A stretch of DNA of 60,433 bases, counting the filler, from Platydemus manokwari (taxonomy: Eukaryota): assembly GCA_037951405.1 (NCBI GenBank). It is 6 parts of 6 records of this genome, joined end to end, with 100 filler letters (N's around TTAATTAATTAA, not from the genome) between each part and the next. Parts side by side here need not be neighbours in the genome. Positions count along the whole stretch, not along the records: positions 51,181 to 60,433 come from JBBMOY011243318.1; 5 more parts are not named here. The stretch is one strand, 5' to 3'. Within the stretch, counting starts at the first letter, position 1. The number at the start of each line of letters is the position of its first letter. Below the pieces are notes generated by a model. The model was not told where the DNA came from. It saw only the letters and a list, made by a program, of their open reading frames with translations, and did no database searches. This document shows positions 1 to 60,433 of the stretch, piece by piece. The position numbers were made by a program, and so were the translations under genes.

Positions 1-220
1 TTCAAGGTAGTAAAGCCAGGCTGGCCATGATACTGCGGGAGCCCGCAGATTCACATGGCCGTGGATACCAGCCAGCGCTGAAAACTGGCAGAAAATGGAA
101 AGTTGGCAAAACTATAAGGTCCACTCAGCAATCCTTGCAGCTTAAGGAAGTGATGGGGGTCACGCACACAATTAGAAGAGGCCTCGTCCAGGGTGAAGCC
201 AAATAGTTATCGAAGACATT
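1..220 (+). mobile_element. Degenerate fragment of an RLE-type (R2/NeSL/Hero-like) non-LTR retrotransposon ORF, post-RT region, inside an MTR intron
   Basis: GC-richer than its flanks. Frame 3 reads KARLAMILREPADSHGRGYQPALKTGRKWKVGKTIRSTQQSLQLKEVMGVTHTIRRGL, like the 'RL.M.LR.S.D...KTGRKW...L..KE..G....R.GL' segment of such elements. In-frame TAG at 204. Confidence 0.6.
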
Positions 221-297
221 CACATTATATCACAGAAAAAACCCAAACATTTGTCTCGTTTCCATCATTATTATTAATCATTGTTGATATAACTCAC

Positions 298-3200
298 CTG
301 GGCATCATTAAACAATGTCAATGCTTCCTGTCCGACACTAGTATCATTGAATATTTTAGGATATCCTCTGTTAGGATATTTACCTCGTAATTGCCACACA
401 TCAAAAAATGGCTTCCAATCGATATACGGAATCAAAACATTGATATCTAAATTTTCGATTATCTTTGAGCCGAGAAATGTTGGTTCAACGCTCTTGAAAA
501 CATCGGGTGACCAATCCAGCTTTAATTTTCGTTTCCGTGCTTCTTCAATCGATAAATATTTTCTATCCAACAAAGACTCATAATGCTCAGTACGTATTTC
601 TTCATATTCTTCATTGATATTTTCCATGAATTCGAGGTGTTTAATCTCATCTATTAAGCTATTGGTCTAAAATAAACATCTTATTAATCATTGATCGCCA
701 ACTATGATTTAAACACCGACCACTACAACGCTTTTCGACGCATCCAGTACATGGACGGTAGGACCAGAATATCTAGGAGAGATTTTCACAGCAGTATGTT
801 GCCTAAATAGAGGTCAATGGATACATTTGATCGGGCCTAAACAAGTCGCCATACCTTGATGTTGTAGCTCCTCCAATAAGTAAAGGAATATGCATACCCA
901 ATCGTTCCATTTCTCGGGCTACATGTATCATTTCTTCCAGTGATGGGGTGATGAGACCCGATAATCCAACAACATCTGCTTTCTCCTCAATTGCGCATTG
1001 AAGAATTTTATCACATGGGCACATGACACCGAGGTCAATAACTCTAGAGATCACATTAATTATTATCATTATTATTACCAACAATTGTTATTATCACTAT
1101 TAATTCTATAATATTATTAGAGAACTGACCTATAATTGTTGCAACCCATCACAACAGCAACAATATTCTTGCCAATATCATGAACATCCCCCTTTACAGT
1201 AGCAATTACCATTGTTCCCACATATTGAGGCTCATCAATAACTTCATCGGACGCTTTCATAGATTGTCGTTTCTCTTCTTCCATAAATGGAATCAAATAT
1301 CCGACGGCTCGTTTCATCACTCGTGCCGATTTTATTACTTGAGGTAAGAACATTTTCCCAGATCCAAACAAATCCCCAACTGTCGACATTCCTTTCATAA
1401 GTGGGCCTTCAATTACATGGAGTGGTCTAGTGTGACACAAACGTGCTTCTTCAGTATCTTCCAAAATATATTTATCAATTCCTTTCACTAACGAATATTC
1501 TAATCTTTCTGATATCGACAGAGATCGCCAAGAATCTTCACTTTTCACATTGTCATTTTCATTCGATTTCAAACTTTCCGCATACTCCAACAGTTGATCA
1601 GTAGCATCACTGCTTTTGTTCCATAAAAGATTTTCACACAACTTCAATAAACGTGGCTCAATATCATCATATACTGGCAATGAACCAGCATTTACAATGC
1701 CCATATCCATACCAACCTTGATAGCGTGATACAAAAATACTGAATGCATTGCTTCTCTCACAACCTCTTTTCCTCGAAATGAGAAACTGATATTGGATAC
1801 ACCTCCTGACACTTTCGCATGTGGCAGATTTTTCTGATAAAAGGCAATATTTTATAATATATTTCAATAAGAAGTGAAATATAATTTATTAATAATATAT
1901 TAACACAACATACCTTGACAAATTCTGTGGCATTTATAAAATCGATTCCATAATTGTTATGTTCTTCCATACCTGTTCCGATTGTAAGAATGTTGAGATC
2001 AAATATAATATCATTAGGGTTGAAATCAGCTCTATTGACAAGGAGATCATAAATTCTTTTACATATTTCGATTTTCCGTTCGGCATCTGCAGCTTGGCCA
2101 ATCTCATCGAAAGCCATAATGACTACTGCTGCTCCAAATTTCTTGATTTCTTTGATTTTTCGAAAAAAATCAGCTTCTCCTTCCTTCAAACTGATACTGT
2201 TAACAATACACTTTCCCTGTGTACACCTTAACCCAGCTTCAATGACTCCAAAATTAGAGGAATCGATGCAGAGAGGAACCTTTAAAAATGTTTACAATTG
2301 AATTAATAAGAAATAAAGCTTTGAAAAACAAAAATTATCTTTTATTGAAATATTATTAATAAGTATTGGCAGAATATTATAAGACACCGACTTAGTATCA
2401 ATTATTATTATAATATCATCACGAATTATTATATTATCATATATTAATATAATATTATCAATTATTATATCATCAAATATTATTATAATATTATCAATTA
2501 TTATAATAATATCATCAAGTATTATTGTAATATTATCAAGTATTAATACAATATCACCAAGTATTGTGATAATATCATCAAGTATTATTGTAATATTATC
2601 AAGTATTAATAAAATATCACCAAGTATTGTGATAATATCACCAAGTATTATTGTAATATTATCAAGTATAAATACAATATTACCAAGTATTGTGATAATA
2701 TCATCAAGTATTATTATAATACATCGAGTATCAATAAAATATCAAGTCAAAACAAAAAAGCTTACTTTTGAAATATCAGGTTCTGAGGAGATCAAATTAA
2801 GAAATTTTGACATTGCAGATTTACCGTCCAGCATCCCTTCGTCCATATTCACATCTATGATTTGAGCTCCATTCTCAACTTGTTCTTTAGCTATTGAAAG
2901 AGCTTCCTAAAATGTAATTAAACATAAATATCTATAAATCATTTAATTCTACATCGTATTTATCAGTCTTGATCAATCTCAGAAATCGTCGACTACCGGC
3001 AACATTGCATCGTTCACCAATGTTGACAAACAAAGATGTTTGTGGATTGACAACGAGTCGTTCCAGTCCAGACAGAACAAGACAATCATGGAATAATGAT
3101 TTTCTCGGAACTCTTGGTGTACAGCCAGAAACTGATTTTCTGATTGCAGCGATATGAGCCGGTGTTGTCCCTATTAATGTATTACTGACAAATATTCCTG

Positions 3201-5142
3201 CATATTTCTTACCACAACATCCTCCAACGATGTTCATCAATCCAGCTTGTGCAAATTGGCGTAATGTTTCACCCATTTTTTCCGGTTTCTCATCGTATTC
3301 ACCGAATGTATTTGGTAAACCAGCATTGGGATAACAAATAACAAATGCATCTGTATTATTACTGATAATTTCAATGAACGGTCTCATGTCAGAGGCACCA
3401 AGAGCACAATTGAGTCCAATACTGAGATAGTTCATTTAAAATGACATTTTAATATAAGTTTCAATTTGAAAATACCACAATGGTTTGATATGGGAAATAC
3501 TATTAACAAATGCTTCCGTTGTTTGACCACTCAGAGTTCGACCACTTTTATCAACAATTGTTCCTGAAATAAAAACTGGAATTTCGAAGCCTTTCTCTTC
3601 AAACACTTCAAACAAAGCGTATATTGCTGCTTTGGCATTTGCTGTATCGAATATCGTCTCAATTAACAATATATCCACTCCACCATCAAGCAATGCATGA
3701 CATTGTTCTTTGTATGCCATGACCAGTTGATCAAATGCTGGGTTAAATCATATTATTATTCCCAGATATATCTTTCCATGATAATAATAAATACAATAAT
3801 AATATTAATAATAAATAACATTATAATTATAATCGATAACAATAGACATCAATATTCCGTGCTCCCCACTTCTCAATTGTGTCCAATAGGATCTCGAATT
3901 AAGCATTCGAATCCAAAATCATACCAAAATTCAATGTAATCTTCCAATAGATCGTAGGCACATTTTATAATTGAAATTATGTTCCAAACCAACACATGCA
4001 TTAATAAAAGTAATAATTATAAACAAAAATAGATGTATACAATAGCATATAATGAAGTTTATCGAAAATCAGCATAGATAATAAAAGTACATTTATATTA
4101 TCAAAGTTTAATCGCTTAACAATTTGATTTAATATATAAACGGCAATTAATATTTCTACACCACTTTTGAATTTATTTTAAAATATTTTGACATTTAGTC
4201 ATAAAATCGAAAAATTATAAATCGATTTTACCATAATAAGTTCCCTGGCTGGAATTATTGAAATAACAACGAATATCGATTTTTCAGAACTCATGTCACT
4301 CAAATCTGGTGAAATAAATTCTAAGCATACAACTGAAAAATCAACCAATCAAATTACTATTAAATCGACCAATCATATTCAAGTACTAAATAGTAGTTTA
4401 CAAATAGGAGATTTTACAACTTGATAATTCAAATTTTACCATTGTTTTTATGGTTTCAAGAAAAATTAATTTTTAAATATCAAATTCACTCAAGTTTATT
4501 GAACAACGTTTAGTTTTCTTTGTGATAGTAATATTTGATATGATTATATTCACTGAATTATACAATAATAATAAATATAAAAAAATAATTCTAATTGGTA
4601 TCATTATTACACGACTTACTAATATTCCGAAACTCGGGCTTATCTACAGATGGTGATATAGATAATGTTCGATTAGTAGGACCGATAGCTCCGGCAACAT
4701 ATCTTTGAATTCCTGTCTCGTCATAAGCACAATCACATGCCTTTCTAGCCAGAACAGCACTTTCGAAATTCAGTTTGTAAATTAAATGCTCCAAACCATA
4801 ATCTGCTTGAGCGATTCGAGTTCCACTGAAAGTATTTGTTTCAATAATATCGGCCCCGGCTTCTAAGAATGCCTTGTGTATATTATATATAATATCAGGT
4901 CTTGTCAAGCTTAATAAATCATTGTTTCCTTTCAGAAGTTTATGATGACTTTTAAAGATATCTCCTCTGAAATCATCTTCTTCTAGTTTATGGCATTGTA
5001 TCATTGTTCCCATAGCTCCATCAATAATCATTATTCGCTCACGCAGAATTGAAATCAATTCGGATTTAATATCTTCAGTTTTATTTAAAATAAAAATAAT
5101 TAAAAAAATACATATAATTATCATTAACTAACCTCTTTTCAT
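298..5142 (-). CDS. MTR: Cobalamin-dependent methionine synthase, multi-exon, 3' end beyond the window start
   Basis: Motifs [34 protein letters not shown]|[42 protein letters not shown]. Exons are joined by GT-AG introns. Probable 10-nt first exon at 5142-5133; last visible donor at 297. Confidence 0.97.
2395..2725. repeat. Degenerate ~21-bp-based minisatellite in an MTR intron
   Basis: Recurrent tcaagtattattgtaatatta / ccaagtattgtgataatatca units. It explains the spurious SSII-repeat ORF at 2566-2865. Confidence 0.85.
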
Positions 5143-5819
5143 TTTCGTATTACAAGACAGAAAATTATTGCAACTCAAGTATATATAGAATTGAATAACC
5201 TTCAAGTATTCAAACAATTTATCAAAATTTATCACAATTTTATATACCAACAATCTTCATAATTTTTAAATTATTTTAATAAAAATAAAATAAACAAAAT
5301 ACATATTTTGCAATTCAAATAAAATTATTTTCTTGTAATCACATGCATATATTTAATAATAAAAACAACGTTTTTATGTTAGTATAAGCAATATGTATTT
5401 GAAAAAATTAAATAACAATTTTTGATAATTAATATTGTCAAACTTCCCACTGCAATTACTTTACAAGTATTTATGTGTGGTTGTATTATTAAATATGTAT
5501 TCCACAGACTTAATTTGATAGTTTTTCATTAAGTTCCCAAATTAGAATATCAAATTAAGTTCTTATACGATGCATTGACTTAAAGTCCTATTTGAGGAAT
5601 AATTTGATCCCAAAACAATTTTCCAGCTGACAGATTGTTTGTAGAAATGTTCCTATTATTCTTACGGATGATTTTTTTAACTGGAATTGTTATGTATATT
5701 GATGGACATACCAAATCCAATACCCAAATCTATAATGTCCACTCAAAAATAGACTATATAAATATTTTATAATTTCGAAACTATAATCACCAAATAATAT
5801 TCTCCTTTATAACAATCGA

Positions 5820-6710
5820 AAATATTGAATGCATTAATATTGATAAAAATAAATTGAAAAATAAATCAATAATAGTTTCGTATGATTAAATCCCACCATA
5901 TTTTCATTTAAAATCGATTTCAAGATACAAAGATTTAATTAAAAAGCTAAGTACATCATTTCAAGATGAAAATTGCGTTGATACATTTACAGAATGAGTG
6001 GTAAATAAAAGAAAAATAATTATTGGAAAACTCCTTTTAAATTTGGGATTCTTGTGACAGAACATGATATAAACCGTTTTTATAATTCAATTGGTGTATT
6101 TAGTGGTAAAAAATATTTACAGAGGGAAAGGGTTATCGATAACGATAATTATTTCATTATGAGTACAGAAGACACACCGATTCATTAAGATTATTTTAAA
6201 ACTCTTTGGATAAAATAAGTGAATTTATGTGCATATTAAAGAATTTAAACAAGAATTTTCTGAAAGCAACTTTCAAATAATAAGAGAGAAAAGAATATAA
6301 CTTACATATGATTATGACTTCCTTCGAAACATTAAATGAAACCCCTCTTCCTTCAATTGAGTGTGATTATTCTAAATTAGAATTAAGTAACATAACATAT
6401 GTCGAATGTCAAAGAGCACTAGATGTTTGAAATAAATTTGACTGTAAAACATTATGGGATTACACATTTTTTATCTTTAAGCAAGTTGCAAATAAATTAG
6501 GTTATGTAATAGGATATGTCAAATAGAGAAAACTTGATATTGCACATGACATTTCTTATATTGGGAATCTGGATTAAAAGTTACAAATATAGAACTTGAT
6601 TTATTTACAGAAAAAAATAATGTATGAAATGTGTGAGCAAGGAATCCGAGGAAGAATTTCATCAGAAATGGAGAAAACATGCGTAAGCAAATAATAAATT
6701 TAATATGATA
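5820..6710 (+). pseudogene. Degraded protein-primed family B DNA polymerase of a Polinton/Maverick
   Basis: Frameshifted translation gives ENCVDTFTE, TYDY.TSFETLNETPLPSIECDYSKL, ALDV*NKFDCKTLWDY, WESGLKVTNIELDLFTE, MYEMCEQGIRGRIS, ANNK. This parallels the Maverick pPolB pattern YPYDY..SF....ET.LP....FYSKL...VW..F.CKT..DY...ELEL.TD...E.GIRGGIS...ANNK. Confidence 0.8.
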
Positions 6711-6839
6711 TTATTTAATGTTATTATTATCTAGAAAATTTCGAATATAAAAAGCCAGTAGAGGAAACGGACAAATGCAAAATTCGCAAAGAATAACCAC
6801 TAAAGATTAATATCAAATTCGTCGAATCATTTGATTTAA

Positions 6840-8070
6840 CTAAATATTTTGCTACAAATTATCTACTATTGATGCTTTTCTCAATTATTTTATTTATATT
6901 TTTTGGGGTATTGTTTTTTATATTGATTAATTTTTTCTCAATTTTATGATCATATTCTTTTCAATTTTTGACAATACTCTTTACAACTTAATATTACACA
7001 ATCTTTACATCGATGTTTATATTTAATGTTTAAGTAATCATTTCTTGCACTATTTTTAAGCCTTTTTTAATTTTTTTATATATTTTATATCTTTAATATT
7101 TTTTTAGCTTTTATCATTTCATTCTCAATTAATATATTATCTTCTAAAGCATTTAGTTGAAATAAATATAATTTATCGATCGCATTTTTAATTGATTCTC
7201 AAATTTCTCTATAAATTTTCTTCTTTTTACTACTTAATTCAATATCAAAACTTTATTATTGATGATAATCCAGTTCCAACTCCTGAATATAAATTTATTT
7301 CGGGGAAAATTCCCATTCCAAAATAGTAGGTAAAATAGCTGTTCCACTAGATATTAAAATTGAATATTTTAAACTATCATAGAATATAGTTCATTTATTC
7401 TTCTAAAATTCTTCTTTAATTTAAAATTTTTCATTTTTAAGTTGATTTATATTTATTTTTAATGTCATTTTCATTACCTGAATTCAGTGGAGCACTTGAA
7501 TACGTCTTCGGGCAATCAGAAGTTGAAAAATTGTCAAGGTTAAGATAACTTTTCTATTCATTTTATTAAATTTGATATTAATATTCTAAACAACGACAAT
7601 TTCCTTTAAATAATTTTTTCCTCTATTTTCATGGTCTTCTTTGTTAAAGTTTAAAATAATATAAATTCCAGAAGATATCTTTACCGGCTTTTCAGGAATA
7701 ATATTATCAATAAATAAAGTAATTTTATGATGAATTTTAAATTCCACAATTTCAACACCATTTAAATCAATATCATTGGTGACTTTACCACCAGCCTTCA
7801 GATTCCACCTTTGGCTCATACTCAGGAATATATTTTGCGAGTTATTTCGTAAAATTTTTATTAAAATTATAAATAAATAAACTTGGTTTCCAAGGTAAAA
7901 TACTATTGTTAATATAAGGTGAAAACATTTATTACACCAAATTATTTCTTTTCCATTGATATTTTCTATGAATAGCCTTCCATCTTTAGACATAAATACA
8001 ACTTCCTTTTCCATGAATATACTGAACAAGAAATACAAAACTATATTCGCTGGAAATTTCATCATCATAC
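6840..8070 (-). mobile_element. Degraded intronless ORFs between the pPolB and protease remnants, probably Polinton accessory genes
   Basis: Lies between two Polinton hallmark remnants; Lys/Ile-rich broken frames including ORF 7586-8068. No specific motif recognised. Confidence 0.35.
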
Positions 8071-8179
8071 ATTTTTATAAGATTTTTTATTGTCTAGGAA
8101 ATTTATCTTCAAAAATAAAAAATTGCCTCATTCCAGTATTATTTATTAAAATTCTCACAATGTTATCAATAAGATAATC

Positions 8180-8460
8180 AATATAAAACAGATATTGATG
8201 ATTGTCCACACAATTCTACATCAGTTTGTATTTAATTAAATTATTTCGTTTTTTTCTTATTTGCTTCTTTAGTTGGTAAAATTCCATACGGATCAAAATA
8301 ACTGCCATGAATGTCCTTAATGAAACCCAATGTGCTCCTTTTATAAATTCATAATAGTATATTTGCTATTAGATGATGCTATCAATTTTAACTCGCCTCT
8401 CATTTTAATTTCAGGATCTAAATCCGCAACATCTTTTAAATCAAAATTGGTAGTTCTATT
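8180..8460 (-). pseudogene. Degraded adenain-like cysteine protease of a Polinton/Maverick
   Basis: Reverse strand reads TTNFDL...MRGELK...IMNL*/GAHWVS.../YFDPYGILPTKE...IQTDVELCGQ, giving the His (HWV), Asp (YFD.YG) and Cys (CG) motifs in the expected order. Confidence 0.75.
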
Positions 8461-11397
8461 GATTTATTAGTTGGATAGAAAATTTATTTCTTATTTTTGT
8501 TAAAACATTAATTCAAACTTGCCATTGGGTGATGAAAAAAAGATTAAAAAAATCATTTTTCAAAATCACACAACAATCAATATGGCATAACTCATGATCA
8601 AGATATCTTGCTGGTTGCTGCAATCGAGAATTGCCACTACACCAATAAAGCTCCAATTGCTATACAAAATATCTGGCTTCAGTTTTCATATTGTATAGCC
8701 ATGACTATGCTTTCAAAAACGAAATTCGCTACTATCTGAACAAATTGGAAGGCTGGAAGGAATCAGAAACTATAATTCAAATGAATTTACTTTCTCCCAA
8801 CCAATAGCCAAGTTCTTCAATGGGCCCAATGTATAGGATCTCGACTTGATTGTGTCTGAATCAATTCATGACCGTGAGAATAATTCTCACAATGATTTTC
8901 ATCAATTTAATGAGAATTGACCCGGTCATAAATGTTTCCAAGTGCGGTTACTACACCAAAAATCCACTCAACTATGTGGATCTCACAATGTACCAGTTCC
9001 TGTTATCGACACTACGAATCTTTACCAATAATTAAGTGTCACATTTGAATGTCCCAAACAAACATCAGTGTCCAATCGATAATTAAAGACTTCGAAGTTA
9101 TCACTGAATATATGTGAAACACAAACCAAACTATTTTAAAGTTTAGATGATGTTGTATCCTCGTCACAAATCCAATCTAATATTAATTTAATTATCACTT
9201 GTGATGCGAAATGGATCCCATAGGGCAATACCAAACTTTAGTCACACTATTTGATCAGAGATCAATCGCCAAAGACCGGGAAAATTCAAAATAAGCTAAT
9301 GATGAATGTTTGATGGCTCTGGGCAGGTTTATTCCTTTATTATTTCCCAAAATATTGCTTATTAATCAATAAATGGTGGGAAATATAAAGAAAAACATCA
9401 TATTTCTCAACAGATCTACTCCTGTCGCTATACATGATGTTAGATCATTAACTAACACTAAATGCTGAAAAATATAATTTCAATCACAATGAACTGCAAA
9501 CTCAGCTTATCATCAAGCACATTTAATAACCCACAATAGACCATTGCTAATTCAACAATGGATGATTACGCTACGTGGGCTAAACGACAAAACAGAAGAC
9601 AGGAAGACTGGTGGTCGTAAAAATAACGTAAGGATTACTCATGGCATAAGAGTTATCGACGAAAAATCTGATAGTTTCTCGTGAAATCCAACTTCTTTTA
9701 TGGACTCATTCTGCGTGTTTAATTGATGTCTCACACATTTGCTTTTTATTCAATAGATTCGTCGATACGTCAGTCTATCAACAAATTTCTCTTACATTTT
9801 TCGTACTGAGATCATTACATGTAAAATTGTTACATAAAAAAATCAGGACCCGGCAATTAAGAAAATCTCTCTTTTCCCTGGATAAGATTTCATACATTCC
9901 CAGTTTTCTACTGGAAGACCCAACAGTAAGATATTGTATTTTTAAAATCACCTATTAGAATATCTACCCCAATATTCTTCAATATGTATACAGCTAAGCT
10001 CAAATCCCTAATATTACAAAGGGGATCGTTGGTCATAATAGCCTTTTGAATTGCTGTAACTGCATCCATCGTTTAAACATATTAAAGTATTATTGAAAAT
10101 CAATGTAATTTATTATTTATTGTAAATAAACATTTAAATTAGTATTGATTTTCAATTTTTTAATTAGTAAAGTGTTCGAAGGATTCATAATATTCAGTTG
10201 GTTAATATTATCATTACAATTATGACTACCATACATCACATTTTGAAGTTGTTTCAGAACATTAATAAATTAATTGAGAGAACATTAATAAAACCATTGG
10301 GACCATTGAAGAGGTAATAAAAGGATTTAAAACAACATCATCATTAATTACGCCATTCCAATTGTCTCCATTAAAGCTGTTGAACGTCGAGGCGAAAGAA
10401 AATCAATTAAATAAGATTCAAATACTACTTGAGAAGTCCAAAGAAACAGATATAAAAATCACAGCTGGTTCTGTGCTCGAAAGATAAAGATAACGACAAA
10501 ATCAACCGATCATATAAGATGGGCACTACTCTTCGAAATTCAACTACTTTAACAGATTTTTTGTGAATGTTCATTCATTGTCCTGCAGTTCTGCTATTCA
10601 TTTGTGACAACCGACTGAAGACTTGTCTATTAACAAAATATCTGCTATCTCTCATATTATTGAACACAGGCATTGTTGAAAATCGAAATTCAATTAGACA
10701 TTAATAAATTGAGGGCCTATGATCAGTTGTGGATACATGTGTCCATTGTGCTTGTGTTTATTGATTTCTAAATGTTGTTCTCATTGTTTTGATAAGTATT
10801 TCGAACGTTATGTTCACATAATCTAAGAGGTCATCAAATTGGCTACTACCCACTTCATAGGTAAATAAATGGATAATCAAGTAACGACAATGAAAGATTG
10901 CGGAAGATGGAAAGTGGCCAAGAAATCTGGTTGCATATAATAGGGCTATGGAGTAGAAATGAATAAATAACGAAGATTAAAACCCTCCACAGAAATTGTA
11001 AAATCATAAATAACAAAAAGGACAGATCAATGAACAATACAATAGTTCACATTAATTTTTAACTACTATTGGTCGAGGGAGCCTATGACCTCAGAAAAAA
11101 GAGAAACTCTTTCAAATTAATCTAAACATTTTTTTATTCAAATAAATTTCAGTTCAATTTTTATATTTGACTCTTTTTATCAGAACTATTGATAGTATTA
11201 TTCTAGTTATTCAATCGAAATTCTAAACTCCTTCTATAATCATATGGTTTCAATAAAATATATCAGACCACATTTTAGAAGTCCCATTCAGTTTTTGAGT
11301 CGAAAGGATTTCCTGGTAATAGTAACAACCTAATTCTTTTATTGATGAGTCTGTCTTCAGTTATAGATTTATATTTTGTGATGGAGCATGCATAACA

Positions 11398-11497
11398 NNN
11401 NNNNNNNNNNNNNNNNNNNNNNNNNNNNNNNNNNNNNNNNNTTAATTAATTAANNNNNNNNNNNNNNNNNNNNNNNNNNNNNNNNNNNNNNNNNNNN
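11398..11497. other. Artificial contig linker (N-TTAATTAATTAA-N); others at 20321-20420, 30592-30691, 39896-39995, 51081-51180
   Basis: Identical 100-nt N blocks around a 12-mer that has stops in all six frames. Confidence 0.98.
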
Positions 11498-14243
11498 ATG
11501 CACATAAACATATACATATATTGATTATTAAGAGCCCTTGATCTATTATCAGATAATATCGCTGACACTTTCACAATACAAAGACTTATTAAATATTTAT
11601 TATACATCAAATTTATTCTTTAAAAATATTATTCAAAAATTCTATAATCCCATTTAATTCCATATCTATTTAAGACAAACTTAACCTTGAAACTCATTAA
11701 AGAAAACACCTTAACTTGTTCTTAGTTTCCAACAATACTGATGGACACTTCTAATTTCCCTTATTTGTTTATGTTAAATAAATAGATGCATTCAATTTAT
11801 ATTTCCTCTTTGTGGATATAAAGGTCCCAATAATTTAAATAGGAAACTTAAAGAAAAAAATTATATCGAATTTTCCAATATTCAAAAGAATTTACTGAAA
11901 CAAAATAAAGAAACAATATAATTAATTTTCTTGCGAAAGGAATAAAGAAGAACACTAAAAAATATCTCTGATAAAATACACTAATGAAGCCTATGGGTGG
12001 CCAAAATACAAAGTGATAAAAGTAACTCTTGTGTGTAATCTCCAATAATCCACACAACACAGTTCAACGCAACAGAAGCATTTGATCTTTATACTTAATT
12101 CCACTAATAAATATTATAGTAAGTATTATTAAATGAGAAAATCCAATAGAAAATCTTTTAAGTCAAATTATCATAGCAATCAAAAAACGTAACCACATTA
12201 TCAATGATAATATTCGATTTTTGATGATGTTTATTCATTCTTTTACATCAACAAGTGAGTTTGCTGTGATATTCTGATTTAAGTTATTTGTTGACAAACG
12301 TAAACAAAACATTCTTTCATTAAAATTACATTTCACTATCGCAGATTCAAAGTCCAAATGTTATCAAAATTAATTTATAAATGGAAAATAGACTGACTAG
12401 AGAACGATCTATCAGCAATTCTAATTAGTTAATAACGATTTTTAAATAAAATATATGGCTAAATTTGTTTTTCGCTATTTGAGCTTTTAGTTTATATCCT
12501 CACTTTCGCAATAAATTTATCGATGTCTCTTCACAATTATGTTTTCAGAAGCATTTAATCTGTTGACCATCTGCTGTTAAAACTTAAATAAGTCATCAGA
12601 ATTTTCAGTCAATGATTAATGAGACTCTTTCAGCCTTTTAATGATTTGCAAAATTTCTAATTATGTAAGTGACCATCTTATGAATTGAAGCTGTTTAATC
12701 AACAATTTTAACGACTTTTTATATCTTTCTATCAAGAGATCATCACTCTAAATCACCGGCTATCGAAAATCTTTGCGATTGTCCGGCATTATCACTAATT
12801 AATTTTTGAATTCAATCAAAAATTTTTCTGGAAAATTTTCAGAAAGTTTTCTGTTTTTCTATTAGCTCTACTTGACGTTCACTTTTCAGAATTCCTAAAA
12901 ATCATTTTTTAAAATGTTCCTACGGCGAGTTATGGATTTTTTGTTTGTACACTACAACAGAGAAAATGGGTCTAGATTATTGTTCACACCCACTTCCTTA
13001 TAATAGTACATTTAATTAATAGAAATATTTAGTCTATACTCAATTTTATTAGAATTCTAATAGATAATTTAAGTAGACAACTAAATACAAAGTTCAGTAT
13101 TGCTAAACCATTAAAATCTACTTAATGTAAACCACTCAAAACCATAACAATTAAATTATTCACAAGAGCCACCCTCAAAGCTCAAAAACAATTAGCAAAG
13201 ATTTATTTAGATTGATAGAGATTTTTCATTTGTGAAACTGTAAAACACTTATACTGCTTTTCCGTCTTTTATCAGATCGGTTTTGAATAATTGTTTCTTT
13301 CTCAAGTATGTAATTGTTATGATAGTTTGCTTTCAAAACTGAATTTTTCTCACCATACATACTTGTGAACGAAAATACTGTATCTCAAATTTGAAATGCC
13401 AATCACCACGATGATAATTAGTAAAAGAAATAAAGGTCTTTGCAAACTACTATTTTTAATAAGACTTATGATCAAACTGAAGAAATTTTCAGCTTAAAAA
13501 TTCAGTAATTTTTCTGCAATTGCACATCAAAAATCTGAATTTTTTTTCTCTAAGAACTTTGGATAGTGAATTTTGTCTAAAATTAGTATATTGGTGAAGT
13601 TATTTGGCCCTTTTTATATACATTATTACTTTAAAACTTTCTTATCAACCGTGGAGATTTATTTAACAATTTTAGACTCCAACTATTTCCAATTTTATTT
13701 TATTTTTTAAAAACATTTTGACTTATTTAAATTTAATCTCTTGAATTCTATTCATCGAATATTTTAAAATTCCATATCTATCAAGAATTGAAAAAACTAA
13801 GACTATGGACAGTAGCATTCCATTATTTATCTGTAGCTTTTCTGATAAGTTTTTTAAAATCAATGTACTCTTTAAGCATTTATTGTTAAAATTTCCTAAC
13901 ATTCAAACTAACCTGGAATGAATTTTATTTACATAAACATAATTATAAGATCATTAAATGTTTCAAAATAACTTAAGAAAAAAATAATGCAAGGACATTA
14001 ATACATTTAAAAGTAGAACTTGTAATAAAGCAGCTTCCAAAGTAATTTTAATTGAAATTAAGTGATCATTTTAAATTCTATTTTAAATGTCATTTTTAAA
14101 ACTAAATTTCAAGTTATTTCATTTAAATAACTATGAAACTTAAATTTATAAAATTAAAAAACAATGTGCTCTATTAATTAAAGTGACTTTAATTGTGTTT
14201 GTTTTACTGATTTGGTTTTAAATATATCAACAAAATATTTAAT

Positions 14244-16436
14244 ATGGTAACTTTTTTTCTTATATTATATTTCATATTATAATGTTTATACAACAGGATA
14301 ATTTTAGTCGTAAACGTAGTAAACCGGAAGATTGGGAGGATATAGAACCTTCCAAAGTAATTCACATTAGAGAGTTGGCGGAACATACTCTTGAAATCGA
14401 TGTTGCGCGAGCAATGGAGAAGTTTGGTCCAATTCGAGATATTGCTATGATTCCAAAAAGACGGCAGGCATTAGTTGAATTTGAAAATCTTGGTTCAGCT
14501 CAAGATGTCGTGAAAAAGTTTGGTACAATTGTTAAGACGTCGATCATTTTTGGTATTTAGATTTCGAAACGATACTATATACATAGCGAATAGGCCAGCA
14601 AAGATTAATTTTAGTACATCCGAACACGTTCTTAAGCGAAGTGGACCGCAAAATGAAGCGGTTTCAAGTTCTAATAAAGTGTTGATATTTTTTATTTATG
14701 ATGCAGTTTATCCGATAAATGTCGATGTAATAAATAAAATATGTAAGCCACATGGTCGAGTTGTTCGTATATTTATCAACCGAAAAGCCGCAGTTATGCA
14801 GGTAATCTTTAAATTTTTTATAGATATGAATGTTGTTAATGATCTTCACTAATTAATACTCTAATTAGAGTTTAAAATCATTAATCTATTTTGATTATAC
14901 CTCAAAATTATTTAGTGTAAAATAAGAAAAATGTGAATATTTTGTTTCTTCTGATATGTGTAGTCTTCATAAATAAACACCGAATTTAATTTCTGTAAAC
15001 TATTTGTATATTAATCGCTTTTTGATATTTTGGTTTTTATGATTTGTATATTTATATTAAATATTTTGAAATCCGACAGAAGGACTCTTTTGAATGTAAT
15101 TATTTTACATTAATTGCGTTATATTCACTGAGAAGCAAATGATAAATGACACTTATAAAAAATTAATTAATATCAAAAAATAATGCTTTTCGTCATTATA
15201 AGAGTATTAAACATAAATGTTGACACAATTTGAATGAAATATATTGATATTTATTTATTAAAGGCACTCGTGGAGTTTTATTCAGTTGAGGACGCAATTA
15301 GAGTTAAACGAAATTTAAATGGGGCAGATATTTATTCTGGTTGTTGCACACTCAAAATTGAATATGCTACAACTAATCGTGTAAATGTTTTACAAAATTC
15401 TGAAGATAGCGTTGATTACGAATCACCAAATATGGGTATGAGAACATCTCATTCGCTGTTGGGGCTTCCAAACAATGATATACCTCAGAGAGGTGCAATG
15501 ATGGGAAGACAGTATGAGTCGTCTGGACGAAGAGATGGTTCATTTAATGGTTCATTTGGTAATAATAGAGATGCTGCTTATTTTGATGAGCCTCGAGAAA
15601 GCAATCGAAGAATGGCTCCTTTGAGTAATTCCGTTAATCATTCCATGGGTTATGAAGATGATTATGGTCATGAGTCGGACATGCATTTTAATGGTGGTGG
15701 CCCACGAGTAGCTATGATCTATGGACTTAATTTAGAATCTGTTAATTGCGATAATCTTTTTAATTTGTTATGTATTTATGGCAACGTAATCAAGATAAAA
15801 TTTTTGAAAAGTAAAGAAGGTTCAGCTATGGTACAAATGGGCGATGGTGCTTCAATCGAGCGCATGATGCATTTACTACACAATCAAGTCTTATTCGGAA
15901 AGACATTGCAATTTCAAATATCAAAACAACCTGTTATAATAGACGTGCCTACTCCTTATAAGTTACCAGATGGGTCTGAATCTTTCAAAGATTATACAAA
16001 TTGTCGAGAAAATCGATTCGTAACTCCAGAATTAGCCGGTAAAAATCGTGTTTTCCCCCCATCAAAAACTATCAATTATTGGAATGCGCCTCCTAATTTT
16101 GGTCTTGAGATGATTCAAGAGGAATTTAAAAAATATAATGCTATCGAGCCTCCAGAATTCTTTCAATTGACCAATCGAGATAAATCATCATCAGGGTTGT
16201 TGCAATGGAATTCAGTTGAAGAAGCTACTAATGCCATTGCCCTTTGTAATCATATAATGATTAATAGCGATGGAGCTAAATTCCCATATCAATTAAAATT
16301 AAGTTTTTCCGAAAGTCCTATTAGACATGGACCTCCACGAGTTAAAGAAGAAACTAACGAGAATTTTACTTTTCATCGTAAACCTAGAGAAAGAATGCCG
16401 TATAGTAGTATTCCTAGTAAGCGTGGAAGATTTTAG
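14244..16436 (+). CDS. HNRNPL: hnRNP L-like RRM protein
   Basis: PSKVIHIREL, KRRQALVEFE, LNGADIYSGCCTLKIEYA, NLLCIYGNVIKIKFLKSKEGSAMVQMGD, SSSGLLQW, LKLSFS. Inferred exons: 14244-14246 (ATG only, tentative), 14297-14517, 14561-14801, 15263-16436. Confidence 0.92.
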
Positions 16437-18392
16437 GTGAGTCCCAGTAATAACATAATTTGTTCATTGATAAATCTTATTTTGTCTAATGTTTAATAGA
16501 AATTATAAACTGTTTTAAACAACCTTAAAATGAAAAATACATTTATAGGCAGATTAATTATCAATTATTGGTGTAATTATTGAATATCGCTTATAAAATA
16601 ATGATTATAAAATAATAATTTGATTTAAAAATCACATTGAAGATATGATTGTTTAATTTTATAACCATTAGACAAAATAAGGGTTATCAATGTTCATTTA
16701 GGTATTTATAAAATATACAACAAGAACATATATGAACACAAAAAATAAAGTTTTTCAATTTTAGACACACGAGTCAGAAACACATGCTGGAACATATTGG
16801 CATTGCAAATACATCAGTAACATTATAAATGTTTCGTCATTCACACGTTTGTTATTCGTACAAATATAAAGTTGCATTTTTAATTTTTTGCATGATGCAA
16901 TTTAAAATAATTAATATGCATTTATAAATACAAACATGCCAATAGTTTTACATTACAATTGTCGAATTGCATTTCTTTCTAAAAAATTTTATATTATCAA
17001 TGTTTATCTTTATGTCTCGGGTTTTGATATGAGAATTAGTACGAAATAGAGATTGTTTACGTTTAACTTTATTTAGCATATATATATATATTTCTGGAAT
17101 TTAATGTATTGAATATTCGAAAGTTTCACATGAAATCAAGCTTGTCGAATTCATTCATTAGAGTTTGTTAATTGAATGAAATTATGAACAAAAATCGATT
17201 TTTACAATACATTGGTAGTGTGCTACTATAATATTGAGATCTTGTGATTATACATGTCCATTAGTTTTAAGATAATTTACAATTTATCAAGATGAATTTT
17301 TTGTTTTTTATATAACTCAATTTTCTGAAAAAGGTAAAAGTGTTTTTAATCATTTTTATAGAATCGTAGTCGTTATTATTTAAAATTTATTGGAATATTT
17401 GTTTAATGAATAGCTAACAATTTATTGTTGGATTTTTGTTTAAGTTTTAAATAAGTTATTATTGTTGTGACGAATTGTTGTAAAACTTTGGTTTGTAATC
17501 ACAAAATTTAGGAATTTTATTATCTTTTTACTATTTCTGGTAAGAAATCTTAAAACTGAAAATGTTTTACTTCAGCCAGTGATTCTCTTTCCAGAATATA
17601 TTCTTAAATGCCAGTTGATTCAAATCAGGATATAACATTTCATTACCGATTGAAATGTAATCATTTAATGATGTGCACTTCATGCATTTAAATTAATGTA
17701 CCTAATAAAATTCTTTATTCATGTAATGCGGATATTCGTAAGTTGCAGTATACGATTTCTAGCCAGGTAAACTCGGAAAGCTAATGGAAATTATTTGTTT
17801 TAGAAGAATTCCATCTGATCTAAATTATACTTTCGAATTAATTTTAATGATAATTAATTACTGATTGTTACTGTTATCATTGTTATGTTAATAAATTCTT
17901 GGTTAACATAATTTATGTTAGTTTAAACTTTATAAGTTAAATAATTGGTCAAATAAAACTTTTTGTCTTTTATTTGGATCGAATTTTATTTTAATGATTT
18001 ACGATTTAATTATGTATTGTATAATTTATGACAATTGTTTTTCATTTACTGTTAACCAAATGGAAAGTTATAACTCACTAGCAATTTGTCATTAGGTTTG
18101 CACACCGAAGCCATATGATTCAACCAAGTATTTTTAGGTTAAGATTTATGTTAAATAAAAATTTTTCATTAGATTAATAAGTTAGGTAAAGGGATTCCAT
18201 AATAAAATTTTAAATTTGTTGAACGTATTGCTAAAATCTAAATAGTTTAATTATAATTGGATTTAATTTGACCGATAATTTGAACTTCCAATTGAGGACT
18301 GAGACATGGTTTAATTGTTTGGACTTCCCAGGTAACACGCATTTGTGCTATTTGCTCATATGATACTATTTTTAGAATCTTCAATGTTATTT

Positions 18393-18624
18393 GTGCCCTT
18401 GATTATGAAAGTGGTATAAGTCATATATTTCTTTGGAGATATTAAGGGATTTGCATGTTAAAGAATTAAAAAATCTTTGTGCATTATGGAATGAAATATT
18501 TGACAATTAATTAGCGCCGGTAAATCAGCATTTAATATGAATGTGAAATTTATTACCATTTTTAAATGGAAATTTAGTTTTGAAAGGTTGAAATGACTTA
18601 TACCACTTTCGTAATCAAGGGCTC
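18393..18624. mobile_element. 232-bp MITE with ~32-bp terminal inverted repeats and a 4-bp ATTT target duplication (Sola-like)
   Basis: attt|GTGCCCTTGATTATGAAAGTGGTATAAGTCAT ... ATGACTTATACCACTTTCGTAATCAAGGGCTC|attt. Confidence 0.85.
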
Positions 18625-19329
18625 ATTTACTCTATTTTTTATATTGGTATTTGATTCTAACTTGGCTAACTTATCTTTATCATTATCATTTACTATTTTT
18701 ACTTTTTTTCTGTTTGGATAAGTTAATAAGATAACCTTGTTGGATAAGTTTTAATATTTTGATGTGTGTCAAGAATTAAAACTTAATGTAATAAATGAAA
18801 ATTTTCTTTTTCAATGGATGATTTTTGTATTACACTAAATAAATTAAAAAATTTATTTTATTATTTCTTCTCTTAACCTTAACCACGATAACCATATTTT
18901 AATATTTAATTGGATTGTACTTCTCCTGTGGATTTTAGTATAGTATTAAGATTAATATTAGAAATAGTTGAATTTATCAATTAATCTCAAAATCGGCACT
19001 CTTAATAAATTATTGTGAATTTTGTATTCAAACAAAATGTTTTAAAGTATATTTCAGTTGTCATATGTATACGATTCACTTTTATGCTATTATAGCTTGA
19101 AATATCATCAAGCTTGAATTATTAATACTGAATATAACGTTATATGAAATCTATTTGAAATACCGGAATATTTTATGAGCTTGATAGTTAGTAATGCAGG
19201 GCGTTTACTAGGATTTATATAGAAGATTGTTTAATCCAAAAAATCAAAATTTTCGAAAAATTGAAAATTTCGCAAATGAAAAAGATTTGGAACGCCAACT
19301 GATAGAAGATCTTATGTCAGTGCTTGAAA

Positions 19330-20320
19330 GTCACTGATATGGCCAAAAACATTGAATCTCCAGGGACAATAGACAAAACCAAAAATCCAGATCCAGATCT
19401 CAACACGGACGTATGCCGAAATAGTAGGTAAACAAAAAGATTATGAAGCTTCCAAAAACAACAACAAAGAGAATCCAAAATCTATATTTATCGACGATGA
19501 AGGCTTCCAACTTGTTCGAAATAAAAAACAAAGACGAAGAAACTACCACCATGGGCAACAAAACCATAGGAATGATATAAGAACCGATGATATGAAGATA
19601 TAAAGATAACAATTCAAAATAAACACAAAAAATGCCGAGGAGAATTGAAATCCTGAACAAATCTTTATCAATGAATCTAGATAAAGCGAGAAACGTAATA
19701 AGTATAGATATTGATTGCAATAAATGGGAACACTCAATACTAAATATGAAAAAGTTGAAACAACCTATCGTCAATAACCATGGAGAAAAGAAAACTAAAA
19801 AACAAATCTCCAACTACTTACCACGGAAAGAATGTTGATAATACTATGGAGGTTGACCTCTATAAAGAAACTCATCAACCTGTAATGATCTCTCCATTCA
19901 AAAAATTGTCAAAATCCAAGTGAATGCCAATACTCAAACAACGATAAAACAACCTCAACCGAGAGAAACTACAACGAAAAAGAGACAGCTGACGATCCCA
20001 CCCTTCGCCAGCCCGAGTCAAGAATTAATTTCATCTACTCCAAGAAAGGTCCCAAGACCTGATATCTTAACAGAAGAATGCAAAAATGATTGATGGGGTT
20101 GCACTGAGGGAGATTCCGGTTCCTTTAGTTATGACTCCTCAGTGCCTGATAATTCGCTTTGGTTTACCGGAGATCAAATTGATGCATATATTAAATCGAT
20201 TCCTAAAAATCTGAAGATCATATATATCGATTCGTACAACACAGAAGCGATTTTGCAATACAATAAGAAACCAGGTGATCTCTCAATTTTGTACAACATT
20301 CCACAATTGGCAAGTACAAT
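19330..20320 (+). mobile_element. 5' part of a probable NeSL-type non-LTR retrotransposon ORF leading into a Ulp1-like protease start, cut by the contig end
   Basis: A-rich, intronless broken frames (TRTYAEIVGK; Pro/Ser-rich linker), then LWFTGDQIDAYIKSI...IIYIDSY, resembling the peptidase C48 'WL.D..I.AY' start. Confidence 0.5.
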
Positions 20321-20420
20321 NNNNNNNNNNNNNNNNNNNNNNNNNNNNNNNNNNNNNNNNNNNNTTAATTAATTAANNNNNNNNNNNNNNNNNNNNNNNN
20401 NNNNNNNNNNNNNNNNNNNN

Positions 20421-20492
20421 TTAACATGCAAATCCCTTAATATCTCCAAACAAGAAATATATGACTTATACCACTTTCATAATCAAGGGCAC
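20421..20492 (-). mobile_element. Partial second copy of the Sola-like MITE
   Basis: Near-exact reverse complement of 18393-18460, on a different contig. Confidence 0.85.
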
Positions 20493-23122
20493 ACTTATAA
20501 ATTATTGTAAAACAACTAAAGAAAATCGGGTTAAGCGAAAAACAGATAAATTAATTACAGTATTAATATTATTTGAAAAAATTAATTGTAATAATTTAAA
20601 TACAAGATCTTCAAATAAGACAAAAGATCATTACTATTGATAAATTCAGAGAAATTATTTATAAATCAATATCAAATAATATTAATTTGTTTAAATAATT
20701 GTACTTGAATAGATAATTTTCCGTCATGACCTTTTTAGTTCGTTTTCAATGCTCACTTTATAAAACAGTATCATCTTACAATGATAAAGTCAGTTTCAAC
20801 TTAAAATCCCATGTGATCGCATTTTATAATACATTTGAATTAATATTTTCAATTCCATAACATATGATTATAAGTAATTGTATATATATACTCTTTTATA
20901 TCGCAAAATATTACTATTAGCAGTTGTAATAAGTTATAAACCTGAAAAACTTCGAATCAAGTTAAAATTTTTCACCGTGAAAGTAAGATCAAAGTAAACA
21001 CTTATTTAATGCTTGCGAACTGAACTACGCATTCTAAACTGGATAATAGAAATAACATTAACTTAAATATAAAACATATTCATGACCAAATTATCTGAAG
21101 GGTGCGGGAATGTGGACAATATAAATGTTTGAGTGACATTAAATATATCTAACATGGACATTACATAATAATTATGATTTAATAATCAACTCGAGACCCC
21201 CACACCAAGTTGTAAAGCTTTCAAAAGGTATTACTGAATAAAAAATTTTCGACCGGATACAGCAAACACGTTGCTATGTAGATTTCAGCAAGGAGAACAT
21301 GTTAAACAACAACTAATCATTTTTGAATGAAATCAAGATCAATTATGGAACAGATGAGCACCTCAATCAACAGATTTCCCTTATCAACATATTTCAGATG
21401 ATGTCCATTTATTTTTTAAAAGATTTAGTGGTTAGCGAATTATCATTCACAACTATCAGTAAAAAATAAAAATTCTTGAATAACAAAATCTTGTTTGTTA
21501 AAAATAACATTGCAAATAATAATAGGCTCATATGGTAAAATATTAAAATCTCAAAGATATCTCCAAACGGAGCAATGCAGAAACAACTGTATATCAACAA
21601 TAAGACAACAAGCAAATCCGATAAAAAGATAAAAAATGCCTATTAATTTATAATACTAAAAATATAGTGGGCCAGTGAAGATTGAAACACTTTATATCAC
21701 TTTAATATAACATCTTTCTGGAGAACGACCAAACCAACCATGTTTCTTTCAACTCACTGAAAGGCAAACAAACAAACAACAAAATACATTAAAATACACA
21801 ACCACCTAACGAATAAAACAAAACAGTCATAATTGAGATGACACCAGAAAATATTTCCACTACATGGAAAACATAATCTATTATCAATGAATAAAAATAT
21901 CGCGTTATGTTTTGAAAATATAATCTGTCACAGCACTTGAAACATTTGTCAAAAACTAACTCCTTGAAAATCTTACTACACAAAAGATTCAACCAATTTT
22001 ATCGTCGGATATGTCACTCGATGGCAACAATCCCAGATAATTAATTACCGATATTATTAAAATCTTCTAATGTGAAAAATTGGTTAATGGCTATATTAGT
22101 TTTAGCAAAGCTAAGAAAATGAGAAGCGCAAAATCATCACAAAGAAATCGTTTGACATAATTTTTTGGGTACTATATCTGTAGAAAATGATATCGTGGAT
22201 ATTATGCCAAGACATATCACAATATATAACTGTTCCAAACCAATACTAACCACCATCTAATCAATTGCTTATTTACTACAATATCCAGCAGTCCATCTAT
22301 ACATAGTTAAGGAACGAGTTTCAAGATGTTAGATTTATTTCTGAAAATGTTGTAAACTATTACTCATCTCTAGATATCTATTAAAAAAATAAAACGTATA
22401 AAATATTATAAAAATAAAGGAGTCAAGCTTACAAAAGCTATTAATGCAATAAAGCATGATGTCTATATCCAAGTTAGAACAGAATCCGTGATCATCTACA
22501 AACAAAATCCATTCGGTTACTTAGTTTGGGGGTCAAAATAATGGAGTTAATAGGCGGTAGTGTGAATATTACTATCCATAATAATATCTTTATTAATAAC
22601 AGAAATTAGCTGAATTAAATTCAATAGAAAATATTATGACATATCTCACTTCAACTTTATCATAATTACTGATAAATTATCACTAAATTTATACTCAGAT
22701 AGTAGCAATTGATATAATTATAAATTGATTTTAATAATTATATTATTCATAATTATTTTCTCAAGATAACAACAAGGTATCATCAAGTCTCTCATTATGC
22801 CAACAGTCAACATACATCCAACTCAGTATAAAACATAAATCCAGAAATTGTTCATACATGAAACTAGACGAGCAAAAGAAATTCCCTGATTCTAGTTAAG
22901 ACGATTTATCAATGTGTTTTGTTTGTATTACTTTCATATTACTCATTAATATCAATTTGTTATCGAGAAATTATTAACTTAACGCTGACAAATATTTTTC
23001 ATATATATTCAATTAGTATTGCAATTGTGATGGATATATCATAAAATAGAATTACAACAAGTGCTCAATCCCAAATGGTGAGTCATTATATAATATATAT
23101 TTATCATGGATTTCAATCAATT

Positions 23123-23530
23123 TCAATCCTCTACTCGTGAATAAATATGAAAATTTGGAGAAAATTGAGTTTCGGATTATAACGAGTTTCCGCATCCCGA
23201 ATAGTCAATTTCTCAGGAAAAAATTTATTAAAAATAAAAAACGGGAAAAAATAGAAAAACACGGAAAAGCCGGTGGAAGCAAGAGGGAAATCGTTTTCCA
23301 TTGCATGTTTCCGAATATTCCACTGACTCAATCCTCTACTCGTGAGTAAATATGAGAATTTGAAGAAAATTGAATTTTGGATTATCACAAGTTTCCGCAT
23401 CCAGAATAGTCAATTTCTCAAGAGAAAAATTTATTAAAAATAAAAAATTAAAAAAAAACAGAAAAAACCGGTGGGAGCAAGAGGGATGCGGGTTTCCAGT
23501 ACATGTTTCCAAATCTCTCACTGACTCAAT
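23123..23530. repeat. Two diverged tandem copies of a ~205-bp unit
   Basis: tcaatcctctactcgtga starts at both 23123 and 23328; the units are colinear and end in cactgactcaat. Confidence 0.9.
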
Positions 23531-23880
23531 TAGAAAATAGAAACATCTGATACAGACTCATGAATATGTTAAAATATCAATTGAATGTATACAAGATATC
23601 CAGATGAATCAAATTAATTCAGGATAAAATAACTTTTAAATCTTTAAATAAAGAAAGTACTGCAAAGTACTGAAAGTATATCCATGGATAATCTTGATTA
23701 TTATTTAATCGGCCCGCAAATGTCGAAATAATAAATGAAAAACATAACGGTAAAAGACACCTCATATGTGAAACAATAATTTCATTAGCGGTGATCATTG
23801 ATTGGTCAGTTATGATTTTCAAGGTCACGGCATAAATGTCGTCGCATTATCGATTGATTCAATATTAATTACAAATGATA

Positions 23881-25037
23881 TTAAGTTGCGACAGTTATAA
23901 TGGATTGAAACAACTAAAACAAATTATCGATTTGTAAAAATGGAATTTACTGCCAGCATTTCGTATTCCTCGTCACATGTTACGAACCTATCTTTGCAGC
24001 CATGTACTAATAAAGTGGGAATGATGATTCGACTGTGAAATTGTTCATCACCTTCATCCCATATTTGACCGAACATAACGGCTCTCAATGTACTGCTGTT
24101 GATATTCATTGCTGCCAATGTGTCTTGCTTTGTGATCTTGGATAAAGTAGCTTTGTTAAACGCCCTCCTAAACCACATAAACCGAATCAATCGAAAGAGA
24201 TATTTCTATTTCATAAAACCTTCTGAATTCGTGAATAATTAAATGGTGCATGCAACTCAGAAAACAACTGCACATATAAAACAACCACGGCGGAGATCCT
24301 AGGGGTGTTGGACTTCCTCCACTGATAAGAACTAATCGTGTAATGCGATTCATTCTTTCATGAGCTAAATATGTTGCAATGGAGCATCTGAAACATTATA
24401 CAAACATAAAAATATTATGATTTTTGATAGAAAAATTTTCCATTCAATAATTTAAATTGTAAAAATTTTGTAAATTAAAAAAAAGTAATTGTCAAAATTT
24501 AATTCTGTATTAATTGCGGAGCAATCTTTAAATCAAAAACATCTAGACAGTACAATAATTACGACTTACCCATAAGAATGACCGATAATCACATTTTGAT
24601 TGGCTGAAATAAATCTATCAAAAACATACAAAGCATCAATCACTAATTGCTGAAAATAATATTCTTTATCTAATTTTAATCGACCACTTTTACCATGGCC
24701 TAATAAATCGATAGATACAATTGTCCATAACTAAATATCAAAATTATATTATTTAATGTTGAATTATTCAATACTTTTAAAACAAAGTATTTAATTTGAT
24801 GCTTCCAAATATTTGTACATCCTCCAACTCCATGAATGAAGTACATGTTTCCGTTAAGTTTCTCTAATTCATTAGTTAAAGAAAATTAATTTCAATGAGA
24901 CAAATACCGAGTGGTTTTAAAATTGGCCTAAAAACATAAACAGCCACAACATGATTGTTAGGGACAAGAATTTCGTATAATTCCTTATTTATGTTATCAT
25001 AATAATCATCGTTAAAATCATTTATAGGTGTTATCAT
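23881..25037 (-). CDS. ABHD8: Alpha/beta hydrolase, ABHD8-like; 3' end uncertain
   Basis: Spliced exons give YFIHGVGGCTNIWKHQI, DLLGHGKS, VIIGHSYG|CSIA (nucleophile motif), LVLISGGSPTPL, GQIWDEGDE, PTLLVHGCKDRFV. Confidence 0.8.
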
Positions 25038-27572
25038 TAAACTTATTCAAAATATTCAAGAATAAATAATCAATTTTGATCACTTGTAATATAAGAAATA
25101 TAATATGCAAAATACTATCTTTTAAATATTAAGTTTATCAAATTTGACTACGAAAAACAAATAATTCAATTTAAATACTCAAGTGACCTTAGTGGAGAAA
25201 TAAAATAATTAAAACAAGCTATTTATGAATTTAAATTTTATTACGGTTCAAAAAACTCATTTAAATATATTTTCAAAAACTAAAGAATTATTTTTCACAA
25301 TTGATTTTATTTATTTGATGAAATTAACTCTGAGTCTATGTTGTGACTATTACTTTTACTAAAATATCGGGTTTTTCATAATTGAAAGCACGAAAAGTTA
25401 GCAAGTAGTATGCATTTTGTGTAGGTACATATTATAATATAATTAAATAAAATAATATAAAAATAATATAATAAGAATGAAAAATAAATAATGTTTTTAT
25501 ATAATATATTAAAAATCCTGGAACCCTTTAAGTCAAATGGTTGTTACACGAATTAGTTTCCACGATAGGATTTCAAATATGTGATTAATGGAATAAAAAT
25601 GTGCTTATACAATAGGTCGGTATCGAAGAAAAATTTTCATGACAAGAAATGTTAAATTACAAAATCCAAAAATTAAGTGACATCAATTCCAACGAACTAA
25701 GCTGATAGTTTGTTTTTCATTAAATTTAAAGAATTGAAAATAATACTCTAAATATGGTAAAAAACTTAAAATTGATTTTGGGACACAGGGAAATTTTAAA
25801 TAATTAGAAATTAGAAGAATGAGCCAAAATGTAGTTTAAAGATATATTCATAACCAAAAAATAAATTATAGGCATGAACGCGAAAATGACAAGAGTTCTA
25901 CAGAGTAAGCAATTGAAGCTGACAATTTTTAAAATTACTTTTTAAAATAGGTTTTAACAGGTATATATATAAATATAGGTTTTTATAGGCATATTTAACA
26001 ATTCTTGCTATTGTAATGATTTCATTGCGAGAAATGCAAAAAGAAAATGTTTGTGCATCGAATATTAATATCATTTATGACCTAATCTGAAAACTTGAAT
26101 TTATTATTGTAGCTGTTATTATTATTTAGTGTTATATTTTAATATTGAATATATTTTATAATCAAACTGTTTTGTTTTAATTCATTGTGTTAATAGTAAT
26201 GACGTTATTGAATTTAATTAAACTCAGTATCATCATCTTTTAGTGTAAAGCTTATCTGTTATATTTTAAAGTTAAAGATAGAGACTGATAAAGATTGTAA
26301 TCTCATTGAACTTGCTAATAAATAAAATGAATTAATTTACTAATTAAAGTAAAAAATCCATGTGAAAAACATTATCTTATTGTCCCCACTATTATTTAGG
26401 AGCAGAACGATCAAGGCAATTGAAGATAGTTAGTAATTTAGATTCAAATTGGTATCTTTGGGTCTAAATTATAACTACAGAGGTTTATTAGACAAAATAG
26501 TATTATAACAATAATAACAAAATTATTCGATATAAAACCATTTAAATTGAGCAAACAAACGACCTCCAAAAGCCACAAAATTTATGTTGAAGCAAGAACC
26601 AATTCAGAAATATATCTAATAAAAAGAGTGAAGACAACAAATGTGAAGATTATATCAGGAATATTAGTCAAGAGGTTGTTTATCAGAATATGAATGGTGT
26701 TCAAGAGATAAGTATTCTCAAGCAATCAAACCAAGTATAGAATAGATTATCGCTTGAAGTAACATATTGCCCTAAATAACTGGATTCAATTCTTTAATTA
26801 ATTCTCCCCGAAGCAAAGACTATACAAATAATTGTAGTTGTACATTCTTATACCTCTAAATATTATGGTTACTAAATCGAAGAAGCACTAGATTTGAAAT
26901 GTAATTGATTAATAAATAAGTACATTATTTCTACCTCGGAGGTGAATAAGTCTGATATGTTTCAACAAAAAAATACTATGTTAATTCATTTAAATATGCT
27001 CTAGCCTGTTATTTTTGAAAGGAAAAGAATATCATATCTTAGTAACAAAAGTTCATTTATTTTTCTAACATTTTAATTATTTACAATCTAAACACAATCT
27101 TAAATCATTTATTTCAAAACAATAGCCGACTTAGATTATCATTAGATAAGCATAAATTTCCATACAATGCTACTAATTATTCAGATTCTAGAATCTTGGC
27201 GTAATTCAAAGCAATTCTTTACATACTGACTCCATCACTTACAAATTTAATCGAGTTAAAATGATTCGAAATTTATATATACCAAGAATGGGAGATATGT
27301 TGTAGGAATCCAAGGAAAGATGATTCTAAATAATTTATGATAATATTCTCACAAAGTAAAGTACTTGCTCCTGAAAATCTAAATAATCCAGACATATTCG
27401 TAATGTTTATTAGTAATGACAGAAAGAGAAATGAATTCAATAATAAATGAAAAGAATGATACAGCATTTATGTGTTTATAATGCATATATAATGACATAA
27501 GACTCTTATTATTTCAATAGTTGATATTATGTACATCTCAGTAAAATCAAATGAGCAAAACACTAATTTGTT

Positions 27573-30372
27573 TCATGTTTTGTTATTTTTTAATTTGTTT
27601 TCCGATGTTTTTTCTTTCCATAATAATCCTGCTTCGCGGGCCTTGTCTTTAATTTTGGTCAAATTAATAATGGGCAACTGCTTAGCGGATTTTCTAACTT
27701 CTTGTTCATCATCTTTGATTGAATCATCAAGACTGTGGGCAACTGAGGAAGTCTACAAAAATTATTATAAAACATCAAAGATTCTAAAAATTATTTTTAA
27801 TAATGCTAGTGTTAAAAATATTCTATCGCAATAATTGGAATATAAATTGTAACCAATTCAGGACGAGAATGACAAAATAAGAATGTTGAGAGTAATAATA
27901 GTGAAGTCCAATCTCAATAACACCATGTCCAAAAAATTCTAAATGTTATGAAATGTTCAATAATATATGACAACATTTACAAGATTATGCGCGTCTCACC
28001 ATATTAGCTTCAATACATTTTCAACCAACCCAAACTTTTCGAGATTTGAAAAACTTAATTTCATTTATCGTATACATAAATTGTTTTCATTATTACTTGC
28101 CATATTTAAATTATGTTTGCTAATCTTTATTTCTATGATAATAATTGAACCTTATTTGTCTTTGGAATTACTTGAATTTTTATATTTTGATTTATGTTTC
28201 TGCTGAAATAAATAATAATTCAAATTCTACAAAAGTTGCTGTAAATTGGGTCAGTGCGTGAATTCTAAATGGGTATTTAAATATAAAGCTCGTTAAACCC
28301 AACTAGAAATAAAAGTATAAAAAATATATGTACGACATACGAATAATTTTTTGTAAAACTACGTAGTGTGTTTATTGTTGTGTGACTTTGTTAAGTTAAA
28401 TAACCTCTACACAAAAAGAAATATAATAATTAAAAAATTCAGTCTCTCTCTCTATATATAAATATATCCTAGTAAGTTATTGACATTGTGAGGATGTATA
28501 AACGGTCCTATCGGATGAAAAGTAAAGAATTGAGACATCAAGTCAACACACATGTATCTAACCAGTATCTGTAAGTCCTTTATAGTCGATAACTTTTATC
28601 TGTGTGACTTTTACTTGGTTTTTAACAACTAGTCTTTCTCATTGTTATATTTGTCACGATTTAACCTTAGCCTTCTGATTCCTCCTTGTATTGATTATTA
28701 AATAATGAGTGACTTTGGATCGCGATTGTTTCACTTTTTGGTTCCTGCAAATTACTTATATCTTCGATTATAATTTTGGCATTTATCGACAGTTAATATT
28801 AGGAGCAAATCTATCTATAAATTAAAATAAAGCGGCGAAATAAATAAATATTGACCAATTGAAGATATAAATATATTCCTTCAAACTCATTAACAAGCCT
28901 CCTGATTGACTGAATTAATTAATAAAAACATTGAGATGAGATTGAAGTCTGCACGTATATCTCTTTTTATTTTTGACTTATTTATTCTTATGTTTAGTAT
29001 CACCGGTGTAGAGCACAACAATACTCGTTGTCTAATAAAACTAATCTGACTCCAAAGAACAAGTCTATCACTTAGATATATTATTTAATACAATTTACAA
29101 GGTTCTGTACAAATATCGCAAGGATCAAACTTTGAAATAAAATAGTCAAATTAAAACAAACCAAATTCGTATTCGTCTTGATATTACAGGCTGAGGATCT
29201 GCTCTTAGTCTGACTACAACTAGCGTAGATATTATCACTGTACAATTAATACCAGCGTTCGTAAATACGCTTACGTAAGCTCAATACTTTATATTAATTT
29301 TCTACTTACCGATATTTGAAATAACTATTCTCGAAAATCTAATACAGTTTCAATCTGATACAATAACAAAACTCGGGGTTACTGTCCTCAAAAATCACAA
29401 ATTTACATAAATAAAAAAATAACCTGTAATAATATTGATTCTCTGAATTCATTTTCCGAAAACTAATTCAAATATTTTTCTTCGCTTTATAATGGCAATC
29501 GTCTTCTGATTGTCATTCTTTAAATACATAATTTTACTAACACGACTGTGCAGCAAATTTTTTACTATGAGGTTGACATCCAATATCAATAACTATCAAT
29601 AATCAATAATTTTCTAATTATGAAATTATTTATTAATTTGATATTTTAGTTTATTTAAACAAACCTAAATATTTAAATTAATAATTTTGTCAATTATTTT
29701 TATTATTATTTAACTTTAATATTTATTTAAGAAATAATAATAATTTTTATTAATTATTATTCTCTTTTATTTTTATTTATTTATTTTATCTTCAGACATT
29801 TCTACTTTGATTATTTTCAGTTGTTTTGATTAATTTATTTTTACTATCTTGTTTTAATTATTTTTAGTTGGTGGGCTCTTCAATTTTATTTTTTACCAAA
29901 CCTTATCAATTTATACTGTGTTAATAATTTTTCTAGAAAAAAAGTATATTCACTCAATAATAATTATGAAAATCAAGATTATTTATTTATTTATCTTTTC
30001 AATTTTCAATAGCTGTGATGAAAAGATAAATATCAAGGTGAGCCGAAATAGACTGGGATATATATTTTTATCACTGATTAATCATATTCAATTCTTGAAA
30101 TCTGCACTTCATTTAATATTAAATTTTACCTCGACAACAATCTCATTCACTAGTTTCAAATCCTCTTTCAAATCGTTTCTGTCACTGACCAAGAAAGGGT
30201 TCTGACCAATTTTGTTTAGTCTTTCCGCAGCTATACTTTCCATAGTTCGTCTCATTAAAGGGTAATGCTCTAAAACATCGAGGAAACTTTCCCGATCCAA
30301 AGAATAAAGGTTGCAGTATGTTTCTGCTTTAACGGTAGCTACTCGGCGAGTATTAGCAAGTAAACATATCTC
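27573..30372 (-). CDS. Last exons of a hyperpolarization-activated cyclic nucleotide-gated (HCN/Ih) channel
   Basis: Exon 30372-30130 reads EICLLANTRRVATVKAETYCNLYSLDRESFLDVLEHYPLMRRTMESIAAERLNKIGQNP (end of the CNBD). A phase-0 terminal exon 27752-27573 ends in TGA. Confidence 0.85.
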
Positions 30373-30691
30373 TAAATATAATATTTATAAATAAATAAAA
30401 TTAATTATTAGATAATAATAATATATCTGTGACTAGGTTAACGTATCTAATCTAAGCTATAGCTTGATGAATTGATAATACTGATAATAATAGAGTAATA
30501 AAAATAACAATATCAGAATTTAAAATAGTAAAAAGGACAATCTTGATAAATGAACGTAACAAATACATTTAGCGCAATTCTATGTATGAGGNNNNNNNNN
30601 NNNNNNNNNNNNNNNNNNNNNNNNNNNNNNNNNNNTTAATTAATTAANNNNNNNNNNNNNNNNNNNNNNNNNNNNNNNNNNNNNNNNNNNN

Positions 30692-30768
30692 TGATACGTA
30701 CTGTCATGCACACATTTTTCAATGTAAATTAATTGTTTTAATCAACTGGTTGGGCCAGAACCCCAACA
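30692..30768 (-). repeat. Repeat terminus, probably an LTR start, TGTTGGGGTTYTGGCCCAAC
   Basis: Homologous to 40497-40573 (shared tgttggggtt.tggcccaac.ag, atttacattgaaaaat, gcatg.cagtacgtat). A looser match starts at 46667 on the + strand. Confidence 0.6.
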
Positions 30769-32880
30769 ATTTGAACATTCGGGAACATCGCAATATTGCC
30801 AGCTATTTCCAACTGCGCACCAAGCTCTATTAGCCCCTTCTGTTGAACACAAATTATATTTTGTAGTTTTGTATTGAGAATATTGGCCAGAATCTTTCCA
30901 ATATTTACAAATATCACCCGTCTCAGCTACAGATTTAATTCCAGGATAAAATTGATTTTTCTTGTAGCAATCGATAAAGCAATCTGTTGATATTAATAAT
31001 GAAGTTGCTGATGACTATAATTAAGCAGTATATACTCAGATAAGTAGATATCATGATTTGATAATTATTGATTTCAATAATATTAACAATGATGAAATCA
31101 TTTTGTATTAAAAATTTAATTTTAAAATAAAGCACATGAAATTACCATCAACAGAGTTCTCATTTATATCCATTGAGATCTCTGCTTCTATTGTATTTGT
31201 TATCCTCAAAACTTTTATTTTATATTTGTTTAAAGATGAGATTATCCCGATATAATTCATTTCAATATTTTGTGATTGATTATCAAATCTTACGATTTCT
31301 TGAGTCTTACAAATCGATTTATCAACAATCATCTAGAAATATTGATAATCAATTCATCAATAATACATGATAATGATTTGACTGACTTTAGTCATTTCTG
31401 TACAATTGATATTGGAAACGATACTCGTAATACAATCACTCTGATCAATTTGATTGGTTAATTCAATGACAAATCCCATTGTTTCACATTGATTATCATT
31501 TTTCACATCTTCAAGAAGAACTTTTAATGAATTTACTGATATGAATTTTGCATTAACTTTAATATTAGAAATGGTTTCTGAACAAAAATATTTATGATAA
31601 AATCCACTGACAAACTATCATTGACCAAAGAGGGTTTACCAATTTGATGCTCATATGTTGCTGAAGCCAACTTTCCCATTCCTGCATTTTGACTCCATCC
31701 ATTTATCGGATAAACTGTAAACATATAAGTTCCACATCTATTAAATATATTTTTGTCGAAATAATGATGTGTATGATTGTTATCGAAAACACTAATATTA
31801 CGTTTAAACTATAATAAAATATCAATAAATGCATTATAGAATATTTAGATACATTTAGGCATATATTGATTTTTATTAAATTTATTTCTATTCGATATTT
31901 GATAATTTCTCCATTAGGTTTTGATGGTGGTTTATAATCAATATAAACACCAGAAGCTGAGTTTTGAACTCTGATATCTGTTACGGGATCACTTTCTTGA
32001 ACATTGTGAAAGTTATCAAATCTGAAATACTTTTACAAATATTTACCGCCTTCTTTTGTTTTGATTGACAGAGAATATGAATGAGATTGTTTGTTTTTAT
32101 TGAAAGTTGTTAGCAAAATATTGAGATCAGAATATGGAGGCAATTCTGTGGTATCAAGCGTCTTCAATGTCGGCCAAGTTAATATTGTTCTATTTGGACA
32201 AATATTATTGATTTTCACATCAACTAGAGTCTGAATAAATATTTCTAATAAACTCATTTACGATATCATTTATCAACCATTTTGATCACAACAACTCGAC
32301 ACAAATCTGATTCACCAGTAACATGAACAATATATGCTTGTGGAATATCATATTTGTATTCAGGTGGAGACCATGATATCGATATTCTATCACTTTCTGA
32401 TGTAGCTGTCACATTTGTTACTGGTCCAGTCATTATAAAATCTAAGAATCAGATTTTACAAATAAATCTGCTTGTTTTTCATTGATTATCGATTGCGCTA
32501 TACAGATTTGATACAAAGTTTTCTCTTTCAAATTTGTCACGACAATCGATGTTTGATTATTGATAATTTGTATCGTGTAGTTACCGTTGCTAATATATAT
32601 TGATTATTTAATTTAACAAAAGCTATGAACAGAACACTTACCGTTGAATGAAATAGATGAAATAAAACTGTATGTTATCAGACAATTGTTTCCAGAAAAA
32701 TGAAATATTTGTCAAATCATCTATAGCATTGATTTCGTCAAAATGGTAACTATTTCTTGTTCCTGTTCCTGATTGACAAGAAATATTAAATGATATTGGT
32801 AACTTAATGTTTTCCATTTTCACTTCTATTTCCAAATGTACGAGTTGGTTTTCTTGGCAATCGAATCTTATTCGCTTTTC
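30769..32880 (-). pseudogene. Disrupted multi-exon gene with divergent fibronectin type III repeats followed by a kringle domain
   Basis: FN3-like GPVTNVTATSESDRISISWSPP, YKPPSKPNGEIIKYRIE and TNLKEKTLYQI. Kringle-like exon 30983-30769 DCYKKNQFYPGIKSVAETGDICKYW...NLC...AWC...WQYCDVPEC. In-frame TAA at 32033-32035 and an unresolved frameshift near 32440. Confidence 0.65.
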
Positions 32881-32889
32881 ATACACATA

Positions 32890-34288
32890 CATTCATTTAA
32901 CATACATTCTCATTCATACATTCATTGTCAGTTAAATACCTACTTAAACCAAATTTATGGTTCCTAACACCTCCTTGTAAGCAAGAGCCTCGTCTTTTAA
33001 CGCAGTTTTGTCTGATTGATTCTCCATGTCTCTTTCAAACTCTTCATCATAGTCATTCATGACATTAAACTGCTTCGGTTCTCCAGATTGTGAATAGAAT
33101 GATTCTTTCGATTGTGGATCCAGTCTGTCTCGATTCTGAAAGTTCTAGAAGTGTCGTCGTGGGGGTTTACTGTTGCCATTTTCTCTTGGATATCTAGTAC
33201 TGGCTTGGGTGGATACTCTGCATTGATATTGGAAATGGCCATTTCTATAACAGTCAAAGCAGTTTACATTGTTGCATTGAGCTCTGATGTGTCCAAGTTG
33301 ACCGCAAGCCCAGCATCGTCGAGTTATTTTCCACGTGTTTGAATATCGTCCGTTTAGTGACTGTATTTTAGTTTCATGCTGACGACTTGAGAGTTGGCTT
33401 CTTCTAATTGGAGCATTCCATTGCTTAGCTTTCTTTGTTATATCTGCATATGACACTTTCTTATGAATCGCAGCAAGTGATTCTTCTCCATCGATTACTT
33501 TTTGTATGTCTTCTATCTTCTGAATGATGTCTTATGATGCATCAAGATCTGCAGTGAGGTTCATTTTAGGCTCGAACGCTTTTTCAAGCATCTCTTCAAA
33601 ACCTCTACCTTCGGTGGCCTCATATATTGGCAGTAATTCTATCGCGAGAAAAGTCTTCACCAGTGTTTCTTCGAATTCTCTTGACTGTTGAGTCAACTCG
33701 ATGAATCTCTTCCATTCTATAATGAATTTCTTCAAATCACTTTAAAGCTTCAACTGGTCTGGAGGCTTGATAAAATTCTGGACGTTGGTCGCCATGTTAC
33801 AAATAAGTCGTTTTAAACTGGATAATTTATTTAATACAATTACGATGTTATATACATCATTGTATTATTGGTGATGTAATAACGTGTTGTGAGGGTTATT
33901 GGATTGTAGCAACTGATAATTGCGCAATCACTAATCAACATGCGATCAAACAAACACACACATCATGCATACCACATTCACATTTACGAATTTCTCTTAC
34001 ATCATGCATTAAATTTAAAAACCATGCATTAAAATAATCACATAGAATTTTCTCTCTGCCATAGCAGAATTATTGGCAGAGAATTTCTAATGATATGAAA
34101 TTTCTAACTGTATGAAATGAATATTCGCAGAGAATTTCTGCGAATAAGTCATCGATGCCTATTTAAAGCAGTAAATGGAATTAACAAACACAACAACGAT
34201 CGCAAGACAGCAAAACATTAACACAATAGCAGTATCGATGCACAGTTATTCTATTGGCAGTGCGGTAATACATTATATCAGTATTACA
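32890..34288 (-). mobile_element. Degenerate gag-only LTR retroelement
   Basis: LTR-like segment TGTAAT(34288)...AATAAA...GTAACA, then PBS-like TGGCGACC (33794-33787), then a broken gag with two CCHC knuckles (CWACGQLGHIRAQC, CFDCYRNGHFQYQC), then a purine tract ACAAGGAGG and TGTTAG at 32969. Confidence 0.75.
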
Positions 34289-36400
34289 AACCGGTGGTAG
34301 AAAATTCAATTACCGATAGGGGATCCAGACTTTGTGTTTTCCTAGCACTCGTACTGGAAGAACATCAATTACATAGAAAGATAAAGTAAGATCCAATAAA
34401 TATGAAATCATCTATGATTTTTTCACAACCGCATATTCTTTCTATCTATAGGGTTGATCTTAAATACCTTGAAAAATCGGTTTTACACCTCTTAGAAGCA
34501 TTATTAACGGGAGCTTTTGCTATAATTTTTAAAAATCCGTCCGTTTATGTGTAAAGAAAAAGTTGTAAAAATTCAAACTTTAAAATTACAATAAAATAAA
34601 ACCATTGACCCCCAAAATCATCATATATATTATTAGAATTGAGAAACTCAAAATTTGATTATTTTTTCAGATTTTACAATATTTGTTTAAAGTATTTTCC
34701 AGAATGTTTTTGTAAAATTGTTATTTTCAAAATTATTAACAACCTCTAAATAAATTGTATTGATATTTTGAAAATTCTAATCACTATTCCGATTATTTTA
34801 CTAACTAATATTCTGATCGAGTGTTAAATCTTCGTTTGTATAATCGTTATTATATTGTCATTTTCAAAAGCTTGTAAAATATGAAAACAGTGTAGATATG
34901 GTGCTATAATTGTAAAATACAGAATAAATCTATTTTGTATTAATAAAATAATATTTTTAGAATGGTAGAAATTATGATTAAATTGAGGCAATGATGTGGT
35001 GTTGAAAGATCCAATTCAGAAACCAAACAAAATCAATCTAACATAAAAGTTATCGAGAAAATTTTAACGAAAACATTTACCGAGCAAAATTGAGTTTTGC
35101 ACAAGTAAAAGAAATTATTCGAAATAAAATGAAAAAGTATGAAGAATTGTAAATAAAATTCGGACAATTGATTTAAAGGAATAAATAACCATAAAGTTTG
35201 TGTTAATCACATAATATACTATGAGGACGAAAATCGAATTTAATCATTCATTTATTTTGAATTTAATTTTATATTATTTTAATAACTGCAAGAAAAAAAA
35301 TTAGAAAAAAGATTTAAGAGAGAGTTTAGTTGATGATTTCTAATATGGTTTCAGTTGAGTTTCATTCACATTCATTTCAATGTCAAAATGCTTTATAAAT
35401 TTCTGAAATTTCGATAAACTGTCAACTATTTTATATTTGAAAGAGGTGTCAAGTTATTGATTTGGTTCACAGAATAATTATATTAATTTGCAAATTTTTT
35501 TGCATGGGCTTTCAAGAATCTTGTATAAATATGAGGGTGTTTCTAGCGAAAATTATAAAAAATGCAAAGCAGAACATGCAATGCTTTTTGTTGACTTGTA
35601 ATTCAGAAAATTCAGAATTTGAAAAAATTAAATAATTGTGTAAGAAATAAAAATTGTTCAGTTTTTCTTACTTGCTATACGTTATAATTAAATGTGTGCA
35701 GGTAAATAATAGAATAGCAAGTTATCATTAGATCTATTACATCTTTTTAACTAAACTAACCAAAGTAAATTATTGTAAAATCATAGAAATTTGATATTCA
35801 CTGGTGAGATTCCAATATCTGATCTATTTGTTTATAAAACCAATAGTTCAGTTAGATTTCCTGGGTTAAAGATTAATTACAAATACCTTTCAACTCAATA
35901 AATTGTTGAGCGATTATTTCTATACACTAATTTGTTCATTACATGTCAGATAATATCATTATATCATTCGTGGAAAAACATCGGGTTCCATACTTTATAA
36001 CTACTATAAAGCTGTGTGTGCAATTTTATAGATCAATGGTTTACTTCATTTCAACCATCTTATAATGTCTTTGATTTTGCTATCTCATTTATTGGTATTG
36101 TGAGGCTTAAAATTTAAATTAAATTATTTTAAAATTATTAACGGATTGTAAAATGATTGAGTTTAATTTAATAATTTATAAAAAATATTTTTAATATATT
36201 ATATTGAAAATATTTATTACGTATTTTGCTCAGACATTTATTGTAACCTCTCATTTTAAAAAATTAATTTATTTAAAAAATTAAAATTTAAATATGTTAA
36301 GAATAATTTTAGATTAATTAAAGGAGGAATTTTTGTTTAGATAATATTGATTATGAAATATATTTTTACTCATTGAGAGTTATGAGTTTTGACTTTAACC

Positions 36401-36900
36401 TTAGAAGCAAAGAGGTGCTAGCAGCAAACATGGCGACCACGCACTTGGATGCAATCCTAGGTTCGCTGTTGCTCGATATATTCAAATTAGCAGATAACGT
36501 CGAGCACTTTATTAAAAAGTGTAATCGATATTTCGAGGCTGGGAAAATCTCAAAGCACGTTCAATACGCAATCGATTGGACGATTGTTTAGTCGAACAAT
36601 TTCAGGCGACGGACGCCAAAATGGGCTATGAGGACAGGCTGAGGAAGGGGTTTGGTCAAAAGAAATCCTTCGCTCAGGATTGGATGGAGGCTCTAAGTTT
36701 CAGGAGAAAGACCGCTTCGGCGGATGTCTATTTTAAAAGTGTAGATAAAATGGTGGAAGACATATTGTCTCACAAGTTAACTAAGGAGGAGCTAACGGCT
36801 TTCTTTTTGGTGTATTGTGCAAATGATGTGGAGTTTGAGGAAGAAATTAAAATGAGGAATATTAAAATGAGGGAACAACAACGGTCCAACTACTAGAGAT
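36401..36900 (+). mobile_element. LTR retroelement fragment: PBS plus broken gag N-terminus
   Basis: Same ACA|TGGCGACC junction as at 33795, followed by a GC-richer frameshifted ORF (DNVEHFIKKCNRYFE...) of gag-like character. Confidence 0.6.
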
Positions 36901-36905
36901 GAACA

Positions 36906-37611
36906 TCAAAAAATTAGCGAAAGTTTGAGCACAAACAGGGTAATAATATTCTCGAATTTTTTCATTTCTACTGGTGATATTTTCTCATTGCTGTTGGCAG
37001 CTTTTTCTAATATCTTACTTTTATTATGGACCCAATTCCAAACGTTACTTGCGACATGTCTCAAATTTATTTGCAATTTCTTGCAATGTAAATCCCTCTT
37101 CATACATTACAATTGCTTTCAATTTAAACTCGGCAGAAGCATAATGTTCTTTTCTTTCGAAGATTTCTTGACTTCCATTTAAAATGTTTTCTAATCTACT
37201 TATTATGTCTTTTGACAATTGATCAGTATTTTCGGATACTCTCTCCAATAATTTACTTTTATTTTTGATCCAATTTCGAACGCGTTGTTTAGAAAAATTT
37301 AATTTATCAGCTATTGCTTTATACGTCAATCCTTCTTGATACATTTCAATAGCTTTCAATTTAGTATCTAAAGAAAACATGCACTTGTTTAATTTCAAAT
37401 CATTTCTTGAACTGATTGCACTGTTTTTTATATTTTTAATATCGTTTGATATCATGTTTTCAGTTTCTTCATTCACTTTGATTCCATTATCGATTAAATA
37501 CATTAAGTGCTCAGAGAATTTTTCGAATTTATTCGGTATCTCGTTAAACTTAATTGTTTCATCATGATTTTCACTTGATTCTTTATTGTATATCACTGAT
37601 ATATTCTGCAT
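36906..37611 (-). pseudogene. Frameshifted ORF with two tandem helix-turn-helix (Brinker/CENP-B/psq-like) repeats
   Basis: FSLDTKLKAIEMYQEGLTYKAIADKLNFSKQRVRNWIKNKSKL and ASAEFKLKAIVMYEEGFTLQEIANKFET/..NWVHNKSKIL; frameshift near 37050. Confidence 0.65.
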
Positions 37612-39995
37612 ATTGTGATTTTTTAAATATCATTAAATTTCATTATTAAAATAAAACGAAAAATATAATAAAATTATTTTATTTGAAATACTATTGGTCT
37701 AAAATGTTTTAAAATACAAATTATGGCATATTAATAAGATAACGATATTATGATTTATATCATGAAGTTCGAATGTGAATAATAATACAACGATAAATGT
37801 GAAATAAAATTTGGGACAATCTCATTATTATCCTTATATAAATAAAAAAATTTTCATATCTAAGGCTATTGTTGATCTTATGTATTCAGAATTATTTCAT
37901 AATATCCAATATTTTCTAACAGATTTTTAACTGACATTGAATGAGAAAATCATAGTTTGACAATAACAATGAATTATCAAGTCAACTAACCAGCAAGTAC
38001 AATTTTAAATCACAATAGAAACATATAAGATATCAAGAAGGGATCAGTACCCTAAAAATGAATACAAAACATAAGATAACCATAAAGACTAGATTTCAAA
38101 AAAATTGCTAGAAAGTTACATAGATAGTTACTGACAAAATGCTAGCATTTGATAGCAAATTTCAACGCCTTTTATAAGCTAATGGTGATTGTTCTCTTTT
38201 TGTCTCAGAGCTTTGCTTATCATCTCATAGAGTCGTCCACAAGTCATTCTGTTAATAAGATATTCCTCCAACTGTTTTGTCATTGTTTTATTTATATTTA
38301 TTCTTTATCGTATATAGTTTTCCATTTCTTTATCATCTATTGTACAACAAAAGGCTTTGCATTTCAAACAAGCATCGTTTTCAATTAATATCTTTACATT
38401 ATATCCATATATTATCAATATTCCATCTTGAGAACAAACATTAAAACAAAATATTTTTAAACTCCTTCCTTTTTGTAGAACATTTAATGTCTTCAATTGA
38501 ATCTTATATATATTTTTATCAATTATTCAAGACACTAATTCTCATATTTATTTGATTTATCGAGAATTATACAATTTAATAAACTTTACAATTTTCAAAT
38601 GCTTTCAATATTTTCATTTCATAAAGTTGAGTTGAAAGAGTTAAATGATCTGGAAAGAATTACTTTCTAAAATAATGTTGTTATCAACATTATTTATTTT
38701 TTTAATTCAATTTCAACTTCATTACGTCAAGTTTGTTTTCAACAATTAAAAAATACTATCACTGGAATTATTTAAATTAGTTGCAGAAATTCCTGATGGA
38801 CTTATAAAAAACAGATCCTCTTTTCTCATCTCATGTGTAAATTCGTAAATAATATATAATTTTATAAAATAAAATTTTCTAGATTATTAACATTGCTATA
38901 TCTCATGTGTTAACATTTTTCTTCATTCGTATAATACATTGGTGGGGTTTTCTAATTCCATTTTCGTTTTTTTACAAAAAAATTTAAATTTCTTTTAAAT
39001 CTCTTACATTTTCTGATATCAAATGCTTTCACATAATGTCCTTAGAATAGTGTTTTTTAAATTCTGAACAACTATTTTCCTACCCGATATTTGAACCTAC
39101 CGAATAAATTGATAGTATATTTAATCCTGACGTTGTTATCGATTTCTTATTCATACTCAAATATTTAGAAAAATTTAATTATCTAAACTTTTGTGCTGAA
39201 ATACCTGAATTCTCCAGAAAACTTTCAAATAAGTTTTAATATTTGCTATTCTTAGCTGATGTGTGTGAATAATAAATTAATACATTATCTATTAATAACA
39301 TTATATTTTATTAAATCCATTGTTAAAGGAATTGCATTATCTTGTGTTGCACAAAAGAATTTTTAATTTTTATTTCCTTCTACGTGTTGATTAATTAGAT
39401 CTTGTACAACAAAGTCTGAAAAAGGTTAACAAAAATCAGAAATATCTTGATTTGACAAAATATTTGAAAATTGTTTTTCTTCATCATCTGTTTTTAGTTT
39501 ATCTCAAAGCAAACAATTTTTTAATTGGTCTTTTTTATTTATGTTAAAAGCATACATAGCCATTTATAAATATATATGATATTTTATATATTTTAAATGA
39601 CATAGATCACATAGAAGTATAGTACTCGCATAAATTTAGAATTGCAAGATGGATCTAGCTTATGTTTATCTTATATGAATACCTATATTGGGATTCATTT
39701 TATTATTTTTTGGTTTTTTAGTAGAATTTTGAAAGAAATGCATTTTTTATAATTTGAAGGTGATTAATAATACAGTTCATAATACAGAACTCCCTTGGGA
39801 TCCCACCAAATACAGAGAATTACCTTGGCAGCGTGAATATTCTTCTTCGGTGACGATTTGGCTGGTTGGCCTGGTTTCACATACGATTTTTTGCGNNNNN
39901 NNNNNNNNNNNNNNNNNNNNNNNNNNNNNNNNNNNNNNNTTAATTAATTAANNNNNNNNNNNNNNNNNNNNNNNNNNNNNNNNNNNNNNNNNNNN

Positions 39996-40290
39996 AGTGA
40001 CAGAATTCGTCTAATAATTTGTCGAGAGTTTGTGTCAGTGAAAATAATGGCAGTGTTGATTGAAATCACTGCATTATATAGGTAGCGTGGTTCACTCGCA
40101 GATATTGTCTACGATCAAATTTAATGCCAGTGAATTTATTCATTGGTGAGAGAAATTCTCTCTAAATAAATTTACTAGGCAGTGAAAATATCTCTCGATT
40201 AAATTTAATCGAGTAATATAATTTATTCTGCTTCAGAATTTCTATGCGCTAAGACAGATGATAATTAGTGCGCGATAACTTGTTGCGTGT
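39996..40290 (+). repeat. LTR-like sequence resembling 33900-34150 in the opposite orientation
   Basis: Shared AGARATTYT-type motifs; taattagtgcgcgataacttgttgc resembles the reverse complement of 33907-33936. Confidence 0.35.
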
Positions 40291-40573
40291 TAATTTTTAT
40301 AAATTAATTTATATTTTAGGGAATTTTGATGGATTTGGAATTGGTAATTTTATTTGTATTATAATTTTACAAAGATATAAATAATAACTGATATAAATAT
40401 GAATATTTTAGAGTAATTGTTGCTCAAAGAATCCGAGATATAAAAATACACACAAATTAAATAAAAATTGATACAATAAAAATTAATACATATTTTATAC
40501 GTACTGACATGCAAATATTGTACACATATTTTTCAATGTAAATTCACCGTCTAGTTGGGCCAAAACCCCAACA

Positions 40574-41463
40574 TTTTTATCAGTGGTGGTGGTTAAAGAG
40601 GCATTTATTATTATTGAAGTCGTATTCGTTTTAGAGGAATTTTCAATCGGTGAAGTTATGTTTGGTTTCGTCGTGGCTTGTTTTCTCTTTGTAGTCTGAT
40701 AAACAGTTGAGGCTATATCGGTTCTTGTCGATTTAATGAGCTTATTCATTGGCTGATATGCCGTGACACTATCTGAGTGCGCCCCGTCCAATCGACCGTA
40801 TTCTAAATAGATTATCTGGAGATACATTAGTTTTTCACCTTCCCATTCGATGAGTATGTTCCCGTCATTGTCTCCCGTACTGATTATTTGATCGAGTTTT
40901 TTGATAGTTATTATGGCTTGTATGCCGGTTGATGTCCTTCCTCTCCAGGTGATCATTACATAATGGATTGTTGCGCTTTTTTGTATGGCATCCTTTAGTA
41001 TATCTGGCATTGTTAATTTCACTGTAGTTGCTTTTAATTTAGTGTATATTATTGAAGTGAATACCGTTTTGGCTCTTAACCCGCTGATCTTTTTATAGAA
41101 TGTAAAAAACAATGACCATTTTCCCGTGGCTCTGCTTCCGCATTTTTTATCTTGTTTCCCATATTCCACTCTTGATTCAGTCTTATCCTGCCCCTCGTCT
41201 GAACTTATAGCTTTTAGTGGTGGTTTTATTCTACCTAAGATTGACCTGTGAATCATTGACCTTACAAATGAAACATTATAGTGATTTCCGGGTATTCTAT
41301 AAGTCTCAGGCACCATTCGTCAATATGATGCATATATCTCTATTTTATTTCCTTTTGCCCAGCGATCCCATTATCGCCACCCAACTTTCCAGTTGTGGTA
41401 GTTTTGTGAATTTGCCGTGGTAGTGTCTATTAGGCATCAAATCATCATGATCGTGAATATCCC
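40574..41463 (-). CDS. Extra (env-like) ORF downstream of the Gypsy integrase; damaged 5' end, truncated 3' end
   Basis: 273-codon intronless ORF on the same strand, directly after the pol end, with a Thr-rich mucin-like tail. It runs into the TGTTGGGG repeat at 40573. Confidence 0.45.
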
Positions 41464-41499
41464 ATGTCTTTTTTCCTATTGTATTGTATACCTGGCTGT

Positions 41500-41943
41500 T
41501 GGCTGTAGATCTTGCCTGAAATTATATCTTTTTGTTATTTCTGGCTGCACGTTTGTTTTCTTTTTGCTTGATTTTTATTTGTTTACGACTGTATTGTCTA
41601 TCTCTGCTCGGTTGCATCTGTTAGCGTGTACAACTACCTGATCTGCTTGCTTCTTTTTACAATCCACGAGTTGTAAATTAATGGGGTTTGCTCTCACCAC
41701 TTGGAAAGGTTCTTTCTATGGTCTGTTTAGTTTGGATGTTAGACCCATTGACTTTTCGTTGGCAAACGCCTCTGCATATTTGGTAAAATAATCCATAAAT
41801 ACGATGATATATTTATATCCTTTTGGAGTTTCTAGCAGTAACCACATGATGTCCATGGCACAAAACTCCATTGGCCTTGACGGTGGCTCGATTGGCTTTT
41901 CGGCTATCAGATATATTTTATTGTGAGACTTCGTTTGAGTCAA
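41500..41943 (-). mobile_element. Ty3/Gypsy integrase remnant with an internal deletion
   Basis: RPMEFCAMDI...TPKGYKYIIVFMDYFTKYAEAFA joined directly to the C-terminal GPF-type motif SKLNRP*KEPFQVV...VVHANRC...RYNFR. Confidence 0.85.
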
Positions 41944-42962
41944 TATATCGTTCTTGTCATCCTCAAAAAATAATCATGGATATGACTCAATTTCTGCGCT
42001 TTCTTTGTCATTTTTGTCGTAGGATTTATTTCGTGGTTTGTGATTTCCAAAATTTGTATAATAGCTAATTGCTTGTCATATTGTTGTTCTAAATTTACCA
42101 AAAATTGTGCAATCGATGCTTTTATGATTTCCTTAGCCGCATTTTAGGCATTTTCTTTTCGCTTAAATATATTCCATATAAATGAACTTATTTATAAGAA
42201 TCCATGTTTCTCGACGCATTTAGATTTTTAAAGTTCCATAATTCCTAATAAGTATATGCCACTTTGATTCCATATGGTTCTTACCTTTCTGCTACTTTAT
42301 AATTTACTAATATTTTATTGTTTGTTATTTTCACTACTTTTGCTTTACAAATTTTGGCACAGATGTCACATAGTGTTATTTTATATGTTTGTGAAGGCAG
42401 AAGTATATAAAAATCTGATAACTTTAATCAACTTCCATTTACTACAACAATGTCCGAAACTATTGTAAAAATAGCGTTTCTTACACATAATTTGTAAAAA
42501 CTCTATAGGAAGAGAAGAACTCTAAGTGAACATTATTAAACAAACATAATACAAATCAAAAGTTCATCTACACCAACATTAGACCTTTACACATTTTACA
42601 AAACTACCAATTGGATAGTCTCTGGTTCATATTTCGGCGAAACTCCTTTGGATTTCAGTGCTTATCTGATGAGCTTACATTTCTCTTTCAATTTCTGTAA
42701 AATAATGACAAGAAACGATTCCAATTTATTTTGACATCAATAATTTAGCCCTTAAATAATTTTGATTACTAAAATTATTGTTTAATATATTTAATTCAAT
42801 ATTGTTAGATTTCTTTAAATGACTTATTAATATCAAATTAATTATTAGTTTAATTACTTAGAAAATATTGTTGTTTTAATAATTTATCACGTTGTAAAAT
42901 TTTTAAATAGTTAGCAAGTTAAAGTTTAGTTATATTTAATATAAATAATTTTCTTATGTTAG

Positions 42963-45249
<2,287 letters not shown>

Positions 45250-48200
45250 AAATGTGATGAAAATATATATTTATCGATCTTTGTTTTATTGTATTTATTG
45301 TCATCATGTTATTGTGGCACACACCAATTATATTCGCAATTTGATTGGATGTTTGATATTTTAGGATAACCAATGATGAACGTTTGTGATGATATTATTG
45401 AAATAGTTATGAAATATGCTCGGATATTGATTTTGTTGTTACGTCTTTCGATAAATCTTATTGGTGTTTAACTGATTAATGAATTTGTGCAAGTTTAAAT
45501 TGCTGATTAATATTGATTATTTATGCATAAATTATTGATAGAAATAATAAATGTGCTGAAATAACAATGATTGACAATATTCCCTGTGCTCTTCACTATG
45601 CACGATAACACTAATCTCGATCCATTTTTTTTCATTATATATCAATTTTATCCATAACATGTTTTCTACCAAATAAAATCATTTGCAATATAATTTTTAA
45701 TTCCACTGATTATTCTTACTTCAGTCAAATTTTCCGTCCATGTTGTTATTTCTTCCAACTTTATAAATTTGACTTCATTTTATTCTCTTTTCTTTATTTT
45801 ATATAATTCTTTGCTTAATTTATAAAATGTGAATTTTATTTCGATTAAAGAAAATCTCGCAATTTTTATTTTAAATTTTTATTATTTGTTTTCAATTTTT
45901 CTTTATTTTCGAGTTGAACATAATTGATGTCTACTTAAGAGATTAAAAAAAGTCAAATGATTTACTGAGATGATGTACTAATATTTTCAAATACAGTTGT
46001 TGAAGAACACTAAAGCTTAGAAGAAGTTATGCATTACTGATAAATATGAAATATTAAAAAACTAAATCAAATTTCTCGCACACAAATAAACAGAGTGTCA
46101 AAACAGATTTAAGCTGAATCGAGGCAATTAAAAAGTTCAAATTATCTAAAGCATCTAAGAAGCTTCTTAAAAATTCATTGTCACACCAGGAGCTTCTTAA
46201 TTGATTTCTTTATGGGTTATTTAAATGACATAACATAAATAATGAAAACTACAAAAATCTAATTACGAGGTAAAATAACACGTAAGCCCCATGGATCAAT
46301 TTCTAAATTATATATACAACTCAATTTCCACATCATTTTCTGATTTTGTTCCTGATTTTGCTGGATTAATCTGCAGTTGTTGATGAGTAAATTTTGAGAA
46401 GGATAACTTTGTAAAATAATCCAATTCTTGATATATAAGCTTTTTACTGATTTAATTATATGCCTACTACAAATCACTATATTTTTCTTGCTGTCTTTTC
46501 TTTCAGTTCTTTTCCTTGGTGTCTTCTGTTACCTTGCTTATAATCATATTGACAAACTATTATTACATTAGTAATATAGATCAGTATGCAGCACAATATT
46601 CTGAAATTTTATATTATAATTATTTATAATCAATATCATTATATTTTTTTTATAAATTGTAAATACTGTTGGGAATAGCCCTATAACAGCAGTACAGTCA
46701 TAATTAATAGAAATACAATCATAATTAAAACATAAAAAAATTCACGAAAATTCCTTAGTAATGACTAATCACCAAACCATAAATAATAAAATAGCTAAAA
46801 ATATAATAATAATCAAAAATAGAATACTATAAATTCTAAAATAGAAATAAATTAATAAGAATACTAAAAATAATCCTAAAAATATAAATATGATAAAAAT
46901 AGGAATAATAAAATCGTAAAATAACCCTAGAATAACAAAAAATCATTATAAAGAAAAAAAATATTGTAGTCGTAAAGTTATAAGTGAATTTTGATGTGAA
47001 CGAAAACGTTTTTGAGAAACACTAATTAACTCAATTTACGAAACGTAGCTTTTTGGACAAAAGATAATTAATACATCTGGAGAAATACAAAGTGGATGTT
47101 ACTTAACAAAATTCTACGGAAATTTGAACATCTGTGCAATTCTTACATAAGGCAATGCTAAAAACGAACATATAAAAAGCACATTTAAAATTATTAAAAA
47201 GGCGAAATCTCTACTGTCTCAGTATATTAAAATAAAACTATTTTCCAAATATAATTTATATATTTCGAATTCCAGAAGATATCTTGATACATGCCACAAT
47301 CGTATCATATTGCAAATTCTATTGAAGAAGAACAGTAAGAATATTTATTAACTCTCGATAAACTTTTAAAGCTAAATAATAATTGCGCATTTAAAGTAAT
47401 ATTTTAAAAGTTATTATTATTGAAATAGTTCTTTATTGAAATAAGCTTTGGTATTATTAAATTATAAAATCTATCGATATATAAAACATTTCTAGATTGA
47501 ACTCAGTTCAACTAGAAATTAAAATTAAAAACTAAAATCTAAAAATATAATACAAATCAAGTCCAGTGGTTACGATGCCATTAATCATAACCACCAATAA
47601 ATTATTTTTGAGGTATGAATGAATTAAAACTCCATCCAAATAGAGTCAAACAATAAAAAACTAACCCTATAATCGCCTGATTGTTTGTCAGCAATTATTT
47701 TTAAACCATCTAGTTTGAACATTATTTTAAATATCTTAATTTGGTAACTTTTTTATTTACTGCAGCAACTATCAACCCACCAAAAAAACCCAACAATACA
47801 TTACCGCAAACTGTATTCTACTACTGTATTCTCAATTGCCTTTTATTATTTTTTGGTATCACCTTAAATATTAAAAACCTATATTAAATATAATATTATA
47901 AAAATGATCTAAATAAAATGAGAAATTTGTAAACTCACTTTGAAAACTATAGATGAAATTTGTTGTTGGTATTCGTTATAAATACTGCTATGGTTGAGAT
48001 ATGAAAGGATTCTACTAATATCAAACTCTTTGAAGTACCGAAGCTTAGGCTGTATATATTTAGAAAATTGAGATTTAATCAATAAATTTAAACCAGTAAA
48101 ATTTATTTATGAATTACTTGGGTATATAAATTCTGTGTTTTAATATTCAAAATCTCCAATAAATTATACATTTTTGTTTCAAATTGTTAGATGAACTCTA

Positions 48201-48611
48201 ATCAGAATTGCAGAAAATTTTGATTAACACAATTAGTAATATGTCGTACTTATTTTTATACTTCATCTCATACAGTAAGGAAATTTTATCATTATTAATT
48301 TGATGCCTAACTTGATATTATATTAGTAAAATATTTATAATTATATTGAAATTTCTATTAATTAATCAAATTTCTATTTTTCATGCAATTATTAGATCTT
48401 TTTAATGAACTCGTTGTTTTTTACTTATTGTATGATATTTGATGTCGAATTATTAAAGATTTTTTTGTTATTTTTTATTTAGTATTGTCTAATGTTGAGT
48501 GTAGCGATATAAAATATTTCAAGTCCGTATTATACAATGAAAATGGATTTATAGTTACGAATAAGGTATAATTAAATATTATTTCTGTGATAAATTTACT
48601 GATTTTCTGCA

Positions 48612-48858
48612 ATGAATCAGCAACGGTATCCTGACGATGTATGGCTGAAACTGAGTTCATTGGAAGCTCCAAAAGAAAGCTACTGGATAAGATTGAAGCG
48701 AAAACAATCTGATTCTTTCCCGTTGCTATTAAAGTTCAAAAACAATGAAACCGATCAATTGAGTGCGGTAAGTAATTGGACAATAAAATCATCAAACGAT
48801 GTGTTTACGTAACACTTAAGGGCCCCGCAAATATATTGGGGTTGGTTATTACGCAATG
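48612..48858 (+). CDS. Possible short exons of an unidentified gene
   Basis: Open frame ending in a strong GCG|gtaagt donor, then a ~50-bp intron-like spacer and ttaag|GGCCCC. No recognisable domain. Confidence 0.25.
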
Positions 48859-50992
48859 TAGTATTTGATTAAATCAATATGGTGGTGTTCCGCTAATTGG
48901 CAAGGTTGTTTTTTCTTGTAAAATTTGATGTTTGAAATTGTTTTTTAATGATTTGATTTTGTTCTGTTGCGCAATTGTAACGCACTTGTTTTCATCGATT
49001 ATATCGTTCAAGAAGCCTGGATATTGCATAACAATCGACACGAATATATTTGATTTGTATTTCAATATTTTCTACAACAAATATCATCGGCACTGTGCTT
49101 GTTGTCATCACCTCTATCGATTATAATAATATCATTTGGGTAACAAATATTAACGGTGATTAACGGTGGCATAAATCTGTTGTCAACGAGTCGTCTGAAT
49201 TTCGGATCAATAGCGCTGCAGATCACGTGGCCAATATTGACTGATCTTATCATATATTATTGATGATCGCGATCAAAACAAAGTACCAAAAATGTGAGTC
49301 CCGTGCCGCATTGAACTGATGAGTGAGAGTGAATCATTTGTCAATGAAATCACATCTGATAAAGTCAATAATATCTGAGTAGCTTGTTTGCTTTATCAAT
49401 TGTGCTCATTCATTCTATTTTAAATATAAAAATAATCTATATTTCTGTGCCAGCAATCATTGTACCGGATTCTATATTGTTGTCTGGGCAAGCAACAAAT
49501 TCATTTTCACATTATCTCTTCATTATTGACTCGTCGTCTGTCTGCACGTATAAAATCCAGTGAACAAAATGACAAAATAACTCGTCGCTGCAAATACCAG
49601 GTAGCATGTGTAAACAAATCACAACTAATTTGTTCGTCACGTGATCTACAGAGGCCAATAATTGGTCATCGATGTCCAAGTATGACTGATAATAATAATC
49701 ATGTAAGGGAGTCAGCCTAGTAAATATTAATGGCAATCTCTGATTCGCTGAATATCAGGTGAAATGTTTGTGTGTTGCACAATTTGTTGTCCTTGAGGTG
49801 ACAAAATACTTTTGCATCGCTTCTGCCGATAATTTCTACCCTTTGTCTACAACAGCTATCTGAATCATCAGCGTTGCCCTACATTATACCATGCCAAGTC
49901 GATGATTGTACTCATTATTCACACAATAATTCTCATTTATTCTGATATTACCGAATCCTATCAATATTTTTATATTTATTAATCATCTCGACGTGACAAA
50001 TGAAAGCTATAACCCATCGGAATAATGCGTTGTGTGAATCAGTTGAAATCATTTTTAATATTTAATCATGACCTGGTTGTTCGGTCGATTGGTCGGCAAT
50101 AATATTAGTTATCTTCATAATATTAGTCATCAATCATTCGCCGTCATTGAACTGAATATTTACACGCTCGCACACACACACATAAGCTCACCCCGTGATA
50201 AAAATAGTCATCGTCGACCATCTAACGTTGACATTGTGAGTATGGTCGCTTTTTAAATATTTATACAGTCTCCTTTAAGAGAGGATCTTTTCGATCTGAC
50301 ACGTTCATTTGATATAACAATTGATTGTTCATTTTAAAGGTTTATAATCGAACCGTGACCTGTTGAGTGCTCTGCATAAAGTATTGAGAGTTAATCGCAA
50401 CTTTTATATTATTTTCAATGAGAGATATTTTCTTTTAAATCGCCGATAACGTTATTTTAAATCTCCTGGTTGCATACAGTTATGAAATGTGGAGAAAATT
50501 AGCAACGTATAAGTTTTTGGTGGGGAGCTCCGAAAATTAATTATTGATGCAAACTGGCGATAACTAATATGGCAAACTAATTGATGTGTGTTTCATTGTT
50601 ATTACATACTTATAGAGTCACACACAAACTCCAGCCTGCCTTTACTCAGCTTCGAGTCATTTAATTCTTCACTCATCAACGATGGCGGATTTTGCAACAC
50701 ACAAACAAGTCAGGGAAGACATCCGATTGCTTTCTGCTCTTTCTTCAGAATTTCAGCCGACAAAATTTCTCACAGTGAGTTTGTGCGATGGAATCAGGTG
50801 TGCATTCAATTTATCAGTATTTATACATAAATAATATTGATTGTAAAGAAAATAAAATTTATGGCAATCAGATTTCTGAGCGCAGATAATTGTCTAAAAA
50901 TTTCTTGGATTTTATCATTCAATAATGTTATTTGTTAGAGCATTGGCAAAGGTTTAATTTTGAGTTAATGTTTATCTACATGGATCGTGTTT

Positions 50993-51006
50993 ATTATTAT
51001 TATTTG

Positions 51007-51065
<59 letters not shown>

Positions 51066-51080
51066 CATTATTATTATTAT
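50993..51080. repeat. (ATT)n microsatellite at a contig end
   Basis: Directly visible in the sequence. Confidence 0.97.
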
Positions 51081-51313
51081 NNNNNNNNNNNNNNNNNNNN
51101 NNNNNNNNNNNNNNNNNNNNNNNNTTAATTAATTAANNNNNNNNNNNNNNNNNNNNNNNNNNNNNNNNNNNNNNNNNNNNAAAATTTCATTGAAATAATA
51201 GTTGTAAAAACCAATAATAATTATTTTAAAAGAATAGAATCATTTATTTAAATACTCATCACATGTGCCGTTTTGTAGTAGAAGTAGTGTGCTGAACTAG
51301 TAAATCAACGAAT

Positions 51314-52054
51314 TTACATTCTCACGAAAACGAATTCATTATAATGCTGCCATTTACTCTCTTCTGAATCTTGTCCAGGTCGATTGTCAGTGCCTGCAGA
51401 ATTAGTACCAGAACCGCAACATCCGATCATTTTATATCCACTCAAATACAGCGAATCAAAGGCTTGTTCAAGAATATTATGTTTGAGAAAAAATCTGGCA
51501 GAATAGCGATCTCCTTTCGTGCCGGCGTAGCCACAATCTGGATCTCTGCTCATGTTCAAAGTGTCTTGAAACACTTCCTTACAAGGTGCCACTTTACCAC
51601 TGACAAGAATTCGAGATAATTTTCTAAACTTTACATCGGCTAATCCATCCCGTCCAAAAGCAAAGGTTCCTCGATATCCCAACGTTATCACGGTAGGCCC
51701 ATTGTTCTTTATACGTTTCTCAAGATTGTCAACCATTTCATTGATACCAAAATAACTAGCTTCATTCTTTAATGCGGCAGTTTCACGAAATGTGTCAGGA
51801 AGATTAAATTTCTGTTCCTTGTTTTTTTTACTTCTTAAGTAATCCAAAATAAATCGAAAAAGTGATCCATTTCTATCAATGAATAGACGCTTATTGGAAT
51901 CAATCAATACTTCTGACGGTTGTTGGAGATACTGAGTGATTAGACCTGCTAATTTACTGCCTGGGAATTGATCGATTAATGTCGATTTAAAAGAAGCATA
52001 AATAACACCACCGACATTGAGCTCAATAACTTTCTCCTCTGAATTACTCGACAT
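51314..52054 (-). CDS. BTB/POZ protein of the KCTD8/12/16 family, intronless CDS
   Basis: T1-type BTB (VIELNVGG...FIDRNGSLFRFILDYLR...EASYF) plus H1 domain (ITLGYRGTFAFGRDGLADVKFRKLSRILV...SRDPD...RYSARFFLKH..LEQAFD...HYNEFVF). Confidence 0.93.
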   Translation of the reverse strand: MSSNSEEKVIELNVGGVIYASFKSTLIDQFPGSKLAGLITQYLQQPSEVLIDSNKRLFIDRNGSLFRFILDYLRSKKNKEQKFNLPDTFRETAALKNEASYFGINEMVDNLEKRIKNNGPTVITLGYRGTFAFGRDGLADVKFRKLSRILVSGKVAPCKEVFQDTLNMSRDPDCGYAGTKGDRYSARFFLKHNILEQAFDSLYLSGYKMIGCCGSGTNSAGTDNRPGQDSEESKWQHYNEFVFVRM

Positions 52055-52746
52055 CGTCTAGAAACTAAAATGGACTCAAAACTGGAGCAGTGAGAACAAT
52101 TTTAATAGGCGCTCTACCTGTATTTGTAGGGAAAGAAATTATCGAGTTATATCTCGCACACACAAACGCTACTAGAAATTTGTAGAACGCATTAAAGTAT
52201 AAGTCAAGGAAACTGTAATTATTCTTGAATCAATAATATTTATCATCAATCTCTCATGCTCAAGAATGCATTTAGTTTATTTTATATTTGCTGATGGTGA
52301 TGACGGTGTTTGTGATTGTAATGCTTTGGACGAGTTTTTTTACATAAAAAATATTATTGATAATTTCGATGGTCACAAAATTGTGTTGTGAAATTAAAGA
52401 GGAGCCCAAGAATTCCGATTTTATTGATCTGTAAATTACTAAGCTATTACAGATGCATGTTGGCAGCTCTTCTGGTATCGATTATTATTATATCGATAGC
52501 AACACACTAATGACAACGGAGTCTAAAATTTTAGCATGCATTAGACAGCACACTTTTAAATGGGATAATTATATGCAGGCACACATCTGGGTCGAAAATT
52601 CTTTACCTGTGTTTATCAGAATAAGAGCGACATATATATCAACAGTAGCTACACAGATCAGCATAATTTGATTAGCAGTTTTCAATTCTTTAAGTATAAA
52701 ATTTGATAAAAAAAAATAATATTCAATTTTTATCGTCTGTTCAGAC
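52055..52746. promoter_or_regulatory. Short divergent intergenic region between the KCTD gene and filamin
   Basis: Start codons are head-to-head about 690 bp apart on one contig. No specific motif identified. Confidence 0.4.
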
Positions 52747-55700
52747 ATGGATGATGGATACGTCGATGAAGTGGAAGAGCAGCCTGATGACAGCAGACCT
52801 GAAGAAAGAGATTTAGCTGAAGATGCTCAATGGAAGAAAATTCAAAAAAATACATTCACGCGTTGGTCGAATCAGCATTTGAAAAGTCAAGGCATTCAAA
52901 TCAATGATTTGCAATATGATTTGTCGGATGGCTTGAAACTAGTTGGTCTCATTCAGGCACTGGCATCATATCAATTCAAAAAAGTCAATAAAAGACCTTC
53001 ATTCAGAACACAGAAGTTAGAAAATGTGACAATGGTTCTAAAATTCTTGGAAGATAGTGAGCAGTTGCGACTTGTTAATATTGGTAAGTGGCAGTTTCAT
53101 TTTCAGTTAAGTGTTTCCTATGCTTGCAATAGCTATTTATGATCAAGGATAAATTACTCCTTGCCAATGACAATCACAACTAATGTTGTCAAATCTTAGA
53201 TAATTAGACCAGATCTTATTATCTGAATATTGTTTCCAGTTGAATTTTCTTTTATTTATGAGATTATTTATGATAAATCTTTGAAAATGATCTCATTGTT
53301 ATTGCGATCAATAATGTAAATAAATCTCGAGGCATTGTCTGGGATGAAAAATTTGCTTTAGGTAATGCGTAGGTGGCCACATGTGGGTGGTGAGTCTAGT
53401 GAAGTGTCACAAAATATTTACATCCATATTTTCTCTTAATTGATTCCATCATTTAGATCTAAATACTGAGATTAGACACAAGCTATTTATCATTTTAATT
53501 TTCAGATAGTTCTGACATTGTTGACTGCAGACTCAAGCTTATATTAGGCCTCATATGGACACTTATTTTGCACTACTCTATCTCGATGCCTCTCTGGGAA
53601 GGAGAGGACCCGATTGCAAAGGTAAAAAATTATCATTGATTGTTTATTCCTCATTTGATTATTTCTCTTTAGGACTCGAAAGGGAAAGGCCCATCACCAA
53701 AGCAGAGAATGTTATCCTGGCTCAACAGTAAAATGCCAGACAAGCCTGTTAAAAATCTCACAACTGACTGGAATAATGGAGTTGCAATCGGTGCTCTTGT
53801 AGATGCACTAGCACCAGGCTTATGTCCAGACTGGAGTGATTGGGATCCAAAAGATGCTCTGAAAAATGCAAAGGAAGCTATGGATTTAGCAGAGAAATGG
53901 CTTGATATTCCACAACTTGTGAAACCAGAGGAAATGATTGACCCAAGAATAGACGAGAAGGCCTTAATGACTTACCTGAGTCAATTTCCAAGAGCCAAAT
54001 TGAAAGACGGTGCACCTTTGCGACCAAGAACTAATCCTGCTAGGGTTCGAGCATATGGACCAGGATTAGAAAAAACCGGAAATGCAATAAACGCCCCAGC
54101 TAGATTTACTGTTGACGCTTTTAGTGCGGGATCAGGAAAATTGGAAATAGTAGTTTTAAATCCAAAAGGAGCATCCGAACCGGTAAGTGAAATTGATTGA
54201 GATAGTTTGACTGGTGTACATTTTCTACTTATTAATTGCATTTATATGATTTATTGGAATAATTATGGATTAATTGGTAGCACGTGTTGAAATACTCGTT
54301 TATATTTAAGTGCACCTGCGAACTCAAACCAAACCAAACTCAAATTTATTCCTGTACTTACACACCAACGATGCAAGGAGAGTATAGAGTGGTTATAAAA
54401 TATGCATCGAAAGAAATTCCAAACTCACCTTTTCAAGTTACAGTTGAAGGAACAGCTGGTGATCCAAACAAGGTTACAGCTTCAGGTCCTGGTATCGAGC
54501 TGAAAGGAAATGTAATGGGAAAGAGAACATTCTTTAATGTTCAACTGAATGGTGATTCGATAAATAATGCTTTCAATATTTATTCTCTCTCATCTTTTAT
54601 TCAGGAGCTGGCTTGGGCAATATCGAATGCAAAATAAAAGACCCTCAAAATCGTGAAGAAATTGTGAAGCCATTGATAACCAAACAATCGGATTCGGAAT
54701 ATCTTGTTGAATACACCCCAATTTTGTGTGGTCTTCATTCTGTAGCGGTCTTGTTTGCTGGTAGACCGATACCAAAATCCCCATACCAGGTCGATGTAGG
54801 AGCAGGTAGACAGTGTGTTTGATTATTTAGCTAAAACATATCGATGAAATTTTAGATTCTGGAAAAAAATCTACTGGTGAAATTACACCAAAATTAGAGC
54901 CCGGTAAATTGCTATTAGTTTTATCACAATTTAATAACGAGTCTCAATCAGCCAAGAAAACACATCCACTTGAAAGTTTACCAATTATGCAAGGCAACAA
55001 CGTAAAACCAGGGGGTATGGCACCCGATCTCACCAGTACACCGAAAAAGGGTAAAAAATAATTTTTTTAAAATTTTTATTTATGAATTTGTTTGACTAAA
55101 AAGATGTTTTCGCTGTTAAAAATGAATTTGGTTTTTCTTTTTAGTTTTCACAACTCTCAAATTCCAAAGTCGAATTTCATCGATAATATATAATCTGATT
55201 TGTCAGTAGTGTAAATAGGTAGTAAAGTATTTACCAGATATACACTGATTGGAAATACATTCATGATATTGATTGGAGTGCAAAGAAACAACATAACAAC
55301 ATGTAAGTAGGTGACATCAATAAGATAACCTACAAAATGAAAATAACAACCACAGAACATTCACTACAGATATTTAGTTCAAATGACACACACTAAATCG
55401 TATTGGGAGACAAGATATTAATAGGATAATATTCCGGTATTACCTTCAGTCATGTATTTAACAGATTTTGTAGCAAATTCAGAATGTGTTGACACGCTAA
55501 TGGACGGCATTTTNNNNNNNNNNNNNNNNNNNNNNNNNNNNNNNNNNNNNNNNNNNNNNNNNNNNNNNNNNNNNNNNNNNNNNNNNNNNNNNNNNNNNNN
55601 NNNNNNNNNNNNNNNNNNNNNNNNNNNNNNNNNNNNNNNNNNNNNNNNNNNNNNNNNNNNNNNNNNNNNNNNNNNNNNNNNNNNNNNNNNNNNNNNNNNN

Positions 55701-58700
55701 NNNNNNNNNNNNNNNNNNNNNNNNNNNNNNNNNNNNNNNNNNNNNNNNNNNNNNNNNNNNNNNNNNNNNNNNNNNNNNNNNNNNATTATAACTAATACGA
55801 CAAACATCTTAATATTCGTAACTCAATTAAGAAATCATCTCTCTAATAATAAAAGGAAGAAAATCAATTATTTTGTTAAAAAATTCACTTCGATCGTCTG
55901 ACTGTCAAAATATTTACAAAACACGATCCATTTGTTTTATTCGTAATTTTTATCGCATATATTTATCAAATATATTTTTCTCAGCCACACCTGAAGCCGT
56001 ATATGTAACTGGACGTGGAATACAACCGAAAGGACTGAGAGTTAATGAACCGACAGAATTCATTGTACATTGTGAGAAAGCTGGACCAGGAAAGGTGCAA
56101 GCAAAGGTTGTTGGGCCAGGTTATTCATCATTGAATATATATTTATTGATTTGCTGTTGTTGATCCAGGTGGGATAAATGAACAAGTTAAGATAACTCCA
56201 AAAGAAGATAACACATATTTATGCCAATATAAACCCACAAAAATAGGTCAATATGTTGTGATTGTGGAATATGGGACAACTCAAGTTCCAAAAAGTCCAT
56301 TCAAAGTAACTTGATTAACAAATATTCTTGATATAAAGAAAAACTTGTAGGTTGACGTTGCTGGACCATGCAAATCGAAAGTTATTGCTTATGGACCAGG
56401 TTTGAAATCCGGTGTGGTCAATTTTCCAGCACCATTCACTGTTGAATCTCATGGGTCACCTGGAGAATTAGGTATAATAATCAATCCAATTAAAATAATA
56501 ATTTATTATTTTAATCTCCTTAGGATTTGGTGTCGAAGGTCCAAGTGAAGCAAAGATTACTTGTAATGACAACGGTGATGGAAGTGCTGCAGTGCAGTAT
56601 CTCCCAACACTTCCCGGTGAATATGCAATCCATGTGCTATGTAACAAAGAAGATATTACTGGCTCTCCGTTCATAGCTCAGATTACCGAATTATCCAAAG
56701 CGAAATTCGACGCTACAAAGGTACATGAATAAAAATATTTTGAGTATTTCACTACATATCATATCCAGTCAATCATTAGTGCCTTGATTTAATATTAGCA
56801 TTGAATATTTTAAACTCGATTATAACACTAACATAACTGAACCAAGATGGATATGATTGATATAAATGATATCTGTTTCTATGATAATGTACCCAAGTTT
56901 TAACATATTTTAAACAGGTTAAAGCTTTTGGTCCTGGACTGGCTCCGACTGGAGTACAAATAAATAAAGAAACGAATTTCACAATCGATATCAAGAATGC
57001 TGGCGGTCCGGTTGAAGTAAAGACTTGGTGTATCGACGTAAATGGAAGCGAAATTCCTATAAAGATAACCGACAATAAAAATAGTACATTTACCTGTACT
57101 TATACCACTAAGATTGTTGGCAAACACACTATTTACATAACCTATGGCTCCATTGAAATTCCAGGAAGCGCTTATAAAGTAGATTTATTAAATTTGTAAA
57201 TATCGTATGATGGATTCCGATAGATTAATGTCTCTGGAGAATCAGCAAGCAGTGAGGTTACAGCCTCTGGTCCGGGTCTTGAATCTGGAACCATTGGAGT
57301 GCCAACAACATTCTCTATCAATGCCAAGAGTGTAATTAGAGAGATGAATTCAATCACTGTCGACATTACTACTGAAGATAACAAAAAAGTGCCTTTCCAA
57401 GTAAAAGACAAAGACGGTATCAGAGAAATACAATACACACCTACCGGTACCATTCAAACAAAATATACGATTCAAATAAAATTCAAAAACAAACCCATAA
57501 CCAATAGTCCGTTTATTGTTCCAATCTCTAAAAGTGTTAAAGGTTACAACGTGTTATTTTTTGAAAAATTATTTTAAACCGTGATTTTAGGTGCGGCTTA
57601 CGCTTCAGGGCGCGGAATTCAGCCAAAGGGTATTCGAGTGAACGATGATGTCTCATTCAATGTCCACACGGAAAATGCTCCTCCAAATGGTGTGACTAAA
57701 GCGAAATTAATCGGTCCAGGTAAAAGATAATAAATAGCTGATCTTATTAATTTTTCCAGGTGGAGTCCAGACTCCAGTGAACATAACCAAGGTTTCTGAG
57801 AAATTGTACAAATGCCAGTATCGACCAACAAAAGTAGGAAATTATGTTATCACAGTAGACTATGCAAACGCAGCGATTGCCGACAGCCCATTCAAGGTAC
57901 AAGTTGATGCCGAAAAGCAATCAAAAATCAAAGCTTATGGGCCTGGTTTAGAGAAAGCATTCGTCGGAGTACCAGCTCCATTTACAGTTGAAACAAACAA
58001 TGACACGAGCAAATTAGGTGGAATAAACTTAATATATTTAGATTTATATAGTTTTTGAAATGCTTTAGGATTTGCAATTAATGGTCCTAGTGAAGCTAAG
58101 ATAGACTGTAAGGATAATGGGGATGGTAGTGTATCCGTTCAGTATCTTCCAACTAAGCCAGGGGAATACGCTGTTCATGTTACTTCAAATGAGGAGGATA
58201 TACCCCGATCACCATTTATGGTGGTGGCATCAGAATTGAAAATGCCTTTACCGGATACAAGCAAAGTTGATGTCACAAATTAAATTCTAATTTTTTTACA
58301 ATTTTCTTAAATAGATTAAAGTATTCGGTCCAGGAATTGAACCACAAGGAAATGTTAGTGGGAAAGTTACCAGTTTTACAATTGATGCTAGAACATTTAA
58401 AGAGAAAAAGCCTATTGAGGTTACTTGTTTTAACAGTGATGGGGTTGTGGTTCCAGTTCAAATTGCTGAGAAACCTGATGGAACGTATACATGCACTTAC
58501 ACTCCTTTGACACCCAAAAAACATTTAGTTTATGTTTCATATGATAGTGTTGAAGTGACTAAAAGTCCTTACAAAGTATTGCAGAAACATTCCTATTACA
58601 TCCTAATATGTAAAATTTGCAGGTAAATGTTGGTCAGGGCAGAACAGGAACCGTGAAAACTAGTGGACCAGGATTAGAGAAAGCAACAGCTGGACAGTCG

Positions 58701-60395
58701 ACTTATTTCATTGTAGATATGACCGAAGTTGGATCTCAAACAACTGCTTTATCTGTAGATATCAAACTTAGTAAAGGCCAACCTGTTCCTTTCAGCTCCA
58801 AGGTGTTGAGACCAGGTGTCTGTGAAGTTTCTTACACTCCAGTAAACAAAACAGAAGATTTCTTGATAATCACCTTAAACTATGAATCAGAGCCTGTACC
58901 CGGTAGTCCTTATAAAGTTGTTACTAGTACCACTTCAGGTAAGATACCTTAATAGAATTAGAAGGAAAATTAACTACTGTAAGTAGAAATTTCAAGTGGT
59001 CGGGTTTATGTGACGGGGCGGGGAGTTGTACCAAATGGAATACGTACAAATGAAATTGTAAAATTTCAAGTTCATACAGAAAAGCCTCTCCCGAATGATA
59101 ACTTAAAAGTAAAAGTTGTTGGACCGGGTAAATGGAGGGATAAGAATACTATTTTAATTTAATGTAATTTGAAGGTGGAATCCAAATAAAAGTGGATACA
59201 AAGAAGATTTCGAACGACACTTATGAATGTCAATATAGTAGTTCAAAGGAGGGAAATCATGTTATCACAGTAGATTTCAATGGCAAACCAGCTGAAAAAA
59301 GTCCATTCAAGGTACGAATTCTGAAAGCATTAGTTAAACTTCTAATTACGGAATGTAGGTACAAATCACTCCACAAAAACCATCCAAGATCAAAGCATAT
59401 GGTCCAGGACTAGAAGGTGGCGTTGTTGGATTACCTGCTGTTTTCACAGTCAATCCTAATGGAGAAACATCGAAACTTGGTAAGAGAGCCAAAAAATTTT
59501 CTTTTATTAAACATTTTCCAGATTTCAAAATTGAGGGACCAAAGGAGGCAAAATTAACTTGCAAGGACAATGGTGATGGAACAGTTGGAGTTCAATATTT
59601 ACCAATCCAGAATGGTGAATACGCTGTTCATGTTTTATCTAATAACGAAGAGATTCCTCTTTCGCCATTCATGGTTGATATTACATTAGCTCCAGATAGC
59701 AGCACTCATCCTGAAAAAGTTAGTAATTGAGTGAGCATATCAACTGAAAATTTCTTCAGGTTAAAGCTTTTGGACCTGGATTGGAAACCCCTGGTGTTGT
59801 TGTTGGTAAACCAACACAGTTTACGGTGGATATCACAGAAGCAGGAACATTGAAACCTCTAGTTGTGAAATGTTACGACAGTGATGGAAATGTTTTGAAT
59901 ATTGAAACTAAGGTGGTATCTAATAAGGTATCAACCTATCACTATAAACCACAGAAAATTGGAAAACACACAGTTAGCGTTTCTTATGGCGGAGTTCCGA
60001 TTCCAAACAGTCCGTTTACGGTAAATAATTATAAAATTTATAATATGATTGTCGTGTGGTCATTCAGGTTAGTGTCGATCAACAAGAGACCAAAGAGGTT
60101 ACTGCATATGGTCCTGGATTAACCAATGCTGAATTGAATACGCCAACCAGTTTCATTGTCGATGCTACAGCAATTAATGGACCCACCAATAAGATTCAAC
60201 ATTCTATCGTTGATAATAAAAATCAAAAGTTACCAACCAAAGTTACAGATATAGCACCAGGGAAACAAGAGATCTCATATACTCCAACACAAACTGGAGT
60301 ATCCAATCTTAAAGTTAATGTATCATATGAAGGAAAGCCAATAAAAGGAAGTCCATTCACTATTCCAGTACAAGTTACAAAGAAAGATAAACATG
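52747..60395 (+). CDS. Filamin: two CH domains plus at least 14 Ig-like filamin repeats; continues beyond the window
   Basis: [59 protein letters not shown], repeated GPGL...FTV...Y.P...SPF motifs. More than 20 short GT-AG introns; scaffold gap at 55514-55784. Confidence 0.96.
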
Positions 60396-60433
60396 GTAAA
60401 AATATCCGAATTGATATGCATATTTATGTACTT

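Follow-up and report, generated by a model that had tools for sequence, protein, structure and literature searches.

The window analysed here is a 60,433-nt stretch of DNA from Platydemus manokwari, and one of its pieces contains the 5' portion of a filamin gene on the plus strand. Three consecutive blocks of four filamin repeats in this gene resemble one another, which raises the question of whether they are Ig3-Ig14 of an ordinary filamin or three copies of a single Ig3-Ig6 segment. The three-block pattern is confirmed as real and lies far above chance. It is very probable that the Ig3-Ig6 segment was tandemly triplicated in the organism's own lineage, that the event is old, and that it lengthened the rod.

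Gene model and block structure

The gene starts with an ATG at 52747 and encodes two CH domains, Ig1, Ig2 and the blocks; the whole model comprises 22 GT-AG exons in a single open frame. Its features, all on the plus strand, are as follows.

52747-53083, + strand: filamin exon 1, ATG at 52747 and first part of CH1; GT donor at 53084
53506-53621, + strand: filamin exon 2, last part of CH1 plus linker; AG and GT sites, frame continuous
53673-54182, + strand: filamin exon 3, CH2 and first half of Ig1
54311-54551, + strand: filamin exon 4, Ig1 (second half) and Ig2 (first third); Pfam Filamin 4.7e-16, HMM matches
54605-54805, + strand: filamin exon 5, remainder of Ig2; HMM match 1.7e-16
54806-55984, + strand: long intron separating Ig2 from block 1; contains the N gap 55514-55784
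55985-57542, + strand: block 1, Ig3-Ig6; exons of 135/137/121/197/261/319 nt
55985-56119 and 56169-56305, + strand: Ig3 exons of block 1
56351-56471 and 56524-56720, + strand: Ig4 exons of block 1
56918-57178, + strand: Ig5 exon of block 1
57224-57542, + strand: Ig6 exon of block 1
57543-57590, + strand: intron between blocks 1 and 2; 48 nt, phase 1, inside one Logan contig
57591-58938, + strand: block 2, Ig7-Ig10, probable copies of Ig3-6; exons of 129/258/197/261/316 nt
57591-57719, 57760-58017, 58069-58265, 58315-58575 and 58623-58938, + strand: exons of block 2
58939-58986, + strand: intron between blocks 2 and 3; 48 nt, phase 1, inside one Logan contig
58987-60395, + strand: block 3, Ig11-Ig14, probable copies of Ig3-6; exons of 141/137/121/197/261/328 nt
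58987-59127 and 59175-59311, + strand: Ig3-type exons of block 3
59359-59479 and 59522-59718, + strand: Ig4-type exons of block 3
59760-60020, + strand: Ig5-type exon of block 3
60068-60395, + strand: Ig6-type exon of block 3
60396-60433, + strand: start of the next intron; phase 1, GT donor at 60396, gene truncated by the end of the piece

The gene belongs to the filamin family, as filamin-type tandem CH domains are followed by PF00630 repeats. Pfam CH (PF00307) matches with E-values of 5.8e-13 over 52747-53139 and 4.6e-18 over 53673-54197, and exon 3 also matches Filamin (1.5e-06). The top PDB match of exon 3 is the filamin-B ABD-Ig1 chain 4B7L, and the filamin-B and filamin-A ABD chains (4.9e-64 and 9e-47, respectively) rank well before alpha-actinin (1e-14). 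PF00630 exceeds its gathering score on every exon tested, and the filamin HMM recognizes 14 repeats in the joined model, directly after the ABD. Database searches were run exon by exon; the joined spliced protein, a local model built from window coordinates, was used for alignments, HMM segmentation and trees. No filamin-like exon was detected by HMM on either strand in the readable part of the intron at 54806-55984, and the N gap within it could conceal one. The piece stops at 60433, within the intron that follows repeat 14, and leaves the C-terminal rod, hinge and dimerisation repeat outside. The source organism is a protostome whose genome is compact and AT-rich. A neighbouring KCTD gene has relatives that are 84-91% identical; its named relatives are bilaterian and 45-56% identical over most of the protein.

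The three blocks, each of four filamin repeats, lie exactly where the preliminary description had placed them. Their 17 exons all have an AG acceptor and a GT donor, and the joined frame encodes 1171 amino acids. All three blocks begin and finish in phase 1, the start of block 1 in keeping with the phase 1 end of exon 5, and the coding lengths (1170, 1161 and 1185 nt) are multiples of 3. Exon lengths of 137/121/197/261 nt are equal in blocks 1 and 3, which share the position and phase of all five introns; block 2 shares four of the five, in agreement with the earlier observation that most intron positions match between blocks. Block 2 lacks one intron: its exon 57760-58017, a fusion of the 3' half of the Ig3-type repeat with the 5' half of the Ig4-type repeat, has 258 nt, that is, 137+121. 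The introns between blocks (48 nt) are similar to those within blocks (40-52 nt), and there are no special features between blocks.

Periodicity is equally clear in the protein. Across repeats 3-14, the mean identity is 48% at lag 4 and 46% at lag 8 as opposed to 25-28% at other lags, and canonical filamins do not have this lag-4 peak. Pairwise, the blocks are 43-46% identical in protein and 52-54% in DNA, with no long DNA repeats shared between them. Identity is 58-66% at codon positions 1 and 2, compared with 32-39% at position 3; third positions are thus saturated, which makes the duplication old. Among the motifs described earlier, the GRG repeat was found in the blocks, as was a VKAFGPG-type repeat in each block (VKAFGPG, IKVFGPG and VKAFGPG). 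The GP.EAKI.C.DNGDG motif was recovered as well, except that the third copy reads EAKL, not EAKI. The most conserved stretch across the three Ig4-type copies is EAK..C.DNGDG...VQYLP...GEYA.HV, and 44% of the columns of this repeat type are identical in all three blocks, compared with 17-35% for the other types. The class A ligand-binding repeats of FLNA (Ig4, 9, 12, 17, 19, 21 and 23) are characterised by a conserved face on the C-D strands to which beta-strand peptides bind. Prolines in the Ig4-Ig5 linker number 0 in block 1 and two to three in blocks 2 and 3.

Identity of the repeats and comparison with other filamins

In a per-repeat maximum-likelihood tree of 156 repeats, the copies cluster as three sets of Ig3-6 types and not one-to-one with Ig3-Ig14. 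Repeats 3, 7 and 11 form one clade (100/83) within the Ig3 clade (99/97), and repeats 4, 8 and 12 form another (77/88) within the Ig4 clade (100/98). Repeats 5, 9 and 13 fall within the Ig5 clade (91/89) but are not monophyletic, as the cestode Ig5 falls among them, albeit at weak support. Repeats 6, 10 and 14 form a clade of their own (91/79); these Ig6-type copies are linked to reference Ig6 by position only, not by sequence. Structure matches point in the same direction. For the GRG exons in blocks 2 and 3, PDB matches are confined to the Ig3 domain within human FLNA Ig3-5 (4M9P), with E-values of 5.7e-06 for 57593-57718 and 0.0059 for the block 3 exon. The Ig4-type exons of blocks 2 and 3 match FLNA Ig4, Ig21 and Ig19-21 chains; the 4M9P Ig4 part is matched by the repeat 8 exon (58071-58265) at 5.4e-33 and by the repeat 12 exon at 1.2e-30, at least eight orders of magnitude ahead of other filamin chains. 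Judged by sequence, each block holds consecutive orthologues of Ig3, Ig4 and Ig5. When the concatenated blocks were compared with Ig3-6 of 18 other filamins under a site-heterogeneous model, they formed one clade (96/95) in which blocks 2 and 3 were joined at 87/74.

Fish, crinoid, amphioxus, oyster, cestode and fluke filamins each contain a single Ig3-type repeat, as do about 40 filamin loci from metagenomes or metatranscriptomes; every canonical filamin classed has just one, as the preliminary description had stated. The repeated Ig3-4-5-6 order was found in none of about 70 other long filamins classed by repeat type, a set that covers deuterostomes, molluscs, flatworms and environmental transcripts and in which the source organism has no near relative. 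Together, the grouping of same-position repeats, the repeated exon/intron structure and the absence of the pattern from the classed filamins identify this locus as a cassette expansion. Canonical filamins (FLNA/B/C with 24 Ig repeats; fish FLNC P0002, crinoid P0005, oyster P0003, cestode P0006) share with the window gene the order of CH-CH followed by Ig1-Ig6 and recognisable orthologues of Ig1-5, but their Ig4-like repeats are numbers 4, 9 and 12, whereas those of the window gene are 4, 8 and 12. In vertebrates, Ig3-5 forms a compact module, and the ligand-binding domains Ig4, Ig9 and Ig12 of rod 1 resemble one another (PMC4170960). Each block has the order Ig3, Ig4, Ig5 and the long Ig4-Ig5 linker of human FLNA Ig3-5 (PDB 4M9P; FLNC 3V8O); human FLNA has one such module, in whose compact packing Ig5 stabilises Ig4, and the window gene, by its sequence, would have three.

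Growth by cassettes has been seen elsewhere, and in principle it is not new: expansions of filamin confined to one lineage have been reported in Trichoplax and leech (Light et al. 2012, as summarised in PMC8275333), and many more occur among the proteins compared here. The Trichoplax adhaerens filamin is described there as having expanded through a cascade of multi-domain tandem duplications, so that neighbouring repeats were duplicated together within one lineage. The window cassette is Ig3-6, and the likeness to Trichoplax lies in the kind of event, at the level of that summary description. The window organism is a different one, as the named relatives of the neighbouring KCTD gene are bilaterian, with no Trichoplax protein among the matches listed. 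The Hirudo medicinalis filamin is summarised as showing a comparable lineage-specific rise in repeat number but through repeated single-domain duplications, whereas in the window gene a four-domain cassette was probably copied together with its introns. Among filamin-like proteins in our own comparison, P0113 has 75 repeats with a period of 5 at 86% identity, P0046 has a period of 6, and the amphioxus filamin-A-like P0041 has a period of 2. This periodic self-similarity indicates that cassette duplication of filamin repeats is frequent; the periods and repeat types of these three proteins differ from those of the window gene, and none has the Ig3-4-5-6 order repeated.

Alternative explanations

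Could the repeats be ordinary Ig3-Ig14 after all, with the period of four stemming from old internal similarity of the rod? Vertebrate rod 1 does have Ig4-like domains at 9 and 12 (PMC4170960), repeat 12 is slightly nearer to fish Ig9 (51%) than to fish Ig4 (49%), and repeat 8 is almost tied (54% and 55%, respectively). Pairing repeat 7 alone with fish Ig7 was not significantly worse in the AU test (p 0.117); only the joint constraint, in which repeats 7-14 equal fish FLNC Ig7-14, was rejected, at a cost of 205 in delta lnL (AU p 1e-7), with both tree searches halted after about 150 iterations, before full convergence. The Ig4 clade with repeats 8 and 12 leaves out reference Ig9 and Ig12, repeats 7 and 11 are similar to Ig3 alone, canonical filamins have neither a second Ig3-type repeat nor the lag-4 peak, and exon lengths and intron phases recur from block to block. 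We therefore reject the one-to-one reading, which the preliminary description had named as its own refutation, and regard it as very improbable. Even less credible is an assembly artefact in which alleles or paralogous genes were stitched in tandem. Contigs do fragment at the end of the piece and an N gap lies upstream, but an independent Logan contig, from the one public run in which this DNA was found, spans 55785-60133 with one mismatch and has both block junctions inside it, the frame and splice phases are continuous across all junctions, and blocks so divergent in DNA, sharing no long repeats, leave nothing for an assembler to confuse.

The remaining alternatives accept three related blocks and differ in when they arose or how they are used. 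The duplication might be much older, dating to an early protostome or spiralian ancestor, with the copies mostly lost since and their monophyly a long-branch effect. The terminal branches of the blocks in the concatenated tree are indeed long (0.81-0.88) relative to the stem (0.28), support for a group with the long-branched cestode is weak (82/62), and identity among the Ig5-type copies (37-40%) is no higher than between them and oyster or fish Ig5 (37-49%). Such an early origin would, however, demand many independent exact losses of eight repeats, as no second Ig3-type repeat in this arrangement occurs in any of the roughly 70 classed filamins, and the blocks stay monophyletic under the site-heterogeneous model; we consider it improbable. 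Somewhat less so, though still unlikely, is the use of the blocks as alternative cassettes, one, two or three per transcript, in which case the usual rod may be of normal length. Symmetric phase 1 borders and block lengths divisible by 3 would permit this, and many filamin isoforms are annotated in other invertebrates, for example X12-X27 in oyster. The listed oyster isoforms, however, differ by tens of residues, not about 390, and the introns between blocks are like those within them. We know of no precedent for mutually exclusive use of blocks of five to six exons. Among public sequence runs, the DNA was found in one run only, which is not recorded as RNA; the count of RNA runs with the sequence is 0 and favours neither use.

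Probable origin and significance of the proposed rod expansion

Triplication of the Ig3-Ig6 segment thus remains the preferred explanation. A genomic segment encoding Ig3-Ig4-Ig5-Ig6, with five internal introns and bordered by phase 1 introns, would have been duplicated twice in tandem, most likely by unequal crossing-over in the flanking introns, after the split from all sampled filamin-bearing lineages and yet long ago. One intron of block 2 would have been precisely lost later. The copies are likely to be under purifying selection, since open frames, canonical splice sites and core motifs have been kept. Of the lineage-specific, lengthened filamin proposed in the preliminary description, the duplication is upheld by the trees, the exon structure and the single clade of blocks, whereas the lengthened single protein would follow if one transcript carries all three blocks. 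In that case, 14 or more Ig repeats would precede the remainder of the rod, rod 1 would be eight domains longer, and there would be three predicted Ig4-type binding sites (repeats 4, 8 and 12) instead of one; the unit known from vertebrate filamins as the compact Ig3-5 module would be present in triplicate.

The array may extend further, as the preliminary description had suggested, with at least one more block nearly identical to block 3 and with growth or homogenisation still under way, although we hold this possibility to be rather doubtful. Contigs break up from 60104 onwards, where depth climbs from 16 to 25-35 (a factor of about 1.5 to 2), and the last repeat, from that position, is joined in contigs to other in-frame upstream sequence; the 30-mer that precedes 60104 in another contig was not found in the window. 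Such contigs, built from the reads, hint at one more copy past the piece that is nearly identical. Repeat 14 shares 78% identity with an environmental protein to which repeats 6 and 10 are only 33-41% identical, which indicates a close homologue of this particular copy in another sample, either the orthologue of a relative or a further copy. With additional blocks, this would be a giant filamin in which Ig3-4-5 modules and predicted Ig4-type binding sites are both numerous.

Filamin is an actin cross-linker, and the length of its rod, along with how many ligand-binding Ig domains there are and how they are spaced, determines the cross-link geometry of actin and how many receptors each molecule can accommodate. 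To our knowledge, the Ig3-5 module is the only compact, regulated unit in rod 1. A natural filamin with three copies of Ig3-5 would offer a test of that module as an independent, stackable unit, and the locus provides a clean gene-level case of the growth of a repeat protein by cassette duplication at symmetric phase 1 introns.

Structure of the filamin locus

The filamin gene, of which the window holds the 5' part, lies head-to-head with an intronless KCTD8/12/16-like gene, the two start codons being 692 nt apart. Its rod-coding part continues into three successive blocks of four repeats, numbered here from the N-terminus.

Features of the locus (positions in the window)
51181-60433, readable piece, about 35% GC, with one N gap at 55514-55784
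51314-52054, minus strand, intronless KCTD8/12/16-like gene with BTB and H1 domains (Pfam H1_KCTD8_12_16, 6e-50, and BTB_2)
52747, plus strand, filamin start ATG, which opens the CH1-coding exon
52747-53083, 53506-53621, 53673-54182, 54311-54551 and 54605-54805, plus strand, five GT-AG filamin exons for the ABD (CH1 and CH2), Ig1 and Ig2
55985-57542, plus strand, block 1 (repeats 3-6), exon lengths 135/137/121/197/261/319
57591-58938, plus strand, block 2 (repeats 7-10), exon lengths 129/258/197/261/316
58987-60395, plus strand, block 3 (repeats 11-14), exon lengths 141/137/121/197/261/328

The KCTD8/12/16-like protein has its closest relatives among environmental proteins (84-91% identity) and shares only 45-56% identity over most of its length with proteins of insects, molluscs, annelids and Macrostomum. 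We conclude that the gene comes from a protostome lacking a sequenced close relative in the collections searched. In the filamin, CH1 (Pfam CH, 5.8e-13) is followed by CH2 and the start of Ig1 (Pfam CH, 4.6e-18; Filamin, 1.5e-06), and the solved structures nearest to the ABD are a filamin-B ABD-Ig1 chain (4.9e-64) and the filamin-A ABD (9e-47), with alpha-actinin far behind. The fifth exon ends in phase 1 and is followed by an intron of 1179 nt that contains the N gap; no filamin-like piece was found on either strand in the readable part of this intron.

The 17 exons across 55985-60395 were placed by hand from the sequence and then checked by script. Each of them begins after an AG acceptor and ends before a GT donor; joined, they form an open frame of 1171 residues. 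This placement reproduced exactly the block coordinates of the preliminary description, whose sequence motifs are also present in the blocks, the sole deviation being EAKL for EAKI in block 3. Most intron positions are common to the blocks, as had been proposed: when the block proteins are aligned, blocks 1 and 3 agree in all five internal positions and their phases, and block 2 has four of the five; its 258-nt exon equals 137+121, so that this block is without one intron. Every block boundary is in phase 1, and each block has a length divisible by three (1170, 1161 and 1185 nt). A four-repeat genomic segment is present with its introns three times in tandem, in one reading frame. The block introns measure 40-52 nt, with the single exception of a 197-nt intron (56721-56917) that separates Ig4 from Ig5 in block 1, and we conclude that the genome is compact and AT-rich, with introns of about 47 nt. 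Within repeat 12, the 42-nt intron at 59480-59521 has no stop codon and is in frame; if it were retained, the protein would gain 14 residues with no frameshift.

Relationships of the repeats

A filamin-repeat HMM was used to segment the local gene model and 150 library proteins, and the segmentation revealed a four-repeat periodicity in the window. Mean identity over repeats 3-14 is 48% at lag 4 and 46% at lag 8, with 25-28% at other lags; no such peak is seen in the fish, crinoid, oyster and cestode filamins. Repeats of the same type share 46-52% (3/7/11), 59-71% (4/8/12), 37-40% (5/9/13) and 34-39% (6/10/14) identity over a background of 20-30%. Conservation is highest in the Ig4-type repeat, in which 44% of columns are identical across all three blocks versus 17-35% for the other types, and whose C-D strand motif is kept in all three. 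In each block, Ig3, Ig4 and Ig5 also follow in this order, with the long Ig4-Ig5 linker retained. Identity between whole blocks is 43-46% for protein and 52-54% for DNA; by codon position it is 58-66% at positions 1 and 2 and 32-39% at position 3, and no long DNA repeats are left among the three blocks. The triplication is therefore old, its synonymous sites are saturated, and selection has maintained the copies.

Cluster look-up gave the names of the reference filamins, which are Nothobranchius FLNC, Antedon filamin-A-like, Ostrea filamin-A-like, Branchiostoma FLNC, Schistocephalus and Fasciola. A per-repeat maximum likelihood tree (IQ-TREE, LG+C20+F+G4; ultrafast bootstrap/SH-aLRT supports) was built from 156 repeats of the window, fish, crinoid, oyster, cestode and three transcript ORFs. 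Repeats 3, 7 and 11 form a clade (100/83) within a ten-row Ig3 clade (99/97), and repeats 4, 8 and 12 form one (77/88) within the Ig4 clade (100/98), which the reference Ig9- and Ig12-type repeats join only one level further out. Repeats 5, 9 and 13 lie within the Ig5 clade (91/89) and are not monophyletic, a cestode Ig5 intruding with weak support, while repeats 6, 10 and 14 form a clade (91/79) with no clear tie to the reference Ig6. Repeats 1-3 fall, weakly supported, near the cestode and environmental transcripts. When the four repeats of each block were concatenated (360 columns, 21 rows), the three blocks formed one clade (96/95), with blocks 2 and 3 together (87/74) and a long-branched cestode as sister (82/62).

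Database and PDB searches were run exon by exon, the joined spliced model being used in the local analyses only. The only PDB matches of the GRG exons of blocks 2 and 3 are to human FLNA Ig3-5 (4M9P), at chain residues 9-47, which correspond to Ig3. The Ig8 and Ig12 exons match residues 136-198 of the same chain, which correspond to Ig4 (5.4e-33 and 1.2e-30); other filamin chains follow only at 8e-25 and 4e-20 or worse.

The rival reading is that the blocks are simply Ig3-Ig14 of a standard filamin, mapped one-to-one. Constraining repeats 7-14 to pair with fish Ig7-14 made the tree 205 log-likelihood units worse and was rejected (AU p 1e-7; LG+G4, 100 rows, with tree searches stopped short of full convergence), whereas the single pairing of repeat 7 with fish Ig7 was not (delta lnL 28.9, AU p 0.117). 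With the per-repeat tree grouping the copies by type, the concatenated clade and the exon-wise PDB matches, the three cassette copies are shown to descend from Ig3-Ig6.

Assembly support and a possible further copy

Only a single public run carries this DNA, and it is not recorded as RNA. An independently built contig of that run (4394 nt) covers 55785-60133 with one mismatch and therefore spans both block junctions. Over the final stretch starting at 60104, the contigs are fragmentary and their summed depth climbs from 16 to 25-35; in one contig, the sequence from 60104 on is preceded by a different 30-mer, absent from the window, which encodes TEPQEVKGVT in frame before AYGPGL. These features suggest that the sample contains another, nearly identical copy of the last repeat, whether as an additional block, as a partner in gene conversion or on a divergent haplotype. 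When the last repeat was used for a word search, it retrieved an environmental protein with 78% identity to repeat 14 and only 33-41% to repeats 6 and 10; that particular copy therefore has a close homologue outside this assembly. A second match was 61% identical to repeat 14. Low-depth contigs match only to 55979, or only at 56492-56869 (the second Ig4 exon and part of the 197-nt intron), and then continue into unlike sequence; similar sequence is therefore present elsewhere in the sample.

Other filamins and the predicted longer rod

About 70 long filamins, comprising some 30 library proteins with classifiable repeats and some 40 metagenome-scan loci, many of them full-length transcripts, were classed repeat by repeat via the best-matching window repeat. 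Their canonical order is 1, 2, Ig3, Ig4, Ig5 and so on, with one Ig3-type repeat as the preliminary description had stated, and none of them showed a repeated Ig3-6 order. Many scan contigs found with the ABD (loci L001-L012, L014, L018, L022, L024 and L042) are intron-free, with single ORFs of 1100-2660 aa. Evidently, these contigs represent transcribed filamins of small eukaryotes or metazoans, and those with an Ig3-type repeat have exactly one each.

Lineage-specific growth of filamin arrays, by a cascade of multi-domain tandem duplications in Trichoplax and by single-domain duplications in the leech, is described by Light et al. (2012), as cited in PMC8275333. Among library proteins, P0113 has 75 filamin-like repeats with a period of 5 and 86% identity, P0046 a cassette period of 6 (57% identity), P0089 and P0132 also a period of 6, and the amphioxus filamin-A-like P0041 a period of 2; in P0127 and P0076, single Ig3-like repeats follow one another in runs, with about 60% identity. 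Events of this kind are therefore already known. Particular to the Platydemus gene are the cassette, Ig3-6 (which includes the counterparts of the compact module and of a ligand-binding repeat), and its clean gene-level record.

The triplication of this cassette is real, old and lineage-specific. Most likely, unequal crossing-over took place twice within the phase-1 introns on either side of the cassette, with blocks 2 and 3 possibly the last pair to separate and a precise loss of one intron from block 2 afterwards. Of the lineage-specific, lengthened filamin first proposed, block copying is borne out by the trees, the gene structure and the ~70 filamins, and the longer protein is a prediction: with all three blocks in one mRNA, rod 1 would gain eight domains. 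Vertebrate filamins have Ig3-5 arranged as a compact module of three domains, where Ig4 is stabilised by Ig5, and their Ig4, 9 and 12 are the rod-1 domains that resemble the ligand-binding domains of rod 2 (PMC4170960). The predicted Platydemus product would likely contain the Ig3-5 module three times, with a fast-evolving spacer repeat after each copy.
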